DNA from: a virus
DNA: 64,000 nt
Virus record (IMG/VR): IMGVR_UViG_3300027747_002460
Reading direction: 5' to 3' (one strand)
In this document: piece after piece, positions 1 through 64,000 of the stretch
Layout: each line of letters starts with the position of its first letter
Numbering within the stretch: position 1 is the stretch's first letter
Translations under genes and position numbers: made by a program
The notes under the pieces: generated by a model
What the model saw: the letters and a program-made list of their open reading frames with translations, nothing else
What the model was told of the DNA's origin: nothing
The model's database searches: none

Positions 1-1
1 C

Positions 2-619
2 AAGACCATTCCACAGGAAGATCTGGACATCATAGCCGAAGCAGCCACGCAGTGTCCAAGCAAGCAGAACATCAGCTACTATAGGGTGCAGTTCATTACC
101 AATCGCGACAGGATCGAACAGGTGTATAGGCTCACCGAGGGTGCTGTCAAGGACCCCGAGAGTCGTAACACCGGTGCCTATCCCCCCAATGGCAAGTCAT
201 ACACCAATCCGCAGACGTTGGCCAATCTCTTGATCGTGTACGAGGCCAAGACTTTTGAGGAAATCAACAACGGTGAGCACGGTCCTCCGCGCAACAAAGA
301 AACATACAACAAGAGCCAAGGCATCTGGGATGAAGATGTGCGTCATAGTTTGGAGCGAGACAGGCGCATTGCCATAGGCATCAGCGCAGGGTATGTGAAT
401 CTGGTTTCTAACCTCTTGGGTTATGCCACCGGGTTCTGTCAATGTGTCAATGACAAGGAAGCCATGCGAGAACTGTTGTGCACACGAACCAGTCCTGCAC
501 TGTTAATGGGAGTGGGATTCAAGAACCCAGAGCTGAATCGCAGGATACACCACGCAGATCATAGCGTGAGGTTTGGGAAACACAAGAAGCAACCCGTGGA
601 AATACTCTGGGTCAAGTGA
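2..619 (+). CDS. Nitroreductase-like protein, 5' end outside window
   Basis: Frame is open from base 2 (KTIPQEDLDIIAEAATQCPSKQN...), a nitroreductase-type A-x-x-x-P-S-x-x-N motif; ends with GVGF. The ORF-track start at 86 is internal. Confidence 0.55.
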   Translation, partial: KTIPQEDLDIIAEAATQCPSKQNISYYRVQFITNRDRIEQVYRLTEGAVKDPESRNTGAYPPNGKSYTNPQTLANLLIVYEAKTFEEINNGEHGPPRNKETYNKSQGIWDEDVRHSLERDRRIAIGISAGYVNLVSNLLGYATGFCQCVNDKEAMRELLCTRTSPALLMGVGFKNPELNRRIHHADHSVRFGKHKKQPVEILWVK

Positions 620-623
620 TTGA

Positions 624-899
624 CTAGGCAAACATGATCTTGAACTGCACCAGTTCCGAGTGGCTGGCAAAACCCATGTAACTGGTAAACGCATCAAACC
701 ACCATGCCCAGGGTTCTGTGCAGTTCTGTTCACACCATGTGACATATCGATGTGGCACACCTGGTTCTGCCTGATCTGGCCCAGGTTTGAAAGCAATCAC
801 GTATGGCAGTTCCTGTGACTGAGGTTTTACATCCCCATGCCACCTGCTATAGCTTCTGGTATAGTCCCTGTCGCGCCTATTAGGCAGGGAAGAAGTCAT
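624..899 (-). CDS. Small hypothetical protein, probable member of the F-x-L-x-W-terminal family
   Basis: WCEQNC core and C-terminus ELVQFKIMFA resemble the array members at 12.6-17.4 kb. Confidence 0.45.
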   Translation of the reverse strand: MTSSLPNRRDRDYTRSYSRWHGDVKPQSQELPYVIAFKPGPDQAEPGVPHRYVTWCEQNCTEPWAWWFDAFTSYMGFASHSELVQFKIMFA

Positions 900-1485
900 A
901 GATCAGCACGCTCTCGCGAGGCAGTTCAGTCTTGGGATAGGGTTGGCTGGCACTCTTGCCGACGGCGATCAGCATACCAACAACCACGTTCGCGGGAGCA
1001 TTGATGGCAGCAGACGTGGCCACTGGATCAAAACCAATCATCGGGCTGCACTGGTAACCAAGATCAGTGGCTGCCAGCATGATGGCCGTGGCACTCATGC
1101 CAATGCTGCGCATGGCTTCGTCGCGCTGTACCTCAGGACGATCCTTGTAGAATCCCTGTGTCATACCAGCCATGTGCTTGGCAGTTTCTTCGCCGTTGGC
1201 TGCCCAGTAACGCTGTGGATCGTCGTTCCATGCTGTGAGATCAGCACACACAGCGATCAGCACAGAGTTGATGCCTACCTGCGCCTGATCCCAGGCAGCA
1301 CGCTTGATCTTTTCCTTGATGCCACGATCGCGGATGGCCACGAAGCGCCAGTTCTGTATGTTGAAGCTGGTAGGTGTCTTGCGAGCAGCGTCGATGATGT
1401 AGTTGAGATCTGTGTCGTTGATCTCCACGCTGTTGTCAAAATCGCGCAGGCTACGACGGGTGTTGATTAGGTCTTTGAATTCCAT
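880..1485 (-). CDS. Nitroreductase family protein
   Basis: RRSLRDF, AARKTPTSFNIQNWRF, LGYQCSPMIGFD motifs. Confidence 0.9.
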   Translation of the reverse strand: MEFKDLINTRRSLRDFDNSVEINDTDLNYIIDAARKTPTSFNIQNWRFVAIRDRGIKEKIKRAAWDQAQVGINSVLIAVCADLTAWNDDPQRYWAANGEETAKHMAGMTQGFYKDRPEVQRDEAMRSIGMSATAIMLAATDLGYQCSPMIGFDPVATSAAINAPANVVVGMLIAVGKSASQPYPKTELPRESVLIYDFFPA

Positions 1486-1501
1486 TTTGTTTTCCTTTTT
1501 T

Positions 1502-2002
1502 TTAACCTAGCTTGCTGACTGAATTGATCACAGCTGCGATGCGGCCGATGTCTCGCAGCTGCTCCACAGTGTAGCCTTCCTTGCGCAGAGTATCGTAATG
1601 TGCTCTCACACAGAAGTGGCACTTGCCCACGATGCTGGCCGCCAAGCTGTAGGCTTCAAATCTGGCCTTGGTGGTGCCGCCGTGTGATGCGATGGCATTC
1701 ATGCGCAGCTGAGCTGGCAATCCCTTGAGATTGACATCGTCTGCCATCTCCACGTAGGGATACCACACGTTGGTCTGTGCCATGATGGCCGCAGCTGTCT
1801 TGGCAGCCGTCATCTCTGTCTCGTCGTCAAACTGTATGGCCTTGATCAAGCGTTGGTTAGCAGTGGTCACAGCGGCTGCGAGTGCGCAGCCCTGTGCTTC
1901 AATGGGATCCAAGGTGCTGCGATTGATCACAGCATCCAGGTTCAGCTTGGTGTCCTTGGCCCAGTCTGGTATGTGAGCCTTAACTGTTTCCACCCAGCTC
2001 AC
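1502..2002 (-). CDS. ahpD: Alkyl hydroperoxide reductase D (CMD family)
   Basis: IPDWAKDTKLNL N-terminus, MAQTNVWYPY, SIVGKCHFCVRAH (CxxC); start overlaps the ahpC stop. Confidence 0.9.
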   Translation of the reverse strand: MSWVETVKAHIPDWAKDTKLNLDAVINRSTLDPIEAQGCALAAAVTTANQRLIKAIQFDDETEMTAAKTAAAIMAQTNVWYPYVEMADDVNLKGLPAQLRMNAIASHGGTTKARFEAYSLAASIVGKCHFCVRAHYDTLRKEGYTVEQLRDIGRIAAVINSVSKLG

Positions 2003-2553
2003 AGCGTGTCTCCGCCAATGGTGCGGTTGCAGGCACAGAGCTCACCAGTCTGCAGCGCATCCAGCACACGCAGCGTTTCTTCCGGGTTGCGACCAACATC
2101 TAGGTTGTTCACTGTCACGTGCTGGATCACGTTGTTGGGATCCACGATGAAGGTGGCACGCAGAGCAGCACCTGCTGGTGCATAGAAAATGCCCAACTGT
2201 TCAATCAAGCTCACGCTGCCACGCTCCTGACCTGGACCATGTCGCGCAGTATCCGCAAATTGGATGTGCTTGATCTTGCTGAGGTCCTCATGGCTGCGTT
2301 GCCATGCCAGCTTGCAGAACTCGTTGTCTGTGCTACCAGTCAGCAACACCGCGTCGCGGTCAGCAAAGTCTTGGAACAGCTTGTCATAGGCTACGATCTC
2401 CGTGGGGCACACAAAGGTAAAGTCCTTGGGATAGTAAACGATCACTTTCCACTTGCCTTCAAAGCTGTTTTCCGTGATTGGAAAGAAATCGTCCTTGCCC
2501 GGATTCACGCCTGTAACCGCAAATGCGGTCAATTTATCACCGACTGTTTTCAC
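1999..2553 (-). CDS. ahpC: Peroxiredoxin AhpC
   Basis: YPKDFTFVCPTEI peroxidatic motif, GRNPEETLRVLDALQ, ELCAC resolving Cys; AGGAG RBS before the GTG start. Confidence 0.95.
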   Translation of the reverse strand: MKTVGDKLTAFAVTGVNPGKDDFFPITENSFEGKWKVIVYYPKDFTFVCPTEIVAYDKLFQDFADRDAVLLTGSTDNEFCKLAWQRSHEDLSKIKHIQFADTARHGPGQERGSVSLIEQLGIFYAPAGAALRATFIVDPNNVIQHVTVNNLDVGRNPEETLRVLDALQTGELCACNRTIGGDTL

Positions 2554-2617
2554 TGTTTTGCTCCTGTGTGAGTAGTGTCTGATTTACACTGCAATATACT
2601 CACACAGTGCTCAAAGG

Positions 2618-2962
2618 TCAATGTGTCTTTGCGTGAGCCAGACCTTGCTCTAGCGCAAGCTGCATGGACTTGATGCCGTCTTCATCTAGGATTACCTCGC
2701 CTGTGGCAGTGTAGTAACCTGTGAACAGCACCTTGGCAGCTATGGTGATGCGCTTCCAGAGATTTTCCCAGAGATTATAGTTCTTGTAGATGCCAACTTC
2801 CAGGCTTAGCACCAGGCTGATATCCTTGATCTGTGGTTCGCCTTCAAACGTTGGTTCAAACCAAAGCTGGCAATCGTGGTTGGGATCCTGGCAGTCACAG
2901 GCTATGCGCCAGCTGCTGCTGCCATCGTCGTAATCTTTGAGCTTCATGATCTTTTTCTGCAT
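2618..2962 (-). CDS. Hypothetical protein
   Basis: 114-aa ORF directly after a TTGACA promoter-like sequence (2991-2996). Confidence 0.55.
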   Translation of the reverse strand: MQKKIMKLKDYDDGSSSWRIACDCQDPNHDCQLWFEPTFEGEPQIKDISLVLSLEVGIYKNYNLWENLWKRITIAAKVLFTGYYTATGEVILDEDGIKSMQLALEQGLAHAKTH

Positions 2963-2999
2963 GACACTAGCATATCAAAAAAACGCAGACTGTCAACCG

Positions 3000-3827
3000 T
3001 TAAGGCAGCTGTCCAGGCAACGCTGTGATGTAGACCACACCATCCATCTCATAGACAAACGCACGTATTGGATCTGGCCAGTACGGTACTTCCAGTGTTT
3101 CGATCATGCCACCCATCTCGCGGGCACGCATGAGATCGATCTGTCGAGGATGGGGTATGAACATGATGTTCTGCCCCTGCATCACAAAGTTTAGCACTTC
3201 TCGGGGAGGTTCTACGCCAATCACGAACCAAGGATTGCTTTGGTGCCATCTGGGGTGTGGTTCCCAGCCACCCCGCTGCATAGCAAACTCTCTGGCACGG
3301 CGTGGTTCCTCGTGCCACTGCTGATAGGCACGTTGGTCACGATCGTTGAAATTGCCTCCGCCCCTGCTCCAGTCACCTCGGGGCTGCTCTCTGGGTTGGC
3401 TGTTGAAGTTGCCGCCACCACGTCCCCAGTCACCGCGAGGTTGTTCGCGCTGTTGGTAGTGGGGCTGTTCCTGTTGCCTCTGCTGTGCCTGCGGCTGTTG
3501 CTGCTGTTGGCGCTTGCGCATCTCTTGGTCCATGCGCCACTGGTCCTGGCTGTGTTGCATGGTCTGCTGCTGTCGGCTCTGTCCTTGGGCTTGGTCGTTG
3601 AAGTTGCCGGCATGAGCTGCGGTGATCCCAGCACCTGCTAGTGCTGCTGCCAGTGCTCCTGTGCGGATCCACTTCTTGATCTTGCCCATGTCAAGCTCTC
3701 GCAGCTGCGCCCATTCCTCGAGATCTTGGTGCATGTTGTTTAGGACCATGTGCGCTAGCTCGCGCTGATCATCCTCGCTGAGGTTGTTGAATTCCAGTAG
3801 GTCTAGGTGTTCTCTGATCGTGCTCAT
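3000..3827 (-). CDS. Gln/Arg/Gly-rich low-complexity protein with hydrophobic segment, possible virion-internal protein
   Basis: TAAATA box at 3833-3838; Glu-rich leader, GALAAALAGAGITAAHA segment, QPRGDWxRGGGNFN repeated twice. Confidence 0.6.
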   Translation of the reverse strand: MSTIREHLDLLEFNNLSEDDQRELAHMVLNNMHQDLEEWAQLRELDMGKIKKWIRTGALAAALAGAGITAAHAGNFNDQAQGQSRQQQTMQHSQDQWRMDQEMRKRQQQQQPQAQQRQQEQPHYQQREQPRGDWGRGGGNFNSQPREQPRGDWSRGGGNFNDRDQRAYQQWHEEPRRAREFAMQRGGWEPHPRWHQSNPWFVIGVEPPREVLNFVMQGQNIMFIPHPRQIDLMRAREMGGMIETLEVPYWPDPIRAFVYEMDGVVYITALPGQLP

Positions 3828-3848
3828 GCGGATATTTATGACACATGC

Positions 3849-4490
3849 TCAACGTTCCATGAGTTGGTCCACGAAGTTCTGCAGCAGCTTGTGATGCCGG
3901 TTCCTGTGCCAGTATGGTTTCATGTATGTGGGTTTGGTATACCAATGAGCTGTGCTCTCTGGATGGCAACCGATCAAGCCAACGCGGCCTTGATAACCAG
4001 CCATGGCATCTCCGTTGCTGTAGGTGCTAACAGCATCAAAATCGCCATCACCATGCAGGGCACAGCCATCATAGAAATACATGCGCTCAGCCTCACCATT
4101 CCAAGTCACGGGCATGGCTTTGGCATGAGGTCTGCGAGTGCAGGTTTCTGGGCGAGTGATGTACTGCGTGGCCTTGACACCATCCAAGAGGTCCAAGTAA
4201 TGATGGGCTGCCCAGTATGCGCCCATGCAGATTCCCATGTAGCGCCCACCGTCTGTAATGAACTGATGCAGACGCTTCTTGTGCATGCCCAGCAGCCGCT
4301 TGTAGTTCTGGGCGTCCCCTATACCACCACCCACGGCCACGATGTCCACGTCATCGAAGAAATCATCTTCGAGGCTGTGCTTGCCAAACAGCTTGAACCT
4401 GTAGTGTGGTTCTAACGCACCTATGATACCGTTGGCACTGTCCGTGCTACAGTAGGGATGAGCTATGAAGATCGCTATCTTGCCGCGCAT
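3849..4490 (-). CDS. BPL_N / class I glutamine amidotransferase-like domain protein
   Basis: VAVGGG and GGRYMGICMGAYWA nucleophile elbow, GCHPE. Confidence 0.7.
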   Translation of the reverse strand: MRGKIAIFIAHPYCSTDSANGIIGALEPHYRFKLFGKHSLEDDFFDDVDIVAVGGGIGDAQNYKRLLGMHKKRLHQFITDGGRYMGICMGAYWAAHHYLDLLDGVKATQYITRPETCTRRPHAKAMPVTWNGEAERMYFYDGCALHGDGDFDAVSTYSNGDAMAGYQGRVGLIGCHPESTAHWYTKPTYMKPYWHRNRHHKLLQNFVDQLMER

Positions 4491-4571
4491 GGAAACTCCT
4501 CAGATGCTTACACTATAGCGGTTATCTGCTAGGAGTCAAGCAGTATCTTTTGGCTGATATTGCTGATATTT

Positions 4572-5153
4572 TCACTCATCTTCGTCCAAGAGATCGTCGT
4601 CCGAATCCGGGTCATGTGTGGCAGCATAATGCGGATCATCATACATCTTGTAGAGGCTTTCGTTTGGACTGATGATGCGATACATGTTTGGCTTGTCCAC
4701 GCTGAGCTTGATCATGGTCATGTCTGTCTCACGCAGGATATCAGTTACCCAGTATGCGCTACCACAACCGCCCGAGAACCGCTTGATAGGCCCATGCTTG
4801 ATGCCCAAACTGTCCAACAGTTCCTTCCATTGGGTTTGATAATAGAGCTGCAGCCTGGTAACACCGCGCTCTTGATTGCGGAGGCGTATCTCATCGGCTC
4901 TGGTGAGATGGGTGATCGTGGCAACATTATCCTCGCCGATGTTCACGAGGCATTCTCGGAACTTGATGGCACCCTTGGTGCGAACGTTGTCTGGAGTTTC
5001 TTTGGTGGACCAAGCAATGTTGGCTTCTACATGCTCAACATAGTAAGTCTGGCCCTTGGCCATCACTATCCACATGGGGATAGTGGGATCTGTTAAATGA
5101 TGTTTATTAAAGTGAAATACTGCTTCTTTACATGCTAGTTCAACCTAAGCCAT
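4572..5153 (-). CDS. Hypothetical protein with in-frame TAG at codon 3 (candidate amber read-through gene)
   Basis: AAGGAG (5166-5161), 7 nt, then ATG GCT TAG GTT GAA CTA GCA TGT AAA..., in frame with the ORF-track start at 5075, which has no RBS. Acidic C-terminus. Confidence 0.6.
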
Positions 5154-5179
5154 TGTCATACTCCTTGTTGTGGTTAGAT

Positions 5180-5201
5180 GGGCTAGGACAGTGCCTAGCC
5201 C
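5180..5201. other. 8-bp stem hairpin without U-tract (RNA processing or stability element?)
   Basis: GGGCTAGG-acagtg-CCTAGCCC between the 5212 gene and the RBS at 5161-5166. Confidence 0.5.
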
Positions 5202-5211
5202 TGTGTACTTA

Positions 5212-5595
5212 TTATATGCTCTTGTATGTGCTGCTCATAGCAGCGAACTGCTGCTTCCATTGCCATTCGTCCAGCACCAGCTGGTTAAAGGTGGTGGCAT
5301 CTACTTCGATGGTTTCTTCCACGCTGAGCTCCAGCATGCGGATGGCCCTGGTATAGCTGTCAGCAAAACTCACTGGCACCTGCGGCGTGGATCGGATCTT
5401 GGCAATCTCAGCCACATCTCCGGTCTGGGCCAAGCGCAGGTTTTCCTGGGCTATCTTGAGCACGCCCTTGGTGAAATCAATCACGCTTTCCTTGTAGTCC
5501 GCGATGTGCTTTTCCTTGTTAGCCCTGACGATGTCCAATAGGTCGTCTCGGTTTACCTTTACGTCTCTCATGGCATTGTTCCTTTGGTCTCGCAT
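5212..5595 (-). CDS. Hypothetical phage protein
   Basis: Clean 127-aa ORF directly downstream of the tRNA pair. Confidence 0.7.
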   Translation of the reverse strand: MRDQRNNAMRDVKVNRDDLLDIVRANKEKHIADYKESVIDFTKGVLKIAQENLRLAQTGDVAEIAKIRSTPQVPVSFADSYTRAIRMLELSVEETIEVDATTFNQLVLDEWQWKQQFAAMSSTYKSI

Positions 5596-5611
5596 GCCTA
5601 GTCTCGCAAAA

Positions 5612-5683
5612 TGGTGCCCTGTATGGGAGTCGAACCCATCTCTGCTGATTTAGAGTCAGCTTCCCTCCCGGAGGGAACAGAGC
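5612..5683 (-). tRNA. tRNA with CUA anticodon (amber suppressor), 72 nt, shortened D arm
   Basis: GCTCTGT T CCCT CCGGG AGGG AA GCTGA CTCTAAA TCAGC AGAG ATGGG TTCGACT CCCAT ACAGGGC A CCA: 7-bp acceptor, canonical T loop, encoded CCA. Confidence 0.85.
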
Positions 5684-5684
5684 G

Positions 5685-5776
5685 TGGTAGGGGTGGAGGG
5701 ATTCGAACCCCCTCGAGAACGGTAATCTGCCGCTAGAAGGTTTATAAAACCTCCCTGTGTACCAACACCCACCCCC
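5685..5776 (-). tRNA. tRNA with UAU anticodon (reads AUA), long variable arm, minimal D loop, 92 nt
   Basis: Acceptor GGGGGTG/CACCCCT, A73, CCA; D arm GTGT-TGGT-ACAC; anticodon arm GAGGT-TTTATAA-ACCTT; V arm AGCGG-CAGATTA-CCGTT; T loop TTCGAAT. Confidence 0.8.
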
Positions 5777-5839
5777 AATACCTTCATAATCAAACCTGCT
5801 GAATTTTAGAAGCAAGCTCCTTCTTGTAGCTCTTGCTGG

Positions 5840-6544
5840 TCACTTGCGATCACCCATCAGTTGCAGCAGATTAATGAAGATGTTGATAAAGTCCATGTAG
5901 AGGTTCAGTGCCCCCATGATTCCAGCTTTATCTCGATCATCACCTTCAACAGCATAGTAGGTTTCCTTGATCTGCTGCATGTCGTATGCAGTGAATCCCA
6001 CGAAGATAAGCACACCGATGGCACTGCAGGCCATCTGCAGAGCACTGCTCTGTAGGAATAGGTTTACCAAGCCCGCGATGATCAGACCAAACAGGCCCAT
6101 CATCAGGAACGATCCCATGTTGCTGAGATCACGGCGTGTGGTGTATCCCCATAGCGCAGTGCTACCAAAAGTAGCAGCGCTGATGAAGAACACCTGTGCG
6201 ATGCTACCCAGCTTGAATATCAAGAATATAGGACTGAGGCTTATGCCCATCAAACCAGCATATACATATAACAACGTCCTGGCAGTGCTCGGAGAAAGGC
6301 TGTTGATCATGAATCCCAGGAAGATTGCCATACCAACTGGAGCCAACATAAAGAACCATTTTTGCGGTCCACCAAAGAATGACACCATCAGTTCTGGGCT
6401 GTTGCCTAACATGAATGCAGTGAGTCCGCTGATTGCCAGCGCTATTGTCATGTAATTGAATACCTGTAACAGATAGGCTCGCAGTCCTAGATCATAATCG
6501 GCATGCGTAGGTGATTGTGATTGTGCTGCTGTCCACGGATCCAT
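5840..6544 (-). CDS. yccA: Bax inhibitor-1/YccA family membrane protein
   Basis: YDLGLRAYLLQVFNYM, AYDMQQIK, GALNLYMDFINIFINLLQL; about 7 hydrophobic segments. Confidence 0.9.
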   Translation of the reverse strand: MDPWTAAQSQSPTHADYDLGLRAYLLQVFNYMTIALAISGLTAFMLGNSPELMVSFFGGPQKWFFMLAPVGMAIFLGFMINSLSPSTARTLLYVYAGLMGISLSPIFLIFKLGSIAQVFFISAATFGSTALWGYTTRRDLSNMGSFLMMGLFGLIIAGLVNLFLQSSALQMACSAIGVLIFVGFTAYDMQQIKETYYAVEGDDRDKAGIMGALNLYMDFINIFINLLQLMGDRK

Positions 6545-6580
6545 GAAGATTCTCCCATCTTTTGTTGTGGTATTGGATAG

Positions 6581-6656
6581 TGGTGGGCCCTCCCAGATTC
6601 GAACTGGGGACCAGACCGTTATGAGCGGCCGGCTCTAACCGCTGAGCTAAAGGCCC
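6581..6656 (-). tRNA. tRNA-Ile2 (CAU, lysidine type)
   Basis: GGGCCTTTAGCTCAGCGGTTAGAGCCGGCCGCTCATAACGGTCTGGTCCCCAGTTCGAATCTGGGAGGGCCCACCA: canonical cloverleaf with a G1-C72 pair and no initiator features, resembling alphaproteobacterial Ile2. Confidence 0.85.
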
Positions 6657-6685
6657 ACTACTATCCAATACCAACTGTGCTAATG

Positions 6686-6709
6686 TAGCACCGATCACAG
6701 CTTTCGCAA
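6686..6709 (-). promoter_or_regulatory. Sigma70-like early promoter heading the tRNA/yccA unit
   Basis: TTGCGA-N13-TGCTA, same geometry as the other copies. Confidence 0.55.
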
Positions 6710-6734
6710 CCGGTTTTACACGTCTACAAGCGAT

Positions 6735-7214
6735 TTATCTCTGTCCTCCCTGTAGATGTTTGATCACATAGCAGTTTGGACCCCATTCGCCCTGCCAGCG
6801 CCAACCGCTGGTCTGCCGGAAACCGTGTGCTAGATAGCTGCCCAGCGCATCATGCCGTGGGAAGCTCCAAATGCGATCGCAGCCTCGAGCCACCGCATTC
6901 TGTTCTGCTGCATCAAACAGCAGCCTGCTCAATCCCTGACCTCTGTGTTCGGGGTGCACCCAGATGCCTCGGCAGCGATAGAGACCGGGTTTGGTGATGA
7001 AGCCGCTGATCACCCCAACTGTGTCACTGTTTCTCAAGCAGACAAAGTCCACAGGGCTGGTGTGTATGTCGCTGTCGTAGCCGCCCAGATACCGCATGGC
7101 GCTGTGCGTGCGCAGCTGGCTGCGCCTGTCAGGCCACAGTTCCGTCTCCCAGATGTGTTTGATCTCATCCCAGCTACAGGGACCCACAGAGATCATTGTC
7201 CTGCAGATCTCCAT
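6735..7214 (-). CDS. GNAT family acetyltransferase
   Basis: RGIWVHPEHRGQGLSRLL acetyl-CoA motif A; YLAHGF. Confidence 0.85.
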   Translation of the reverse strand: MEICRTMISVGPCSWDEIKHIWETELWPDRRSQLRTHSAMRYLGGYDSDIHTSPVDFVCLRNSDTVGVISGFITKPGLYRCRGIWVHPEHRGQGLSRLLFDAAEQNAVARGCDRIWSFPRHDALGSYLAHGFRQTSGWRWQGEWGPNCYVIKHLQGGQR

Positions 7215-7918
7215 GGATAGTTGCCGTTGTGCTTGCCATAGGTCACAGCGTTGCCGTTGTCAAAAAACTCTCTGTTCACGCTGTTGGCATTGCCGTCCAA
7301 GCGGTAGTTTAGCGTGTAGAGGCCGCTGGTTCCCCAGCTGGTAAAGTGTTGGCTGATGGCACCCAGGAAGCGTCGGTCACCGCCCCAGCCCCAGTGCCAA
7401 GCAGCACACACCTGGGCAAACACCTCACGCTTGATGCAGTAGCAGCTGGTGTCAACCAAGTGATGCTGATCGCTCACATACACAGGCCAGCGTCCCAGGC
7501 TCTCGCAGTCATCCAAGCAGAGATAACTACCATCCTTGTCCACGATCTTGCGCAGGCTGTGTGCCCACTGCCAACCCTTGCGTTCTATCACAGCAATCAA
7601 GCTATCAACGTGGCTGGGATCCATGAAGTTGTCTTGGTCCAGCAGCAGCACATAGTCTGTGTTTACCAAGTGTCCCACGGCAGCATAGATGCGATGCCCG
7701 TAGAATCCGCCGCCGCCTGTGTTTTCTGGCAGCTGCATGACCTTGATTCGCCCATCTATGAACCTGCTTAGCACTGCTTGGCAGGCATCTTCAAACTGCG
7801 GGCCGTCTATGACTACCCACACTGAGGTATCAGGATGCGTCTGGTTTATGGCTGACCGTATGGCCTGCTCCAGCTCTGGTGCGCCCGTGGCGGCTATGAC
7901 TATGGTTGCTGTGCTCAT
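7193..7918 (-). CDS. Glycosyltransferase family 2
   Basis: AIRSAINQT, VVIDG, YVLLLDQDN (DxD). Confidence 0.85.
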   Translation of the reverse strand: MSTATIVIAATGAPELEQAIRSAINQTHPDTSVWVVIDGPQFEDACQAVLSRFIDGRIKVMQLPENTGGGGFYGHRIYAAVGHLVNTDYVLLLDQDNFMDPSHVDSLIAVIERKGWQWAHSLRKIVDKDGSYLCLDDCESLGRWPVYVSDQHHLVDTSCYCIKREVFAQVCAAWHWGWGGDRRFLGAISQHFTSWGTSGLYTLNYRLDGNANSVNREFFDNGNAVTYGKHNGNYPWRSAGQ

Positions 7919-7940
7919 CTCACACTATACGCTGAGTGAT

Positions 7941-8498
7941 CTAACCTTGCAACCACAAAGGGAATAGCGCAAGGTGATCATCGCTGCTCACGAAATAGCT
8001 GCCAGGTTCGCTGGTGTTGGCCACTATGCGATGGTTGGTGTGTGATACATACTGCTTGATCTCGCGTAGCTTTAGGTCTCGCACATAGGTCACGTGCTTG
8101 CGCGGTTTCTGGCGCTTGGCCCACTGCAGCATCTGGGTTATGCTTTCCACACCGCCTATGACTATGACTTCGTTCTCCCAGTAGGTGAGATCCTCGGCAT
8201 CATCTGGTAGGTTCATCACGCCCGGTATGTAGCTGTTGTGTAGGAAGTCTTCGAATCTGCGCTTGCGAGTCACATGCTCCACTCCAGCAAGCGCGGCCCG
8301 AGCAATCATGCCCTGATGTTCTTGCTCACTGAATCCAGCCATGCTCATGCCAACCATGCCTGGTATCCGGTGCCAGCGTCGGAAGCTGCCATCATGCTGC
8401 AGATCTATGGCCCAGGCAGCCATGGCCAAGGGATACTTGTCACTCACGCTGACCATCCTGCGAAATAGCTGATAGCGGTGCTGTGTTTGGTCCAACAT
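7941..8498 (-). CDS. Hypothetical protein, C-terminal part resembles the F-x-L-W family
   Basis: GGAGG RBS, TAAATA box at 8520-8525, ends DHLALFPLWLQG. Confidence 0.6.
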   Translation of the reverse strand: MLDQTQHRYQLFRRMVSVSDKYPLAMAAWAIDLQHDGSFRRWHRIPGMVGMSMAGFSEQEHQGMIARAALAGVEHVTRKRRFEDFLHNSYIPGVMNLPDDAEDLTYWENEVIVIGGVESITQMLQWAKRQKPRKHVTYVRDLKLREIKQYVSHTNHRIVANTSEPGSYFVSSDDHLALFPLWLQG

Positions 8499-8540
8499 AA
8501 ACCTCCGTAACTACAGACTTATTTACAGCAATTTGGCGAT

Positions 8541-8780
8541 CTAATGCCATCTCAGCCGGTACTCCGTCCATTGCTCGGGGGTCATTTCTGTGTACAGCGT
8601 GACCACGTATCCAAGATAATGCGGCTCATGTCCTATGGTATATCCACAGGTCAGGCCTTGAGCTCTGAGCCAAGCGCCCTGATCGCTGTGATTGAGGAAC
8701 TTGTGGGCAGGTTCGGCTAGGTAAAGTTCTGGATCTTCACAGTCGCCGATGCGCAGCTTGGTAACGGTCACACGTTGCAT
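8541..8780 (-). CDS. Small hypothetical protein, L-R-W-terminal family
   Basis: IGDCEDPELY...QWTEYRLRWH. Confidence 0.6.
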   Translation of the reverse strand: MQRVTVTKLRIGDCEDPELYLAEPAHKFLNHSDQGAWLRAQGLTCGYTIGHEPHYLGYVVTLYTEMTPEQWTEYRLRWH

Positions 8781-8812
8781 GATCAACTATGTGATCATGC
8801 ATCAGTGCCTGT

Positions 8813-10054
8813 CTAGCCCTCAGCGCTGTTCTTGGCTATGTAAGTGATGCTGCCCGCAGGTATGTTGCGCTCGCTGCGCAGTCGATCTATGGCTTCGTCA
8901 ACATCGTGTGCCATGACAAGGTTGCGGTTCTCAGGATAACGAGAGCCCACGTAAACCACTATGGCTCGCTCCTGCGTGACGTTGGCCTTGAGCCTGTTTG
9001 TGAAGTTCTGTGCCAGGAGCGGGCGCAGATCCTCGCGCACTGTGAGATGGCTGTCAGGTATGATCTCCAGCTGCGCCTCCGGTTCGTCACCCTCTGGTTC
9101 GTCCTTGGCCCTGCTGGCATAGCTCTTGGGGAACTTGTTCCTGATCTGTTCAAGAGCTTGGTTGACATTGTAGGGTTTTCCCAGAGTTTCCTTGCTCATC
9201 GCTTCTATCTCTGCCTTGTGAGCCAGCATGCTCTTGAGTATCTTGCGCATGAGCCCAGGGAAGCGCGTGGCAAACTGCTCATCGTTCCAATCTCTGTCGT
9301 AGCGACGATCCTGCACGCTGTTGACCAGCTGGCTGGTTGGTGCGTGAAACTGCCACTTGCCGTTCTCATCATTGATGTTGGCCTTGTCAACCACCGTGAC
9401 GATGGGACCATCTGGAGCATAGTTCTTGAACCAGTTGGCACCGCTGCTGCCGCCTGTGCAGAAGTTTGAGATGTGTCCGCTGTTGTTGAACACGTAACAG
9501 GCACCGTAGTTCATGGGTATGGCTGCCCAGTACTTGCCATCATCCACCAGGACCACGTCCCGGGCGTCCTTCTTCATCTTGGCTATCTCATTGGCATTCT
9601 TGATGCGAGTGAGCTCGTCATTGTAGTGACCCTGTCGCCTGATCCTGTTGTAGAGGTTGCCCAGCGTCTTGAACTTGTTGAGGTCCTGGTCCTGTGGCTT
9701 GAGCAGGCTGCGAGTGCTCAGCGCATGCCATGCCCCCAGAGCGTCACCACCTTCACCGCTAATGTCTTCCCAGTCTGCTGCTCCACTGGTGTAGAGCTTG
9801 GTCAGCCAATCCGCGTATTTCATGTCACGGCTGAGATCACCATAGTTGGTGCGCTCCAGCACCCGCTCCAACATGTCGCTCCAGGCCTTGGCCAGCGCAC
9901 GCTCATCTGGTTTTGGTCCCAGCCTTGCTACTATATCATGCGGCAGGCTCTTGTCATGCTTCCAAGCTATGTTCAGCATCTTGCTGCGCTGTGGATCGCG
10001 TGTGATCCTGTCCGTGATGTCTGCTTCCAGCAGCCGTGCCATGATCTTGCTCAT
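8813..10054 (-). CDS. Protein with PcfJ-like domain, putative late/virion protein
   Basis: P-x-N-Y-G-A-C...NFCTG...F-x-NY...KWQFH region resembles PcfJ-like domains; N-terminus MSKIMARLLEAD. Confidence 0.55.
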   Translation of the reverse strand: MSKIMARLLEADITDRITRDPQRSKMLNIAWKHDKSLPHDIVARLGPKPDERALAKAWSDMLERVLERTNYGDLSRDMKYADWLTKLYTSGAADWEDISGEGGDALGAWHALSTRSLLKPQDQDLNKFKTLGNLYNRIRRQGHYNDELTRIKNANEIAKMKKDARDVVLVDDGKYWAAIPMNYGACYVFNNSGHISNFCTGGSSGANWFKNYAPDGPIVTVVDKANINDENGKWQFHAPTSQLVNSVQDRRYDRDWNDEQFATRFPGLMRKILKSMLAHKAEIEAMSKETLGKPYNVNQALEQIRNKFPKSYASRAKDEPEGDEPEAQLEIIPDSHLTVREDLRPLLAQNFTNRLKANVTQERAIVVYVGSRYPENRNLVMAHDVDEAIDRLRSERNIPAGSITYIAKNSAEG

Positions 10055-10950
10055 CAGCCTGTCACCAAGTTCTTGCGGAAGAAGCTGAGCAGCGTGCCCA
10101 GTTTCTGCGTGTCACCATTGTTGATATCATCGAACAGCTTGCTAACCACCTCGCGATTGGCCAGAGCGGGTTTCTCGCCCCTGGAACCATAGCGGTTGAT
10201 CTCAAATCCGCCAGTCTCTTCTGGATAGTACATGTGAGTGGTCTGGTTCACTGCGTGCATGATGGCCTGTGCTACCATGCTGATGTCGCCCAGATCACCG
10301 CCTGCTTCTACATTATCCACTGCGAGTTCTAGGGCCTTGAGATGGTCAATCTTGGTCTTGGCCTTGTCAAACGCATGGTTCTTGATCTGCGTGTTGACCC
10401 AGCCCTTGACGTCGTTCTGTGCGCCTACCAAGCTGCGCAACCACAGCGGCTTGAAGCGCTTGAGCATCTGCCTGCTGAATTCACCATGTCCCAGATAGTT
10501 GCCCGGACCCGGTGGTTTGAGTGCAAAGCGCTCCTTGCGCTTGGCAGCCACTGTGCCACGATCCCGGCCCAACCACAGCCTGTTGATCTTACCTATGCGT
10601 TCCTGGAACCAATCTATGCTGCGACCGCCGCTGCTTTCTGTTTTCGAATCCATGCTGTCGCTGTCTGTGTTCCAAGCATAGATGTTGTAATCGCCTGCCT
10701 GGCTCTGTAGCACACCGGCGCCCTTGGGTCCAGCCAGCAAAAGTGTGTATTTGTTGTCCTTGAGATCGCTCCAAGGCACCTTCTTGATAGGCTCGTAACT
10801 CTGATCATGGGGAATGAGATGCTGCTGATGCAGCTTCTTGAGCAAGGGCACTGCGCCTGGCACGCCCTGCAGCTGGTTGATGCTGGTGCTGTCCTCAGCA
10901 ATGATGTGCTCGAGGAGGCTCACGAATAGTCTTGCGGAATCTATGTTCAT
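10054..10950 (-). CDS. Hypothetical protein, putative late gene
   Basis: 298-aa ORF, TAAATA at 10956-10961, TGATG coupling to the next gene. Confidence 0.7.
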   Translation of the reverse strand: MNIDSARLFVSLLEHIIAEDSTSINQLQGVPGAVPLLKKLHQQHLIPHDQSYEPIKKVPWSDLKDNKYTLLLAGPKGAGVLQSQAGDYNIYAWNTDSDSMDSKTESSGGRSIDWFQERIGKINRLWLGRDRGTVAAKRKERFALKPPGPGNYLGHGEFSRQMLKRFKPLWLRSLVGAQNDVKGWVNTQIKNHAFDKAKTKIDHLKALELAVDNVEAGGDLGDISMVAQAIMHAVNQTTHMYYPEETGGFEINRYGSRGEKPALANREVVSKLFDDINNGDTQKLGTLLSFFRKNLVTG

Positions 10951-10966
10951 GATCCTATTTATTGGA

Positions 10967-11317
10967 TCAGAGGTCGGATAGCCAAGTCAATCTAAACAGC
11001 ACATCATCTTCTTTGCTCAAGCGTATGGCCCAGCTGTTCATGGTACCATCACGCATGTCATCGCCTCGGTTAATAGCACGCTGCTTGACCACACGCATCC
11101 AACGGCTCTTGATGGGATGGCAGCCACCGCCTAGTATCCTAGAGACTTCGTGCGTGTAGATATAGTTCTTGGTGCAGTTGTTGGCCAACCAATCGCCCAT
11201 CTCTGCTTCGTCCTGCCGGTCCCAGGGTTCGTTCACGGTGTATTCTATGTAGAACTCACCAATGCGACTGGGATCGCGATCTATGGCAGGTATACGGTTT
11301 ATGAGTTTTAGGCCCAT
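10967..11317 (-). CDS. Small protein, F-x-L-x-W family
   Basis: DWLANNC core, ends DVLFRLTWLSDL; start placed at the ATG overlapping the upstream gene end. Confidence 0.6.
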   Translation of the reverse strand: MGLKLINRIPAIDRDPSRIGEFYIEYTVNEPWDRQDEAEMGDWLANNCTKNYIYTHEVSRILGGGCHPIKSRWMRVVKQRAINRGDDMRDGTMNSWAIRLSKEDDVLFRLTWLSDL

Positions 11318-11556
11318 CGCAGATTGAACTGTATCCAGTCCTCCTCTGAGCCGAACTCCATGCGCCACACACCATGATGATCGCATTCCAGCCGTGCGTC
11401 ATAGGGCTCGTAAACCAAGACCTCATTGACCAATCTCAGCTTTTCGTCTGCGGCCCTGCCCACGCTCTTGTAGAAGTGCTTGAACGCAGGAGGAGCATCT
11501 GCCAGATCACCACCGATGAAAACCACGTAGGGCCAATTGTAATCAGTCGTGCTCAT
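11308..11556 (-). CDS. Small protein, F-x-L-R-W family
   Basis: Ends EEDWIQFNLRWA. Confidence 0.6.
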   Translation of the reverse strand: MSTTDYNWPYVVFIGGDLADAPPAFKHFYKSVGRAADEKLRLVNEVLVYEPYDARLECDHHGVWRMEFGSEEDWIQFNLRWA

Positions 11557-11575
11557 CCGGCTAATCCCTGTTTGT

Positions 11576-11848
11576 TCACTTCCGAGAGCCTCTGATGCCA
11601 TCCCAGTGGCGTGTGTCATGGAAGTTGAAGTGTATCTCGTGATGCAGCATACCAAGCATGAGGCTGGAACCGCCGTGGTCGGTCCAAGGATTGATGTCCA
11701 AGCTGAGATGCAGCAGATTCTCTGTGCGCAGCAGCTCTAGCTCAAAGTTCTTGTACCTGACACAGGGTACACGCCACCAGCGGCTCCAGTAGTTGCGGAA
11801 TCCCACTCGTTTGAAGGGATTGCGTATGGCTATACCGATGTAGATCAA
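11576..11848 (-). CDS. Hypothetical protein
   Basis: TTG start overlapping the upstream TGA. Confidence 0.55.
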   Translation of the reverse strand: MIYIGIAIRNPFKRVGFRNYWSRWWRVPCVRYKNFELELLRTENLLHLSLDINPWTDHGGSSLMLGMLHHEIHFNFHDTRHWDGIRGSRK

Positions 11849-12384
11849 TGGTCTTGGTCCTCGTTATCAAGTTCATCGTGGGGAGTGGTATCCTTGGCAC
11901 GCAATGTGGCAACTACAGTGTCCAATCGCGCTTCTTCCTCGGAACTCAGCTCTGGCTCTTCGTAACTGCCTTCCCAGACTTCGTCATCACTGTCCTCAGA
12001 TGCTGTATCATCGATCTCTGCGATCTCCAGAGGGCCGCGCACCCAGAGGATGGTGTCATCTTGCTCAAAGCCCATGTTCAAGGGAGCTTCGTGCCATTCC
12101 TCATCCCACTTTTCTTCAAATTCAGCAATGTCTTCATCAGTCCAGCTGTCAGGATAGGTCCACTCTTCCCAGCAGCCATCATCCGTGCTGTCCATCTCAG
12201 CATCAAACATGTCGCAGGGATCGCAGCCTTCATCTTCATCATAGTTTGTGAGATCAGGCTCAGTCTCAGTGCGCCACTTGGCCCAGCGCCAACCAGTCTC
12301 ATGAGTCAGAGTCTCACCGTCCTTGGTCCAAGTTTCAGTTTCAGTGACATTCTTCTTCTCAAGATTTGAAATGTACCATGCCAT
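11845..12384 (-). CDS. Highly acidic hypothetical protein (possible nucleic-acid mimic)
   Basis: AGGAGG RBS; very Asp/Glu- and Trp-rich. Confidence 0.65.
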   Translation of the reverse strand: MAWYISNLEKKNVTETETWTKDGETLTHETGWRWAKWRTETEPDLTNYDEDEGCDPCDMFDAEMDSTDDGCWEEWTYPDSWTDEDIAEFEEKWDEEWHEAPLNMGFEQDDTILWVRGPLEIAEIDDTASEDSDDEVWEGSYEEPELSSEEEARLDTVVATLRAKDTTPHDELDNEDQDH

Positions 12385-12393
12385 GTGAGCCTC

Positions 12394-12645
12394 CTAGGTT
12401 TCTGTTAGTGTAGCATCAGTGCCCTGCGTGTCAAGCACTACTTCTGAGGTAGTTTCGATCCATACCTTGGCCCCACAGTTCAGCGGCTTGTCTGGGCTGT
12501 ACACCAGCTTGCTTGGACCCAGTATCTCCACGCTGTGCGCATAGGTGTTCTTGCGGCCCTGCTTGACTGTGAACACTGGTTCCACTGTGCCATTCTTGGC
12601 ATTGCGCCTGATCACATGTTGGTTTACGTGTATGATGCTTTTCAT
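12394..12645 (-). CDS. Hypothetical phage protein
   Basis: IHVNQHVIRRN...YSPDKPLNCGAKVWIET; ATG overlaps the upstream TGA. Confidence 0.7.
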   Translation of the reverse strand: MKSIIHVNQHVIRRNAKNGTVEPVFTVKQGRKNTYAHSVEILGPSKLVYSPDKPLNCGAKVWIETTSEVVLDTQGTDATLTET

Positions 12646-12965
12646 GACCATGTCAGCTTGAACAACACGCTGTCCTCAATGTCTGTGAACTCAATCCAAA
12701 AGTCCATGTCCAATCTGTCATCCAGACTCAAATTGCCATTGAACCGCCAAGCGCCTCGGCAATTCTCTGTGAGCCATCGCACCAACAGAGGATCCAATTG
12801 GTCTTGGTCATCATCAAGCTGAACCATGGAAAACGGCACTGCGGCTCTGGCCTTGGCAAAGAACAACACTCTGAGAAAATCATAGATGCGCCTGCGTGAT
12901 CTATACATGATCCATACCCAGGCCAGCATCAACAATGCGCAGCTCATCTGTTGTTCTTGTGTCAT
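12642..12965 (-). CDS. F-K-L-T-W family protein with N-terminal TM segment
   Basis: WLTENC core, ends DSVLFKLTWS; ATGA coupling. Confidence 0.65.
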   Translation of the reverse strand: MTQEQQMSCALLMLAWVWIMYRSRRRIYDFLRVLFFAKARAAVPFSMVQLDDDQDQLDPLLVRWLTENCRGAWRFNGNLSLDDRLDMDFWIEFTDIEDSVLFKLTWS

Positions 12966-13183
12966 AGCCACCTCAGCTTAAACAGCACAGCATCGTCATC
13001 ATAGTCAAATGTCACGGCAAAATGCCTGGTTGGTATAGGAAAATCGCTATCAGATCCAGCTATGCCAAGCATAGGAGTATCCCAATAGTATTTGTTGCCT
13101 TCCGGCCCGATGTTGTCACGGAGCCAGTCTCGCATATCTGCGGTCATTGCTCGATAGGTTGGTCTCACATACACAGTGATCAC
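12962..13183 (-). CDS. F-K-L-R-W family small protein
   Basis: DWLRDNIG core, ends DAVLFKLRWL. Confidence 0.7.
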   Translation of the reverse strand: MITVYVRPTYRAMTADMRDWLRDNIGPEGNKYYWDTPMLGIAGSDSDFPIPTRHFAVTFDYDDDAVLFKLRWL

Positions 13184-13452
13184 AGCCACCTCAGCTGGAA
13201 TGCTGTGGCATCAGCTTGCTCATGTATGGTCACGCTGAGGAATGGATTGCCGCTGTTGAACCGCATGATGGTCTCACAGTCGCCTGAGAGGTTATCGTTG
13301 ATCCAGGTTTGTACATCCCGCGAGCGCTCGGTACCCCAGACCTGGCACTGCCAAGATGGACGCAGCCTTTCTGTCCATGAGTCAATAGCAGCCATGTACA
13401 CAGGCTCGCCTGCGTTATAGCGCCAATTGGTTATCATTCCCCCGATCATCAT
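13180..13452 (-). CDS. F-x-L-R-W family small protein
   Basis: TWINDNL core, ends DATAFQLRWL. Confidence 0.7.
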   Translation of the reverse strand: MMIGGMITNWRYNAGEPVYMAAIDSWTERLRPSWQCQVWGTERSRDVQTWINDNLSGDCETIMRFNSGNPFLSVTIHEQADATAFQLRWL

Positions 13453-15704
13453 TGCGCAGGATTACCGCAGAAGAACACGCAGGGCTTGGCATCAGCTATA
13501 GGACTAGGTGCTTCTTCCTCGGCCTTGGTTTTGGCCTTGTGCGGTTTCTTAGCCACGGGTGCTATCACCTGTGGCTGTCCCACTGGCTGTGTGGTAGCCA
13601 CCACTGGTGCGTTGTAGGCAATGCCCGGCAAGCCTCGGGGTGTCTCCTTGGCTTCTGCCTTGACCATGTAGTCGTGCCAAGTCTCTGCGGGTAGCGTGCC
13701 CCCAGTCATGCGCTCCATCTTGTCGTTGTCATCGTTGCCATACCACACGCCCGTGACCAAGTTGCCAGTGTAGCCAATGAACCACGCATCATTGTAGTCC
13801 GAGGTGGTACCAGTCTTGCCAGCCACTGGTATGCTCAGCTTGGCCCGAGTAGCAGTGCCACCTTCGACCACGCTGCGCATCATGCTGACCAAGCTTTCAA
13901 TCTTGTCTCTGGGGAAGATCATGCTGTGGTTTTCCATAGCATCGTGCTGCCACACGGTTTGGCCGTTGACATCAATGGTGCTGATCACCCAGCTGGGCTG
14001 CCTCTGCCCACCGCTGGCGAAAGTGGTATAGGCATTGGTCAGTTCCAACAGCGTGACTTCGTTGGTGCCCAAGGGCATGCTGGCCACGGTCTTGATCTCG
14101 GATTCTATGCCAGCGTTGCGTGCCACAGCAGCGATCTTCTCGCGGCCAAACTGCTGGCTGATCTTCACTGCCACGGTGTTGAGGCTGTGCATCATAGCCG
14201 TGCGCAGGCTGATCTCACCAAGATACTTGCCGCCATAGTTCTCGGGCGTCCATGGCTTGCCAAACACGTTTATGGTTACTGGGCTGTCAACCACTCGAGT
14301 GTCGGGCGTCCATCCTCCTAGCAGAGCCGTGAGATACACGAATGGCTTGAACGCTGAACCAGGCTGTCGTTTGGCCGCCACTGCTCTGTTGAATTGATTG
14401 TCTGCATAATCCACGCCACCGACCATGACCCTCACGCTGCCGTCCACACCCAGGCTGACCAGCGCAGCTTGATCGGCGTTGTACCTGTCGCCCTGCTGTG
14501 CGATCTTGTCCTGCAGCAGCTTCACAGCTTCACGCTGCAGATCTGTGTCTATGGTGGTGCGCATGATAAAGCTGCGATGCTTGGTGAGGCGTTCTTCACG
14601 TATCAACCGCACAGCTTCCGTGTAGGCATAGTCCAGTATCCAGTCATTGGGCTTGGGATCAACCCTGGTCACACGCGCAGGATGAGAGAGGCTCCACTGA
14701 TAAGTTGGCTCATCTATGAGGCCCTGATCTCGCATGCCTCGCAGCACGATAGCAGCTCTCTTCACTGCCGCATCAAAGTTGCTGCTGGGACTGTAGCTCA
14801 CAGGTGCCTTGAACAGACCGGCCAACATAGCAGCTTCTGAAACTGTGACTTCGGTGATTGGTTTGGCATAGTAGTAGCGAGCTGCAGCTGCTAGACCATA
14901 GTTGCCTGCGCCCATGTAGGCACGCTCAAAATAAAGCCGCAGGATCTCGTCCTTGCCCAGGTGGTTCTCCATCCATATGGCCAACCAAGCTTCGGTGATC
15001 TTGCGTGTCAAGCTGTGCTCAGGCGTGAGCCAGATGTTTTTAACCACCTGCTGCGTGATGGTGCTGCCGCCTTTTTCGCGCTGTCCCTTGTGCGTGATGT
15101 TCCACCAAACTGCACCTGCTAGGCCTATGGGATCGATGCCGTGGTGATCGTAGAAGCGATGGTCTTCGGTGGCCATAACTGCCTTGACCAAGTAGGGCGG
15201 ATAGTCGCTGATGTCATAGCTGGTGTCCATGGCACCCCCGCGATAGCCCAGCACTTCACCGCGGCGGTCAATGAAAGTGATGCTGAACTGCTGCTTGAGG
15301 TTCCAGATCTGCTCTGTTTCTTCTACCACGGGCATGGTTGGTGCCAAGGTCAATCCCAGCAGCATGGCAAAGGTCATGCCGGTGCTGATCAAACCCATGG
15401 GCCAACGCCAGTACCATTTGAACCTCAGGCGTGTGGTCAACCAACGCGATGTCTGACGGTTCCAATCCCACCAAGCATCCCAGGCTCGATCAAATACCTG
15501 CAGAGTACCACGCACTGCACGTGCCACAGCTCGCCACGCTAGACTGGCCAGCATCACCAGCAGTGCTATGCTGCGGGAGCCAGTCACCCACAGCAGATCT
15601 CGCCATTGCTGTGCTGCCAGTCGTGCACCCAGCGCAACGTCATCGCGCAGCGCAATCAGACTGTGTTTGATAGTATTCCAAAATGCTATCAATCGTCCGC
15701 GCAT
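13449..15704 (-). CDS. Class A penicillin-binding protein (PBP1A family: GT51 transglycosylase plus transpeptidase)
   Basis: GT51 motifs ATEDHRFYDHHGID, GGSTITQQVVKN, RKITEA; transpeptidase motifs GSAFK (SxxK), SLN, GKTGTT; TM helix near residue 110; GGAGG RBS before ATG 15704. Confidence 0.95.
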   Translation of the reverse strand: MRGRLIAFWNTIKHSLIALRDDVALGARLAAQQWRDLLWVTGSRSIALLVMLASLAWRAVARAVRGTLQVFDRAWDAWWDWNRQTSRWLTTRLRFKWYWRWPMGLISTGMTFAMLLGLTLAPTMPVVEETEQIWNLKQQFSITFIDRRGEVLGYRGGAMDTSYDISDYPPYLVKAVMATEDHRFYDHHGIDPIGLAGAVWWNITHKGQREKGGSTITQQVVKNIWLTPEHSLTRKITEAWLAIWMENHLGKDEILRLYFERAYMGAGNYGLAAAARYYYAKPITEVTVSEAAMLAGLFKAPVSYSPSSNFDAAVKRAAIVLRGMRDQGLIDEPTYQWSLSHPARVTRVDPKPNDWILDYAYTEAVRLIREERLTKHRSFIMRTTIDTDLQREAVKLLQDKIAQQGDRYNADQAALVSLGVDGSVRVMVGGVDYADNQFNRAVAAKRQPGSAFKPFVYLTALLGGWTPDTRVVDSPVTINVFGKPWTPENYGGKYLGEISLRTAMMHSLNTVAVKISQQFGREKIAAVARNAGIESEIKTVASMPLGTNEVTLLELTNAYTTFASGGQRQPSWVISTIDVNGQTVWQHDAMENHSMIFPRDKIESLVSMMRSVVEGGTATRAKLSIPVAGKTGTTSDYNDAWFIGYTGNLVTGVWYGNDDNDKMERMTGGTLPAETWHDYMVKAEAKETPRGLPGIAYNAPVVATTQPVGQPQVIAPVAKKPHKAKTKAEEEAPSPIADAKPCVFFCGNPAQ

Positions 15705-16051
15705 CTCAGCCTCCACTCTACGCTGTCAGTCCTATCAATGGTACCATGCACGCGAGCCATGATGGTATCAGTTGTTACGTTATAGTGTAAGCTAAGTCGC
15801 GGATCTGCGCAACGTGCCAGCATGAACTCACCAATCTCGCTGTCCAGCAGGTGAGTGATCTCTGTCACAGTCTTGGCTTCCATCTTCTCGTGGTCATAGT
15901 ACCATTCTCGGAACAGGAATCTCACCGGATCCCTGATCTCATTACAGTAGACATCATATTCAGCTGCTAGCTCGCGCAGGTAAGCAGTAGCCTGACGCTC
16001 TAGGTCTTCCATCACTGTCTTGCGCCCAAGGATATTGGCCATCAACCCCAT
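15689..16051 (-). CDS. Small hypothetical protein, array member
   Basis: Ends DSVEWRLRCADD; overlaps both neighbours. Confidence 0.55.
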   Translation of the reverse strand: MGLMANILGRKTVMEDLERQATAYLRELAAEYDVYCNEIRDPVRFLFREWYYDHEKMEAKTVTEITHLLDSEIGEFMLARCADPRLSLHYNVTTDTIMARVHGTIDRTDSVEWRLRCADD

Positions 16052-16275
16052 GCCTCTCTGAACAGATCCCGCAGGCGCGAATCATCTATCTCCACAGCGT
16101 AGATTAGATTGATTACGCTCATGTCATAGCTCTTGCGTATGCGCCAGTGTTGTCCTGCCCATACCATGAGATGACCTCGCAGTCGATAGGCTTCGGGATG
16201 GCCCTGCGCAGCAAACCAGTCCAACACAGCTTGTATGCTGGGCATGTCGCGCTCATGATAAACCGCATCAGTCAC
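16042..16275 (-). CDS. Small array protein
   Basis: VLDWF core, ends RDLFREAWG; GTGA coupling. Confidence 0.6.
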   Translation of the reverse strand: MTDAVYHERDMPSIQAVLDWFAAQGHPEAYRLRGHLMVWAGQHWRIRKSYDMSVINLIYAVEIDDSRLRDLFREAWG

Positions 16276-16523
16276 ATCCACCTCAGCTTGAACAGCACAG
16301 CATCGTTGGCATCTTCAAACAGCCATAGGTCATGAAAAGCTCTCCAATCGCCACGGATGTTAGCCTGCATCCATGCGCCTGTGTCTTCCATGGTGGCATC
16401 AATGGTTACCATGGTCCATCCCCTGCCTACTAGATCTGCGCATCGCACTTCAACCAATATCTCCTTGTCGATCTCGCGGCGCAATGCCTCTGACAGTTCC
16501 TTTTCTATATCAATCTCGGTCAT
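16272..16523 (-). CDS. F-K-L-R-W family small protein
   Basis: AWMQANI core, ends DAVLFKLRWM. Confidence 0.7.
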   Translation of the reverse strand: MTEIDIEKELSEALRREIDKEILVEVRCADLVGRGWTMVTIDATMEDTGAWMQANIRGDWRAFHDLWLFEDANDAVLFKLRWM

Positions 16524-16684
16524 AGCCACCTCAGCTTGAAAAAGGTGTATGAGCTTTCGTCATGGAAGATCAAGGTCTCCCAGCCTTTGTATTGCCAATG
16601 GGTGCCATCCAGATGCTGATGGCACCAATCAAGGATTTCTCGCATGGGAGCCACACCGTTGTATTGCCATTCCTGCCACGTCAT
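16520..16684 (-). CDS. F-K-L-R-W family small protein, 54 aa (absent from ORF track)
   Basis: Manual translation MTWQEWQYNGVAPMREILDWCHQHLDGTHWQYKGWETLIFHDESSYTFFKLRWL; ATGA coupling at both ends. Confidence 0.7.
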   Translation of the reverse strand: MTWQEWQYNGVAPMREILDWCHQHLDGTHWQYKGWETLIFHDESSYTFFKLRWL

Positions 16685-16908
16685 GACCACCTCAACAAGA
16701 AAAATGTTTTATCCTCTTCGGTTTCAAACTCGATGTAATCCTTGTGAACTATGGTAGCATTGTACTCTGCTAACATATCATAAGCCATATTCCATACTCC
16801 ATCTGGAGTTTTCGTATATGTGTGGATATGAGCCATAAAGTTCTTCCAAAATTGATAAGCACGACCTCTACCATCCGGTTCATAGTAATACCACTGTAGC
16901 CTAGTCAT
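16681..16908 (-). CDS. F-x-L-R-W family small protein
   Basis: Ends EDKTFFLLRWS; start at the ATG overlapping TGA 16905. Confidence 0.7.
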   Translation of the reverse strand: MTRLQWYYYEPDGRGRAYQFWKNFMAHIHTYTKTPDGVWNMAYDMLAEYNATIVHKDYIEFETEEDKTFFLLRWS

Positions 16909-17129
16909 GACCACCTCAGCTTGAACAGTATGGCATCCTCTGGCTGTTTGAATTCTATCATGTAGCGAAGATTTGATTGATTGATCCATGCGCTCCACTT
17001 GATGTCTAGCCGCCAAGCATCCGTTTCCTTCAACACACCATAGCCTACGTTCTCCACCAGCCATGCCACGATCTCCGTCATGTCATGGTCAACCTTGCTC
17101 GGATCATAGCTAACGACCTTGATGCTCAT
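16905..17129 (-). CDS. F-K-L-R-W family small protein
   Basis: AWLVENVG core, ends DAILFKLRWS. Confidence 0.7.
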   Translation of the reverse strand: MSIKVVSYDPSKVDHDMTEIVAWLVENVGYGVLKETDAWRLDIKWSAWINQSNLRYMIEFKQPEDAILFKLRWS

Positions 17130-17416
17130 GACCACCTCAGCACAAATTCCATCATCTGCGCTTCAGTGCTGGTGTAGATCTTGCCGTTGTCTATGGCAGC
17201 ACCTTGGAACTTGCTGGCATCCCAGCACCAAGGATATCTGTGGTGCAGATACCAGTGGCAGTTGAACCAATGCTCTGATTCGCAGCCTGGACCCCAGGTT
17301 GCCCAGCACCATTCGCGAGCTACAAAGAAGCCAGGCAGATCGCACACGATTTGGTGCGTCATGATGCTGGACAGCCGATTCCTGGCATTGATTGGTTTAC
17401 ATGTGAACTTCATCAC
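17126..17416 (-). CDS. F-x-L-R-W family small protein, first gene after an early promoter
   Basis: REWCWATWGP core, ends QMMEFVLRWS. Confidence 0.7.
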   Translation of the reverse strand: MMKFTCKPINARNRLSSIMTHQIVCDLPGFFVAREWCWATWGPGCESEHWFNCHWYLHHRYPWCWDASKFQGAAIDNGKIYTSTEAQMMEFVLRWS

Positions 17417-17423
17417 AACACAT

Positions 17424-17447
17424 TAGCAGGTTGCGCCACAATGTCAA
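17424..17447 (-). promoter_or_regulatory. Sigma70-like early promoter driving the paralogue/PBP array
   Basis: TTGACA-N13-TGCTA. Confidence 0.65.
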
Positions 17448-17453
17448 GTGGTT

Positions 17454-17957
17454 TTATACCGTGAACAGTTGCTCATATGGCGTGATCTTGACCAGAGGTA
17501 GTTCAATTTCTGCACAATCAAACCAAGTGTTGATCTCCAAAGAGCTTATGCCGTGTATCTTGGCTGCACCATCACAGATCCTATCTATGGTATCTCGCAG
17601 TTCCTCATCAAATATGTTATAGAGCTCATTCTGGCCTATGCTGCTGTGATGGTGCCGATTCATGCAGACCAGTGCTGCCACTTTTTCCATTTGTCTCGTC
17701 TGTTCTTCTGATACCAGCAATATTTCTGCGTACAGCCTAAAGTCGCCTCCGCCTTGGTTTCTGCCTCTCTGCAGATTGTTGGCATACATGGCACGACCTA
17801 TCTTGAGAAATCCAATGGCCGTGGGACCACCGCGATGATCCTCCTGATGATTACGTGCAAAATACAGCACATGCCGCGGATGTTCTTCTAGTTTGTTCTT
17901 TGGCGTGCCTTTGCGGCAACGGAACTCGCAATATTCAATGAAATCCAATCCACTCAT
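17454..17957 (-). CDS. Hypothetical protein (weak GIY-YIG/T5orf172-like resemblance)
   Basis: VLYFAR...FLKIGRA pattern only; function uncertain. Confidence 0.45.
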   Translation of the reverse strand: MSGLDFIEYCEFRCRKGTPKNKLEEHPRHVLYFARNHQEDHRGGPTAIGFLKIGRAMYANNLQRGRNQGGGDFRLYAEILLVSEEQTRQMEKVAALVCMNRHHHSSIGQNELYNIFDEELRDTIDRICDGAAKIHGISSLEINTWFDCAEIELPLVKITPYEQLFTV

Positions 17958-17959
17958 AA

Positions 17960-18745
17960 TCACCACCACAGTGCTTCATAATACTTGGCAAACAGCCGTC
18001 GACCGTTGGCCATGCGTGCGCTCCATGCCTTGGCCCCATCGCTGTCATAGGCATGCGTGTCCTTGGGCCCGCGCAGCATCTGCCAGAGGTGGTCTCGTCT
18101 CTGGTCATCACTGGGAGCGTCGCTGGTGCGTGCCACTGGTTCCCCGATGGGCGTGCCATGCACGTCAACTTTCTGCCACAGCATGTCATGCTCACCGCTG
18201 TGGAACTGATCGTCCCAGTTGCCCCGCTCATGCTGAGTGAAAGCCCAGATCATCTCGTCCAGGACCCAGTCCCAGCCAGCGTGGAACTTCTTGTTGGCAG
18301 CGGCCTTGTCAGGCTCAGTGGCATTGAGACTATGGTCCCAGTGGCCGTCGTTGAACACCCGCAGCTCATACGCATCCATGCGCAGGTGCTCGGGCAGGTC
18401 ATCGTTGTCTATGTTTGGACTGCCGTTCTTCTTGGCCTTGAGCATGCGCAGCGTGGGCGCGATGATCTGGGCCAGAGTGTGATCTGCGCTGTACACATCA
18501 GTGGGATCGATGCGCACGCTCACGCGCCGTTCGCCACCATTTTGCCAGTGCTTGTGTATCCATGCACATGTCTTGGCCAGCCAGCTGTCATTGCCTTGGC
18601 GGTCTTGGGCTAACCATGTGCCCAGCCTGTGCTGCCTATCTGCCCACACATCATTGTCGTCATACTTGTCAGCCCACCAGATGATCTTCTCAGCGATCTG
18701 GTATGGTCCAATCCACGCAGGGTATCCACCGATCTTGACTTTCAT
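17960..18745 (-). CDS. Hypothetical phage protein
   Basis: AGGAG RBS, clean 261-aa ORF. Confidence 0.7.
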   Translation of the reverse strand: MKVKIGGYPAWIGPYQIAEKIIWWADKYDDNDVWADRQHRLGTWLAQDRQGNDSWLAKTCAWIHKHWQNGGERRVSVRIDPTDVYSADHTLAQIIAPTLRMLKAKKNGSPNIDNDDLPEHLRMDAYELRVFNDGHWDHSLNATEPDKAAANKKFHAGWDWVLDEMIWAFTQHERGNWDDQFHSGEHDMLWQKVDVHGTPIGEPVARTSDAPSDDQRRDHLWQMLRGPKDTHAYDSDGAKAWSARMANGRRLFAKYYEALWW

Positions 18746-18787
18746 ATCGCTCTCCTGAGCATGAATATAACACGGTATGCTATAAAG

Positions 18788-19555
18788 TCAATTGGCTATG
18801 AAACCCAATCTGCGCTGTGCGGCCTGATACCGTGTCACCAGTTGCCAGGCACGATCTTTGATAGGCTGGTCCATCTCCAACCCATGCAGCGCCATTATGG
18901 CTGTCAACGCTGCCTCATGCGTGAGCCTATCATCGCAGATGAGCTCGCTCCTGACCACCAACATGCTGTTCTGCCCCGGCTGTGTGCCGCTGTTAAATGC
19001 CCTATTGGAACACACACGCCCCATGAGATAACGCAGGAGATCCTGGTGATCCCTGGGGTGTTTACCAGCATTCTTGGCTTGATCAGCTCTCACGCTGAAA
19101 TAGGTGTTGCTGTCAATGACAAAGATCTTGCGAGACTCAGGCATGATCCAATCCAGGAAATTGGGTGGCAAGTGTGTTGGTATGGCCATGCCATTGCCAC
19201 TGCTGATAGCAGCAGCGAGATCAATGTTGTTTCTACCATGCTGGGTCCACACGCTCATGAACCATTCTTCTGTCTTGGCCCGCAACCAAGCCTTGGTTGT
19301 GTCTGTGCGAGTCCAAACAAATGGTCCGATGTCAGGATCCGTGATGGCATGATTGTCCAAGCGCTGCGCATACTGTTCCTCTGTCCACGGCATCCAAACA
19401 GGTCTAACGTAACCACCATTTGCAGTAAACGTGGATTGATCTAGTGCTGCGAAATGGGGATGGCAACGCAGCAGCTCAACCACGAATTGTCCACTGTTAC
19501 CTCCCATGTAGCTGACAAAGGTGGTCAATGGTAGGATCAGATCTATCGTGGCCAA
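18788..19555 (-). CDS. Protein with N-terminal GGxSG loop (sulfotransferase/P-loop-like)
   Basis: FVSYMGGNSGQFVVELL. Confidence 0.45.
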   Translation of the reverse strand: MATIDLILPLTTFVSYMGGNSGQFVVELLRCHPHFAALDQSTFTANGGYVRPVWMPWTEEQYAQRLDNHAITDPDIGPFVWTRTDTTKAWLRAKTEEWFMSVWTQHGRNNIDLAAAISSGNGMAIPTHLPPNFLDWIMPESRKIFVIDSNTYFSVRADQAKNAGKHPRDHQDLLRYLMGRVCSNRAFNSGTQPGQNSMLVVRSELICDDRLTHEAALTAIMALHGLEMDQPIKDRAWQLVTRYQAAQRRLGFIAN

Positions 19556-19881
19556 TTGTGGTATCCCCCTCTGGCTGCCAGCTCAACCCGCTGAGACACA
19601 GGCCATGCCTGATCTATAGCCTGCTTCATGAGCCAGAAATTATCATAGATCACTGTTCTATCCAGCGCAGCTTCTGCTTCTGCCAAGCAGCTGGGAGGCA
19701 CAGACAGCTGATCCCAGCTTATGAGGCAGCGCTGATCGCACTGTATCTCCCCCAGCAGTATGGCCCAATCAGTGATGTCAAATCCCAGCGCGGTGAGATC
19801 GCAATGCATAATGTCATCAGGCACTGCCAAGCCCCGCCAGCTGATGTAGTCTCTGGCTCGCTCTTCAACTGAAATTGACAT
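19543..19881 (-). CDS. Hypothetical protein
   Basis: ORF overlapping both neighbours. Confidence 0.45.
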   Translation of the reverse strand: MSISVEERARDYISWRGLAVPDDIMHCDLTALGFDITDWAILLGEIQCDQRCLISWDQLSVPPSCLAEAEAALDRTVIYDNFWLMKQAIDQAWPVSQRVELAARGGYHNWPR

Positions 19882-20161
19882 GTATGCTCGCGTGATATTC
19901 TAAACCGCCCGCGGTCTGGTTCCAAAGCTCCAGCTTGGCCTTGAGTTCGTCACTGATCAGCAGCTTGGCACCAGGGAAGTCAAAATTCAGACCCTCGGTG
20001 ATCTCAGCTCCTCGGCTGAAGTAAGCGCCAAACTGTTTCTCGAAACTTTCCGTGGCGTTGTCTCTGCCATCATCAGCTCGACCGTAGCCGCGGGTGAACA
20101 TCAGCATGTATGTGATACCCTCGCCAGTGGCAAAGTAGCTGTTGGTTACTGTGTAGATCAT
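19865..20161 (-). CDS. Hypothetical protein
   Basis: ATGA-coupled ORF. Confidence 0.6.
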   Translation of the reverse strand: MIYTVTNSYFATGEGITYMLMFTRGYGRADDGRDNATESFEKQFGAYFSRGAEITEGLNFDFPGAKLLISDELKAKLELWNQTAGGLEYHASIHVNFS

Positions 20162-20406
20162 GCCCCAATAGCCTCGCGCAGCTCTGTCTCAGTGAAGTAA
20201 TATTCCATGATGATTTCCATGGCAGCAACATAGCGGCGGTTGTCGTCTAGATCGCTCTGCTCATGTGATGCCAGAGCTGGTCGATCTTCCAGCTCAGCTA
20301 TGTTACTAACCAATCCACGATAGTCCTGTACCAGGATGTCCCGGAACAGCGCATCTGCTGTGTCGTCTGCTATGGTGAGCGTGAACATGTGTGGTCTCCA
20401 ATCCAT
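20158..20406 (-). CDS. Hypothetical protein
   Basis: Follows promoter-like TAGACA-N14-TGCTATAGT (20440-20412). Confidence 0.55.
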   Translation of the reverse strand: MDWRPHMFTLTIADDTADALFRDILVQDYRGLVSNIAELEDRPALASHEQSDLDDNRRYVAAMEIIMEYYFTETELREAIGA

Positions 20407-20445
20407 GCATGACTATAGCACGCATCATCTAACCTGTCTAGCTAA

Positions 20446-20856
20446 TTACTGCACTACCATGCTGGTTATTAACACATGGTCTATGCCGCCAAAATGATAC
20501 TTGCTGTCCAACACAGCATTCACTGCGTCTCTGATGCTGTCCTGCAGCCGAGCTTTGGCAGCTGGGCTACGCACATCAGCTTCGCTGAGGTTGCTGAGCA
20601 GCATCACTATTTGGTTGGCTATTGCCAGCCTGTGCTTGATCACGCGATAGATCACCACGCCTTCATATTGGCTATCTATGGCTATGGTTGCCTGCACAAG
20701 CCTATTGCTGTCGCGCAGGTTGGTGGTAAAGTGTTCTGGGAACTCGTAGTAGATGACCCTAAAGTTCTCAGTGGGTTTGACTGCCTGCGTGTCTTCTGCC
20801 AGCGCAGTGCCAGCACAGCACAGAGCAGCAAAGAGATATGACAGTATCTTGCGCAT
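20446..20856 (-). CDS. fliL: FliL-like flagellar basal-body-associated protein
   Basis: Hydrophobic/signal N-terminus, F-T-T-N-L, 'IVMLLSNLSEADV...AKARLQDSIRDAVNAVL', terminal VLITSMVVQ matching the FliL C-terminal pattern. Confidence 0.7.
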   Translation of the reverse strand: MRKILSYLFAALCCAGTALAEDTQAVKPTENFRVIYYEFPEHFTTNLRDSNRLVQATIAIDSQYEGVVIYRVIKHRLAIANQIVMLLSNLSEADVRSPAAKARLQDSIRDAVNAVLDSKYHFGGIDHVLITSMVVQ

Positions 20857-21087
20857 GTGTCACCCAGAATGGCTAATGGCCAACCATGATCTCACAGTGT
20901 TTCCGCATTACCCAGCGACCATCTGCTAGCTGAGTCCTGATCGGATAGCAATGGTCGGCGATCCAATCCCTGTGAGGCACCACCAGTGGTGCATGCTCGA
21001 TCTGCCTGGGATGCTGTGGCAGCTCATGGTTCGCGGGCAGGCTCTGGCAGCCTGCCAGGACCAGGACCAACATCAGTGCGGTTTGCT

Positions 21088-21507
21088 TTACCATGTGCGA
21101 TGCTTCTCCGCTACCCATTCCTTGCCATCATATTCCTCGATGAACCACTGCACGCCATCTGGCACGTCAGCGATCCTCAGCTCTGAGTATCCATCAGCTG
21201 CAGCAGCACCCAGCTCTTCCACCACCTGCACCAGTGCTGGATCATCACGAGGGATGTCGCTGCAGTGGATGGTTTGGCTGCTGTAGGCATCGTTGCTAGC
21301 CGTGCGTTGTTCTTCGGTAGCTGCGTACCATTGCTCAGTGCTCAGAGGTTCCACTCTCTGATCAGGAGGTACTGTGTAATAGGTAATCATCTTGAATTGA
21401 TTGGTCTCGGGATAGAGAGTGATACCCTTGAGTTCAGCATAGCGCAGCATGCCAGCTTCGCTGATACCAAATCCGCCATAACAGCTGTTGACCACTACTT
21501 TAGGCAT
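21088..21507 (-). CDS. Conserved-type phage hypothetical protein
   Basis: KVVVNSCYGGFGIS...RDDPALVQVVEELG...EYDGKEWV; AGGAG RBS. Confidence 0.75.
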   Translation of the reverse strand: MPKVVVNSCYGGFGISEAGMLRYAELKGITLYPETNQFKMITYYTVPPDQRVEPLSTEQWYAATEEQRTASNDAYSSQTIHCSDIPRDDPALVQVVEELGAAAADGYSELRIADVPDGVQWFIEEYDGKEWVAEKHRTW

Positions 21508-21516
21508 TGCTTGCTC

Positions 21517-22401
21517 CTAGGTGTTGAGCTTGAACTTCACGTAGTCTACTATAGCACCGGCTACGTTTATGTCAACGTATTTCTCAAAGCCCTCGAAACC
21601 TGGCGCAGAATTGGCTTCGCAGACCCTAAAACCCTCATGGTCAAACAGCAGATCTATGCCAGCTATGTCCAGGCCCAGGGCCTTGGCTGTCTCGCGGCAC
21701 AGCAGGTCCATCTCTTCGGTCACTGGATAGCTTTCGCCAGTGCCGCCGCCAGTGATGTTGGCCCTGAAATCTCCCTCTGGACCTGTGCGTTTCATGGCTC
21801 CTATGACCTTGCCACCTATGACCCACACTCGCAGATCGCTGCCAGGCTTGGCATCGATGAACTCCTGCACGATCATGGTCTTCTTCACGCTGAGATTTTC
21901 AACCAAGTCCATGAGGTCTTCAAACAGCTGCTGTGTCTGGCAGAGATGCACGCCCTTGCCATGCGAACCCTGCACTACCTTGACCACGCAAGGGAAACCG
22001 ATCTCCTGTGCCACCACCTTGCTGCTGACTGGGAACTTGACCAGCATGGTCTTGGGCGTGGGTATGTTGGCCTGTGCCAGTATCTGGTGTGCCAGCAGCT
22101 TGTCCTTGACGTTGTTGATGCTGGTGCTGCTGTTGATGTTGGGCACAGAGAATTTCTCCAGCTGACGCATCACAGCGCTGCTGAAGTAGTTGGTGCCTGC
22201 GCCTGTGCGTGTGAGCACCAGCTTGGGCATGGTTATGCTGGTGCCTTGGTAGCGTATGCTCTTGTTCTTGCTTCTGTTAACTATTATGTCAAAGTCGTCA
22301 GGGTGCGTCAGCTGTGCAGCTATGCTGTTAGCTGCGAAGGTCTCTAACAGCCGCGTGTTCTCGTAGCTGTCTCTGTGTTGGCTCAGTATCCAGACGCTCA
22401 T
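21517..22401 (-). CDS. RimK-family ATP-grasp alpha-L-glutamate ligase
   Basis: DKLLAHQIL, VVKVVQGSHGKGV, VQEFI, DLRVWVIG, FRANITGGG, GIDLL, CEANSAPGF. Confidence 0.9.
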   Translation of the reverse strand: MSVWILSQHRDSYENTRLLETFAANSIAAQLTHPDDFDIIVNRSKNKSIRYQGTSITMPKLVLTRTGAGTNYFSSAVMRQLEKFSVPNINSSTSINNVKDKLLAHQILAQANIPTPKTMLVKFPVSSKVVAQEIGFPCVVKVVQGSHGKGVHLCQTQQLFEDLMDLVENLSVKKTMIVQEFIDAKPGSDLRVWVIGGKVIGAMKRTGPEGDFRANITGGGTGESYPVTEEMDLLCRETAKALGLDIAGIDLLFDHEGFRVCEANSAPGFEGFEKYVDINVAGAIVDYVKFKLNT

Positions 22402-22603
22402 TGCTTACCATGACTCGTAATCGGTGAGATCCTTCCAGATCCCTTGTCCCTTCTCAGTCTCGATCTTGGCTTCAATGCTCTGACCGATACCGCTGCTGCT
22501 ACTTACCATGATCTCTACCACTGCTGTGTTTTCCACATCCGCGCTGTCGATCCAATGGATCAGTTCTCTGAGGTCGTTCACAGTGAGCTTTACTCGGTGC
22601 ATG

Positions 22604-23056
22604 TCATATCCCAGTTTCTCGCCTAAAGCGTGCGTATAGTCCAGGTTGTCTTCCATAGGCTTCTATCTCCCAGGGTAGCGTCCAATAACCATCATCATCG
22701 TGCATGGTCATGCGCTTGCCCAGCCACTTTACGGTCTTGCCGCTGGGATTGTCTACCAGCTCTCCCGTGGCAAACTGCTTGACATGAACCATCTCATGGG
22801 CCAACATCTCCAGCGTGCGATTGAAGCTGAGCCGAGAGTCAATCTCCATCACGAACTTGCGAGGACGCACGGGATCTTCCAGCCATGTCACAGCAGCATC
22901 CATCTCTTGATCACGGATCAGATTTTCCACTATGTTCAGCTCTAGCTGTACCTTAGTGGTCAACCTTGGTATGAGATCTCGAGCATACCACTGCAGTGCT
23001 CGGCGGATGATCCTCAGATCTACACGGCGGTGCCGACCTTTGATCTTGATACGCAC
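22604..23056 (-). CDS. SprT-like zinc metallopeptidase
   Basis: LAHEMVHVKQ (HExxH), PWEIEAYG. Confidence 0.75.
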   Translation of the reverse strand: MRIKIKGRHRRVDLRIIRRALQWYARDLIPRLTTKVQLELNIVENLIRDQEMDAAVTWLEDPVRPRKFVMEIDSRLSFNRTLEMLAHEMVHVKQFATGELVDNPSGKTVKWLGKRMTMHDDDGYWTLPWEIEAYGRQPGLYARFRRETGI

Positions 23057-23091
23057 CTGCTGTCTCCTCTAGCCAGCGCCTCAGCTAATGA

Positions 23092-23115
23092 TAGCACACA
23101 GCAGCAGCATGTCAA
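23092..23115 (-). promoter_or_regulatory. Sigma70-like early promoter
   Basis: TTGACA-N13-TGCTA. Confidence 0.6.
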
Positions 23116-23191
23116 GCACGCAGCATGTACGATATCCACCTCTAGCGCTGTTACTAGCCAGATGCCCAAATGGAGCTGCGCAATAGTGATG

Positions 23192-24028
23192 CTAGATCTC
23201 TAGCACCTTGCTGGGGTCAAACCCGCTCTGCTCACCCGGATAACCCAGAGGATTGCACACCACTCTGGTATCACCTATCTGGTAGTCAAAGACATGATGC
23301 GTGTGACCGTGCGTCCACAACACGATCTGCGGATGGTCCAAGATGAACTCATCCAAGTTGCTGGTGAACGCACCATTCAAGGTCCTGTGGCGCGGCTGCT
23401 GATAGGTATAGTGTATGCTAGAATGGCTGGGGCAGTGATGCCCCACGACCACGGTTGGCCGCTTGTCCAAGCCCAGCTGCACCCGCAGCCATTCCATATC
23501 GCTCTGATGCTTGGCATAGGTGGTTTGGGGACGCAGTTTGTGGTATACATCAACACCATCGCGGTTCTGCCGCTCGGTGATGTGATGATAGTCGTTCATG
23601 AGATCAGTCATGGCCAACATGTCCAGGCGATCACCACCGTTGAAGTCTGTCCACAGGCTCATGCCCAGGAACACGGTATCATCAATCACCACCCTGTCCT
23701 GGTCACACACACGGATGTTGGGATAGTGGGCCAGTTCTTCGCGCAGGGTGGGCATGGTGCGATCCCAGCGCCCGCTGTAGTGCTCATGATTGCCAGCCAC
23801 GTAGATCACATGTGCCCAGTGATCGTTCACGTGAGCAAAGAAGTCACGGTAGCGCTGGACCTTGTGACCATTCTCAGCGTTGTTTGGCAGATCGCTCCTC
23901 GGATGACGATAGATATGCTGTGCCACGCAGATGTCACCACCCAGTATCAGCACGTCGCTGCCCATGTTGGCCAGCACAGGGGGATCCCTGTGCTCCATGT
24001 GTAGGTCTGATATGACCTGTATCTTCAC
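23192..24028 (-). CDS. Calcineurin-like metallophosphoesterase
   Basis: SDLH, GGD, GNHEHY, GHH, HGHTH. Confidence 0.9.
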   Translation of the reverse strand: MKIQVISDLHMEHRDPPVLANMGSDVLILGGDICVAQHIYRHPRSDLPNNAENGHKVQRYRDFFAHVNDHWAHVIYVAGNHEHYSGRWDRTMPTLREELAHYPNIRVCDQDRVVIDDTVFLGMSLWTDFNGGDRLDMLAMTDLMNDYHHITERQNRDGVDVYHKLRPQTTYAKHQSDMEWLRVQLGLDKRPTVVVGHHCPSHSSIHYTYQQPRHRTLNGAFTSNLDEFILDHPQIVLWTHGHTHHVFDYQIGDTRVVCNPLGYPGEQSGFDPSKVLEI

Positions 24029-24519
24029 TTGCGTGCTTCCTTGGGGAAGGTCAGCGTGATGATGCGACCTTCGATGTATTGCGGAGCGATGCTGTCAGTG
24101 CCCGGTACACGGCACATGATCCAAGTGCCTTCTGCAGCAGCTGGGCTGTACAAACCGTTGGGATCAGCCTGGGGCAGCGCCACGTTGCTATGACCGTCAT
24201 AGGCTAGTTTCTGCGGGTTGGTGAACTGCGTGGCAGCTGGCAGGCCATAGCCAAGGCTGTCGCAGATCTTCTCGCCCACCGTACCAGACTGCTCACCAGT
24301 GAGATAGGTGTAGGTCGGCCTCATCTTGTCGCGCAGCTCGAGGATGTCCTTCATCATCTTTTTCTCAGCGAAATTCACGATAGCTGGCATGCCAACTGTG
24401 GCAACACCCTGCATGCTCAGCTGTTCCTGCTTCTGGCGCTCAATGCGAGTGCTGTCGGGTTCACAGCCAGCCAGGGCCAAGGCGGCTACTGCTGCGCCAA
24501 TCACGAGAATCTGTTTCAT
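24025..24519 (-). CDS. Putative lipoprotein
   Basis: Lipobox ALAGC after a hydrophobic signal. Confidence 0.7.
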   Translation of the reverse strand: MKQILVIGAAVAALALAGCEPDSTRIERQKQEQLSMQGVATVGMPAIVNFAEKKMMKDILELRDKMRPTYTYLTGEQSGTVGEKICDSLGYGLPAATQFTNPQKLAYDGHSNVALPQADPNGLYSPAAAEGTWIMCRVPGTDSIAPQYIEGRIITLTFPKEARK

Positions 24520-24530
24520 CAGTATGCTCC

Positions 24531-24875
24531 TCAGTTCAGTGTTGAATAGAATGCCTGCAGGTCAGCTGGCAAGCGCTTGCGGTCATAGCTATCGAAGCGA
24601 TGCTGAATCAGCGCCCGCAGCGCGGTCTTCTGATCATCGTTGGCCTTGATGTATTCACGCTGGAGATCGTAGAGATCCCTGAGCATGCCTTCGTTGTAGC
24701 TCTGGCTGTGTTTGAAAGTATCATATCGCACCTGCTCCGTGGCTGGAGCAAACATGCTATAGCCCACATAGCTGATCGCACCAAGTCCGATCACCACGAT
24801 ACCTGACCAGATAACCAGCTGCAGGGCCATGCCCGCGCCCTGTCCAGTCTCTTTGGCATAATCCTTGATTCCCAT
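24531..24875 (-). CDS. Single-pass membrane protein
   Basis: N-terminal TM segment; adjacent to the lipoprotein gene. Confidence 0.6.
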   Translation of the reverse strand: MGIKDYAKETGQGAGMALQLVIWSGIVVIGLGAISYVGYSMFAPATEQVRYDTFKHSQSYNEGMLRDLYDLQREYIKANDDQKTALRALIQHRFDSYDRKRLPADLQAFYSTLN

Positions 24876-24923
24876 GTGCATCTCCTGATTGGTTACCATA
24901 ACTTAGCATGAACAGCGGGATTG

Positions 24924-25214
24924 TCAACCAAATAAAACCTTGATCCATCCCATTGCATCCATGCTGGCTATCATGAGTCCTGTGGCTAGCATGCCAAAGC
25001 TGCCTCGGCTGTAGGCGCACCAAGCATAGACCAGGGTGCCGCCCACCCAGAGCGGATACATGATCAACCAAGGCACTTCTGGCACCGTGCTGTTGACGAT
25101 GACAGCACAGACCAAGCTGTCAATCCAGCATATCACCTCCATGATGAATCGCCAAGGATGGCTGCGCCAGTCCTGCTTGATCCATTCCCAGATGTTGCGG
25201 ATGGGTTCCATCAT
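24924..25214 (-). CDS. Small multi-pass membrane protein
   Basis: Three hydrophobic segments. Confidence 0.6.
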   Translation of the reverse strand: MMEPIRNIWEWIKQDWRSHPWRFIMEVICWIDSLVCAVIVNSTVPEVPWLIMYPLWVGGTLVYAWCAYSRGSFGMLATGLMIASMDAMGWIKVLFG

Positions 25215-25711
25215 CGAGGTATCAGCTCTTCGATGTGTTTGGGCGTATAGTCCTGCACTTCCACGCTGCAGTTGACATGCCTTGGTGTTGGACTGTCATG
25301 CTGGTGTATGTGACCATGCAGGTTATACTCAACCTTGAACATGCTGCTCTCATGCAGAGGCACGTGGCTGAGCACGCAGTTCAACTCTGGGAACTGGCGC
25401 CACATCAGTATCTTGGCGAAGCTGTTGTAGAGGTACGGGCTCTTGACATTGTCGTGATTGCCAAGGATTAAGCGCTTGTGACCATTGAGCCTTTTCAGCG
25501 CATTATGGCCATCTCCCATGTATACATCGCCCAGATGGTACACCTTGTCACCAGGGCGTACCACGCTGTTCCAGCGCTCTATCATGTGCTCGTCCATGTC
25601 TTCCACTGAGCTGAATCGATTGCCTCTGATGAGGGTGCCATCAGTGTGCGTGAAGCCCAAGATGTTCTTGTGCCCAAAGTGTGTGTCGCTGACTATCCAG
25701 ATATCATTCAT
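25211..25711 (-). CDS. Metallophosphoesterase (phage-type phosphoesterase)
   Basis: SDTHFGH, HLGD, GNHD, HVP, HGHIH. Confidence 0.9.
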   Translation of the reverse strand: MNDIWIVSDTHFGHKNILGFTHTDGTLIRGNRFSSVEDMDEHMIERWNSVVRPGDKVYHLGDVYMGDGHNALKRLNGHKRLILGNHDNVKSPYLYNSFAKILMWRQFPELNCVLSHVPLHESSMFKVEYNLHGHIHQHDSPTPRHVNCSVEVQDYTPKHIEELIPR

Positions 25712-25717
25712 TGATCA

Positions 25718-26002
25718 TTATACGCTGACGCTGATGATGTTGTCTAGCCGGAAGCTGCGCCACTCTTGCTTGTCAGTGCACCAAGCAACCATCACGGTTT
25801 CGTTGATCTCACGCACAGCCTTTTGGCTGGCAGGATCTTCTGCCTTGGCCGGAGGCACGATACCGGGCCTCAGAGTGCAGGGCATGGTGCGTGTCTCACC
25901 GCTTAGCTTGGTAAAGGTCACTTCCACGATGCCTTCGATCAGCATCTCAGTGAGCTGAGCTCTGCGCTCAGATCTATCACCTACCAGTATTATCTGTGTC
26001 AT
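25718..26002 (-). CDS. WYL_2/DUF2693-like SH3-fold protein
   Basis: VTFTKLSGETRTMPCTL...WRSFRLD. Confidence 0.75.
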   Translation of the reverse strand: MTQIILVGDRSERRAQLTEMLIEGIVEVTFTKLSGETRTMPCTLRPGIVPPAKAEDPASQKAVREINETVMVAWCTDKQEWRSFRLDNIISVSV

Positions 26003-26411
26003 GTCGCGTGTTCCATGTGTAAATCAGTTGGCTGATGCCCCTGGCCAGCAGGAAACCTGCTAGCAGAGCAGTGGCAGCACGATCAGTACCATCTTCCATG
26101 GTCAACCACAGATGCAGGCCAAACAACCCGCCCACAGTGGTCAGCACAGGCAGCACAATCTTACCAATGGCCATATAGCGTCTCCCTGGCTGTCTTGACC
26201 TGCCTGTCACGCTGCGCTCGCACGTTGTTGTAGTCCACTTCAAAATCTCCATCAGCTATGCTCTTGAGAGCTGCACTGTAGCGTGCCAATCTCTGCTTGG
26301 TCAACCAAAGCTCTAGCAGGCCCAATGCTAGGATCAGCGGCAGGCTCACATCCCAGAACAGCGTGTCAGCCCACCACACCCAGGCATCATAGCTCCACAC
26401 CAACCCCTCCA

Positions 26412-26741
26412 TCACTTCCACACGCACCACAGAGGCCCGCCGCTCTTGTGGCCATCTGCGAACGTGGTCTCGCCAAACGCGCTCTTGGTGCGCACGTTGA
26501 AAGCCATCTTGAACAGGTTGCCGTTGTCTGTGCGCTCAACCACCGTGAGCCAAGGATCCTCAAATGCGCTGGTTGCTGCTCGGAAGCCGTTACTGCCCCA
26601 GGCAATCATGGTGGTACCAGCCTGACCTACCACCGTGAAGTTCTCACCTGTTTGGAAGTAGCAGGTTATGGTAGCCGGAGCATCTGCTGCTGCAGCTGGC
26701 ATGGCCAAAAGCGCGGCCAAAATTAAAAAAATCTTTTTCAT
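26412..26741 (-). CDS. Putative secreted protein
   Basis: Signal peptide MKKIFLILAALLAMPAAAA. Confidence 0.6.
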   Translation of the reverse strand: MKKIFLILAALLAMPAAAADAPATITCYFQTGENFTVVGQAGTTMIAWGSNGFRAATSAFEDPWLTVVERTDNGNLFKMAFNVRTKSAFGETTFADGHKSGGPLWCVWK

Positions 26742-27535
26742 GTGCGGGTTTCCAATCTCTGCTTCAGCATATGCTGATCTCGCAAAATGTCAATGGTCTG
26801 ATGATCAATCATGATGCCCTGATGGTGCAGGATGGAACTGGCCCTAGCATGGTCCAGGCTCAACCAATCATCAGTGTCAGCAGCTGAGAGATGCCACTGC
26901 TCGTAATGACCATAGATCCATTCCAGCTGCTGCCAGTTAGAGATCCATAGCCTGTAGTCATTGGGGCTGCGCTGGCAGGGCTGGCACTGCAGGTCTGGGT
27001 GATAGGTCACGCCTAGCTGCTCACACAACCATGCGGGTCCTGAGCTGATCAACTGCTCATAGTAGATGTTCACGACTCTATGATAAGCCAAGCTGGTATC
27101 CAAGTCTTGGTACCACAATGCCAAGATCTCATAGATGTGCACGAATTCACTGGCATCTACCTGACAGGGTTGTGGTTGCTTGTTGGTGTAATCGTGATAT
27201 TCTCCGGTTATCCTAGCCACAATATTGCTCATTATGATGTGAAACAAGCTTCTCCTGCGGCTGACTACCAAAGTGATCATAGAGGGATCCAGACCATATG
27301 CCCTGGGATCAAAGAAGGCATCATGGCTGTGTATCACGATGTCGTGATCGGTGTGCTGCGCGAGGTAAGCTATGCTATCAGGATCATCCTTGGTGAACAC
27401 AGCATCACACAGTCCACCGTGGCTGCCGTCGGGGCTGCCGGATGAGCTTATCATCTCGCACAGCATGAGACTGCCAGTGCGACCTGGACCAACCACCGCA
27501 TATATCCTGCGAGATACATCTGCCACCGACGTCAA
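26738..27535 (-). CDS. Sulfotransferase-like P-loop protein
   Basis: VVGPGRTGSLML, IHSH, SRRRS, IYYEQL; start moved to the TTG overlapping the upstream stop. Confidence 0.55.
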   Translation of the reverse strand: MTSVADVSRRIYAVVGPGRTGSLMLCEMISSSGSPDGSHGGLCDAVFTKDDPDSIAYLAQHTDHDIVIHSHDAFFDPRAYGLDPSMITLVVSRRRSLFHIIMSNIVARITGEYHDYTNKQPQPCQVDASEFVHIYEILALWYQDLDTSLAYHRVVNIYYEQLISSGPAWLCEQLGVTYHPDLQCQPCQRSPNDYRLWISNWQQLEWIYGHYEQWHLSAADTDDWLSLDHARASSILHHQGIMIDHQTIDILRDQHMLKQRLETRT

Positions 27536-27771
27536 TCTCCTGCCATGCGTGCCCAGGCCCACTCTTCTTGCTTCATGTACGCCACAGGCTTGAGCCAGCC
27601 TCGATTGCTGGCTTCTAGTATCGTGTCTCTGACGCTGTCTGGACAATCAGGATGTATCACCATGACAGCACGCTCGTAGCGAGCCATGCCCTCACGAAAA
27701 TCAAATCCCTGATCGCCAGGCAGCAGTTTCACAGTGTCTTCAGCGTAGTGGTGTGTGCTAAACTCTATCAT
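27532..27771 (-). CDS. Hypothetical protein
   Basis: 79-aa ORF in a coupled run. Confidence 0.55.
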   Translation of the reverse strand: MIEFSTHHYAEDTVKLLPGDQGFDFREGMARYERAVMVIHPDCPDSVRDTILEASNRGWLKPVAYMKQEEWAWARMAGD

Positions 27772-27774
27772 GCT

Positions 27775-28128
27775 TCAGCCTCCCCAGATGTCATCATGCA
27801 GAGCATGTGTCTTGTCTGAGCTGCGATAGAGATCACGATGTGTGAGGACACGATTCATCTTGAAGGTATAGTTGGTGATGAATGCCCCAAGGCTAAGCAG
27901 TAAGATATGTCCCACGACCCAATAAGGGAACAGCAGCATCCAGCCCACCATGGCACAGAATATAAAGCTCCACATGGAAGCTAATACTACCATCAATTGA
28001 TATCGTGGCATCACTGGCAATGCCGCCAGTGGATTGTGATTGGCATCCATCACGGGGTACCATAATTTTGTTTTGATTCTATTTATCATGTTACCACTCC
28101 GGTCTTGTCTGTACGCTGATAGAATCAT
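27775..28128 (-). CDS. Two-TM membrane protein, paralogue A
   Basis: VMDANHNPL...RYQLMVVLASMWSFIFCAMVGWMLLFPYW. Confidence 0.7.
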   Translation of the reverse strand: MILSAYRQDRSGNMINRIKTKLWYPVMDANHNPLAALPVMPRYQLMVVLASMWSFIFCAMVGWMLLFPYWVVGHILLLSLGAFITNYTFKMNRVLTHRDLYRSSDKTHALHDDIWGG

Positions 28129-28334
28129 TCATTTCTCTTCATCCTTTAACCACGGTTCAGAACCTTGACCATAGTTCTCAGTCCACTGTAGTTCTGCTTT
28201 TCCTTCTAGTGCTTGGATTGCTTGTTTTTGTGCCCAAGGATCCATAGTATATAACTGTATATCACGAAGAATCGCTTCTAGTTTCTCAACACGATCTAAA
28301 GCATCATGCCATCGTTCTTCCATTCGGTTTGCCA

Positions 28335-28649
28335 TCATCCACCCCAGAGATCATCGTGATGAGCATGTCTGCCATCTTTGCTGCGATACATGTCACGATG
28401 ATTTGGCTTGTTAACTGAATCAAAGGTCCAACGAGTCACAAATGTTCCTAGTGTCAACAGAGCAATATGCCCGAGAATCCAATAAGGAAACAGCAGCATC
28501 CAGCCCACCATGGCACAGAAGATGAAGCTCCACATCATGGCCAACACGGTCATGATCTGGTAACGAACCAGCGCCGGTAATGCCATCAAGGGATTCTTGT
28601 CAGGATCCATCAGTGGGTCCCAGATACGTGTGCGTATGTGCCGGATCAT
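28335..28649 (-). CDS. Two-TM membrane protein, paralogue B
   Basis: LMDPDKNPL...RYQIMTVLAMMWSFIFCAMVGWMLLFPYW; shares an identical 32-nt stretch with paralogue A. Confidence 0.7.
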   Translation of the reverse strand: MIRHIRTRIWDPLMDPDKNPLMALPALVRYQIMTVLAMMWSFIFCAMVGWMLLFPYWILGHIALLTLGTFVTRWTFDSVNKPNHRDMYRSKDGRHAHHDDLWGG

Positions 28650-29077
28650 GCCGTAGCTCCCTGTGTTGCTTGTTCATGCGCTATGGTCATGATGCGGTTG
28701 ACCATGCTGCGCACTCCGTTAGCCCGTTGGCTGCTGATGTGGCTCTGCAGATCTAACCTAGTGAATAATTCGCTCACGTCTCTGGTCAAGATGTCCGTGG
28801 GCGCATGATCGTCATAGTAGGCCAGCACTAGTGCTATCAAACCTCTAACAATGTGAGCATCGCTGTCACCTCTGAATCTCAGTCTGCTAGTCTTATCATC
28901 CAGCTCACTGACCATCCACACCTGGCTGGCGCAGCCTAGCACGCGATTCTCATCCGTGCGCAGGTGTGGTTCAAGCTGACCCAGGTTCTTGCCCAGATCA
29001 ATGATGTAGCGATAGCGATCTTCCCACTGCTCCAACAGCCTGAAGGTTTCTTCAACTTCTGTGAGGTCCAAGATCAT
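28646..29077 (-). CDS. sufE: SufE family Fe-S sulfur-acceptor protein
   Basis: WEDRYRYIIDLGK, VLGCASQVW, GDSDAHIVRGL, SSQRANG. Confidence 0.9.
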   Translation of the reverse strand: MILDLTEVEETFRLLEQWEDRYRYIIDLGKNLGQLEPHLRTDENRVLGCASQVWMVSELDDKTSRLRFRGDSDAHIVRGLIALVLAYYDDHAPTDILTRDVSELFTRLDLQSHISSQRANGVRSMVNRIMTIAHEQATQGATA

Positions 29078-29159
29078 CAAGATCCCCAATAGTTTTCTGG
29101 CAACCAATACCAGTCATCGCTGGGCATATCTTGGTCGCCTTGGACATTGCTGTGCTTGA

Positions 29160-29462
29160 TCATGATTGGCTCCTGCGGTTGCTCTTGCTCTGCTTGGCAC
29201 GCTGCTGACGCTTGAGCTTGGCTTCGATCTTGTTTGGCACATGCTCGCGAGTGTCTAGCTCGTCAAGTACCATAGCACGAATATCGTCTCCTGTCAAGCC
29301 GTTGGGCACTTCATAGAACACGGTATAGCGCATGGCCAATAGCTGGCGAGTGTGCAGAGTCTTCAACCATGTGCGTGTCCAAGCCACGGCTTCCAAGATC
29401 TCCAAGGTGGTCTCACCTCGCAGCAGCTGCTCAAAGACTCGATCTCGGTCTGTTTGCGTCAT
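29160..29462 (-). CDS. Hypothetical protein, basic C-terminus
   Basis: LDTREHVPNKIEAK...RQQRAK. Confidence 0.6.
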   Translation of the reverse strand: MTQTDRDRVFEQLLRGETTLEILEAVAWTRTWLKTLHTRQLLAMRYTVFYEVPNGLTGDDIRAMVLDELDTREHVPNKIEAKLKRQQRAKQSKSNRRSQS

Positions 29463-29610
29463 CTACAGATCTGCCGGATGTCTTCGGCACTGCGCCCAGA
29501 CTTACCCAGCTCAAGCTGGCAGTTGCTCCTGCCATATTCGCTCACTGCAAGGCCGGCCATCATGGCCACCATGGTCACTGCTACCATTATCATGTACCAC
29601 TTGTGTTCCA

Positions 29611-30078
29611 TCACCGATACTTCCCCGATCCACGGATGTCTTCTAGATTATGTGCCTGTAGATCCTCACGCCACCGCTCTCGACCCTCTGCGCTCATCTG
29701 GTTGTAATCCAACCTGTAGGCCAAGCGCCCATGTCCAAAATACACGCACATGTGGTTTTCATAGCTGACTACAACTGTATAAGCAGGTGTCATGGCCTGA
29801 CCACCAATGCCACCGTGACCAAGCGCAGTGCTGCCCCAGGTCTGTGGTCCCCAGGTCTGTGGGAACATCACAACTTCAACCTCATCTGTGTATACCCTGC
29901 GGGTCTTGGTGATCATGGGCACTGTATGGTTCTTCACAGCAGCTACCTGTTCGGGACCTGTCATGCCCTTGTAGGCCTCCCAGTCGCGATCTTGATAGGT
30001 AATCTCAGGTATGTCATGATGCACGGCTGAAGCTATAGCCCCATGCAGTGCGTCAAATGGTGATCCTAGATTCATCAT
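29611..30078 (-). CDS. Hypothetical phage protein
   Basis: FPQTWGPQTWGSTALGHGGIGGQAMT, with a 15-nt tandem duplication. Confidence 0.6.
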   Translation of the reverse strand: MMNLGSPFDALHGAIASAVHHDIPEITYQDRDWEAYKGMTGPEQVAAVKNHTVPMITKTRRVYTDEVEVVMFPQTWGPQTWGSTALGHGGIGGQAMTPAYTVVVSYENHMCVYFGHGRLAYRLDYNQMSAEGRERWREDLQAHNLEDIRGSGKYR

Positions 30079-30552
30079 TCAACTCCAAAGTATGCCTTCA
30101 TATCATTCGCCAAAACATCTTGTAATGCTTGGATAGCGATATCAGTCTGTCCTGCTGCTTGGATAGTAGGTTGAGTGACACATCTAGCACATTCCCGCAC
30201 AATCAGCTCGGCAAACTTTTGTTGAATTCTTTCTCCATCTGGAATAGCATTTGGATACTGTTCCCAATCCAATTTACAAGCCTGATCATGTAGTTCTTTA
30301 ATTCGCTTGTTCATCACTCTGCTTCCCTGATCTTCAGTCCGCATCTTGGACAAAACACGCCATGTTGCTTGTAGCTGCCATAGTTACTGTGATCACAGGT
30401 CGTGGGAACCAGTCGTTGGCTGCGCTCTAACATGTCGACGATACCCTGGGCTGTGCGCAGGCTATGGTGGCTAGGTCCTCCCATGTACACGCTGGGATGA
30501 TCCAGCATCCCAGCGATCTGTTGCACGATCAAGTCACGTTCTTCTGCCTGCA

Positions 30553-31812
30553 TCACAGGTCTCCGTCAAACTGATAGCTCCAACGAGCACCGTCCCAGAG
30601 ATCGCGCACACTGTCGATCTTGGTCTGGCTGCCAGTGTTCTTCTTGATAGCTTCCAGCAACATGGTACGGCTGTCCTTGCCATCAAACTTGCCAAACACA
30701 AACTGAGGAGCAAAGGGATCGTTTTCCTTGATGGTTGGCATCCAGTTCAGAGCATAGGTCTTGCGATCCAATCCGCTGCCCTGTACCATTCCCCAATAGG
30801 CATCATACTTGCGCACGTTGGCGGCCACTCCGATCCAGAAGTCCGTCTCAAACTCTTCAACACGCCGGCGATCGTCGTCCAGCATGAAGGCCTTGATGTC
30901 GTCCAGCTTGTCGTTGACCAGCATGTCTACCACGTTCTTCTCGTGGGTCAGCATGTCCTTGGCCTTGTGTATGCGCACGTACCAGTCGCCCTTGACCTTG
31001 ACCATGTGGCCGTCAGCAAAGCGCATGATCCAACCCTCGATGCCTTCAGCAGCGCGAGTCTTTGCGATCAGATGCTGCATGCTTTCAACAGTGCCAGGAT
31101 AAGCACGCACCACGTCCAAGGCATTGCCCTCAGCTTGTGCACGCATGTCAGCATAGCTCATGTAGGTACCTTCTACCGTGCGGCGCACAGCGATCAGCAC
31201 CAGTCGATCGATCACGTAGTCTATCACGATGCGCTGCTTGCGGCTGCACCACTCAAAGATTGGCGTCCAACCCTGATCCAGCATGCGAGCTGCCCAGCGT
31301 GCTATGTCAGGGCGAGTGGCAATGAATTCCTCGGCCTGCATGCTGACCTCGGTTATGCCCATCTTGGTGCCCCAGCGCAGGCCAGCAGCAGTCACCACGG
31401 GAGTGATCATGCTGCCGTCCAGCTTTTCCAGGATCACGTGAGGCTTGCTGAGATCGATCAGGGTGTGCTGCGTCTCATCACGCTCGTTCACGTTGAAGAA
31501 CTTGTGCAGCCGGCGCGCCATGATGGTGCCGTCTGGGTGGAACAGCAGGCCGCGGCATTCGCGGCGCACAGCAGCCAAGTTGATGAAGGGTGGGCAACGC
31601 TGAGACCCACAGCCCAGAGCCTGATCATAGGGCAGCTTGCAGCCTGGGCACCACCATTGGTCATCGGCTACCTCAGGAAAGGTGTCAGACATGCTGACCA
31701 TGTAGTTGACCACATAGCCCCAGTCGCGCTCTGCGATGATGAACTCGTCGCGGCCCTCGATGGCTGCGAGGACGTCGTCCAAGTGGCGTATCTCGGGGAA
31801 TTCGTACTGCAT
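30553..31812 (-). CDS. T4 Rnl1-like RNA ligase
   Basis: ECRGL, LHKFFN, EKLDGS (motif I Lys), FEW, EGW, VKVKGDWY. Confidence 0.9.
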   Translation of the reverse strand: MQYEFPEIRHLDDVLAAIEGRDEFIIAERDWGYVVNYMVSMSDTFPEVADDQWWCPGCKLPYDQALGCGSQRCPPFINLAAVRRECRGLLFHPDGTIMARRLHKFFNVNERDETQHTLIDLSKPHVILEKLDGSMITPVVTAAGLRWGTKMGITEVSMQAEEFIATRPDIARWAARMLDQGWTPIFEWCSRKQRIVIDYVIDRLVLIAVRRTVEGTYMSYADMRAQAEGNALDVVRAYPGTVESMQHLIAKTRAAEGIEGWIMRFADGHMVKVKGDWYVRIHKAKDMLTHEKNVVDMLVNDKLDDIKAFMLDDDRRRVEEFETDFWIGVAANVRKYDAYWGMVQGSGLDRKTYALNWMPTIKENDPFAPQFVFGKFDGKDSRTMLLEAIKKNTGSQTKIDSVRDLWDGARWSYQFDGDL

Positions 31813-31837
31813 GATCAGCTCCTGTTACTGCTTATAC

Positions 31838-31861
31838 TAGCATGGATGCGCAGGCTGTCAA
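31838..31861 (-). promoter_or_regulatory. Sigma70-like early promoter for the RNA ligase
   Basis: GGTTGACA-N13-TGCTA. Confidence 0.65.
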
Positions 31862-31877
31862 CCGATTTTGCAGGCAG

Positions 31878-32147
31878 CTATTGTGCGAGAATCTTGAGCA
31901 CAGCTGGATGGATTTGTGCTACGACGCGCAGGGCATTGCTTTGATCTTGCAGCTGGTCGATGACGTACTGCAGCTGAGACAGGCTAGCATTGGTGCTGAC
32001 CTCGCGCATGTAGGCTGCGTTAGCAGAGGTGATAGGCTGGTGGAAAGCAGCAAGCACGCGCACAGCAACTGGTTGGTTGAGAGTGGGCGTTTTGCGCACG
32101 AAGGCTTTGACATACAGAGTGGAGATGCGGGGTGCGGTGTGGCGCAT
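31878..32147 (-). CDS. Hypothetical protein between two early promoters
   Basis: AAGGAG RBS. Confidence 0.55.
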   Translation of the reverse strand: MRHTAPRISTLYVKAFVRKTPTLNQPVAVRVLAAFHQPITSANAAYMREVSTNASLSQLQYVIDQLQDQSNALRVVAQIHPAVLKILAQ

Positions 32148-32181
32148 GTGCTGGCTCCTTGCTGGCTGTTAAAACGTACAA

Positions 32182-32205
32182 TAGCACGTATGTCCAAGAT
32201 GTCAA
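32182..32205 (-). promoter_or_regulatory. Sigma70-like early promoter
   Basis: GGTTGACA-N13-TGCTATTGTAC. Confidence 0.65.
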
Positions 32206-32876
32206 CCGAGATTATATGCCTGAGCAAGCTCTGCTAAATCTTTGATCTTGCTGTCTCTTTGGCAAAGATTTAAGTAGGTTTTGCGGTCTGTGCTCCACTC
32301 ACTGCCCGTCCACCACTCAAATCCTGGCAGATGAGCCTTGTATGCGCTGCTCTGCTCGTAGCCGCTGCCTATGTACAGATGTGCCAAGCCCCGGGTCTTG
32401 GACAGGGCTATCTCATGATCGATCATGATCCTGCCCAGGTTGATGTCGCAGTCTGTGTAGGCGTTGTATTGCGCCTCCAACCCGCCGTGATAGGCATGCA
32501 GCTTGGTAAAGCCCACTGCTCCCCCCGCAGCATCACGGGCCACCAACCATATAGCAGCATGGTCCAGATGCCCAGGATCATAGTGGGCAGAAAAGCCCTT
32601 GCGTTCTAGGTAATCGCACCATATGGCCTTAAGCTCGTGTTTGTAATCCGTACCCAGTTCAAAGGAATATCCCGGTGTTGCCAAGGGCCAATCGTAAGCA
32701 TCACAACACAGTCGAGTGCTGCGGCTCTGATACCATCTGCCTTGGTGCTGTAACCAACCCAGTGCCAGTGCTGTTGATTGCTCCTGTGCCTCACACTCCA
32801 GCTCGGCCCTGTAGCAGCAGAGATCAAGATGTTCCTGAGAACCGTGGTAGTGACTGTAGGTGACGCGCATGGACAC
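32202..32876 (-). CDS. ATE/Bpt-like aminoacyl-tRNA--protein transferase
   Basis: LALGW...WYQSRSTR N-domain; C-terminal GLAHLYIGSGY...SAYKA...FEWW...W resembles ATE_C. Confidence 0.6.
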   Translation of the reverse strand: MSMRVTYSHYHGSQEHLDLCCYRAELECEAQEQSTALALGWLQHQGRWYQSRSTRLCCDAYDWPLATPGYSFELGTDYKHELKAIWCDYLERKGFSAHYDPGHLDHAAIWLVARDAAGGAVGFTKLHAYHGGLEAQYNAYTDCDINLGRIMIDHEIALSKTRGLAHLYIGSGYEQSSAYKAHLPGFEWWTGSEWSTDRKTYLNLCQRDSKIKDLAELAQAYNLG

Positions 32877-32882
32877 AGCATA

Positions 32883-33380
32883 ATGTTAGACCTCGATACA
32901 GCCAAGAAACATGTCAGCACATGGATAGATACCGTGCTTACAGAACCCCAAGCTGAGCTCAACGGTATCAGCAGATGTCCTTTCGCAGCCACAGCGCTGG
33001 CCAAGGATCGAGTGGCCTGGGCACTGGGCTCAGACGTAGCATCTGACGTTGAGGCTGCCATAAACACCTGGCAGGACCACTCGGATATTGCTGTGATAGT
33101 TTATGATCCCAGCATTGACCCAGCGGCGTTTGCCACAGCTGTGGAATCTGCGAACCATCACATCTGCAAAGCCAGAAGCTTCGTCGCACTGGAGGATCAT
33201 CCGGCGGTACCAGAACACGTGGCAGGACTGAGCATGAACCAAGGTCAGTATGCGTTGGTACTGCTAATGCCAGCTGCCAAGCTGCATCGTGCAAGCCAGA
33301 TGTTGCGAGCCAGAGGCTATTATGACAACTGGAGCACAGAGGACATGGACGCTGTGGTTAATTGGAGATGGACATGCTGA
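32883..33380 (+). CDS. DUF1415-like protein
   Basis: WIDTVL...LNGISRCPFA; start moved to ATG 32883. Confidence 0.55.
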   Translation: MLDLDTAKKHVSTWIDTVLTEPQAELNGISRCPFAATALAKDRVAWALGSDVASDVEAAINTWQDHSDIAVIVYDPSIDPAAFATAVESANHHICKARSFVALEDHPAVPEHVAGLSMNQGQYALVLLMPAAKLHRASQMLRARGYYDNWSTEDMDAVVNWRWTC

Positions 33381-34510
33381 GCTCGCATCAACCCTGGGAC
33401 ACCCTGCGTGCATGCGCAGTTGGCATCAGCTATCCACCCGAATGGTACAGCTACATCGCCAACAGCCGTGTGCGCAAGGTCATGGAGCGCATTGCTGTCG
33501 AGACCGAGGAAGACTACCAAAAGCTGATAGCCAAGCTCAGAGAGTTCAACGTTGATGTGGTGCGTCCTGTGCTGCCTCACAGCATGGAAGAGAGATTCCT
33601 GTCCATGGGCAGATACGCCATACCGCCCATGGTCCCCAGAGATCACATGGCCATGATCGGCAATAGGTTCTTCGCAGGACGCCAGGCTCAGACCAAGACC
33701 TATCTGGGTGCGCCCAGCGACTACATGAACATAGTCAACTACGTGGCTGAGCGAGGTAATAACATAGTCTGGGACAATCGTATCAATGGCGCCATGGTCA
33801 CTCGCATAGGCAGCGATATCTACATTGGCACCAACAACAGGCATCAATTCAGGTATACATATCTCGAGACTTGGCATCTAGATCGAGAACCAACTTGGCC
33901 TGAGAAAGCACCACACGAATGGCACGAGCTCACAGTTGGGCAGCAGGAACAGTTCGTACACAACTATACTCGCAGGATCACTGACCTGTTCTCAGACTAT
34001 CGCACTCACATAGTTGACACGCAGGGCCACACAGACGGGTCGTTCTCTCCGGTCTGCCCCGGGCTGATCGTGAGCTTGGTAGATGTGCAGAACTATGCAG
34101 AGACCTTTCCTGGTTGGGAAGTGATATATCTACCAGAACAGAGCTGGAATGCCATAACTGATTTCACCAAACTCAAGCGCAAGAACAACGGAAAATGGTG
34201 GGTGCCGGGCGAGGAGCTCAATGACGACTTCACAGAGTTCGTTGAACTTTGGTTGAACCAGTGGGTTGGCTACGTGGAAGAAACAGTGTTTGACGTGAAC
34301 ATGCTGGTCATAGATCGCAAGAACGTGCTGTGTAACAACTACAACAAAGCAGTGTTTGATGCTCTAGAGCGTCACGGCATGACTCCTCACATCATCAACT
34401 TCCGACATCGCTATTTCTGGGACGGTGGCCTACACTGCATAACCAGCGACCTCGATCGCATCGGCGAACGACAGGACTGGTTCCCTGAAAGGTCGCAGAA
34501 GGCTATGTAG
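33362..34510 (+). CDS. Amidinotransferase family protein (glycine/inosamine amidinotransferase-like)
   Basis: MVPRD, GHTDG, FDVNML, WDGGLHCIT with the catalytic Cys. Confidence 0.85.
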   Translation: MEMDMLSSHQPWDTLRACAVGISYPPEWYSYIANSRVRKVMERIAVETEEDYQKLIAKLREFNVDVVRPVLPHSMEERFLSMGRYAIPPMVPRDHMAMIGNRFFAGRQAQTKTYLGAPSDYMNIVNYVAERGNNIVWDNRINGAMVTRIGSDIYIGTNNRHQFRYTYLETWHLDREPTWPEKAPHEWHELTVGQQEQFVHNYTRRITDLFSDYRTHIVDTQGHTDGSFSPVCPGLIVSLVDVQNYAETFPGWEVIYLPEQSWNAITDFTKLKRKNNGKWWVPGEELNDDFTEFVELWLNQWVGYVEETVFDVNMLVIDRKNVLCNNYNKAVFDALERHGMTPHIINFRHRYFWDGGLHCITSDLDRIGERQDWFPERSQKAM

Positions 34511-34520
34511 CAGATTGCTG

Positions 34521-34985
34521 CTAAACCAACAGCGGATTTGCCTTGAACTGTGCATAGATTTCCTCGTAGGTCTTATCAAATATGGAAATCTTGAGCAGTA
34601 TACGTTCTTCTGGCCCATTGGTCACGCTGTGGCGTCGTTGCGTGTTAAGCAATGCTGACCGGTATAGATAATCTATGCCTTCAATGGTGATTGGCGCAGC
34701 ATTTTCACTGATTATGAAATTCACTGAGCATTCCGTGCCATTGTCAGTGTGCTCTTTCAGACTGGCAAATGGCTTTAACCAATAGAATCTTGGCCTGGCA
34801 TTGATTCCCAGATCTGCGATGATCTTTTCGATATACTCGCTGGTATGCTTTTTTATCAACCAATCAGGCGTGCCCAATCCGGGTCTCGGATCAACATACA
34901 CAGATGCTGATGATTTAATCTCAGCCGCTTGCTGCAGTAGTATTTCCTTGTCTACTGTGTATTTCAGATGCAGAATTGGTTCCAT
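34521..34985 (-). CDS. Cupin/2OG-Fe(II) oxygenase-like protein
   Basis: EHTD...RHSV facial-triad pattern. Confidence 0.6.
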   Translation of the reverse strand: MEPILHLKYTVDKEILLQQAAEIKSSASVYVDPRPGLGTPDWLIKKHTSEYIEKIIADLGINARPRFYWLKPFASLKEHTDNGTECSVNFIISENAAPITIEGIDYLYRSALLNTQRRHSVTNGPEERILLKISIFDKTYEEIYAQFKANPLLV

Positions 34986-35041
34986 GGTATTGATCCTTAG
35001 ACTCTAAGCAATGATCCTATAATATCATATACGCGATCATT

Positions 35042-36058
35042 TCACAAGAATTCATCCAGTAGATGATCCACATCTTCGTGCTTGACCAGATTCCGTTTGA
35101 ACTGCTGCCAAGCTGCGGGCCAATTATAGCGAGCCTGTGCTATCTCAGCACAGACGTTGCGATCCAAGGTCAGCGCAGATTGTATCGCAGCGCCGATGTC
35201 TCGGTCCATGGCTCCAGTCTGGGGCAATATCACGTCTACGGGACCCTGCACTGGATAGGCTGCCACCGGTGTGCCCAGCACTTGGCTCTCTATCATCACC
35301 AATCCAAACGTGTCAGATTGGCTGGTGAACACCATGCAGTCAGCCTTGGAATATTCGTTGGCCAGATCCGCGCCGCGCAGCATGCCTAGGAACTGCACAC
35401 CTGGGTAGCGAGATCTCAGTGCTGGCAGATGTGGGCCATCGCCTACCATGACTAGTTCATAGACAGTGCTGTCCAGCTCACAGAAAGCTTCTAGGTTCTT
35501 TTCCTTGCTGATGCGTCCAACGCTGAGCAACCTTGGTTTGTCATTGAATGTGTGGCTAACGTAGGGCGTTAGGTTGCTGAGATCCACACCTCTGCCAAAC
35601 AGCACTACTTCGGCCTTGATGCTCTGTGCGATCAGCTCGGCTCTGATGCTGGGTGTTGGTACCATGACCTTACCATGCTGATGGAACCAGCGCAGGAATC
35701 TCCAAGTCACTGTCTCTGGTATGTGGAACAGTCGGTTGAAATACTGTGCCCACTGCGTGTGATAGGCCGTGGTCAGCGCCAAGCGTCGAAAGCTGATGCG
35801 TGCCATCAGTCCCAGTGGACCTTCTGTGGCAATATGCAGGTGATCAGGTGCGAAACTGCGCACCATCTTGCGCACGCCCCAGGGCCAACACAGCTGCACC
35901 TCTGGATACCCAGGAGCTGGCCGATTTGGAAACAGTCCCGGATGTATGACCAAGACTTCCCAGCCATCAGCCTTGGCCTCGCGCACCAGATTGGTCAGCG
36001 TGGTCACCACGCCGTTGATCTGAGGTCGCCATGCGTCTGTGACTATGCAGAGCTTCAA
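35042..36058 (-). CDS. agt: GT4 glycosyltransferase, Agt-like (monoglucosyl/glucuronosyl diacylglycerol synthase)
   Basis: IVTDAWRPQINGVV, HIATEGPLG, YHT, VGRISKEKN, DTFGLVMIES. Confidence 0.75.
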   Translation of the reverse strand: MKLCIVTDAWRPQINGVVTTLTNLVREAKADGWEVLVIHPGLFPNRPAPGYPEVQLCWPWGVRKMVRSFAPDHLHIATEGPLGLMARISFRRLALTTAYHTQWAQYFNRLFHIPETVTWRFLRWFHQHGKVMVPTPSIRAELIAQSIKAEVVLFGRGVDLSNLTPYVSHTFNDKPRLLSVGRISKEKNLEAFCELDSTVYELVMVGDGPHLPALRSRYPGVQFLGMLRGADLANEYSKADCMVFTSQSDTFGLVMIESQVLGTPVAAYPVQGPVDVILPQTGAMDRDIGAAIQSALTLDRNVCAEIAQARYNWPAAWQQFKRNLVKHEDVDHLLDEFL

Positions 36059-36228
36059 CGCAGCCTCTCGCAGCTGCCCGTGATCTTGAATCGATCAAAC
36101 TTCAGCTGATAGGTCATGCTGTTCAGTGCTGTCCTGCAGGCTTCTTCCGTGCGGAATTCCAAGCGTATGCGCCCTGGCACGTCACTGGGGTCACTCACGT
36201 GTATCGCCAACAGAACCAGGACCCACAT
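36055..36228 (-). CDS. Small membrane-anchored protein, 57 aa (absent from ORF track)
   Basis: GGAGA RBS then MWVLVLLAIHVSDPSDVPGRIRLEF...SCERLR; stop overlaps the TTG of the GT4 gene. Confidence 0.55.
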   Translation of the reverse strand: MWVLVLLAIHVSDPSDVPGRIRLEFRTEEACRTALNSMTYQLKFDRFKITGSCERLR

Positions 36229-36961
36229 CCCGTTCTCCCCATCGCACTATCTCCCAGCGTCCATCCTCATGCTCAACCAATGCGGTGCAGCTTTCCACCC
36301 AGTCTCCGCAGTTCATGTAGGCAATACCATCCACGTCTCGGATGTTGGCATGATGTATGTGCCCACAGATGATGCCATCGCAGCCATGTGTGCGAGCGTA
36401 GCCGCTGAGATTCTCTTCGTAGTCCCCTATGAAGTTCACAGCCTGCTTGACCTTGTACTTGGCCCAAGCTGACAGGCTCCAAGGTCTCAGTCCCAGCATG
36501 CGCCTTGAGCCACTTACTACCACGTTGAGGCCTATGAGCGCATCATAGGCCCAGCTGCCAAGATGTGCTAGCCACTTGGCATGCTTGATCACCACGTCGA
36601 ACTGATCACCATGCATGACCTTGTAGCGCTTGCCATTGGCACCTCTGTACACGCAGGTATCAACCAAGCGTATGTTGCCAAAGTCGTGATCGCCAAAGCT
36701 GCGCAGGAACTCGTCGTGGTTGCCAGGCAGATATGTGACGTTAGTGCCCTTGCGTGCCTGCCTCAGTATCTTCTGTATGACGTCGTTGTGCACCTGCGGC
36801 CACATGAAGCTCTTGCTCATGGCCCATCCGTCAATGATGTCACCCACTAGAAACAGGTTGTCAGTCTCGAATGTCTTGAAGAAATCTAACAGCGCAGCAG
36901 CGTTGCTCATCTTGGTGCCCAGGTGAACGTCACTGATCCAGACGCTCCTGTACTCCATCAT
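36191..36961 (-). CDS. plcP: PlcP-like phospholipase C (metallophosphoesterase often annotated as UDP-2,3-diacylglucosamine diphosphatase)
   Basis: SDVHLG, LVGDIIDGW, WPQVHNDVIQKILRQARKG, PGNHDE, HGDQFD, AKYKVKQAVNFI, CGHIHH, NCGDWVESCTA; adjacent to an agt-like gene. Confidence 0.8.
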   Translation of the reverse strand: MMEYRSVWISDVHLGTKMSNAAALLDFFKTFETDNLFLVGDIIDGWAMSKSFMWPQVHNDVIQKILRQARKGTNVTYLPGNHDEFLRSFGDHDFGNIRLVDTCVYRGANGKRYKVMHGDQFDVVIKHAKWLAHLGSWAYDALIGLNVVVSGSRRMLGLRPWSLSAWAKYKVKQAVNFIGDYEENLSGYARTHGCDGIICGHIHHANIRDVDGIAYMNCGDWVESCTALVEHEDGRWEIVRWGERDVGPGSVGDTRE

Positions 36962-37986
36962 AGGTTAAACAGAGCCTTCACTGTGTCTAAGCCGTTCAAC
37001 ACTTTCTGTCGATCTGCTTCAGCACGGGCCTTGGCTTCTGCGGTCTCGGCCTTGTCACGCTTCTTGGCATTGACGTCTGTCATGGCTTTCTGTTCGTAGC
37101 GATCCACGAACTTGGCCAAGAAGTCATGCGCATCTGCAAACCCAGCCAGGTCTTTCTTGCCGTACATGTGGTTAAGCTCAAAGCTGCGTGCCAAGCCTTT
37201 CACTGCGTTGACCAGCTTGGCGATCTTGACGTCACTGGGATCGTTGCCACGGAAACGGTTCAGCAAGGTATCCAGCTTGGCAGTGCTGGGCTCTCGTCCA
37301 GTGATCTGCTCATACTCGTTGACAAAGATGTCGTAGATAAAACTTTCTGGATCAGTGCTGATGGTCTTGATCACCGTGTTCTTCTGCTTGCTGAACGGCA
37401 CATGCACATCATCCACGGTCTTGAGCTGCACGCCCGCATGCTGTATGCTCATATCCAACAGCTCGCCCAGCACGCTGAACATGTTACCAGTGAGCAGGCC
37501 TTTGACCCCGCGCTCTGGTGTCACTCTGGCAGCACCCCAGGCCCTTAGCTGAGGTGGGTGCCACATGAAGTCCACCTGCACGTACTGATCGGGTCCTATC
37601 TGGAATATGGGATGGCCTGGCTTGCTCTCGCCCGTGTGTATGTAATCCGGCTGAGTGCTTTTCACGAACTGATCAGCCAGCTGGTTCCAGTGGTTGGTGT
37701 ATTGACCGTAGCTGGCACCCATCACATCTGGCGCTATCATCTGCAGATCGATGTCACCGTAGATCTTGTCTGGATGCTCTTTGCTATCTATCTCATGATA
37801 GGTGCCAGATCCAGTGGGCCGACCCAGCTCTACCTGACCTTGATTCATAGCACTGAGCCAGCGATTGAAGTCTCGCACAAACTGCTGCACCTTGGCCAGC
37901 GTGATCTTGACAGTGGCTGGTTTGATCACCGTGCCCTGTGTTACTGTGGTGTCCCAGCCACCTTCGAGGAGTTCTGTTATGCGCAT
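36958..37986 (-). CDS. Pol-beta-superfamily nucleotidyltransferase-like protein, putative virion-internal
   Basis: PTGSG-x14-GDIDL and VQVDFM; TAAATA box at 37991-37996; N-terminus MRITELLEG. Confidence 0.6.
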   Translation of the reverse strand: MRITELLEGGWDTTVTQGTVIKPATVKITLAKVQQFVRDFNRWLSAMNQGQVELGRPTGSGTYHEIDSKEHPDKIYGDIDLQMIAPDVMGASYGQYTNHWNQLADQFVKSTQPDYIHTGESKPGHPIFQIGPDQYVQVDFMWHPPQLRAWGAARVTPERGVKGLLTGNMFSVLGELLDMSIQHAGVQLKTVDDVHVPFSKQKNTVIKTISTDPESFIYDIFVNEYEQITGREPSTAKLDTLLNRFRGNDPSDVKIAKLVNAVKGLARSFELNHMYGKKDLAGFADAHDFLAKFVDRYEQKAMTDVNAKKRDKAETAEAKARAEADRQKVLNGLDTVKALFNL

Positions 37987-38322
37987 GAGCTATTTACACA
38001 CTGCCCCACTTGAGCAGATCAAACATCGTGGTGTATTCCCAGTGATCAAAGGATGGCGCAAACTCACGGCCCGGCCCAGCATGATGGTCTATCACGCGCC
38101 TTCGCAGTATGCGCTTCAGCCACACGATCTTGCCCAGCTTGATCGGACAGTCTGTGCTGAACGGTGCTTGATCATGCCAATACAACATCTGCACTGGTCG
38201 CCACGCAAACCATGATTCCCATCGCTGGCGTTCTGGCCTGATATAGAATCTATGACCGTAGAGGTTATCTAAATCGTAGCGACTGTAGCAACTTGTCATG
38301 CAGCAGCATAGTGCAGACATGG

Positions 38323-38355
38323 CTAGGGCAGCAATCAATCTGGTTGCTGCCCTAG
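38323..38355. terminator. 12-bp inverted repeat, putative terminator hairpin
   Basis: CTAGGGCAGCAA...TTGCTGCCCTAG just after the 38374 gene. Confidence 0.5.
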
Positions 38356-38373
38356 AATGTTATTAGCCTGCGA

Positions 38374-38715
38374 TTAGATCGCTTCGCGCATGCCCGCACG
38401 CTCTTCCATCTTTTGGATGCGTTCGGAAGTCTTGATCATGGTCTCGAGGTTCTTGGCGCGGATGGCAGCAATGTCCTTGACCTCAGCCACGGTCTCTGCC
38501 TGCGCTACAGCCTTGCCCTCTGCTTTGACAGCTGCCTTGCCTTCGATGAAAGCCAGCGCAGCTTCCTTGGACATGGCCTGCGGCAGCGCCTGCAGCTGGA
38601 TGTCCGTATGTCCATTGCGTGCGAGGACCTTGACGCGATCCATAGAAGTAGCAAAGCGAGCCTTGGTCTCGCCGTTGAGAGTGCTGTAACCAGCGACCGT
38701 GAAAAGCTTTTCCAT
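38374..38715 (-). CDS. Ala/Lys-rich early protein
   Basis: AGGAG RBS, MEKLFTVAGYS...KARFA; follows an early promoter. Confidence 0.7.
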   Translation of the reverse strand: MEKLFTVAGYSTLNGETKARFATSMDRVKVLARNGHTDIQLQALPQAMSKEAALAFIEGKAAVKAEGKAVAQAETVAEVKDIAAIRAKNLETMIKTSERIQKMEERAGMREAI

Positions 38716-38768
38716 GTGTAACTCCTGTGTGTGTTGCGTTGTGTGTGTTTGCTTCAACATGTGTACAA

Positions 38769-38792
38769 TAGCACGGTTATACAGCACGTCAA
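38769..38792 (-). promoter_or_regulatory. Sigma70-like early promoter with upstream A-tracts
   Basis: AAAAAAGTGG-TTGACG-N13-TGCTATTGTAC. Confidence 0.65.
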
Positions 38793-38854
38793 CCACTTTT
38801 TTCCAGTTTTTTCACCAAAGATCTCAGTAATTTAGCCCTAGCTGAACTGCGTTC

Positions 38855-39340
38855 TCAGCCCTTTTTAGCCACAGGGACGTGGTAGATCTCGTCGAAATCC
38901 TCGCCGGGACCCGGGGGTTCCAAGCTGGCGATCATGCTGGTCATGACCCCAGCAGGGATGGTCTTGCCCGCCCGGCCAGCCAAGCGCCGCTCCAATTCTG
39001 CCCCGTCCGGGGTAGGAAAGAACAACGCGATGCGCTCATAGCTCTTGGGCACCTGTCCCAGCTTGCCTCGGCGGGTCTTGGCCGTGAGGTTGGTCTGGTC
39101 CCAGATGATGTCTCGCCGGTCGCGCACGGCCTGCTTCACGGTTTCGCGCAGTGCTGCTGTAGCAGCCTTGATCTCAGTCTCAAAGACTTCGTTATAGGTC
39201 AGGCCCTGCGCAGCTGCCGCAGCTTCTATGTAGTCATCTGTGCTGGCTATCACAGCCTCATGGCTGTGCTCGCGTATCCATGTGCTCTTGCCCGAGCCAG
39301 GAACGCCTATGAGCATGAACAACTTTGGCATGTCATTCAC
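38855..39340 (-). CDS. P-loop kinase, AAA_33 / polynucleotide-kinase-like
   Basis: GVPGSGKSTW, STDD, WDQTN. Confidence 0.85.
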   Translation of the reverse strand: MNDMPKLFMLIGVPGSGKSTWIREHSHEAVIASTDDYIEAAAAAQGLTYNEVFETEIKAATAALRETVKQAVRDRRDIIWDQTNLTAKTRRGKLGQVPKSYERIALFFPTPDGAELERRLAGRAGKTIPAGVMTSMIASLEPPGPGEDFDEIYHVPVAKKG

Positions 39341-39493
39341 CGGTGCGCTGGGTGCGATTGCGCCACATGGCCTGCGGGATGCCCAAGCGCAGTGCCCAGA
39401 GCAGATCCATGACGATTGCCCCGATCACTGCACCCACGAACATGGCTGCTAGAGTGTACATGTCTGTGCTCCTTGTTTGCTTATATCGTACAA

Positions 39494-39517
39494 TAGCACA
39501 GATCAAGTGCCTGTCAA
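39494..39517 (-). promoter_or_regulatory. Sigma70-like early promoter
   Basis: GGTTGACA-N13-TGCTATTGTAC. Confidence 0.65.
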
Positions 39518-39535
39518 CCAAGATTTTCTCACTGA

Positions 39536-39757
39536 TTAGCTCCAACGCAACACCCACATCATGCGAGTTTCGTGGTTGGGAAACCACAGAACCACACCAT
39601 GTCGCTCGGCTCCCAGATCTTGGAGATCAGCTTCCAGCTCTGTTTGATTCTGCATCCAGTAGCCAATATCACCAATTATCACGGTGCTACCAGTCAGAGG
39701 TATCACGCTGCTCTGGGTGACCTCAGGTCCCAGCACCCAACGCTGAGAGCTCGGCAT
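39536..39757 (-). CDS. L-R-W family small protein
   Basis: Ends TRMMWVLRWS. Confidence 0.6.
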   Translation of the reverse strand: MPSSQRWVLGPEVTQSSVIPLTGSTVIIGDIGYWMQNQTELEADLQDLGAERHGVVLWFPNHETRMMWVLRWS

Positions 39758-40380
39758 CAGATTGCGTCCAGCTCTTCTGGAGTGGGTAACCTGTCATTCC
39801 AGACCAGCATCCACATGATGCGATCCTGTTCATATGGTATGATGAGGCTTACGCTCTTGTCATCTGACCACAGATAGAACCCATGGCTGAGATTGCGTTC
39901 ACACCATGCTTCCAATGGACCAAAATATCCAAAGAACAGAGCCTCTTGTATGGCTCGCCCGTTCTTGGCTGTTAACTGTAGCCTGAGGCTATGGTCAGGC
40001 CACTGATCAAAGATCTCTTGCCATGTATTGGTCATGGGGCCAAAGCTCTGCCCACCAGCGCCGCAGAGATTGCCAGGTTTGTCCAGCTCGCCCACTGGGC
40101 CATGCACATGGCCACGCTGCATGGTGTAGCCCATGAGCTCGTGAGCTAGCCAACGGCGCAGCTTGCGTTTGAGGCTGCGCTGCCACCATTGCCAGCCAAC
40201 TGTTCCTGCTATGACACCAAGCTGGATGGCATACATGGCCAGCACACCCCAGTCGATGTTTATGATAAACAGTGGTATCACGATCAGCAATGCGATACCA
40301 AAGGCAGTGGCAGGCCAGGTCCATGGCGGAGCATGCCTTCCGTAGCACTTGTGTAACCATGCTCGCATCGTGCTAACCAT
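39757..40380 (-). CDS. Membrane protein with family-like C-terminal domain
   Basis: Two N-terminal TM segments; AWCERNL core and DRIMWMLVW. Confidence 0.55.
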   Translation of the reverse strand: MVSTMRAWLHKCYGRHAPPWTWPATAFGIALLIVIPLFIINIDWGVLAMYAIQLGVIAGTVGWQWWQRSLKRKLRRWLAHELMGYTMQRGHVHGPVGELDKPGNLCGAGGQSFGPMTNTWQEIFDQWPDHSLRLQLTAKNGRAIQEALFFGYFGPLEAWCERNLSHGFYLWSDDKSVSLIIPYEQDRIMWMLVWNDRLPTPEELDAI

Positions 40381-40505
40381 TAAATAACATCATGGAAACC
40401 TGGGAAGACTGGGAGAAGGTCATAGGCGGCACTGTGCTGGCTATAACCATCTCCGTGGCGGTCACCGTGGACGTGGTGCGCAGCATTTTCTTTCACGAGC
40501 ACTGA

Positions 40506-41570
40506 TCAAAAGTCAATCCAATAGTTGGTCTTGGCCTTGGTGATGCGAGTCAGCACCAGCGTGCCATCCTCGTTGGTGAACTGGAACTTGCCTTCTCTGG
40601 GATCAACCTTGTTGAGGTCGCGCCCATTCCAGCTGTAGGTGACCCAACCGTCCTGCTCACCGGCATCGTCGTAGTCGCGCACCTCCACTTCGATGTCACC
40701 GCCTAGGGGATTGCCGCTCCACTTGCTGTTGTTCTCCACGTCCTTGGCTTCCACTGGAGCATTGTCCACGATCAGCTGCACCATGTACTCGTCGTTGTTG
40801 GCAAACTCCGGCTTGGTGTTCAGCATGCGCATGGCTTCCTGAGCAGTCTCACCATAGCGGTTCATTTCTTCGATCAGTGCTTTGAGCATGTCAAAGTTGA
40901 ACGCGCTGAACAGGCTGGCGATCTTGCACACGCTGTCCTTGTGCTGTGGGCTAGCAAGGTTGTCATCGCAGTATTCCTCGATGAACTCCATGGTCAGACC
41001 AGAGTAGTCCAAGCTGTAGTAGATGCGACCAGGACGATTGCGCATGTGGCTGTCAATTCGCCACTTGTCATTGCAGGTCAGCACAAACAGCGTCTTGCTG
41101 GGAAACACCCCGTCCAACAGCGTCAGCATCTGTTCCTGTGACTCTCTGTCATAGACCTTTTCAAACTCGTCAAACACTACGATGCAGGGCTGCTGGATGT
41201 CTTGGATCAGCTTGTTGAAAGCATCGCCCTTCCAGGGATGGTTGATCACAATGGTAGGGATGCCCTGCTCAGCGCCCTTGATGCTCAGCATCTTGCTCAG
41301 CAGCGTCTTGCCTGAACCCTTCTCGCCCGTGAGCAGCACGCCTGTGGCAGCTGGGCGATCGTTGAAGGTATAGAGTATGCGATCTGCGGTTTTCAGCGTG
41401 TCACCGTAGATCTTCTTGGGGGTGGTGAAAGCATCAATCTCTTCCAAGTAGAGGTTGCCAAACTGGTCAGCCTTGATGATGTAGTTGCCCGCAGGCAACA
41501 CGCTATGCAGATCCATGGCAGCGTTGGCTGCCAATCGCCATGTGTTGCCATTGCGTATGAAATGTGTCAT
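40506..41570 (-). CDS. AAA+ ATPase
   Basis: GEKGSGKT Walker A, VVFDEFEK Walker B, NRPGRIYY. Confidence 0.9.
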   Translation of the reverse strand: MTHFIRNGNTWRLAANAAMDLHSVLPAGNYIIKADQFGNLYLEEIDAFTTPKKIYGDTLKTADRILYTFNDRPAATGVLLTGEKGSGKTLLSKMLSIKGAEQGIPTIVINHPWKGDAFNKLIQDIQQPCIVVFDEFEKVYDRESQEQMLTLLDGVFPSKTLFVLTCNDKWRIDSHMRNRPGRIYYSLDYSGLTMEFIEEYCDDNLASPQHKDSVCKIASLFSAFNFDMLKALIEEMNRYGETAQEAMRMLNTKPEFANNDEYMVQLIVDNAPVEAKDVENNSKWSGNPLGGDIEVEVRDYDDAGEQDGWVTYSWNGRDLNKVDPREGKFQFTNEDGTLVLTRITKAKTNYWIDF

Positions 41571-41780
41571 TGCATCAGTCTCTCTGTTTTGATGGTTGAA
41601 TGTATCACGATAGCGCGGAAATGTCAAGGCACTACTGATGGTTCCATCCCTTGAGATGCAACACCAACAGCCATGCCAGATCTGCTATAACCAAGGCTAC
41701 GATGGCATGCGTCTCATCTAAACCCACGGCGATGGATGCGATAGCGGCTATGATGCCACTCACGATCAGCATGTACCAGC

Positions 41781-42167
41781 TCATTCACGATCCTCCATCC
41801 ACTTGGCCATGTGTTTGCGTATGTTCTCGGCACCGACTGGGTTCATGCTGTGCACGTAATATCCAAACCCGCTGGGTAGTTCCAGATCGTTATCAGCTAC
41901 ATGTTGGCAGAACCACTTGGCAAAATCATAACCATTGAACTCTCGCGGACGCAGCAGAGCGTTACCCAACAATAGGTGATCATCTATAGCGCTAGGTATG
42001 CCTGGTACGGCAGCATAATGCTCAAAGGCTAGATCGTGGTCAAAGCTGATGAAGCGTGGTATGCCATAGTTGGTCACATACCACACCGCATCATGATACC
42101 CGCGGGCAACCACCCAGCTGTTATCGGCTGGGTAACGCTCATCATCTAGGAACAACTTGTAATCCAT
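41781..42167 (-). CDS. Cyclic-phosphate-processing receiver (cREC)-like protein
   Basis: LFLDDERYP, ISFDHDL, GYDFAKW, VHSMNPVGAENI. Confidence 0.75.
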   Translation of the reverse strand: MDYKLFLDDERYPADNSWVVARGYHDAVWYVTNYGIPRFISFDHDLAFEHYAAVPGIPSAIDDHLLLGNALLRPREFNGYDFAKWFCQHVADNDLELPSGFGYYVHSMNPVGAENIRKHMAKWMEDRE

Positions 42168-42168
42168 C

Positions 42169-42627
42169 TCAGAAATCTCCTGGGGCTACCTGCATGACGC
42201 GGACGCCCTGCGCACGTATTGCATCCACGACCTGGTTTCTATCGTCAAACCATAACCATGGTTCACCATGCTCCGCACGGATACGTTCCAATAGCTCGAC
42301 CTTGACGATGCTGTCCTGCCTGTGGTCCCTGTGACCTCTCATGTAGAGATCATCAAAGAAGATACCGTTGGTGTTCAACCATGTGTTGGTCACAGCACGG
42401 CTGTCTTCGCCGCGTCCACTGCAGAGTATTATAGTGTGACCCTGTGCGGCAAAGTTGGTGTTGATCCACTTGATGTCCTCGTACACCGTGTCCAGTGACA
42501 TGCCAGCATTGAACGCAGCCCAGTTCTTGGGCTTGCTGGCCACCCAATGTCGCCGATGCTCTATATTAGCGATGGTTCCATCGATGTCAAACACTATGAT
42601 CTTGGTCATGATCTGCTCCTTGATCAC
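42169..42627 (-). CDS. HAD-family polynucleotide 3'-phosphatase (PNKP phosphatase-like)
   Basis: FDIDGT, SGR, DSIVK, FDDRNQVV. Confidence 0.9.
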   Translation of the reverse strand: MIKEQIMTKIIVFDIDGTIANIEHRRHWVASKPKNWAAFNAGMSLDTVYEDIKWINTNFAAQGHTIILCSGRGEDSRAVTNTWLNTNGIFFDDLYMRGHRDHRQDSIVKVELLERIRAEHGEPWLWFDDRNQVVDAIRAQGVRVMQVAPGDF

Positions 42628-42631
42628 ACGT

Positions 42632-42655
42632 TAGCACAGTTTGATCGGCTGTCAA
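42632..42655 (-). promoter_or_regulatory. Sigma70-like early promoter
   Basis: GGTTGACA-N13-TGCTA. Confidence 0.65.
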
Positions 42656-42820
42656 CCGGATATTTTGTAACAATTGAAAATCGTTCGTGAGGTTTGTTGC
42701 GCCGCAAGATCTTGATTTCTCGTTCAGAATAGTTAAATATAGCTAGCCAGTCATGGCAAATGGTTAACCAGGCCGGTCGCACGGATCCAAAGCGTCCCGC
42801 TCAAACATGAAGGAAATACT

Positions 42821-43468
42821 ATGAAGATCATCACCACAGCATTGGTTGCTCTCCTGGCCTCTGCCAGCATCGCAGCCGCTACTGACCTACCAAACAAGAA
42901 GGCAGCTCCAGCTGCTCCAGTTGCTGCTATTGAAGCTGCTCCAGCAGCTAGCTCAGACAGCATCTCTGCCAGCTATGGCCAAGAGTTTGATCCTGCTGGC
43001 TACACCAGCAAGAAGAACGACACCTACGGCGTGAACTATACTCACACCATGGGCCAGTTCACTCTCGGTGGCGCAGCAAGCACCACACAGGCCAGCGACA
43101 ACAGCCTCAAGCAGACAATCGAAGCACAGGCTGGCTACAAGCTGCCAAGCGTTTACGGTGTGCTCGTGAGTGGCAAGGTTGGCGTCGGTGAGCGTTTCCA
43201 GAGCAGCGGTAACTTTGCTTACTATGCGCTCTATGGCAATGCTGACTACGCATTCAACGACAGCATCACTTGGAATGCGGTACAGTATCGCTATCGCAAT
43301 GCGTTCGACACGTCCAACAGCTTCGAGACGCATCGCATCGGCACTGGCGTGACCTTCAATGTCACCAAGAACATTGGTTTAGCTGCAACCGTCTACCGTG
43401 ACTACGTTAGCGGTTTCAACACTGCTAGCTATAACGGCGTACAGCTTGGTGCTGTTGTTAAGTTCTGA
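42821..43468 (+). CDS. Outer-membrane beta-barrel protein
   Basis: Signal peptide, TDLPNKKAAP mature start, alternating amphipathic strands, terminal Phe (AVVKF); RBS and strong terminator. Confidence 0.8.
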   Translation: MKIITTALVALLASASIAAATDLPNKKAAPAAPVAAIEAAPAASSDSISASYGQEFDPAGYTSKKNDTYGVNYTHTMGQFTLGGAASTTQASDNSLKQTIEAQAGYKLPSVYGVLVSGKVGVGERFQSSGNFAYYALYGNADYAFNDSITWNAVQYRYRNAFDTSNSFETHRIGTGVTFNVTKNIGLAATVYRDYVSGFNTASYNGVQLGAVVKF

Positions 43469-43482
43469 TATCCAACTAGGCG

Positions 43483-43516
43483 AAAAGAACCCGGGAGCAA
43501 TCCCGGGTTTTCTTTT
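43483..43516. terminator. Bidirectional intrinsic terminator
   Basis: AAAAGAACCCGGG...CCCGGGTTTTCTTTT between convergent genes. Confidence 0.85.
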
Positions 43517-43519
43517 GAC

Positions 43520-43777
43520 CTAAATTCCCAGAGTCAGCTGTAGTTCCATCTGCTGTTCAACTGTGAGGTCAGCCCAGAACGTGGTGATTATCCAGCGCCC
43601 ATCCGCATCCCTGTGTCGCACGTTTTCCACGCAGAGATGAAGCTGTCGATCAGCTAGCCAATCAGCCACTTCAGTGAGATCCTGTATGCCTATCCTAAGA
43701 TCACGATGCTCTGCACTGTTGATGAACCGCCAATCATAGTCAGACTTGTACTTGTGCCTGCTGAGTATGATGCGCAT
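43520..43777 (-). CDS. Small hypothetical protein, family-like
   Basis: EVADWL core, ends MELQLTLGI. Confidence 0.5.
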   Translation of the reverse strand: MRIILSRHKYKSDYDWRFINSAEHRDLRIGIQDLTEVADWLADRQLHLCVENVRHRDADGRWIITTFWADLTVEQQMELQLTLGI

Positions 43778-44184
43778 CAGAGTCTGCTGAGCACGCGAGC
43801 CATGTCTGGGTTCATCTTGGCTATGGCATCTGGCCAGCCAATCAGCGCATAACCATCCATCTCAGGTATGAGCCTGCCCTCGTCATCCTCAAACTCACTG
43901 AAACACCAGCAGTCATCCAGCTTGGGCAAACTGGTGGTATGAAAGCGAAACAGTGCTAGATCCTTGTGTGGCTTGTAGTCATGCACACCAAGGTCTTCCA
44001 GCAGGTCAGCGGTCAATCTTATGCCAGTCTCTTCTCTGAGCTCGCGCAGCGCGGTCTGCACATGCGTCTCACCTGGATCCTGTCGGCCCTTGGGTATGTC
44101 CCAGTAGCTTTGGCCAGTTGGATGGCAGATCAACAGCAGATTACCATCTGTTATCAGCACGCCGCAGGTTGTTTTCTTGCTCAT
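43777..44184 (-). CDS. NUDIX hydrolase
   Basis: PKGRQDPGETHVQTALRELREETG Nudix box; TAAATA at 44190-44195. Confidence 0.9.
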   Translation of the reverse strand: MSKKTTCGVLITDGNLLLICHPTGQSYWDIPKGRQDPGETHVQTALRELREETGIRLTADLLEDLGVHDYKPHKDLALFRFHTTSLPKLDDCWCFSEFEDDEGRLIPEMDGYALIGWPDAIAKMNPDMARVLSRL

Positions 44185-44196
44185 GGCCCTATTTAT

Positions 44197-44463
44197 CTAG
44201 GCCCAATGCAGCCAACAGGTCATGGCTGCCACATTATCTTCCAGCAGCACATCCAGCATGTACATGCCCTTTTCCACGCCCAAGGGCTTGACCCTGAACT
44301 TGCCGCCTCGGTAACCTGCCACGCCCACGCCCATGGTACCATCCCAGTGATAGTGCCCACCGTGCTCTTGGTGCAGCCATTCTATGACTTCTGGGATCAC
44401 TGTATAGTCCATGGGTCCGAGGCGAACGATGGGACCACCTGACCACCTGGCAAAATCAGGCAC
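44197..44463 (-). CDS. Small protein, W-terminal family
   Basis: VIEWL core, ends AAMTCWLHWA. Confidence 0.55.
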   Translation of the reverse strand: MPDFARWSGGPIVRLGPMDYTVIPEVIEWLHQEHGGHYHWDGTMGVGVAGYRGGKFRVKPLGVEKGMYMLDVLLEDNVAAMTCWLHWA

Positions 44464-44671
44464 GCTTGCTCTCGATACGAGCGATAATCATGAAGTTTAT
44501 CCACTGCATGGCCAACCATGTCCAAAAGTTCATGGGAATGTTCAGCTGAGGGAACAGGGTGTTCAGGCTCCATATGGTCATGAATGGTGTGAATATAGCA
44601 GCTAGGATCAGTATGATCGCTACCAGCAACATTGTGTCTGCGCCAACCTTGGCTCCGGTGCTCATACCCAT
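44456..44671 (-). CDS. Small membrane protein
   Basis: Hydrophobic; IWSLNTLFP. Confidence 0.55.
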   Translation of the reverse strand: MGMSTGAKVGADTMLLVAIILILAAIFTPFMTIWSLNTLFPQLNIPMNFWTWLAMQWINFMIIARIESKRA

Positions 44672-45349
44672 TCCTCCGCGATGCCGATCAGTTCTGCCAG
44701 CAGCAGACCGCAGGCTAGTATGAGCGTGCCATCTGGCAGATCCAGCAGCACTCCGAGGCAGGCTGCGATGCGAGCTGCGCTCTTGGTGTAGCTTAATCTA
44801 GTGTGCCAAGTTCTGTACTTGGTCTCAAAGTCCTCGGGTCGTGGCACGCGGCTTTCCTTTCAGTTCAAGAATCCAGTCTCTGAAGATCATCCAGGGAAGG
44901 CATGCGATGCAGACTGCGTAGAGCAGTATCACGAATCCCACCATCCAGAGCTCTTCCTTTAGGTCGATTCGCTGCATAGTATCTCCTTGATGCGAGCCTC
45001 CAGCACCGCTATCGCGGTGTGTATGTGCCCGGTGTCATGCGGCTGCAGGCGCGCCCTGAGTATTGCTATCTCCAGCTCTAACGCCTTGACATGATCATGA
45101 TCCAATGTGAGCTCCTGCCATCATGATTTCTTCGAAAGTAAACTGATCATCAGTAAGCACGCCGTTGACCCAATTCATCCCAGCTTCTACCACGTATAGA
45201 TAGCTGTAGCCTTGGAATGATCGCCTAGCCCAAGGCACGCCGTCTATGTTGAAATCTACCATGCAGTAGCCTTCCTTGCCCGGAGGCGCAGCTATCTCGT
45301 GGATTTCGTAGTCCTTCATAGTGCTAGGATAATGCTTTCTGCTGCATTG

Positions 45350-46018
45350 TCAAGTGGCACGGCGTATGGCAATGACCTTGCTGGCAGCGAACATGCTTAC
45401 CCTGACGCTGTTGCTTTGGTTACCACCCAGCACCTTGTAATAGAGCTGACCATTGACCATGGCCGAACCAACCAGGAATCCCACATGTGTGAGGCTACGC
45501 CGGCTCACGCCCTTGAGAACCACTATGTCACCCTGTGCTGGCTGTTTGACCGGCTGCCCATAGCGCATAAAGCTCATGGTTTCGATGCTGCCACTGAACG
45601 CATGTCCAGTCTGTACCAGTATGGCATTGGCAAATGCCGCACACCAAGCTGTGTGCTGCGGATTTATGCGGAGGTCAAGCTGCTCATTGAACAGCTTAGA
45701 CAGAGCAGCTGCGTCCCTGTTTTGGTTCAAACCTTCATAGGCACTGGCAGCAGTGATCACTACAGCCATTGGTCCTTCTGGCAGATCAGACTCACTAGAT
45801 ATGAGCCAGTTGCCGTGATGCCCAACGGCATGACGTGTGTGGTGGTGTTTGGCGCAGGCCTTGCGTGATTTAGCCGCACAGGATCTAGCGTGGTGGTGAT
45901 GATGGTGCAGAGGGGCAATCTTGGCGCCGTGATGCTCTGTAGCATGTGCCACTTGGATGATCGCCGTAGCTGCCCATATCAGCACCGCTAGCGGTACCGA
46001 AACAGACCGATAAGCCAT
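45350..46018 (-). CDS. Secreted TIGR02594/CHAP-like (NlpC/P60 superfamily) cell-wall hydrolase
   Basis: Signal peptide, His-rich linker, AWCAAFAN, THVGF, LGGNQSNSV. Confidence 0.8.
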   Translation of the reverse strand: MAYRSVSVPLAVLIWAATAIIQVAHATEHHGAKIAPLHHHHHHARSCAAKSRKACAKHHHTRHAVGHHGNWLISSESDLPEGPMAVVITAASAYEGLNQNRDAAALSKLFNEQLDLRINPQHTAWCAAFANAILVQTGHAFSGSIETMSFMRYGQPVKQPAQGDIVVLKGVSRRSLTHVGFLVGSAMVNGQLYYKVLGGNQSNSVRVSMFAASKVIAIRRAT

Positions 46019-46236
46019 CTATTCTCCTCGTTGTGGTGCACTGGTATGCACGCATGTTATGGAGCACTCCTTACCGAGATGCTACACTAATTTATCTCCT
46101 GAGCACAATAATTACAAGTTAAGCAAGGTAGATTACGTAAAGTAATAAAATATAAGCTGTGCCAAGGCACAGCACGCGGATATTGCTGAGATATCACGTT
46201 GATCCAATTGGATAATATACAGGATTTTTGTAGGTT

Positions 46237-46686
46237 TTAGCCCAACTCTCGGCAGCGTTTCTGGAACAGCCGCAGTCTCTCTGCTGCGCTGTCGTTGCTG
46301 ATCAGCATGTTCACGTTCCAAGTCACTGGTTCTGGCATGCTGTCCAGCGCACACCACTTGTGATCAACGTTTTCCCAGTCCAAGCTGGGCGTGAACTGCT
46401 GAGGCACGCAGATCGCATAATCAACTGCCACGAACCTTGGTTCCTGGGTGATGCGCTTGCTGAGCATGATGTATGGTGCCGAACCAAGTTCCCAGTCCAT
46501 TTCTTCTGTCAGCTCTCTGCGCAGTGCTATGATGTGCTTCTCACCTGGCTCCACATGCCCACCCGGTAGATCCCACTGCAGCGGCCTGTCCACTAGGTCG
46601 CTGCGCAGCAGAAACAGATAGGTATCATCCAATCTGCTCCATATCAGGGCCTTGCTGCTGCCGTGGTTCAATTCAGAGATTCGCAT
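46237..46686 (-). CDS. NUDIX hydrolase with MRISEL leader
   Basis: PGGHVEPGEKHIIALRRELTEE. Confidence 0.85.
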   Translation of the reverse strand: MRISELNHGSSKALIWSRLDDTYLFLLRSDLVDRPLQWDLPGGHVEPGEKHIIALRRELTEEMDWELGSAPYIMLSKRITQEPRFVAVDYAICVPQQFTPSLDWENVDHKWCALDSMPEPVTWNVNMLISNDSAAERLRLFQKRCRELG

Positions 46687-46700
46687 GTGCTTAATTATTC

Positions 46701-47573
46701 CTAACGTGACAGCAACCTGTCGTAGTTTGCTAACATGATGCGATTGACCTCATGCTTCTGCCAGTTTCTATCAAGATTGCTACCCATCAATGACTGTGCT
46801 CCAAGATCAACGATAATCCGCAGATTGCCCTCTACCCAAGACCGCAATGCTACCTGATCGTGCTCTGCGATGGGGCCGAGATGTAGATGGTCCATCATAC
46901 GCATGAATGGCGTCAACGACGTGTCTGTCAGCAGCTGGCCAGCACTGACCATGAGATCTGAGTTTGATTGTATGTGCTTGCGCTGATTCGCTGCTATGTA
47001 ATGCCTGCCATCCAGCCAATGTTCGTATGACCAGTGGCAGTCTGTGCTGCTTATCAGCCAACCAGGCACCCAGCCAACTGCGTCAAAATGTGCCTTGATA
47101 TGATCAGCATATAGGTAACTGTCGATGTTGTCTGGTAATTCCCAGTGGCGTCGCATGTATGACTTGGCAGAATGCATGATCTCTGCTAACCACCAGTCTT
47201 GCGGCTCATATAAGAGATCAACGATGATCGTATCAACGAAAACTTTCCTGAGATTGACGCTATTTGATATCCTGTAATGGCTAAGTCCTATGCGTTTATC
47301 AGTATTTTTATTCCTCATGATACGCACAAAAGTCGATAGGCTATCCTGATCCATCAGAGGCCAATCCTGACAGCGTATGCCACAGAGATCAGCAAGCTGT
47401 TGATCTGGTCCATGTGTGATCATCGCGCGATCAAACTGATCACTGTAATGCCCTCGGTTATGATCATCCCAGGTGATACCATCTGGTATCCTATCCATGT
47501 GTCTTGACAGCAACTGTGCCACGGTGTCACCACCGCATCCACCAGCTCGTCTCAGCAGCACATTATTAGTCAT
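46701..47573 (-). CDS. GGCGG-loop protein, paralogue 1
   Basis: LLRRAGGCGGDTV; shares its architecture with the next gene. Confidence 0.6.
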   Translation of the reverse strand: MTNNVLLRRAGGCGGDTVAQLLSRHMDRIPDGITWDDHNRGHYSDQFDRAMITHGPDQQLADLCGIRCQDWPLMDQDSLSTFVRIMRNKNTDKRIGLSHYRISNSVNLRKVFVDTIIVDLLYEPQDWWLAEIMHSAKSYMRRHWELPDNIDSYLYADHIKAHFDAVGWVPGWLISSTDCHWSYEHWLDGRHYIAANQRKHIQSNSDLMVSAGQLLTDTSLTPFMRMMDHLHLGPIAEHDQVALRSWVEGNLRIIVDLGAQSLMGSNLDRNWQKHEVNRIMLANYDRLLSR

Positions 47574-47578
47574 GGCTT

Positions 47579-48475
47579 CTAAAACCACGCATCTGGTCGT
47601 GCCATGAGCTGGTCGTACTGCGGCAAGAGTATGTCCTTGATCAGCTGCTTCTGCTCTGCCTTGGTCATGGCCATGCCAATGTACCCGGTAGCTCCCAGTT
47701 GATCTATGATCCGCAGGTTTCCAGCTGCCCAGTTCTCTAGATTGATCCGATCGCTGTCATCCAGGCTGCCTGCCCCAACGATGTGCAGTATCTGTTCAAA
47801 TCCTCGCAGTGATCGATCAGACACTAGCTGGCCGCCATCCAGCATGAGATTGCTGGTTAGCCTTAGCTTCTCACGTCGCTGCTTGTCTGGGTAACCTCTG
47901 TTGTCGAGGAACTCACTGAAAGAGCCTATGGGAACGCAGTCGCTGAGCCACCAGTGCGGTATCCAACCATGTTCTGCGTGATGTTGTACCATGATATCAT
48001 AGCTGGGATATCTGGCATTGTCCCTGTCGCTGGGCAGATGCTTGGTCTTGCGTAGAGCACCTTTGAAAAGCTGCAGCAGCTGAATCAACCAGAAATTACC
48101 GTCGTCTGGTAGTATGTCAATGAACGTGGTATCAGGGCCAAAGGCTGCGCGCCAGTCTAGGTCCCAGCTGAAATTATAGTGGCACATGCCCACTCTGTGA
48201 TCGGGCCACAGCTGTCGCATGCCATCCACGTAGGTCCTGATCTGCTCAGCAGTCATGGCTTCCCAGGGTCCCAATGGCAGTCCAAATGCTTCTGACTGTG
48301 CCACCGTGATGGTCTCATGCAGCATCTCGTACTCAAAGAGGTCTACTCGGCCCGATCCTGCCCTGTTGCGTGGGTCAACGCTGAGATCCTTGACCTGTCC
48401 ATCTAGGTGTTTGCTGATCAATCTCACCACGGCTTCGCCGCCACAACCGCCTTTGAATCGCACCAGCACGTTCAT
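47579..48475 (-). CDS. GGCGG-loop protein, paralogue 2
   Basis: LVRFKGGCGGEAV...GWIPHWW...SNLMLDGGQL...NWAAGNLRII. Confidence 0.6.
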   Translation of the reverse strand: MNVLVRFKGGCGGEAVVRLISKHLDGQVKDLSVDPRNRAGSGRVDLFEYEMLHETITVAQSEAFGLPLGPWEAMTAEQIRTYVDGMRQLWPDHRVGMCHYNFSWDLDWRAAFGPDTTFIDILPDDGNFWLIQLLQLFKGALRKTKHLPSDRDNARYPSYDIMVQHHAEHGWIPHWWLSDCVPIGSFSEFLDNRGYPDKQRREKLRLTSNLMLDGGQLVSDRSLRGFEQILHIVGAGSLDDSDRINLENWAAGNLRIIDQLGATGYIGMAMTKAEQKQLIKDILLPQYDQLMARPDAWF

Positions 48476-48885
48476 TTTTCAGACTTTCCCAGCTGTGGAT
48501 AGCCAAGATGGCGACGCAGTTCCTTGTCCTGCGGCTCAAAGCGCTCACCCCGGAAGAATATCCTGTAGCTTTCTGATCCGTATTGGCCAATGCCATACAG
48601 CTTGGTAGCATCTGCGCCGTCCCAGCCAAGGAAGTCTTGGCTCATGCGGCGGAAGGTATTCTCTCTGCGATTGTAGAAGCCCAGAGGTCGTATCACTGCC
48701 TTTACCTCATCCGGATCACTGGCAAGATATGCCTCGGGTGTGGGCCAGCGCTCAAGGAACTCTGGCAGCACCGTTTTCACAGGTTTGCGGCCCGTTTGAT
48801 TGAGCATCACAACACCTATCATATGTTGCCATGGGCCGTTGATCTGCTGTTGGACCATGAGATCATCACGCAGTGGCTGTGCCAT
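48472..48885 (-). CDS. MBD4-like HhH-GPD DNA glycosylase
   Basis: PWQHMIGVVMLNQT, FLERWPTPE, PLGFYNRR, LYGIGQYGSESYRIF, DKEL. Confidence 0.8.
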   Translation of the reverse strand: MAQPLRDDLMVQQQINGPWQHMIGVVMLNQTGRKPVKTVLPEFLERWPTPEAYLASDPDEVKAVIRPLGFYNRRENTFRRMSQDFLGWDGADATKLYGIGQYGSESYRIFFRGERFEPQDKELRRHLGYPQLGKSEK

Positions 48886-49108
48886 GTACCTTGCTCACGT
48901 CTATGCCTAGCAGATAGAATTGCTTGCGGTCTGGTGTGACGAACACGTATGTGTTTGGATCAGTTACTTTTTGATCGTTGATGCGTATGCCACCCTGTGC
49001 GATCAGCCTGCGGCCTTCGCCCTTGCTCTTGGTCCAACCCATCTGTACCATGAGGTCAACCAACTCGTGCGCCGTGCACCATTCAATGACTTCTTCAACG
49101 GTCATCAC
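48866..49108 (-). CDS. Stand-alone S4 RNA-binding domain resembling the TyrRS C-terminal domain
   Basis: LVDLMVQMGWTKSKGEGRRLIAQGGIRINDQKV. Confidence 0.75.
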   Translation of the reverse strand: MMTVEEVIEWCTAHELVDLMVQMGWTKSKGEGRRLIAQGGIRINDQKVTDPNTYVFVTPDRKQFYLLGIDVSKVHGTATA

Positions 49109-49397
49109 GCGAACCTCGGCATGTTGGAGTAGATGCCCGTATATGCGAGCTGACCCAGGCTAGTCGCAAGAGAGTCTAGATAACTCTCAGCGCACTTATG
49201 GACACGCAATCGTGGTTCCTTGCTGTGATCAGATACCATGTAGAACAGGTGGAGATAACCTGTGTCCAGCTGTGGTTTGAATATTTCCCGGAGTTCGTCT
49301 AAGGTCATGGCGCACCAAACAGTATGAACATGTCAGCTAGCAATCCAATCAGCGTCACGGCCACGCAGATCGCTAATACTCGGGTGGGAATCATCAT

Positions 49398-49724
49398 TTA
49401 TCCTTGTTTCTCAACAGTCATCATTTCACGAACCTCGACGAGGGTCTTGTCTACCTCTTTGAGGTCATCCAGATAGGGCAGCAGCGGTGATGGATAAGCG
49501 TATGGTTCAAAGCTGGTCTGCGAGCCGTCAAACCATCGCATGCGATAGAGCACACCAGCTGACTCCGTCTTGAGCACGCACATGCGCGGATCGTTACACA
49601 CGCCCCAGTCTTCACCTGCTACTAGATTCTCTCGCAGCCATTCCACTCGTTCCATGGCTTCCCAATCATCAAGCCGGCGCCAATCCAACACCCAGATCTG
49701 TTCCCTGGTGGTATCGTCTATCAT
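49398..49724 (-). CDS. Family-like small protein
   Basis: EWLRENL core, GVLYRMRWFD. Confidence 0.55.
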   Translation of the reverse strand: MIDDTTREQIWVLDWRRLDDWEAMERVEWLRENLVAGEDWGVCNDPRMCVLKTESAGVLYRMRWFDGSQTSFEPYAYPSPLLPYLDDLKEVDKTLVEVREMMTVEKQG

Positions 49725-50359
49725 AGTAATCCGCTCAGTTCTCGCATCCTGCGTGTGCGGAAGAAGCTCAGCGTCTCCCCAAACTTCTCAGTCTCGCTCA
49801 ACACGAACTGATACCTCTTGTAGGCATCGTCATGGTGTTTGAAAAACTGATCCATCTCTGCCGCATCCGTGAATGTGGTGTAGCTGGTACCGGGTTCCTT
49901 GCGATCATACACTGATATCTTATGTCCCAGTGCGAACAGCTTCTTCCAAATCTTAAAACCATCGTCGCTGAGCTGCCTGTCGCTCATCACTCTGATGCTT
50001 ACATCACTGTCCTTGAGTATGGCATCATAGAGATCAGCAGCCCACGGTGCCTTGCCCTTGTAGGCAGGGTTCTTGCCAATGGCATTGACCACCAAGGCCT
50101 GACGCTGTGCCGACAGTTCCGCAGCTAACACGATGTCTGTGCCCTGCTGGTACCAATAGAACTTGGTCTGGCTACCTTCGATCTTCTTGAGATCGTTGGG
50201 CAGGTCAATCACAGTAGCACCCTGTGCGATGCGCTTGTTAATGCTAGCCACGATGAAATCGTACGTATCTATTTCTCCAATACCACTAGGCATCTCGCTC
50301 AACCAGGATTCATGGAAATCTGTTCTGCTGTCGCCGATGGGCTCCCTGTGTGCTGTCAT
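49721..50359 (-). CDS. Hypothetical protein, possible GNAT-like fold
   Basis: SDRQLSDDGFKIWKKL pattern; weak assignment. Confidence 0.5.
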   Translation of the reverse strand: MTAHREPIGDSRTDFHESWLSEMPSGIGEIDTYDFIVASINKRIAQGATVIDLPNDLKKIEGSQTKFYWYQQGTDIVLAAELSAQRQALVVNAIGKNPAYKGKAPWAADLYDAILKDSDVSIRVMSDRQLSDDGFKIWKKLFALGHKISVYDRKEPGTSYTTFTDAAEMDQFFKHHDDAYKRYQFVLSETEKFGETLSFFRTRRMRELSGLL

Positions 50360-50577
50360 CGCTTGACCTTCTTGGCACGTTCATACCAATGCTTGCTGGC
50401 AACCCGCAGCTTGTCGTTGCTCTCTCGCACATGCTCCAGCAGTGCCTTGGCAGCCGTGGCCTGGCTCAGGCGATGTGCGCCATTGTCCTGATCCACCATG
50501 TGATCCATGATCTCTATGATCATGTCAATGTATGGGCAGGTGTTCTCCGGTATCAGCGGTTTCAGTTCCGTGCTCAT
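50356..50577 (-). CDS. Hypothetical early protein
   Basis: Follows the promoter at 50609-50632. Confidence 0.6.
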   Translation of the reverse strand: MSTELKPLIPENTCPYIDMIIEIMDHMVDQDNGAHRLSQATAAKALLEHVRESNDKLRVASKHWYERAKKVKR

Positions 50578-50608
50578 GCTGCTAACCTTTGCTTGATAGC
50601 CTCCAGCA

Positions 50609-50632
50609 TAGCACAGGCTAGGGCAATGTCAA
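50609..50632 (-). promoter_or_regulatory. Sigma70-like early promoter
   Basis: GGTTGACA-N13-TGCTA. Confidence 0.65.
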
Positions 50633-51080
50633 CCGTAGCGCCGTCCATCAGGCATCCTTGCTGTCTGGGTACAGGGATTGCCTAGCCAGCTTGATGAAAT
50701 GGTCACGCTGCAGGCGTATCTTGTCGTGGCTGAGCTCATAACCATCATGCGCGATGATGCCCAGATTATAACGATGGCGTGCCAATTCTGCCTCAGCAGC
50801 TGCCAGCTTGGTCCAAGCGTCTTCCAGCTTGGCCTGTGTTTCTGTTGCGGTTACCAACCAATCAGTCATTGCCCTAGCTCCTTGATCCTCTGGCTGAGAT
50901 AGTCTCGCACCAAGAGCAGCAGCGTGAGTCGTTGATCTTCTTGGTATGTCCTGTCTTGTTTGTTTTGCAGCCGATCAACTTCAATGTCAAGGTGGTTGTT
51001 GATGTCATATTGGAAAGCAGTCTTCAGCATGTAGCTCACCGAGACGTTGTGCGTGTGATCAACCATTGGTGTTCCCGAGG

Positions 51081-52445
51081 TTATCTGTCTACTTTTGGCA
51101 GCTTCTTCAGTGCCAGCACTTCCTTCTTATATATGTCTTTTTGCTTCACAGGATCTGATAATACTGCCATGTGCGATGCGATCTCTGCTGATAGGTCGCT
51201 GATCTTGGCAGTGACTTCAGCCAGCGTGTCCTTGGCCCAACGATAGCTGGGAAGACCAGCCAGCCTATCGATCTGATCTTCGTCTACAGCTATGGCCTTG
51301 GATTCCACGATCTCCGTGACCTTGCTTACCACACCTGCTCGATCTGCTGCTTGCGGTAAGAAAGCTGGTAGCTGCCCTTCGATGCAGGCCTTGATGGCTG
51401 AATTCCAGTTCAGCTGATAGGTCAGATCAGCTATCATCTTCTCATAGCGTGTCTTGTACCAACCCAGTCGCCAAGACACGAACTCAGCAACTACCTGCTC
51501 AGCAGTCTCAAATTGGCGAACGCTGTTGCCATTCCAATCCAGCACCACGATGCGCTCTGTGGCCTTGCTGCGCAGCTTGAAGTAATCTATGGCAGTGTCT
51601 TCGGTCCAGTCCTTGATAGCACCGCGCTTGAATCGTATCTCGATGCGGATCTCCTTGGTGCTGCGATCTATGTAGGTCTGGATCTTGTCCTCTTCCTCCA
51701 TGGTGTTGAGCCGAGCCTTGAACTTTTCAAGGCTGAGATCCGGAGGCAGTTCTTCGATCCAAACCGTGCTACCGTCTATGCGGCAGCGCCCTGTGAACTC
51801 CCAGGTATTGCCAGCGATGTTGCGCACCTTGCAGCTGAGGTAGTCATAGCGAGGTACCATGGTCTTGATCGGTTTACCATCTATGGCCGACACTGTGGCT
51901 TCAATGATGTCATCCAAGCCTCTGGGTAGGATGTCAGTGCTCCAACCAACTGCGATGCCTGAGATACCGTTGAGCAGAACCATGGGAACCAGCGGTAGAT
52001 AGTTCTTGGGCTCAAACACAGATCCGTCGTAGTTTTCTTTCAGAGGCACGATGTCATAGTCAGTGAACACCAGCGCATCAGTCTGGGCATTGCGCTTGAG
52101 ATAGGTATAGCGTGCTGCTCCCCAGTCAGTGGGTCCAACCTTGGTGCCAAAAGCACCAATGCCCTGCAGCAGAGGCACGTTGTTACAGTAGGGTGCTGCC
52201 ATGAGGCTCAGCGTCTCCGCAGCCGATGCGTCACCGTGCAGGTAGACGTTTTGGCTGATCATCTCACCTGCCAGCGAGATGGTCTTGATCTTGTCGCCCT
52301 TGGGTTTGATCACGAACAGTGCCTTGCGCTGTGCGTCCTTGAGCCCGTCGCACACGCTGGGTATGCCGCGTGTTTGGCACACATAGATCGAGTAATCTCG
52401 GCTGGTACCCTTGATATAATCAGTGGTGTTAGCGTATGTGCTCAT
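51081..52445 (-). CDS. Type II DNA topoisomerase, breakage-reunion subunit (T4 gp52 / GyrA-ParC-like)
   Basis: IPSVCDGLKDAQRK, YLHGD, GAFG, AARY catalytic Tyr, LLNGISGIAVGW. Confidence 0.95.
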   Translation of the reverse strand: MSTYANTTDYIKGTSRDYSIYVCQTRGIPSVCDGLKDAQRKALFVIKPKGDKIKTISLAGEMISQNVYLHGDASAAETLSLMAAPYCNNVPLLQGIGAFGTKVGPTDWGAARYTYLKRNAQTDALVFTDYDIVPLKENYDGSVFEPKNYLPLVPMVLLNGISGIAVGWSTDILPRGLDDIIEATVSAIDGKPIKTMVPRYDYLSCKVRNIAGNTWEFTGRCRIDGSTVWIEELPPDLSLEKFKARLNTMEEEDKIQTYIDRSTKEIRIEIRFKRGAIKDWTEDTAIDYFKLRSKATERIVVLDWNGNSVRQFETAEQVVAEFVSWRLGWYKTRYEKMIADLTYQLNWNSAIKACIEGQLPAFLPQAADRAGVVSKVTEIVESKAIAVDEDQIDRLAGLPSYRWAKDTLAEVTAKISDLSAEIASHMAVLSDPVKQKDIYKKEVLALKKLPKVDR

Positions 52446-52523
52446 GAATCCCTATCCTATTCTAGATCTAGCTTAACACATGATCTGGTTCTTGTAAATA
52501 CCTAATAAACGCAGAGAGCAGGC

Positions 52524-53231
52524 ATGAGCGATCTCATAGTTACCAGCTATTTCACGGCCAAGAGCGATCGAGGCAAGGCCTTAGCTCCTCGTGATGATAT
52601 CAGCTACATTGGATCTTGGTACCGCAGCGTGGTATCTCTGGGTTTGAACGGATTGATCCTGCATGATGGTCTCAGCGCAGATTTCATGTCTGCTCACAGC
52701 ACTGACAGGATCAGCTTCCAGTATCATGATAGCCATAGATGGAGCCCCAATGACGAGCGTTACATAGGGCTGTTGGATGTATTAGAAACTACTTCTCATG
52801 ATAGGATACTCCTGACCGATGGCAACGATGTCACGGTGAATCGCGATCCATTCGAGTTCATGACCGAACACAGGCTCTATTGCGGCACTGACATGCCCCA
52901 GGTTCATCGCCTGCGTGACAATGGCAGCTGCATGCAGAAGTGGCGCACGCTCAGACCATTGCTGGGTGTCAGTGATGAGGAAAGCGAACAATTCCTAGAG
53001 TTTGATCACGCGGCCGTGGGAATCTGCGGCGGACCCAGGGATCTCATGTTGTTACTGTTCAGATTGGTAGCCAGCGAGATGCGCAGGATCAACGACGATC
53101 GGAACCACAACTTCATGCTGATCAATTGGCTGCTGTGGAAGCACAGATTTTCGTTCTGGAAGGGTGCGCCATTTACCAGCCCGTTGTTTACCTTTGACAA
53201 ATCCAGTGATTACTATCTCACTCACAAGTGA
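52524..53231 (+). CDS. Glycosyltransferase-like protein
   Basis: LHD, NDERY, LTDGNDV...DPF; TAAATA at 52495-52500. Confidence 0.55.
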   Translation: MSDLIVTSYFTAKSDRGKALAPRDDISYIGSWYRSVVSLGLNGLILHDGLSADFMSAHSTDRISFQYHDSHRWSPNDERYIGLLDVLETTSHDRILLTDGNDVTVNRDPFEFMTEHRLYCGTDMPQVHRLRDNGSCMQKWRTLRPLLGVSDEESEQFLEFDHAAVGICGGPRDLMLLLFRLVASEMRRINDDRNHNFMLINWLLWKHRFSFWKGAPFTSPLFTFDKSSDYYLTHK

Positions 53232-53240
53232 GATATGATG

Positions 53241-53501
53241 CTAAGAAAACCTCAGGCGAGCAGCCACGGCTTCTGTTTGGCTTAGATTGCGCAGCTCTAC
53301 CGTCCATTCTGTGTGATACCTACCCCACTCGTTGGGCCAGATGGACAGCTTGCGCTCGTCCAATGCAGCGAGGTTCGCAAGACACCATTCCCTGATATCA
53401 GGATGGCTTCTGAAGAAGTGGTGCATCATGTCGCTGCTGTCCATGGTTTCAGCCATGTCTGCGTTGGTAAGCACGGTTCCCAGACGCACAGTGTCAGGCA
53501 T
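53241..53501 (-). CDS. Small family protein
   Basis: IREWC core, ends EAVAARLRFS. Confidence 0.55.
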   Translation of the reverse strand: MPDTVRLGTVLTNADMAETMDSSDMMHHFFRSHPDIREWCLANLAALDERKLSIWPNEWGRYHTEWTVELRNLSQTEAVAARLRFS

Positions 53502-55380
53502 CGAGCGCGATCCAATCCTTGCGAGCGTCTGCGCCCTTGGGATCAAATATCAGCTTGAGAGCATCGCCGAGACCACCGTCGTCGTTGATAGCTATCAGCT
53601 TGGGCTTGACAAGGCTGTGGCCCCAATCTGCTTCTTCCAACGAACCCAGACCCTTGGCTCGCGTTGGCTTTGGAGCACCCTTCCAGTCCCGGGCATCATA
53701 GGTGTGATAGTCGTCGGCGTACCAATAGTGCCTGTTCTTGCCCTTTTCCTGGATGATGAACGGCGTCTGCAGAGCATAGAAGAACGTGGGCAACTTGGGA
53801 TCAAACAGCTCGGGCCAATGCAGATAAAAGAAATTGACCAGCAGCGCAGTGATGTTGGCACCATCTGGATCTTGGTCAGCTGCCAACCATACCTGTCCAT
53901 AGCGCAGCGCTGCCCGATCTGCGCGTTGCCCAAGCGCCACACCGATGCTGGTCATGAGGTCCATGAGGATCTGATTGTCCAGCAATGCTTTTGGAGCTTC
54001 GCCGCGAACATTGAGGATCTTGCCTCTGAGTGGCAGCGCACCATGAACTTCTGGATCGCGCACAGCACTGACCATGGTCTTGGCACTGTCACCTTCCGTG
54101 ATCAGCAACACGCACTTGGTGCGATCCTTGCCGTTGGCATCCAGCAGCTTGGGCACCTTGGTGCGCATCATCTTGCGAGCCTGCTTGGCCAGCTCTGCAT
54201 CGTCTTTCTTCTGCGTGCGTGCGGCACAGCGAGCATAGATCTCGTCAATCCAAGCCTTGTTGGTCTTGATGATGTTTTTCAGCGTGGCTTCATCTTCCAA
54301 CACGGTCTTGATATAGCCATCAACATCGTCGTTGATCAGCCGCGTCTTTGATTGGCTGTCAAAGTTTGGTGCATGCATCACAGTTACATTGTAGATCAAC
54401 AGTCCATCTGCGATGTCTGAACGATTGGGTGTCAGTCCTCGACGCTTGCTCTCACGTTCCAGCGCACGTATCAATCCACCGTAGAACAGCCGCTTGAAGG
54501 TGTCAATATGCTGGCCGCCGTTGAACGCAGGGATATCGTTCACTGTGGTGTGCAGGTATTCGCCATCTTCGGCAAAATTAGGTACTAGGTAAAAGCTGCT
54601 CTTGAAATGCTTGTCCTTGACGTCGATGTTTATCACGGTTTTTCCGTCAAAGAACGTGCGAGCCACGGTTGGCTTAACTGCCACGCGCGACCCATTGAAA
54701 CTAAAGCGAATCTTTGGATGATTTGCCGCTATTTCTGTCATGCGTGCCTTGACGAAGGCCAAGGGCAGGTTGGCTTTCTTGAAAACATCCTTGCTGAGCT
54801 TGAACTCAACCGTGGTCCCTGTCTTACCACCATTCTTGGTGATCTTTGGTTCACGGATGTCCAGCTCGTCAAACGCAGCATTGCCCTCGCGGAACGTCTG
54901 CTGGAATCTCTGCCCGTCTCTGATGATGTCTATGGTGAAATGCTCACTGCAGCTGACCACGGTGCTGGCACCAATGCCATTGGTTCCGCGCACCTCCTCG
55001 CGAGCACCAAAGTTGCGTCCAGCGCGTGCCTGTGTGAGTGCCAACGTGGCTTTGTGCATGTTCTCGTTGTCGTCCCAGTCAATGGGAATGCCGCGTCCAT
55101 CATCGCTGACGGTAAACAGCATTTCCTTGGGATCATAGCTGACTTCCACGCTGGTACCATGACCGTGTCCAACCACTTCATCCAACGCATTGTCAAGTAT
55201 CTCACGGAAAGCGCAGTAGACAGCTGGTGTCCAAGTCATCTCCATGGGTTTCAGCGCCTTGCCGTCCCAGTTGACGATGGTCTGGCTATGCGGGCTACGA
55301 CTGCCCAGATACATCTCGGTGCGCAACCGGTGATGTTGGTAGTCGGTCAGCTTTTGGATATCGTTTGACTGTTTTTTCAT
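53494..55380 (-). CDS. Type II DNA topoisomerase, ATPase/TOPRIM subunit (T4 gp39+60 / GyrB-ParE-like)
   Basis: EILDNA, DDGRGIP, GTNGIG, ITEGDSA, PLRGKILNV, DQDPDG, KGLGS. Confidence 0.95.
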   Translation of the reverse strand: MKKQSNDIQKLTDYQHHRLRTEMYLGSRSPHSQTIVNWDGKALKPMEMTWTPAVYCAFREILDNALDEVVGHGHGTSVEVSYDPKEMLFTVSDDGRGIPIDWDDNENMHKATLALTQARAGRNFGAREEVRGTNGIGASTVVSCSEHFTIDIIRDGQRFQQTFREGNAAFDELDIREPKITKNGGKTGTTVEFKLSKDVFKKANLPLAFVKARMTEIAANHPKIRFSFNGSRVAVKPTVARTFFDGKTVINIDVKDKHFKSSFYLVPNFAEDGEYLHTTVNDIPAFNGGQHIDTFKRLFYGGLIRALERESKRRGLTPNRSDIADGLLIYNVTVMHAPNFDSQSKTRLINDDVDGYIKTVLEDEATLKNIIKTNKAWIDEIYARCAARTQKKDDAELAKQARKMMRTKVPKLLDANGKDRTKCVLLITEGDSAKTMVSAVRDPEVHGALPLRGKILNVRGEAPKALLDNQILMDLMTSIGVALGQRADRAALRYGQVWLAADQDPDGANITALLVNFFYLHWPELFDPKLPTFFYALQTPFIIQEKGKNRHYWYADDYHTYDARDWKGAPKPTRAKGLGSLEEADWGHSLVKPKLIAINDDGGLGDALKLIFDPKGADARKDWIALDA

Positions 55381-55407
55381 CAGCTAGTTATAGCACAGTA
55401 TCTGTGA

Positions 55408-56058
55408 TCACACAAGAGCCGGGTTCAGTACCGCCACTTTGATGTCACCTTTGGGGTAATTCTGCCTGTGAGCTGGCGGAGGAGTGATGCCCAATCGTTG
55501 GCACAGATGCAGGTTGTCCACCACGTCAAAGTCCACGTCTCGCTGTGCTGCGGCGTTGAGTATGCCGTTGTTCTGGAAATCTATGTGCCACGCCATCCTG
55601 GTTAGGTCCTTGTACCAAACATAACTGGGATAGGTTATGTCAAACCCACCGCTGCGCATCCACCATCCCAGGCAGGCATCGTTGGATCTATGCACCATCA
55701 CTATAGGGCAGTCGGGCCAGTTTACCTGCAGGAAGTCTATCTGAGTGGCGAACACATGGCTCTTGATTATCTTGATACCCCCATTATTGCTGAAGATCCA
55801 CGGGCGATCGAACTCAGCCTCGCATGCTTCCCTTGTATGCTGATCAAGCTGGTCGAACCAATCGCCAAATTCCATACCAGGATCAAAATATGCGCCAAAG
55901 TGATTGAGTAGCTTGTTTCCGTTGCCGCTGCCAAAGTCGTAGTAGGTGCGATCTTCGCTGTAGTCTCCGCGATCTATGTCGGCGCCGTAGTAGATGTTCT
56001 TGACCACGCTGCTCCACTTGCTGCCGGGAGCGCCAGTGACGAATATGTATTTGGGCAT
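55408..56058 (-). CDS. P-loop/sulfotransferase-like protein
   Basis: YIFVTGAPGSKWSS, IIKSH, MVHR; TGATG-coupled start. Confidence 0.55.
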   Translation of the reverse strand: MPKYIFVTGAPGSKWSSVVKNIYYGADIDRGDYSEDRTYYDFGSGNGNKLLNHFGAYFDPGMEFGDWFDQLDQHTREACEAEFDRPWIFSNNGGIKIIKSHVFATQIDFLQVNWPDCPIVMVHRSNDACLGWWMRSGGFDITYPSYVWYKDLTRMAWHIDFQNNGILNAAAQRDVDFDVVDNLHLCQRLGITPPPAHRQNYPKGDIKVAVLNPALV

Positions 56059-56261
56059 CAGACTCTCTTTATGGTACTGAGCCAAGCTCGCTCATGCAGA
56101 TAGTATAGCATGATCTTGCTAAAGAACTCAACACCAGATATGGTCAATGCCAGCTGTGCTTGTCCAGTGACCCACCAACTCACCACAAAGGTGTCAAGGG
56201 TACCCACTGCTCGCCAGCTGACAGCTTTGGCGATCAACAGCATGTCTCTGGAGATCTTCAT
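56058..56261 (-). CDS. DUF2061-type small membrane protein
   Basis: KAVSWRAVGTLDT...YYLHERAW. Confidence 0.8.
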   Translation of the reverse strand: MKISRDMLLIAKAVSWRAVGTLDTFVVSWWVTGQAQLALTISGVEFFSKIMLYYLHERAWLSTIKRV

Positions 56262-56941
56262 AGCGGGTAAATGGTGCCGTAGTTTGCGGCTGCCAACAGC
56301 TCACGTGTCTTGGCAGTCTTGCGTCCGGTTACCTGCAGGGCTGGACGTATCTTGCGGCTGGCATTGGCCGTGGCATGAGGCACGTTAGGCCAATCAAACA
56401 CATGCGCATCGCCTGCGCGCCACCTGTCATAGACCAAGTTGCCATACATGTAGAACTGTCCAGGTTCCCAGTCCTCTAGCATCACCGTGAGCCTTATCAC
56501 GTTGTCAGGTTCAGCATCCACGTCCCAGAGCTTGTCTATGTGCATGTTAAACATGTCACCCAGCTTCTGCACATGAACTCGTATCTTTGGCTGCTCTATG
56601 GCAAAGAAATCAACCATCTTGCTGAGAACTGGATAGTCACTCAGCTGATCCCACATGTGAGTTATGGTCATCTTGGGATCACCGCCTACCACAGCTATGT
56701 CTCTTTCCTCTTGGGCCAGCATGGGGCTATAACGCAGATCGTTTGGTCCGTAGAACTTGCGAGTCTCCCAGTTCATGGGCAGTGCTTTGGTCTTGATGTC
56801 GTCAATCTCAGCCTGCCAGTCCCCGGTAAATCTACCAAGCTTGGTGAACCAATCGCCCGGTCTGTCCTCGCGCCACTTGTCAAAATGGTAGTTGCTGCGC
56901 TCAACTGTCCAAGCCCAGCTGCTGTCATGTTCCTGTGTCAT
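56258..56941 (-). CDS. 2OG-Fe(II) dioxygenase-like (Asp/Asn beta-hydroxylase-like)
   Basis: MHID...PHATAN...R facial triad. Confidence 0.7.
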   Translation of the reverse strand: MTQEHDSSWAWTVERSNYHFDKWREDRPGDWFTKLGRFTGDWQAEIDDIKTKALPMNWETRKFYGPNDLRYSPMLAQEERDIAVVGGDPKMTITHMWDQLSDYPVLSKMVDFFAIEQPKIRVHVQKLGDMFNMHIDKLWDVDAEPDNVIRLTVMLEDWEPGQFYMYGNLVYDRWRAGDAHVFDWPNVPHATANASRKIRPALQVTGRKTAKTRELLAAANYGTIYPL

Positions 56942-57948
56942 CTGTCTGTGTCTTTCTCTATGAACAATCTCTGTGCGTTCTTGTAGGCTATCTGCTCTGC
57001 CACATCAGCGTCAAGCTGTCCTAGTATCTCGCGCCAAGTGTCAATGATGATGTCATAGTGCTGCCAGCGCCAGTCCTTGTGGCAATCAGTGGCAAACAGC
57101 ATGCGATCGGGCCACTTGGTCATGATGTGTCGCCACTGGTAATTTATCCTGCCATCGAGGTCTATCACCGGAGAACCCAGCTTGCTCTGTTTCTGCTTGC
57201 TGGTTGGTCCCGCGCCATTGGGCCAGAAACCTCGCCAAGTGTACCACCACCGCCCCACGTGTATGAGATCCTTCTTGCTCAGCAACAGATACACGTTGTC
57301 AAAGCGGTTAAGCAGCTCATTGCTGTAGACGGCACGTCCAAACCCACAGTGCGCGATCATAAAGTTGATGCGGGGGTATCGCTCGAACAGTGCGAAGAAT
57401 CCAGGATGGTCTCGCTCCCAGTCATAGAACTCCCAGTGAAGCATCACCGGAATGCCCTTGCCGTCCAGTGCGTCCATGAGATCAAGGAAGTTAGGCGACA
57501 AGGGATTGATGTAGCGTTCACCACGCAGCGTGGTTTCGTTGCCCCACTTGCCCGGATGCTTGTCGGCATGCACGCACTGCAGTTCGCCTATGAAGTGATA
57601 GAGGCCGCTGTCGCAGCCAGCTATGGCCTGCTCCACGAAACGCGCCCTGATATCATCCCTGTGATCAAAGCCTTTGGGTGCTCCCAGCACGAACATGTCA
57701 GGATATCGATTCTTGATATCTATCATGTGTTGCGTGCTGTCGTGTGGCTGCTGCTGCCTAGCAAAGATCATCATCTGGATGACGTTGTGCTGGTGCATCT
57801 TGGCCACAACGTCCTCGCCGGATCTGGTAGCACTGAACTGCATCATGGCATCTATCAGAGGACCTTCATACTTCTTGCGCGGTCCACAGAAAAGACCGTT
57901 CAACTTGATCCTCAGATATTTCGCCGCGTTCTTGACGTCTGACCACAT
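56938..57948 (-). CDS. Amidohydrolase-family TIM-barrel metalloenzyme
   Basis: FIGEL, VMLH, IAHCG, MLFATD; TAAATA at 57961-57966. Confidence 0.7.
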   Translation of the reverse strand: MWSDVKNAAKYLRIKLNGLFCGPRKKYEGPLIDAMMQFSATRSGEDVVAKMHQHNVIQMMIFARQQQPHDSTQHMIDIKNRYPDMFVLGAPKGFDHRDDIRARFVEQAIAGCDSGLYHFIGELQCVHADKHPGKWGNETTLRGERYINPLSPNFLDLMDALDGKGIPVMLHWEFYDWERDHPGFFALFERYPRINFMIAHCGFGRAVYSNELLNRFDNVYLLLSKKDLIHVGRWWYTWRGFWPNGAGPTSKQKQSKLGSPVIDLDGRINYQWRHIMTKWPDRMLFATDCHKDWRWQHYDIIIDTWREILGQLDADVAEQIAYKNAQRLFIEKDTDR

Positions 57949-57970
57949 GTTAGCAGTTCCTATTTAAGGT

Positions 57971-59428
57971 TTATATAGCCAAGGCAGCTGGCCGCGGAGC
58001 AGTGAGATAGCTCACCACCACGTTGGCCGCCGCGCTGCCGATCACCTGCACTCCTGTGCCTATGACCATTATCACTGGTCCACCACCGAACAGCAAACCA
58101 TACACATAGATCGGGCTGCCAATGCAGATTCCAACGAATGCGCCAGCATAAAAGCCCCAGCGAGTGATGAAGTTGCGTGCCAGCAGTGCGATCACATAGT
58201 TGCCAGCCAGTGACAGTCCTATGGCCTTGCCAAACATGAAGAAAGTACCGATATCCAATCCGGGTATGTTTGCCATGGCGATACCAACCGCTGCCAGTAT
58301 GAACATGGCAGCGAAACCCCAGCGCATTGGGTTGTCGGCCTTGGCCGCGTCGTGGAAATCATTGCTGCTGATGGTAGCACTGGTCATCAATATGGTATCG
58401 ATCAAGCTAACCAAACCGCTGAAGACCACTGCTAGATACATCAGTGCCAACCAAGGGCCTACCACGGTGGCCATCATGATGATGTTGATGAACTGTGTGT
58501 TTGGACCAGTGACACCAACATGCATGCCAGCAGCCAAGAATCCAAGACCGCCGCCAATGATAGGCAGTGGCAACCAATAAAATGGAGCCAAGATGAAAGC
58601 AGGGATGATGGTGTTCTTTTTCTGGCTTAGAGCATTCTCATAGAACGCATGATCAGTCCATGGTCCCATGAAATGTCCTACCACGGTTGGCACACCAAAG
58701 CCCATTAACACACCCAGGGCGAAGCTGTTGCCCCAGAGAGTGGTACCATTACCCGTGACGCCTCCCAGTCCTGCCCACACCGGCTCGAGACCAGTGGTTC
58801 CGAAAACCGTGATGGCTATGATAGCCATACCAATCCAGATAACACCAATCTTGACCATGTCAGTGATGAACGTAGCCTTGATGCCGCCGCGCAAGGTATA
58901 AACCAGCGCTATGGCTACTAGGAACACGCTGGTGATCAGCGGGCTCAGCCCTGTCAAGAACTCCACGCTCTTGCTGCCCGCGAACAGGCTGAACGTGACC
59001 TGCTGCACAGTACTTACGGTTATCTGTGCAACTATGATGAACTGCACGATCTTGCCCAGACGTGTGCCCAGGAACTGGCTGAGTGTATAGCCATCTGGAT
59101 ACTTGTTGCGGAAGTAATTCACACCAAAAGCAAATATCATCAGCGTCAAGAAGTTACCGATGCTGAAATAGAACAGTCCAGTTAAACCATTGGTATATGC
59201 CTGTTGTGCTGCTACAAACAGCCCCGGAGCCTGTATCCATGCTGCTCCTGCTCCCATGCTGCCCTGCAGCCAGCCTATCTTGCGATTGGCCACAAGGAAG
59301 GATTCCTTGTCTTTGTTGTATCCCCTGCTGTACCAGCTGGTCACAGCAAATATGAACAGAGCATAGGCCGCAATGACAGTGAAACCTGTCATTGGACTGA
59401 ACATTGGGAACATGTGCGCGATATCCAT
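57971..59428 (-). CDS. Sodium:solute symporter family transporter (urea/amine-transporter-like)
   Basis: About 13 TM segments, FLVANRKIG, YTLRGGIKATFITD, SGLVSLIDT. Confidence 0.85.
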   Translation of the reverse strand: MDIAHMFPMFSPMTGFTVIAAYALFIFAVTSWYSRGYNKDKESFLVANRKIGWLQGSMGAGAAWIQAPGLFVAAQQAYTNGLTGLFYFSIGNFLTLMIFAFGVNYFRNKYPDGYTLSQFLGTRLGKIVQFIIVAQITVSTVQQVTFSLFAGSKSVEFLTGLSPLITSVFLVAIALVYTLRGGIKATFITDMVKIGVIWIGMAIIAITVFGTTGLEPVWAGLGGVTGNGTTLWGNSFALGVLMGFGVPTVVGHFMGPWTDHAFYENALSQKKNTIIPAFILAPFYWLPLPIIGGGLGFLAAGMHVGVTGPNTQFINIIMMATVVGPWLALMYLAVVFSGLVSLIDTILMTSATISSNDFHDAAKADNPMRWGFAAMFILAAVGIAMANIPGLDIGTFFMFGKAIGLSLAGNYVIALLARNFITRWGFYAGAFVGICIGSPIYVYGLLFGGGPVIMVIGTGVQVIGSAAANVVVSYLTAPRPAALAI

Positions 59429-59511
59429 TCTTTTCTCCAGATTATTTGATCATCACCGAGATGATATATGCTATATATGTAAAAATATCGGCTCTAGTGG
59501 AAGAAATCAAT

Positions 59512-60285
59512 ATGAACAGAAGAATAAACGAGCATCTGGTGAAAAATCTCAAGGCCACGTTCAATTTAGAGCGCTGGCGCGAGATAAACGAGCAAATCAG
59601 CAGAGAAACGCTGCTGGAGAGACTGCCATGGACCAGCAAGCGCAGAGAGAAGTTCACTCAGATGCTAGCCAGCACCTTTGGTGTCGCTGCTGAGCTGCGC
59701 GGCACGGTGGCAGAACTGACCAACAGCCTGGATCAAGCCTACTGTGAGCATTTCTGGCAGAAAGTTTGGCAGCCGCGTACCGAGAATTACACCTATACTG
59801 GTTGGCAGGCAGTTGATGAGATACTGAGCAGGAATCCAAGGTCAGTGTTGGACGTTGGCTGCGGTTATAACCAGTTCAAGACCAAGATACCAAACCTAGT
59901 CGGCATAGACAAGTACAACCCTGCTGCTGACTACATGGTCGACATCTTGGACTTTGATGTCGACCCTGAAAGCTATGATGCTGTCATGGTATTTGGTAGC
60001 ATAAACTTTGGCGACTATGAGGATGTGGCCTGTAGGTTTGCCAAGGTCTTTGAGCTCACTGCGCCTGGTGGCAGGATATATGTACGAGCCAATCCCGGCT
60101 ACAGCCACCCCACTGGCCCATGGATAGACATATTTGCCTGGGACTTTGCCACAGCTCATCGCGTGGCCAAGGACAACAATGCCACTATGTTGACGTTCAA
60201 GCATGACCAAGATCAGCCACAGGATAGCAGCGTTGATCCGGGTCACGGCCAAGGTAATCGTCTTTATTTTGTCTATGAGAAGTGA
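59512..60285 (+). CDS. Class I SAM-dependent methyltransferase
   Basis: VLDVGCGYN, GID, FGSINFG. Confidence 0.8.
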   Translation: MNRRINEHLVKNLKATFNLERWREINEQISRETLLERLPWTSKRREKFTQMLASTFGVAAELRGTVAELTNSLDQAYCEHFWQKVWQPRTENYTYTGWQAVDEILSRNPRSVLDVGCGYNQFKTKIPNLVGIDKYNPAADYMVDILDFDVDPESYDAVMVFGSINFGDYEDVACRFAKVFELTAPGGRIYVRANPGYSHPTGPWIDIFAWDFATAHRVAKDNNATMLTFKHDQDQPQDSSVDPGHGQGNRLYFVYEK

Positions 60286-60612
60286 GTGATGGGTTTATTC
60301 TGTTTCCAAGGAAACCCATCGAAAACTCATTGAGGTTACGCCGCTAGGCGAATCTCAGATGCAACGAAGTTGTCGTTTGCAGTTAGAAAATTGGACAATC
60401 CGGTTACCCGGAGGCGTGCCTAACCTGCTGACTCCTGCTACCCTTTACACGTCTGTCGATCCTATTTCGCCCCCATCAAAGATACACACCTAAAGCTAGA
60501 ATGCCTCATAGGGTCACGAAGCAACTAGGGACTTCAACCCTCGCATGTATCTATGGTGGAGGCGCCGGGTACCGCCCCCGGGTCCAGACCGCTTATTACG
60601 ATGCTATCAACA
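60286..60612 (-). ncRNA. ssrA: Circularly permuted (two-piece) tmRNA; tag ANDNFVASEIRLAA
   Basis: Order on the minus strand: T arm CCGGG-GGCGGTA-CCCGG plus CGCCTCC-A-CCA (ends 60554), 79-nt intervening segment, 5' strand GGGGGCG (60474) giving G3-U70, tag ORF 60380-60336. The outer ends are approximate. Confidence 0.92.
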
Positions 60613-60621
60613 TCAACTAGG

Positions 60622-60629
60622 TATTTATA
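60622..60629 (-). promoter_or_regulatory. T4-type late promoter box upstream of the tmRNA
   Basis: Exact TATAAATA. Confidence 0.55.
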
Positions 60630-60844
60630 GCAGGTTTTTTGTACAAGTCAACCCTGGCCCACTCGCAGCTGCACTTAACATCGCAGAATCCCAGATTGCG
60701 CTGGGCGTTGTGGTACAGTGGTGCCCAATAGCTCCACTGCCGGTCACCACCCTGGAACTGGTGCAGTATGGCTTCGGTTGGCTTACCGCAATGGCTGCAG
60801 GGCTGTCCCTGGATCCAGGTCATAGTTGGAGTTGGCTGCATCTA

Positions 60845-61183
60845 TCAAGCAAACTTGCTGGGAATGCCACCTGCGGGTATGCTCAAGCTGCTGGTCATGC
60901 TGAGATAGCTCTTCTTAACGCTGTCTTCTGTCAGAGTGATGAACAGCACATGGCTCAGGCTGACTTTGAGCTTGGCATCCACGGTTACCGTGAGAGCGAA
61001 GCCAGGCATCAGCTGCATACCCATGCGGCCCGTGTTAGGGTCTACGCTGATCTGCACGCTAAGCGGCTTGTTCATGGTTATAGTGTTCTCGTCAGCTGCT
61101 GTGATCTTGGTGATTATCTCTTCTCCGCTGGTCATCTTGACCGTGCAGATGTCGTCTACCTTCCAGGATTTCTCTATGAGCAT
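60845..61183 (-). CDS. Sm/SH3-like small beta-barrel protein
   Basis: TVKMTSGEEIITK...MNKPL pattern; TAGGAG RBS. Confidence 0.6.
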   Translation of the reverse strand: MLIEKSWKVDDICTVKMTSGEEIITKITAADENTITMNKPLSVQISVDPNTGRMGMQLMPGFALTVTVDAKLKVSLSHVLFITLTEDSVKKSYLSMTSSLSIPAGGIPSKFA

Positions 61184-61237
61184 GTTGGTTCTCCTATGCG
61201 TGCTTGATTTTACGGTGCAGCCAGCTGTCGCGCAATA

Positions 61238-62191
61238 TTAGCGCGTCTTGACATGGCCGCCACCTGTCAGCGAGCCAACTATAGGCTTGTCAGCTTCTGG
61301 AGGTATGTCCCAGGCACGGCCCACGAACTTTCTGTATCGATAGTTGTTTAAGAAGTTAGTCTCTGTGAGGTCATGCCCTTGGTTGCCACCTAGCAGACGC
61401 ACTCTTCCGGAACTTGGATCAACACCTCGCACAAATGCCACGTGATGGTTTCTGCCGTTCTCGCTGACGAAGATATCATTTCTACGCCACTGCGTTGGAT
61501 CATTTATAGATATGGCTTTGGCTCCGCATTTACGTACCCAGTCAGTGGCATAGCTGTCAGCTGTTGCCGTTTTTAGAGCTGGTATACCCAGCGATTGTAG
61601 CACAGTACCAACAAAAGCAGCACACCATGGACACTTATCACCTGGTTCGATTCTCTTGGCATTGGCTATACCAATGGTGTGAGCATAGCAGTTGAGTATG
61701 TTGGGATTGCCGGGTTCAGTCCGCGTCGCTTTCCATTTGCCAGCTTCTCCTTCTGCTTTCAACTGATTGAGATAGCTTTCCAACGAGCCCCACAGACCAG
61801 CAGCACCACTAGGCGGAGGTGTCACTCCAGATGATATTGGTTCCGGATCACCTGCATGGTCATTTGGATCGCTTGTGCGAGGTCCAGGAGGAGGAGCTTC
61901 TGCTTGTTTTGTTATCGTACCATCATCATTTTCAAGTTCATCTGGATTTGCGTCTGCATATGCCTGGGCAGCCTTATAGTTTTTGATCTGTTCTGGATTT
62001 GGGGCATAATCAGCAACTGGTGGTGGCACTGGTATGTTCAGTGCGGTGAGAAAGCTATTACCAAGCTGGGGCGGTAACCATAGTGCTGCCTGTACATTGT
62101 TGATGAACACGTTTGGGCTATAGTAAACGTCTTCAACACCTGCATCTATGAGGTCCAGTGCCTGTGGAAATCCGCGAGGTAGGTAAGGCAT
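61238..62191 (-). CDS. Putative baseplate/tail-associated protein with C-terminal CHAP/TIGR02594-like domain
   Basis: YSPNVFINN (PAAR/gp5.4-like start), Pro-rich linker, PWCAAFVG, HVAFV, LGGNQ. Confidence 0.65.
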   Translation of the reverse strand: MPYLPRGFPQALDLIDAGVEDVYYSPNVFINNVQAALWLPPQLGNSFLTALNIPVPPPVADYAPNPEQIKNYKAAQAYADANPDELENDDGTITKQAEAPPPGPRTSDPNDHAGDPEPISSGVTPPPSGAAGLWGSLESYLNQLKAEGEAGKWKATRTEPGNPNILNCYAHTIGIANAKRIEPGDKCPWCAAFVGTVLQSLGIPALKTATADSYATDWVRKCGAKAISINDPTQWRRNDIFVSENGRNHHVAFVRGVDPSSGRVRLLGGNQGHDLTETNFLNNYRYRKFVGRAWDIPPEADKPIVGSLTGGGHVKTR

Positions 62192-62198
62192 GTTGGTC

Positions 62199-62465
62199 TC
62201 ACTTGCTCCCTAGATGCTTGACCAGATCATCATGGCCACCGATGTGCGTTCCGTCTAGCCATATCTGTGGCACGGTCTTAGCATCTGGACAGACTGCCAG
62301 AAGTTCTGTGCGATCGCTCAGTGATTGGTTTGATTTCAGCTTGCGGTCATCACCATTAGTTACGCCGATGATCTTCTCGTCATAGGTGATGCTGTGTTTG
62401 TCAAACAATGCTTTAGCTCTAGTGCAGTATGGGCAGTGATCTTTGGTGTAAATGATGGCATGCAT
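62199..62465 (-). CDS. Glutaredoxin
   Basis: CPYC, TVPQIW, IGGHDDL. Confidence 0.95.
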   Translation of the reverse strand: MHAIIYTKDHCPYCTRAKALFDKHSITYDEKIIGVTNGDDRKLKSNQSLSDRTELLAVCPDAKTVPQIWLDGTHIGGHDDLVKHLGSK

Positions 62466-62485
62466 CGGCGTATCCTCTGGAATAT

Positions 62486-63175
62486 TTATTGGTGTATAAC
62501 GTGGCTCAATGAACCATCAGCGTTGGTATGTATCCACACAGTACCATCGGGTATAGGCCAACCAGCATATTCATAATGCCAAGCCCAGCGTGTGACATAA
62601 ACTACAGTAGGTTCATCACTGCGCACTATACCAAGTCCAAGATCCATCACTGCCTTAGCGAAATATCTATCGCTCCACAGTTGTTGTCCTGGTTCGACTA
62701 TCCAGCCTGTCATGGCCGGCAGGGCCTTGCGGGTGAGGAACCAGCTGTTGGTATCCACCATGTTCTCACCGTTGCTTTCCACACGATCAACGTACATTTC
62801 ACGATCGTCTTGGCTGTGTATGACCCTGGTGGCTATCACACCATCAGCACCGCTCTCAGACAAGATGTCTACCATGAGCTCAACGTGATTGGGCTTGAGA
62901 TAGCAATCAGCGTCGATGAATCCCACAGCATCGTAGCCTTGGCTAAATGCGCTGAGAGCTGCTACTGCCCGCGGTGTCGCGCCTGCATCGGCGTGAGTTT
63001 TAGGTAGCTTGATGTGGTCTACCGTATCAAGCTTGTCTACCATGGGATGAGGGTTACCATCACTTACCAAGATGTGTCGAATGTTAGCATAGGTCTGAGC
63101 CTTTACGCTGCCATGACACCTGCGCAGAGTGGCAGCATCCTCGGCATGATAGGGTGTGATCATAGCAACACGCAT
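62486..63175 (-). CDS. Glycosyltransferase family 2
   Basis: ITPYH, SVKAQTY, VSDG, FIDAD. Confidence 0.85.
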   Translation of the reverse strand: MRVAMITPYHAEDAATLRRCHGSVKAQTYANIRHILVSDGNPHPMVDKLDTVDHIKLPKTHADAGATPRAVAALSAFSQGYDAVGFIDADCYLKPNHVELMVDILSESGADGVIATRVIHSQDDREMYVDRVESNGENMVDTNSWFLTRKALPAMTGWIVEPGQQLWSDRYFAKAVMDLGLGIVRSDEPTVVYVTRWAWHYEYAGWPIPDGTVWIHTNADGSLSHVIHQ

Positions 63176-63999
63176 CAGAGGCTAAATCCCTTGAAGCTGT
63201 CTGAGCCCACGTCCTGCTTGGTACCACCGCTCACATAGCTGCTGAGCTCCACTTCCTGAGGAGCAACCTGCACTTCTCCGCCAGCAATCCATTTCTGCGT
63301 CCATGGCAAAGGATTGGTACCTCCCTTGTACTTGCTGGGCAATCCCACGGCAGTCATGCGCTTGTTAGCGATCCATTCCACATAATCGCTGAGCAGCTGA
63401 TTGTTTAGGCCGATCATGCTGCCATCCTTGAACAGATAATCTGCCCAACGCTTCTCTTGATCCACAGCATCTTCAAACATCTTGATGGCTTCAGCTTGAA
63501 GCTCAACTTCAATCTTGGCATAGTCGGGATCATCCTTGGGTAGGATCTTCAGCAGCGTCTGTGTGCTGGCCAAGTGCAGATTCTCGTCACGTGCGATGAA
63601 CTTGATGATCTTGGCATTGCCTTCCATCTTCTTGACTTCAGCAAACGCCCAGCTGCAGGCAAAGCTCACGTAGAAGCGCACACCTTCGAGGATGTTCACG
63701 CTCATCATGCATAACCAGATCAGCTGCTTGTGGCGATAGACATCATAATCGCTGGCATTCACGGCCAGCTTGTTGTTCATGTCTATGAGCTCGTCATAAT
63801 ACTTACTGATATCACCTGCACAGTCAACGATCTCAGCGATGTCCATGAGTTCATCAAAGATCTTGCTGGGATTGCTGTAGACGTTGCGTATGATGTGAGT
63901 GTAGCTGCGGCTGTGTATGGTCTCAGAAAACGTCCAAGTGGTGATCCAGTTCTCCAGCTCGGGCAAGCTGCAGATTGGGCCAAAAGCCACGCTGGGTGC
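63175..63999 (-). CDS. nrdB: Ribonucleotide reductase class Ia beta subunit, 5' part outside window
   Basis: ETIHSRSYTHI (radical Tyr region), LEGVRFYVSF, IARDENLH, VAPQEVE; frame open to the window edge. Confidence 0.95.
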   Translation of the reverse strand, partial: APSVAFGPICSLPELENWITTWTFSETIHSRSYTHIIRNVYSNPSKIFDELMDIAEIVDCAGDISKYYDELIDMNNKLAVNASDYDVYRHKQLIWLCMMSVNILEGVRFYVSFACSWAFAEVKKMEGNAKIIKFIARDENLHLASTQTLLKILPKDDPDYAKIEVELQAEAIKMFEDAVDQEKRWADYLFKDGSMIGLNNQLLSDYVEWIANKRMTAVGLPSKYKGGTNPLPWTQKWIAGGEVQVAPQEVELSSYVSGGTKQDVGSDSFKGFSL

Positions 64000-64000
64000 G

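What the first reader, a model, noticed from the sequence alone, without database searches (positions are those of the whole stretch)
4572..5683. Amber suppressor tRNA upstream of a gene gated by TAG at codon 3
Seen: AAGGAG at 5166-5161, 7 nt before ATG 5153, which reads ATG GCT TAG GTT GAA CTA GCA TGT AAA GAA GCA GTA TTT CAC... and continues in frame into the 167-aa ORF. The fallback ATG at 5075 has no RBS. About 460 nt upstream on the same strand lies a tRNA with anticodon CUA. One early promoter (6709-6686) could transcribe tRNA-Ile2, yccA, tRNA(UAU), tRNA(CUA), the 5212 gene and this gene; the only hairpin between them has no U-tract. Elsewhere TAG acts as a normal stop (e.g. 23192, 43520, 53241), so this is not genome-wide recoding. 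Inference: a suppressor-dependent switch in which the full protein is made only once the phage tRNA accumulates. CAG-to-TAG is a single transition, so Gln may be ancestral.
Basis: partly seen in the sequence, partly recalled or inferred. Interest (0 to 1): 0.85.

Follow-up and report, generated by a model that had tools for sequence, protein, structure and literature searches.

The report
Amber-gated phage gene with own tRNA
A T4-like phage that otherwise uses the normal genetic code keeps a UAG stop as the third codon of one conserved gene, about 460 nt downstream of its own UAG-reading tRNA; dozens of divergent phages keep the same pairing, so it looks like a natural one-codon translational lock and key, though nothing has been tested at the bench.

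Summary
On the minus strand AAGGAG (5166-5161) lies 7 nt before ATG 5153. The reading is ATG GCT TAG (5147-5145), then an open frame into the ORF ending at 4572. A 72-nt tRNA(CUA) sits at 5683-5612.

It is not a nonsense allele or an assembly error. Of 59 distinct homologous gene starts, 55 carry an in-frame TAG at codon 3, 4 or 5. A CUA tRNA lies upstream on the same strand in 71 of 76 TAG-bearing loci (median 317 nt). The codons just after TAG evolve like coding sequence. The tRNA has an invariant U-CUA-A loop and compensatory changes in 16 of 18 stem pairs.

The phage is not recoded genome-wide. TAG ends ordinary genes such as RimK, and no other gated gene lies in the 64 kb.

The Q in database homologues is TAG translated by code 15, and TAG-less relatives start with ATG at that position.

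A cultured phage, Rhizobium phage RHph_I1_18, carries an unannotated short version next to its annotated tRNA(cta).

The gated protein has no recognised family. The inserted amino acid and the actual read-through are untested.

This scan has noted the same pairing before on other phage DNA. I found no published description.

The parts
5612..5683 (-). tRNA with anticodon CUA (amber suppressor type), 72 nt, compact D arm, encoded CCA end
   Evidence: ARAGORN. Rfam RF00005 scores 39.5 bits with CUA in the canonical anticodon register. It aligns with 46 other distinct CUA tRNAs from related loci. U33-CUA-A37 is invariant, G1:C72 holds in 47/47, and 16 of 18 pairs show compensatory changes.
5212..5571 (-). 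119-aa gene of unknown function (phrog_34511), directly downstream of the tRNA. The ORF could also start at 5595.
   Evidence: PHROG hit at E 1.9e-27. Homologues lie 10-20 nt after the CUA tRNA in L012, L023/27, L040, L063 and L066/70. No Pfam, NCBIfam or PADLOC match.
5178..5201 (-). GC-rich hairpin between the two genes, without a U-tract
   Evidence: Sequence and RNA fold. The terminator scan does not call it.
5161..5166 (-). Shine-Dalgarno AAGGAG, 7 nt before the ATG
   Evidence: Direct reading. An SD-like motif stands before the leader ATG in nearly all related loci.
5148..5153 (-). Two-codon leader ATG GCT
   Evidence: Direct reading. In relatives the leader is ATG plus 1-3 sense codons, mostly Ser or Ala codons.
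5145..5147 (-). In-frame TAG at codon 3 (the gate), followed by G
   Evidence: Direct reading. TAG is at codon 3 in 47, codon 4 in 4 and codon 5 in 4 of 55 distinct TAG-bearing starts. The next base is always a purine (A 49, G 6).
4572..5144 (-). Gated ORF: 190 codons after the TAG plus the stop. It has a beta-rich N-domain (about 4869-5144), a ferredoxin-like C-domain and an acidic tail.
   Evidence: 495 homologous protein clusters. Invariant residues begin two codons after the TAG, well before Met-27. AlphaFold models have pLDDT 84 (whole protein) and 93 (N-domain). Fold searches give no informative match.
5685..5776 (-). Context: 92-nt tRNA(UAU) with a long variable arm, 1 nt from the CUA tRNA
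   Evidence: ARAGORN. Its best Rfam match is tRNA-Sec at 38.1 bits, below that family's threshold of 47.
5840..6544 (-). Context: Bax1-I/YccA-like membrane protein gene upstream of the tRNAs
   Evidence: Pfam PF01027, E 2e-58. A homologue lies between the CUA tRNA and the gated gene in L001/L011 and L017.

Best explanation
This is a suppressor-tRNA-dependent translational gate.

Ribosomes start at ATG 5153 behind a good Shine-Dalgarno and meet UAG at codon 3. If release factor 1 wins, only a dipeptide is released, which costs little and leaves no truncated protein. If the phage's own tRNA(CUA), encoded 458 nt upstream on the same strand, decodes the UAG, the full 193-residue protein is made. 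Protein output should therefore follow the ratio of charged suppressor tRNA to RF1.

The tRNA lies upstream on the same strand in nearly all relatives, often only 25-50 nt away, so tRNA and mRNA probably come from one transcript. That would wire the pair as a feed-forward AND gate: the promoter makes the tRNA and the mRNA, and both are needed for protein.

Shown by sequence comparison: conservation of the TAG, its co-retention with the tRNA, protein-level selection on the codons right after the TAG, selection on the tRNA's structure and anticodon, and absence of genome-wide recoding.

Inferred: that the tRNA is expressed, charged and actually reads this codon; which amino acid it inserts; co-transcription; and the purpose (timer, sensor, or lock).

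The gated protein has no recognised family. Its weak OB-like N-domain, RRM/ACT-like C-domain and acidic tail suggest nucleic-acid or protein binding, but that is a guess.
For: (1) Window anatomy is exactly as described.

(2) 82 IMG/VR loci plus the window give 59 distinct gene starts, and 55 have an in-frame TAG at codon 3-5. The flanking codons vary (12 different codons before it, 6 after) while TAG stays. Independent collections agree: MAG contigs L090, L091, L092 and L094, and an ENA contig, L096, whose protein is 82% identical with the same ATG GCT TAG GTT.

(3) A CUA tRNA lies upstream on the same strand in 64 loci by default ARAGORN and in 7 more at a relaxed threshold, giving 71 of 76 TAG loci. 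Two of the other five lack upstream DNA. The distance is 25-3391 nt, median 317.

(4) Codons after the TAG show coding selection. E2, C5, V9 and FHFNK have little or no variation at codon positions 1-2, while position 3 varies at most of them (only slightly at E2). In the window no canonical start exists between the TAG and Met-27, so Met-27 initiation would delete these invariant residues.

(5) The tRNA is under selection: 47 distinct sequences, invariant U33-CUA-A37, and 16 of 18 pairs with compensatory changes.

(6) No genome-wide recoding. Coding density is equal under codes 11 and 15. TAG-separated same-frame ORFs are ordinary adjacent genes. RimK ends properly at TAG. The window has only one RBS-ATG-x-TAG gate on the coding strand.

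(7) The TAG-less forms are nested in TAG clades, needing at least 3 changes of state. In two of those lineages the gene just upstream (Pth2-like) carries the codon-3 TAG instead.

(8) The cultured Rhizobium phage RHph_I1_18 has an unannotated short homologue with TAG at codon 6, 11 nt before its annotated tRNA-Pyl(cta).
Against: Nothing is experimental. Expression, processing and aminoacylation of the tRNA are unknown, and so is read-through.

About 16% of the window's genes end in TAG. A strong suppressor would therefore extend many phage and host proteins, which argues for weak or transient suppression.

The purine after TAG fits known good suppression contexts, but it is confounded with the Ile/Val/Thr residue needed at that position.

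The relative with the most similar C-terminal part (L097, 92% identity there) carries an extra in-frame TAA at the Leu-17 codon. That copy cannot make the full protein even with amber suppression. It is either decaying or an error in a 1.2-kb contig.

Five loci keep the CUA tRNA although their copy of the gene has lost the TAG, so the tRNA must have other clients or roles.
Confidence: 0.75

Rival explanations
1. ATG-GCT-TAG is a two-codon mini-ORF. Ribosomes terminate at UAG and re-initiate at or just after it (AUU/AUC/AUA in most relatives) or further down, without any read-through. The nearby tRNA(CUA) serves other purposes.
For: TAG-less relatives place their ATG start exactly at the TAG position, so the mature protein does not need the M-x prefix. 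The codon after TAG is ATT/ATC/ATA in 46 of 55 distinct starts; from general knowledge, AUU can act as a weak bacterial start codon.
Against: In the window the next codon is GTT, and in other lineages it is GTA or ACT; none of these is a start codon. The window has no ATG, GTG or TTG before Met-27, which lies beyond the invariant FHFNK..HL.D motif. The model does not explain why the stop is always TAG rather than TAA or TGA, nor why a CUA tRNA is co-retained upstream in 71 of 76 loci.
Confidence: 0.08
2. The phage lineage is a TAG-recoded ('code 15') phage. The gene merely contains one of many sense TAGs, with the recoded part of the genome lying outside this window.
For: A suppressor tRNA is present. 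Public pipelines translated many homologues with TAG=Q. Recoded phages are known to keep early genes in the standard code (bioRxiv 10.1101/2021.08.26.457843), and this window is an early/replication region with topoisomerase II and NrdB.
Against: Coding density is about 0.9 under code 11 and no better under code 15, in the window and in about 70 distinct 5-12 kb loci. TAG terminates well-defined genes. Ordinary Gln codons (CAA, CAG) stand right before the TAG in several relatives while the TAG itself is never replaced by them, so it is the codon that is conserved, not a Gln residue. Late and structural regions of this genome were not available.
Confidence: 0.08
3. The CUA tRNA is an initiator-type tRNA and UAG itself is the start codon of the gene, as in engineered amber-initiator systems.
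For: ATG occupies exactly the TAG position in TAG-less relatives. Engineered initiator tRNA(CUA) systems that start at UAG exist (bioRxiv 10.1101/2024.07.29.605542, listed).
Against: All 47 distinct tRNAs have a paired G1:C72, whereas bacterial initiators have a 1x72 mismatch (established knowledge). The window tRNA's anticodon stem (GCUGA/UCAGC) lacks the three consecutive G:C pairs of initiators. An in-frame ATG with well-spaced SD is conserved 1-3 codons upstream of every TAG, which a UAG start would not require.
Confidence: 0.03
4. In this particular window the gene is a dead or dying nonsense allele, or an assembly error.
For: A close relative (L097) has an additional in-frame TAA in the N-terminal region, so decay does occur in this clade. 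Raw reads could not be inspected.
Against: The same TAG is present in 55 of 59 distinct relatives from many samples and assemblers. The window copy keeps every invariant residue of the N-terminal region.
Confidence: 0.02

Closest known systems
Stop-codon-recoded phages with phage-encoded suppressor tRNAs (TAG read as Gln, 'code 15': crAss-like, Lak, and the 'code change module' upstream of lysis genes; bioRxiv 10.1101/2021.08.26.457843, PMC9523058)
   Same: A phage-encoded tRNA(CUA) overrides UAG so that certain phage genes are translated in full. Recoding was proposed there as a way to regulate gene expression.
   Different: There, many genes (mostly late and lysis genes) hold many in-frame TAGs, and standard-code gene calling collapses. 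Here the code is standard. The window has a single TAG at codon 3 of one small conserved gene beside the tRNA. TAG also ends about 16% of ordinary genes, and the phages are environmental T4-like or jumbo types rather than gut phages.
prfB (RF2) autoregulation through an early in-frame UGA
   Same: An early in-frame stop codon makes output depend on the competition between termination and a recoding event, so the gene senses the state of the termination machinery (established knowledge).
   Different: prfB uses a +1 frameshift and its product is the factor that reads the stop. Here the frame is unchanged, the recoding agent is a dedicated tRNA, and the product has no release-factor domain.
Classical phage or host amber suppressor tRNAs (T4 psu1+, E. 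coli supE/supF) and programmed read-through (Qbeta A1 protein)
   Same: An elongator tRNA with a stop-reading anticodon, or a near-cognate tRNA, reads a stop codon in competition with a release factor (established knowledge; McClain 1970 is cited in PMC8386662).
   Different: Those suppressors are laboratory mutants rescuing nonsense alleles, and Qbeta read-through extends a protein at its natural end using host tRNA. Here a wild-type tRNA and a wild-type early TAG are co-conserved as a pair across a large phage family.
Engineered amber-suppressor-dependent phages (biocontainment, non-canonical amino-acid display; e.g. bioRxiv 10.1101/2024.07.29.605542, PMC10359598)
   Same: A gene is locked by an amber codon and unlocked only where the matching tRNA is supplied.
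   Different: Those systems are synthetic and the tRNA is supplied by the host strain. Here lock and key are natural and sit on the same phage genome.

Membership tests
Amber suppressor tRNA (elongator tRNA with anticodon CUA) | Cloverleaf maintained by selection | tested here: met
   Rfam tRNA model scores 39.5 bits against a threshold of 29. Across 47 distinct relatives, 16 of 18 consensus pairs show compensatory changes.
Amber suppressor tRNA (elongator tRNA with anticodon CUA) | Seven-nucleotide anticodon loop with U33, C34-U35-A36 and a purine at 37 | tested here: met
   The loop is CUCUAAA in the window. U-CUA-A is invariant in all 47 sequences.
Amber suppressor tRNA (elongator tRNA with anticodon CUA) | Is aminoacylated and inserts an amino acid at UAG in vivo | not testable with these tools
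   All 47 sequences encode a CCA end, but charging and the inserted residue are unknown. Similarity to other phage tRNAs gives no clear isotype.
Genome-wide TAG recoding (genetic code 15) | Many genes interrupted by in-frame TAG, and coding density clearly better under code 15 | tested here: not met
   Density is 0.93 under code 11 and 0.92 under code 15 in the window, with similar values in the loci. Candidate interrupted ORFs are ordinary adjacent genes.
Genome-wide TAG recoding (genetic code 15) | TAG not used as a genuine terminator | tested here: not met
   The RimK-like gene ends at TAG six residues after its Pfam domain, and a Metallophos gene also ends at TAG. About 17 of 108 minus-strand ORFs end in TAG.
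Pyrrolysine system (tRNA-Pyl) | PylRS and pylBCD genes present, and tRNA-Pyl-specific architecture | not tested
   ARAGORN's 'tRNA-Pyl' label follows from the CUA anticodon alone. Most relatives are ordinary 74-77-nt tRNAs with GG in the D loop and a GTTCGA T loop. No search for PylRS was made.
Initiator tRNA reading UAG as a start codon | Mismatch at positions 1:72 and three G:C pairs at the bottom of the anticodon stem | tested here: not met
   G1:C72 is paired in 47 of 47 sequences. The window's anticodon stem is GCUGA/UCAGC.
prfB-type autoregulatory recoding | Early in-frame stop bypassed by a +1 frameshift, with a product that is the release factor reading that stop | tested here: not met
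   The downstream ORF is in the same frame as the ATG. The product has no Pfam match at all, so no RF-1 or PCRF domain.

The most novel reading that the evidence does not exclude
The tRNA(CUA), the small gene that follows it and the amber-gated gene(s) form a self-contained translational circuit carried by a large group of standard-code T4-like and jumbo phages. In this reading the codon-3 UAG measures the balance between charged suppressor tRNA and RF1, or the integrity of phage tRNAs under host attack. The gated OB-like/RRM-like protein itself acts on the tRNA or the termination machinery, which would close a feedback loop.
Probability: 0.2. Interest if true: 0.9.

Novelty: new variant of a known kind. 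Interest (0 to 1): 0.75.

Why it matters
Phage suppressor tRNAs have so far been read either as laboratory curiosities or as tools for wholesale stop-codon recoding. Here the same tool is used at minimal scale. One stop codon sits at the cheapest possible position (codon 3) and locks one conserved gene, and the key lies just upstream on the same strand. The pair has been kept through deep divergence (protein identity down to about 46%).

If read-through is confirmed, this would be a natural regulatory device based on tRNA-versus-release-factor competition. It would also explain why standard-code environmental phages carry 'tRNA-Pyl/Sup(CTA)' genes.

There is a practical consequence for annotation. 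These genes are systematically mis-annotated: truncated to an internal Met, left uncalled as in Rhizobium phage RHph_I1_18, or silently translated with code 15.

The cultured rhizobiophage makes the question directly testable at the bench.

Tried and rejected
- **Gln at codon 3 in homologues.** The alignment first seemed to show M-[AS]-Q. A look-up then showed that the Q is TAG translated with code 15, so it says nothing about Gln.
- **Other in-frame TAGs in the window.** A codon-usage screen gave three same-frame ORF pairs (TAGs at 44199, 21519, 12396). The two I translated (44199, 21519) are ordinary adjacent genes with their own starts; the third matches two separately called genes. Read-through extension lengths after TAG stops do not differ from those after TAA stops.
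- **Function of the gated protein.** There were no Pfam, PHROG, NCBIfam or PADLOC hits, and the PDB profile search reached only E >= 0.25. Foldseek against the PDB found nothing for the whole protein or the N-domain. VIA-align gave Z up to 7.0 for the C-domain, a generic ferredoxin-like ACT/RRM fold. For the N-domain it gave Z up to 3.7, with scattered OB-fold proteins. The ESM Atlas returned only viral hypothetical clusters.
- **tRNA isotype.** Similarity to 56 other phage tRNAs from the loci gave no consistent nearest isotype, and an alignment with the Lys(CUU) and Gln(CUG) tRNAs of RHph_I1_18 showed no clear parent.
- **More gated genes in related loci.** The apparent gates in front of GIY-YIG-like genes (L012, L048/50; TAA in L033-36) have a normal ATG a few codons downstream. 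They look like leader remnants next to homing-endonuclease insertions, so I did not count them.
- **Whole genome.** None is held for this window.
- **Bacterial genomes.** The scan found only small MAG contigs that look like binned phage DNA.
Full report
**1. What is in the window**

The minus strand reads, 5' to 3', as follows:
- tRNA(CAU) at 6656-6581.
- A Bax1-I/YccA-like gene at 6544-5840.
- A 92-nt tRNA(UAU) at 5776-5685.
- One nucleotide later, a 72-nt tRNA(CUA) at 5683-5612.
- A 119-127-aa gene at 5595/5571-5212.
- A GC hairpin without a U-tract, at about 5201-5178.
- AAGGAG at 5166-5161, then a 7-nt spacer.
- ATG 5153, GCT, TAG 5147-5145, and an uninterrupted frame down to the stop at 4572.

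ATG 5075 is in frame and has no Shine-Dalgarno. No ATG, GTG or TTG lies between the TAG and that Met.

Rfam's tRNA model accepts the CUA tRNA at 39.5 bits (threshold 29), with CUA in the canonical register.

The window is the early/replication region of a T4-like phage. It holds the topoisomerase II large and medium subunits and NrdB. Its only weak DNA matches are to rhizobiophage and tRNA genes. No whole genome is held.

**2. The TAG is conserved, not accidental**

The protein family is large: 495 clusters at E <= 0.001. Most members are 180-200 aa and cover the 23 residues upstream of Met-27, and that stretch contains the most invariant motif of the family, FHFNK.HL.D...PMW.

I fetched DNA for 82 IMG/VR loci and read the gene starts. 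With the window they give 59 distinct starts. Fifty-five have an in-frame TAG preceded by an SD-like motif and ATG:
- codon 3 in 47,
- codon 4 in 4,
- codon 5 in 4.

The codon before the TAG varies (12 kinds) and so does the codon after it (6 kinds), but the TAG does not. CAA or CAG stands right before the TAG in several loci, so ordinary Gln codons are in use nearby, yet they never replace the TAG.

Independent collections agree. Four of six MAG contigs from GTDB carry the TAG. An ENA contig (L096) whose protein is 82% identical has the same ATG GCT TAG GTT, with many synonymous differences downstream and a 72-nt CUA tRNA upstream.

**3. The stretch after the TAG is translated**

In the 55 distinct sequences, codons 2 (E), 5 (C), 9 (V) and 10-14 (FHFNK) after the TAG have little or no variation at positions 1 and 2. 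Position 3 varies freely at most of them, though only slightly at codon 2. That is the signature of protein-level selection in this frame. Because the window has no canonical start codon there, translation has to come through the TAG from ATG 5153.

**4. The tRNA travels with the gate**

Default ARAGORN finds a CUA tRNA upstream on the same strand in 64 of 76 TAG-bearing loci. A relaxed threshold and inspection add L017, L019, L022, L038, L041, L046 and L073. That makes 71 of 76, and two of the remaining five have almost no upstream DNA.

After dereplication the distance is 25-3391 nt, with a median of 317.

The 47 distinct tRNA sequences share an invariant U33-CUA-A37, G1:C72 and an encoded CCA. 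Sixteen of 18 consensus pairs show compensatory changes. This is a functional tRNA lineage whose anticodon is under selection.

**5. Not genome-wide recoding**

- Coding density is about 0.9 under code 11 and no higher under code 15, in the window and in the loci.
- A codon-usage screen for TAG-interrupted ORFs in the window found only pairs of ordinary adjacent genes.
- The RimK-like gene ends at TAG six residues after its Pfam domain.
- About 17 of 108 minus-strand ORFs end in TAG.
- A scan for the RBS-ATG-(1-8 codons)-stop-long ORF pattern found only the 5153 case on the coding strand.

Late and structural genes lie outside the window, so recoding there cannot be excluded.

**6.

The Q at codon 3 in database homologues is not evidence for an ancestral Gln. 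A look-up showed that such a protein translates from its contig only 'with_TAG=Q'.

True TAG-less relatives (L015, which is the same as P0037; L023/27; L066/70; L077) have their ATG at or next to the TAG position.

On a maximum-likelihood tree of 60 distinct proteins, the four TAG-less rows need three changes of state and are nested in TAG-bearing clades. Within this sample, then, the TAG is the older state and has been lost several times.

In two of those lineages (L015, L077) the gene just upstream is a Pth2-like protein with the motif YCY.FIR.DLP, and it carries a TAG at its own codon 3. The window has no such gene.

**7. Other module members**

The small gene after the tRNA (phrog_34511) also follows the CUA tRNA by 10-20 nt in L012, L023/27, L040, L063 and L066/70. 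YccA-like and BPL_N-like neighbours recur in some relatives too.

**8. A cultured example**

Rhizobium phage RHph_I1_18 (MN988519) has an unannotated 83-codon version consisting of the N-domain only. It reads ATG AGT GAG TTC ATG TAG AAC GAA..., so the TAG is at codon 6. Its stop lies 11 nt before the tRNA annotated as tRNA-Pyl(cta).

The jumbo phages Atu_ph07 and Phosso carry the domain at the C-terminus of an annotated hypothetical protein, with no TAG evident in the annotation.

**9. The protein**

AlphaFold gives a confident model (pLDDT 84 for the whole protein, 93 for the N-domain) with three parts:
- a beta-rich N-domain,
- a beta-alpha-beta-beta-alpha-beta C-domain,
- a disordered acidic tail.

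The C-domain matches generic ACT/RRM-like ferredoxin folds (Z up to 7.0). The N-domain has no convincing solved match: the best Z is 3.7, against scattered OB-fold proteins, and Foldseek finds nothing. The Atlas returns only viral hypothetical clusters. No family library gives a hit. The function is unknown, and 'nucleic-acid binding' is only a guess from the shapes and the acidic tail.

**10. Mechanism**

The best-supported reading is competition at codon 3 between RF1 and the phage tRNA(CUA).
- Termination costs only a dipeptide.
- Decoding gives the full protein.
- Because the tRNA lies upstream on the same strand and often within tens of nucleotides, the pair would act as a feed-forward AND gate.

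All of this is inference from comparative sequence.

Rivals score low:
- **Mini-ORF with re-initiation.** It fails to explain the window's GTT after the TAG, the exclusive use of TAG, and the co-retained tRNA.
- **UAG initiation by an initiator-type tRNA.** It is contradicted by G1:C72 in all 47 tRNAs and by the conserved upstream in-frame ATG.
- **Genome-wide recoding.** It is contradicted within the DNA available.
- **Nonsense allele or assembly error.** It is contradicted by the conservation.

One caution: the relative with the most similar C-terminal part (L097) has an extra in-frame TAA at the Leu-17 codon, so individual copies can decay or be mis-assembled.

**11. Literature and earlier notes**

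Full-text searches found the recoded-phage literature. [quoted passage not shown] They also found engineered amber-locked phages. I found no description of a single conserved codon-3 amber gate beside a suppressor tRNA in standard-code phages.

This scan's own earlier notes report the same pairing on other phage DNA, both for this gene family and for the Pth2-like family. I treated them as leads and re-derived the evidence here. They are not independent confirmation.

**12. Verdict**

This is a new variant of a known kind: phage suppressor-tRNA recoding reduced to a one-codon lock. Interest is high because the device is simple, widespread, unannotated and testable in a cultured phage. The lack of any experimental evidence and of a function for the gated protein tempers that.

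Noticed in passing
window 5685-5776 (-): A 92-nt tRNA(UAU) with a long variable arm lies 1 nt from the CUA tRNA. Its best Rfam match is the tRNA-Sec model at 38.1 bits, below that family's threshold of 47. A standard tRNA(CAU) lies at 6581-6656.
   Followed up: partly
window 60245-60649 (-): ARAGORN calls a permuted (two-piece) tmRNA with tag peptide ANDNFVASEIRLAA. From general knowledge, this type is typical of alphaproteobacteria, which would fit a rhizobial-type host. A phage tmRNA next to a stop-codon suppressor may matter for ribosomes that read through to mRNA ends.
   Followed up: no
window 5212-5571 (-); L012 2507-2887, L023 5487-5867, L040 3578-3955, L063 3505-3885, L066 2014-2394: A ~120-aa gene of unknown function (phrog_34511) directly follows the CUA tRNA in the window and in five other lineages. 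It is a third recurrent member of the module.
   Followed up: partly
L087 (Rhizobium phage RHph_I1_18, MN988519) 2977-3314: A cultured phage has an unannotated N-domain-only homologue with TAG at codon 6. Its stop lies 11 nt before the tRNA annotated as tRNA-Pyl(cta). An endonuclease VII gene sits on the opposite strand just after the tRNA.
   Followed up: partly
L015 5349-5717 and L077 5625-5996: Where the gated gene has lost its TAG, the gene just upstream carries TAG at its own codon 3 behind RBS-ATG-x. That gene is Pth2-like, with the motif YCY.FIR.DLPIE.QIVQAAHS.
   Followed up: partly
L012 4470, L048 3119, L050 5313, L033-L036 (e.g. L033 1576): GIY-YIG-like (homing endonuclease type) genes are preceded by the same leader, ATG GCA TAG ATT GAA TAT (TAA in L033-36), but have a normal ATG 8-17 codons further on. 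These look like leader remnants beside endonuclease insertions.
   Followed up: partly
L097 1-120: In the relative whose C-terminal part is 92% identical, there is ATG TCG TAG plus an extra in-frame TAA at the Leu-17 codon, and invariant N-terminal residues are altered. It is either a decaying copy or an error in a 1.2-kb contig.
   Followed up: no
window 21519, 44199, 12396 (-): Three TAG-terminated genes (RimK-like, a 71-aa gene before a NUDIX gene, and an 85-aa gene) are followed in the same frame by the next gene with no intervening stop, so amber suppression would make fusion proteins. The frequency is no higher than after TAA stops.
   Followed up: yes
protein database entries P0005, P0009, P0053 and others: Public protein collections hold many members of this family translated with TAG=Q (code 15), or truncated to an internal GTG or ATG. 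The apparent conserved 'Gln-3' is an annotation artefact.
   Followed up: yes
alignment A5 (47 CUA tRNAs): In many of the 74-77-nt CUA tRNAs the pair closing the anticodon loop (31:39) is C-A or U-G, and RNAalifold supports only 3 anticodon-stem pairs. The window's clade (window, L001, L002, L016, L017, L047, L096) instead has a compact 72-nt form with a short D arm.
   Followed up: no

Follow-up and report, generated by a model that had tools for sequence, protein, structure and literature searches.

A phage-borne plcP-agt module, predicted to remodel host membrane lipids, in a large T4-like lake phage

Phosphorus is often limiting for bacteria and phages in lakes and the surface ocean, and the known phage answers to this shortage are phosphate uptake genes (pstS, phoA). 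Zeng and Chisholm are said to have found in 2012 that the cyanomyophage pstS and phoA genes are controlled through the host PhoBR system. The closest described relative of the locus reported here is a bacterial one, the PlcP-Agt pathway of Sinorhizobium meliloti (PlcP SMc00171) and Agrobacterium tumefaciens (PlcP Atu1649 and Agt Atu2297), with further studied cases in Phaeobacter MED193 (PlcP), SAR11 strain HTCC7211 (PlcP with the glycosyltransferase GTcp) and Pseudomonas aeruginosa (PlcP with Agt1/2) (PMC4796936, PMC3972451, PMC8231724, PMC9804370). An operon in which plcP is followed by agt was designated 'type 2' by Sebastian et al. 2016 (PMC4796936). This order is found in the 64,000-nt stretch of viral DNA analysed here (the window), as it is in 56 of 80 bacterial loci, those of Pelagibacteraceae included.

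The module consists of three overlapping genes on the minus strand, at 35042-36961, which are translationally coupled to the gene upstream. The preliminary description of this DNA had placed the three reading frames in one overlapping unit, and its coordinates proved exact; the overlaps are ATGA at the upstream border of plcP (36958-36961, shared with a 342-aa reading frame), 38 nt between plcP and a 57-aa reading frame, and TTGA, where the stop of the 57-aa frame meets the TTG start of agt. The peptide strings quoted in that description all occur in the translations. The features are as follows.

342-aa gene: 36958..37986, minus strand; upstream of plcP, with the ATGA overlap.
plcP: 36191..36961, minus strand; 256 aa, ATG start; PlcP-family metallophosphoesterase (intracellular phospholipase C type, predicted).
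57-aa gene: 36055..36228, minus strand; ATG start; small conserved phage gene accompanying viral plcP.
agt: 35042..36058, minus strand; 338 aa, TTG start; Agt/GTcp-clade GT4, predicted diacylglycerol glucosyl/glucuronosyl transferase.
Insertion of ~178 nt relative to the closest relatives: 36056..36248, minus strand; from DNA alignment with L009, L010 and L011.
TAAATA box: 37991..37996, minus strand; candidate promoter, 4 nt before the start codon (ATG) of the 342-aa gene.

The module shares with the bacterial pathway both enzyme families, the plcP-to-agt order, the metal motifs, the Agt catalytic dyad and the UDP-sugar motifs. It differs in being carried by a lytic-type T4-like phage, in the deep viral clades of its own to which its proteins belong, in a phage-only 57-aa gene set between the two enzymes, in having no E. 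coli-type Pho box that we could find, and in the coupling of plcP to an unrelated phage gene. Judged from sequence, we regard plcP-agt as a phage-borne form of the known bacterial pathway and the 57-aa gene as a phage-only addition to it.

The plcP product matches the Pfam Metallophos family and aligns over its full length with alphaproteobacterial homologues at 51-61% identity. The metal-binding motifs D11/H13, GD41xxD44, GNHD81-83, H117GD and GH201xH203 are all invariant in our alignments, and in two of these the invariant residues were D11, H13, G40, D41, D44, G80, N81, H82, D83, H117, G200, H201 and H203. (A 2026 paper on the PlcP of B. cenocepacia gave no information on motifs.) In trees of 100 and 183 rows the window protein fell within the clade of A. 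tumefaciens, Rhizobium, Bradyrhizobium and Pelagibacteraceae PlcP; in these and the Agt comparisons, SMc00171, MED193_17359, PB7211_983/960 and Atu1649/2297 were represented by genomes of their species or family. Within the PlcP family it sits in an all-viral clade of 50 rows. Viral and cellular labels changed only 3 times over the tree, against ~60 changes expected by shuffling, so viral PlcPs form very few clades. The gene is under purifying selection (dN/dS of 0.06 against relatives).

The glycosyltransferase gives a similar picture. Its 338 residues match the GT-B, GT4 build of GTcp/Agt (~334 aa), with Pfam Glyco_transf_4 at residues 14-161 and Glycos_transf_1 at 171-278, and its full-length identity is 36-46% to the GT4 found directly 3' of plcP in 56 of the 80 bacterial loci. 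Searching the A. tumefaciens genome with it returned a single strong match of 236 bits, the next lying at 28 bits. In a tree run against other GT4 proteins it fell inside the Agt/GTcp clade, together with the A. tumefaciens and SAR11 enzymes and far from other GT4. GTcp has been mutagenised, and its catalytic dyad is His104-Asp256, in which Asp replaces the usual GT4 Glu (PMC8231724). The window protein keeps 13 of the 14 tested residues. His104 and Asp256 are present in it and in every aligned relative, as are in the window protein all nine of G16, G82, G85, R190, K195, T257, F258, G259 and E264, and the UDP-sugar motifs GRVAxEKN and FPSxTDTFG read GRISKEKN and FTSQSDTFG. Three of the four diacylglycerol-pocket residues (His104, Thr162, Arg163, Trp320) are kept; in place of Thr162 the window clade has Gly, A. 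tumefaciens Ser and Bradyrhizobium Pro. The agt gene is under purifying selection (dN/dS against relatives of 0.12). Phylogeny and retained residues thus bear out the earlier assignment of an Agt-like GT4, which we place in the Agt/GTcp clade as a predicted diacylglycerol glycosyltransferase.

Carrying both enzymes of a lipid swap, this phage probably takes phosphorus from the host membrane. We therefore favour, as a quite probable account and the best explanation of the data, a phage-borne PlcP-Agt lipid renovation that would supply host membrane phosphorus, with the 57-aa protein as an accessory. PlcP would remove the phosphate-containing head group of host glycerophospholipids (PE, PC or PG), leaving diacylglycerol and a phosphoalcohol, and host phosphatases could release phosphate from the latter for phage nucleotide and DNA synthesis. 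With UDP-glucose or UDP-glucuronate, Agt would convert the diacylglycerol into phosphorus-free glycolipids, and with these in place of the lost lipids the host membrane would go on working as a bilayer up to lysis. The small protein would be a phage-specific accessory acting alongside PlcP, perhaps as its regulator or partner. In this scheme we infer the substrates, the products, the use of the freed phosphate, the timing of expression and the role of the small protein. If it is true, the phage follows a strategy different from phosphate uptake, in that the host's own membrane phosphorus is recycled and the lipids are replaced so that the cell survives to lysis. A genome of 395-493 kb, the unverified sizes of the closest contigs, holds ~0.8-1.0 million phosphorus atoms at 2 P per bp. 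The phospholipid of one small cell would cover just a few additional phage genome copies, so the pool is of a relevant size. A literature search found no paper describing a phage plcP or a phage PlcP-Agt module.

Related viruses place the module in a setting of phosphate genes. PlcP homologues are encoded on at least 558 IMG/VR contigs. Of the 72 best viral loci with enough flanking sequence, 27 have an Agt-like GT4 as the next gene downstream of plcP. Pelagibacter phage Mosig carries plcP divergent from pstS, and in L184-L188 plcP, the small gene and a glycosyltransferase stand beside PstS and Porin_O_P (an OprO/P-type porin); in both settings plcP directly adjoins pstS, a phage phosphate-stress gene. 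In L184, L185 and L187 a Pho-box-like repeat is common to the fronts of pstS and plcP. The PstS and phosphate-selective porin neighbours and the shared Pho-box-like element of these other phage lineages tie the module to phosphate stress, and this context supports the phosphate reading offered in the preliminary description. Like plcP-agt, phage pstS and phoA come from hosts, are carried by T4-like phages and would ease a lack of phosphorus during infection; they import or free external phosphate, whereas plcP-agt would recycle membrane phosphorus and rebuild the membrane. A tblastn search of the 64-kb window itself gave no match to the PstS, the phosphate porin or the GT2 of these related modules.

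Eight of the nine coding-strand TAAATA boxes in the window sit 4-21 nt upstream of an ATG that opens a reading frame of at least 56 aa, and in relatives a TAAATA lies directly 5' of plcP. We infer that the box at 37991..37996 is a candidate promoter of the unit containing plcP, the 57-aa gene and agt. The exact T4 late promoter sequence TATAAATA occurs only once in the window, far from the unit, and the shorter TAAATA box proved the more telling signal. A search for the E. coli-type Pho-box consensus with up to 3 mismatches, a consensus that may not be the host's, gave 10 matches in the window against 13 expected by chance, none of them near the unit. In the window, plcP follows an unrelated gene to which it is coupled and which has a TAAATA box in front, so the phage programme, and not the phosphate status of the host, may govern expression. 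The 342-aa gene is kept in L010-L012 and L191-L194, and L003 and L006 have no such gene upstream of plcP; in other lineages it does not belong to the module. Neither it nor a flanking 154-aa gene had a match in Pfam or in a sequence search of the PDB. Protein-atlas searches gave weak leads for both, to the nucleotidyltransferase family NTP_transf_2 for the 342-aa product and to a 2OG oxygenase or Asp/Asn hydroxylase for the 154-aa product.

The same enzymes and the same chemistry could serve a different end, a changed host envelope that could block superinfection through receptors or membrane proteins, or tune membrane stability and the timing of lysis. Lipid make-up is known to shift phage adsorption about fourfold in Ruegeria pomeroyi (PMC9938194), and deletion of plcP in P. 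aeruginosa alters membrane-protein levels (PMC9804370). Neither a Pho box nor pstS was found in the window, and the window does carry further envelope-related genes, including a GT2. Against this stand the other phage lineages, in which the module lies beside PstS and the phosphate-selective porin with a common Pho-box-like element, and the fact that PlcP and Agt work at the inner membrane, while receptors are mostly outer-membrane. We consider an envelope benefit unlikely as the main explanation; it is compatible with a phosphorus benefit.

Far less probable is a reading in which the phage encodes a true LpxH (UDP-2,3-diacylglucosamine diphosphatase) together with a GT4 that acts on LPS or another glycan, the pair modifying lipid A or LPS. 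This is what source annotations imply, since they call the homologues LpxH, and surveys likewise file viral lpxH under LPS biosynthesis (PMC10653327, PMC9611531), reporting it as commonest at surface depths of oligotrophic water (PMC10653327) and present in Lake Baikal viral transcripts (PMC9611531). The nearest solved structures are also LpxH, by sequence and by fold. An AlphaFold2 model of the window PlcP has a metallophosphoesterase core with a helical cap at residues 119-191, resembling LpxH (PDB 5B49, 5K8K), a calcineurin-like core with an inserted lipid-binding helical cap; LpxH was its top structural match (25 entries, Foldseek E of 5e-12 to 7e-10), and the two sequences align end to end at 29 bits. 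However, the window protein scores far below the LpxH family cut-offs, with 41.3 bits for NF003743 (cut-off 134) and 35.9 bits for TIGR01854 (cut-off 190). The latter model gives 27-34 bits for the PlcP-type paralogues of Betaproteobacteria and 192-195 bits for the true LpxH encoded at other loci of the same genomes, and it finds no match in the genomes of Agrobacterium or Rhizobium, members of the Alphaproteobacteria in which the closest cellular relatives lie. The window motif is GNHD, as in 95 of 97 PlcP-type proteins, and not GNRD, as in all three LpxH. In our phylogeny LpxH from E. coli and Betaproteobacteria formed a separate outgroup on a very long branch (100% SH-aLRT), and the GT4, which bears the Asp256 signature, belongs to the Agt clade. 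The sequence already contradicts the LpxH assignment, and we place the phosphoesterase in the PlcP family, as the preliminary description had proposed and advised checking by phylogeny. The viral 'lpxH' of the surveys (K03269), which we matched by survey description, is probably of the same family as the window plcP. The surveys read it as LPS biosynthesis; the window evidence points instead to removal of phospholipid head groups. By filing the viral gene under lpxH, surveys of auxiliary metabolic genes have probably taken a function in the phosphorus cycle for one in envelope glycans.

The window itself derives from a phage. Its genes include those for T4-type topoisomerase II subunits, a baseplate hub, Rnl1 and tRNAs, and lake-metagenome contigs of 395-493 kb run collinear with it at 80-90% nucleotide identity; the carrier of plcP-agt is by these signs a large T4-like freshwater (lake) phage. 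A GT2 gene lies at 7193-7918, among other envelope-related genes. The 1920-nt stretch of the module is present in identical form in L192, and at least 20 contigs, drawn from several independent samples, show the same five-gene order, which excludes an assembly artefact as the source of the arrangement. That the module is cellular DNA (host contamination, an island flanking a prophage or a chimeric assembly) is highly improbable. Both genes do come from bacteria, with their closest cellular relatives in Alphaproteobacteria, but they stand among phage genes and are coupled to them in translation, the order recurs across several samples and also on syntenic contigs of up to 493 kb, composition is uniform along all 64,000 nt, and viral PlcPs form deep clades of their own, 51-61% identical to any cellular protein. 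The preliminary description had argued from the flanks against contamination, and rightly so: phage genes flank the module, and the gene pair also occurs on syntenic phage contigs.

The 57-aa reading frame is a real gene. Directly 3' of plcP, 8 of 80 IMG/VR loci carry a homologue of 37-50% identity, and the seven further contigs inspected all have a homologue in that position. The family comprises 217 clusters, mostly of 56-57 aa, found only directly 3' of viral plcP. It was not found in the 80 bacterial plcP loci, in Mosig or in S-SRM01, and had no match in Pfam, NCBIfam or PHROGs. Mosig_00121, a 72-aa frame that overlaps the end of the Mosig plcP, was considered as a member and falls outside the family. 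Residues H10, P14, D16, P18, C31, K43, F44, F47 and C53 are invariant, and dN/dS is ~0.18. The product had previously been labelled a membrane peptide. Its hydrophobic stretch is confined to ~10 residues at the N-terminus, and AlphaFold2 models these as a beta strand of a compact beta-beta-alpha-beta fold (mean pLDDT 90), so that the label is not supported; a small soluble protein is predicted instead. Foldseek searches of this model against the PDB returned nothing with E below 0.6, and the fold therefore gives no functional lead.

It is possible, though we hold it doubtful, that the 57-aa protein is an invention of phages and works as a partner of PlcP, making the module a virus-specific three-gene remodelling system and not a copied host operon. 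Such a partner could switch on, restrain or localise PlcP, so that phosphorus is stripped without early collapse of the membrane, and the set would consist of PlcP, the small protein and a glycosyltransferase that can be exchanged, either GT4 or GT2. If so, infected cells would contribute to the glycolipid signal that is read as a mark of phosphorus starvation in lake and ocean bacteria. The phage-only protein would also provide a handle on the control of PlcP activity. The closest relatives (L009, L010 and L011; 93% PlcP identity) are without the 57-aa gene. Around the module the window runs collinear with L011 for ~20 kb, and the sole break there is the ~178-nt insertion, which comprises most of the 57-aa gene and 9 extra plcP codons.

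The three open reading frames of the module overlapped on the minus strand where the preliminary description had placed them, and every peptide string quoted there was found in their translations. The module and its two flanking genes were laid out as follows.

36958-37986, minus strand: 342-aa gene, conserved viral, module flank (weak lead: NTP_transf_2)
36191-36961, minus strand: plcP, 256-aa protein (ORF call and Pfam Metallophos)
36055-36228, minus strand: small gene, 57-aa protein (ORF call)
35042-36058, minus strand: agt, 338-aa protein, TTG start (Pfam Glyco_transf_4 and Glycos_transf_1)
34521-34985, minus strand: 154-aa gene, conserved viral, module flank (weak leads: 2OG oxygenase or Asp/Asn hydroxylase cupins)

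The plcP start overlapped the stop of the upstream 342-aa gene (ATGA), and plcP had no intergenic region of its own in the window. The overlap between plcP and the 57-aa gene was 38 nt, and the stop of the latter overlapped the agt start (TTGA). Genes of the 2OG oxygenase/hydroxylase type also lie beside plcP in the Pelagibacter phage Mosig.

The phosphoesterase had been proposed to be PlcP rather than LpxH, and several independent measurements bore this out. It scored 41 and 36 bits against the curated LpxH models NF003743 and TIGR01854 (cut-offs 134 and 190 bits). Betaproteobacterial genomes carrying both types held a true LpxH scoring 192-195 bits and, at a separate locus, a homologue of the window protein scoring 31-34 bits, while a search of Agrobacterium and Rhizobium genomes with the LpxH model returned zero matches. 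The best cellular relatives (51-61% identity over the full length) were almost all Alphaproteobacteria, including A. tumefaciens, Rhizobium, Bradyrhizobium and Pelagibacteraceae, groups in which PlcP has been studied or assigned (PMC4796936, PMC3972451). In LpxH-rooted trees the window protein fell within the PlcP family, with LpxH on a very long branch at 100% support. Alignments showed all metal-binding motifs intact, and the motif GNHD was present in 95 of 97 PlcP-type proteins, against GNRD in all three LpxH. Scores below cut-off, tree position and GNHD motif together make an LpxH identity very unlikely. The AlphaFold2 model (pLDDT 83) comprised a phosphoesterase core into which a long helical segment (residues 119-191) is inserted. 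The PDB copy searched contained no PlcP structure, and the best 25 matches to the model were all LpxH, the nearest solved fold, which binds lipid under such a helical cap.

The glycosyltransferase was supported as Agt-type. Of 80 bacterial plcP loci, 56 carried directly downstream a GT4 homologous to the window protein over its full length (36-46% identity), an arrangement described as the 'type 2' operon (PMC4796936). The A. tumefaciens genome contained one strong match (236 bits; runner-up 28) at a locus separate from plcP, which fits the unlinked Agt (Atu2297) of this species (PMC3972451). In the GT4 tree the window protein lay inside the Agt clade, with another GT4 of the A. tumefaciens genome separated by about 8 substitutions per site. 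For the SAR11 enzyme GTcp, a published list names the residues that cannot be mutated without loss of activity (PMC8231724). We aligned the window protein to Pelagibacteraceae homologues, whose numbering fits, and found 13 of these 14 residues kept, including the His104/Asp256 dyad, of which Asp256 is the signature Asp of the Agt clade. The sole change was Thr162 to Gly, and A. tumefaciens and Bradyrhizobium differ at this site too. On sequence grounds, the family membership of both enzymes is close to certain.

In the closest relatives of the window (93% PlcP identity), plcP and agt overlap directly; the window has 178 nt inserted at precisely this junction. Homologues of the 57-aa protein were encoded immediately 3' of plcP at 8 of 80 IMG/VR loci and again in every further context examined; none was found among 80 bacterial plcP loci, Mosig or the phage S-SRM01. 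A profile search expanded the family to 217 clusters, mostly of 56-57 aa, with nine invariant residues, two of them cysteines. The dN/dS ratio was ~0.18, with synonymous sites near saturation. The inserted ORF is a real gene. Its product had been described as a membrane peptide, and this part of the description was not supported: AlphaFold2 gave a confident, compact beta-beta-alpha-beta fold with the hydrophobic N-terminus as one of its strands, and on this model the product reads as a small soluble protein. Foldseek returned no informative match to it. Mapping the small gene on the PlcP tree required at least seven changes, so its gain, loss or exchange is frequent. It was followed by a GT4 in the window and in relative contigs L143, L165 and L189, and by a GT2 in L181-L188.

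Host contamination or chimeric assembly was ruled out for practical purposes by phage genes, even base composition along the whole window and recurrent synteny on independent contigs. PHROGs matches included both T4-type topoisomerase II subunits, Rnl1, a clamp-loader-like ATPase and a baseplate hub/lysozyme, and ARAGORN found three tRNAs and one tmRNA. The closest relatives were lake-metagenome contigs of 395-493 kb, collinear with the window over ~20 kb around the module at 76-91% nucleotide identity (at least 80% in long segments). The 1920-nt module stretch had an identical copy on a 113-kb contig, and the five-gene order was shared by at least 20 contigs, drawn from several samples. The large relatives were L010-L012 (ENA GROS21-1 contigs, 395-493 kb) and L137 (IMG/VR, 480 kb). 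These sizes, to our knowledge about twice those of the largest known T4-like phages, may be true genome sizes or assembly concatemers.

At least 558 IMG/VR contigs carried a confirmed PlcP homologue, and an Agt-like GT4 directly followed plcP in 27 of the 72 top-ranked contigs that extended 1 kb or more downstream. A 183-row tree required only three label changes between viral and bacterial PlcP and placed the window protein within a 50-row all-viral clade. The gene thus belongs to a lineage long maintained in viruses and not to one captured recently. Both enzymes were under purifying selection (dN/dS 0.06 for PlcP, 0.12 for Agt). In contigs L006/L104, PlcP was 75% identical to that of the window and the Agt-like GT4 only 41%; in L003 the values were 74% and 67%. 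The glycosyltransferase has thus been swapped independently of plcP. The L006/L104 plcP adjoins a curli csgF/csgG cluster and a CHASE2 cyclase. Synonymous divergence between the window and L011 was 0.13 for the 154-aa gene and 1.0 for plcP, a contrast that points to mosaic recombination.

Gene context in relatives ties the module to phosphate. In Mosig, plcP (annotated LpxH) is divergent from pstS, and in L184-L188 the plcP, small gene and GT2 set adjoins PstS and an OprO/P-type porin. Upstream of both pstS and plcP in L184, L185 and L187 we found direct repeats at 11-nt spacing (TGTAAT/CGTAAT or TGTAAC/TGTCAT) ahead of TAAATA, an arrangement that resembles a Pho box fused to a phage promoter. 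In the window, a Pho box search gave 10 loose matches against 13 expected, none near the unit, using an E. coli-type consensus that may not be the host's, and tblastn found neither pstS nor porin within the 64 kb. The only candidate signal for the plcP unit was a TAAATA box that precedes the 342-aa gene, 4 nt from its ATG. On the coding strand, eight of nine such boxes lay 4-21 nt upstream of an ATG that starts an ORF of 56 aa or more, four of them just 4-5 nt away.

62488, 57966, 44195, 37996, 28085, 10961, 8525 and 3838, minus strand: ATG-linked TAAATA boxes (motif search)

This spacing suggests late-type promoters of leaderless or very short-leader mRNAs. Since Pho box, pstS, porin and a plcP intergenic region were all absent, expression here may follow the phage programme rather than host phosphate status. 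A perfect hairpin (38323-38355; 15-bp stem, 3-nt loop) directly follows the stop of a 140-aa gene. It lacks a trailing T run and may serve to stabilise RNA or to terminate transcription at the border of the plcP unit. Phosphorus mining is the best-supported reading of the module, and we consider it likely; the first-proposed reading, lipid remodelling by phage PlcP and Agt, was supported in all but the membrane nature of the 57-aa protein.

Our literature search found no paper joining plcP with auxiliary metabolic genes, and a plcP-type gene goes unmentioned in the papers on pelagimyophages, Mosig and S-SRM01. Where PlcP specialists discuss phages, these figure solely as predators that host lipids influence (PMC9938194, PMC9804370). 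Surveys of auxiliary metabolic genes file viral lpxH under LPS biosynthesis (PMC10653327, PMC9611531), one reporting its highest frequency in oligotrophic water at surface depths (PMC10653327); these entries are probably PlcP.

Other genes in the window were the following.

880-2553, minus strand: nitroreductase, CMD/AhpD-like protein and AhpC peroxiredoxin in a row, host-like
3849-4490, minus strand: BPL_N-domain protein, 54% identical to a gene adjoining the L184-L188 plcP/small-gene/GT2 module
5840-6544, minus strand: Bax1-I/YccA-type protein, host-like
21517-22401, minus strand: RimK ligase, host-like
23192-24028, minus strand: second calcineurin-like phosphoesterase, 278 aa, not PlcP-type
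28646-29107, minus strand: SufE, host-like

The BPL_N gene lies 32 kb away from plcP in the window.
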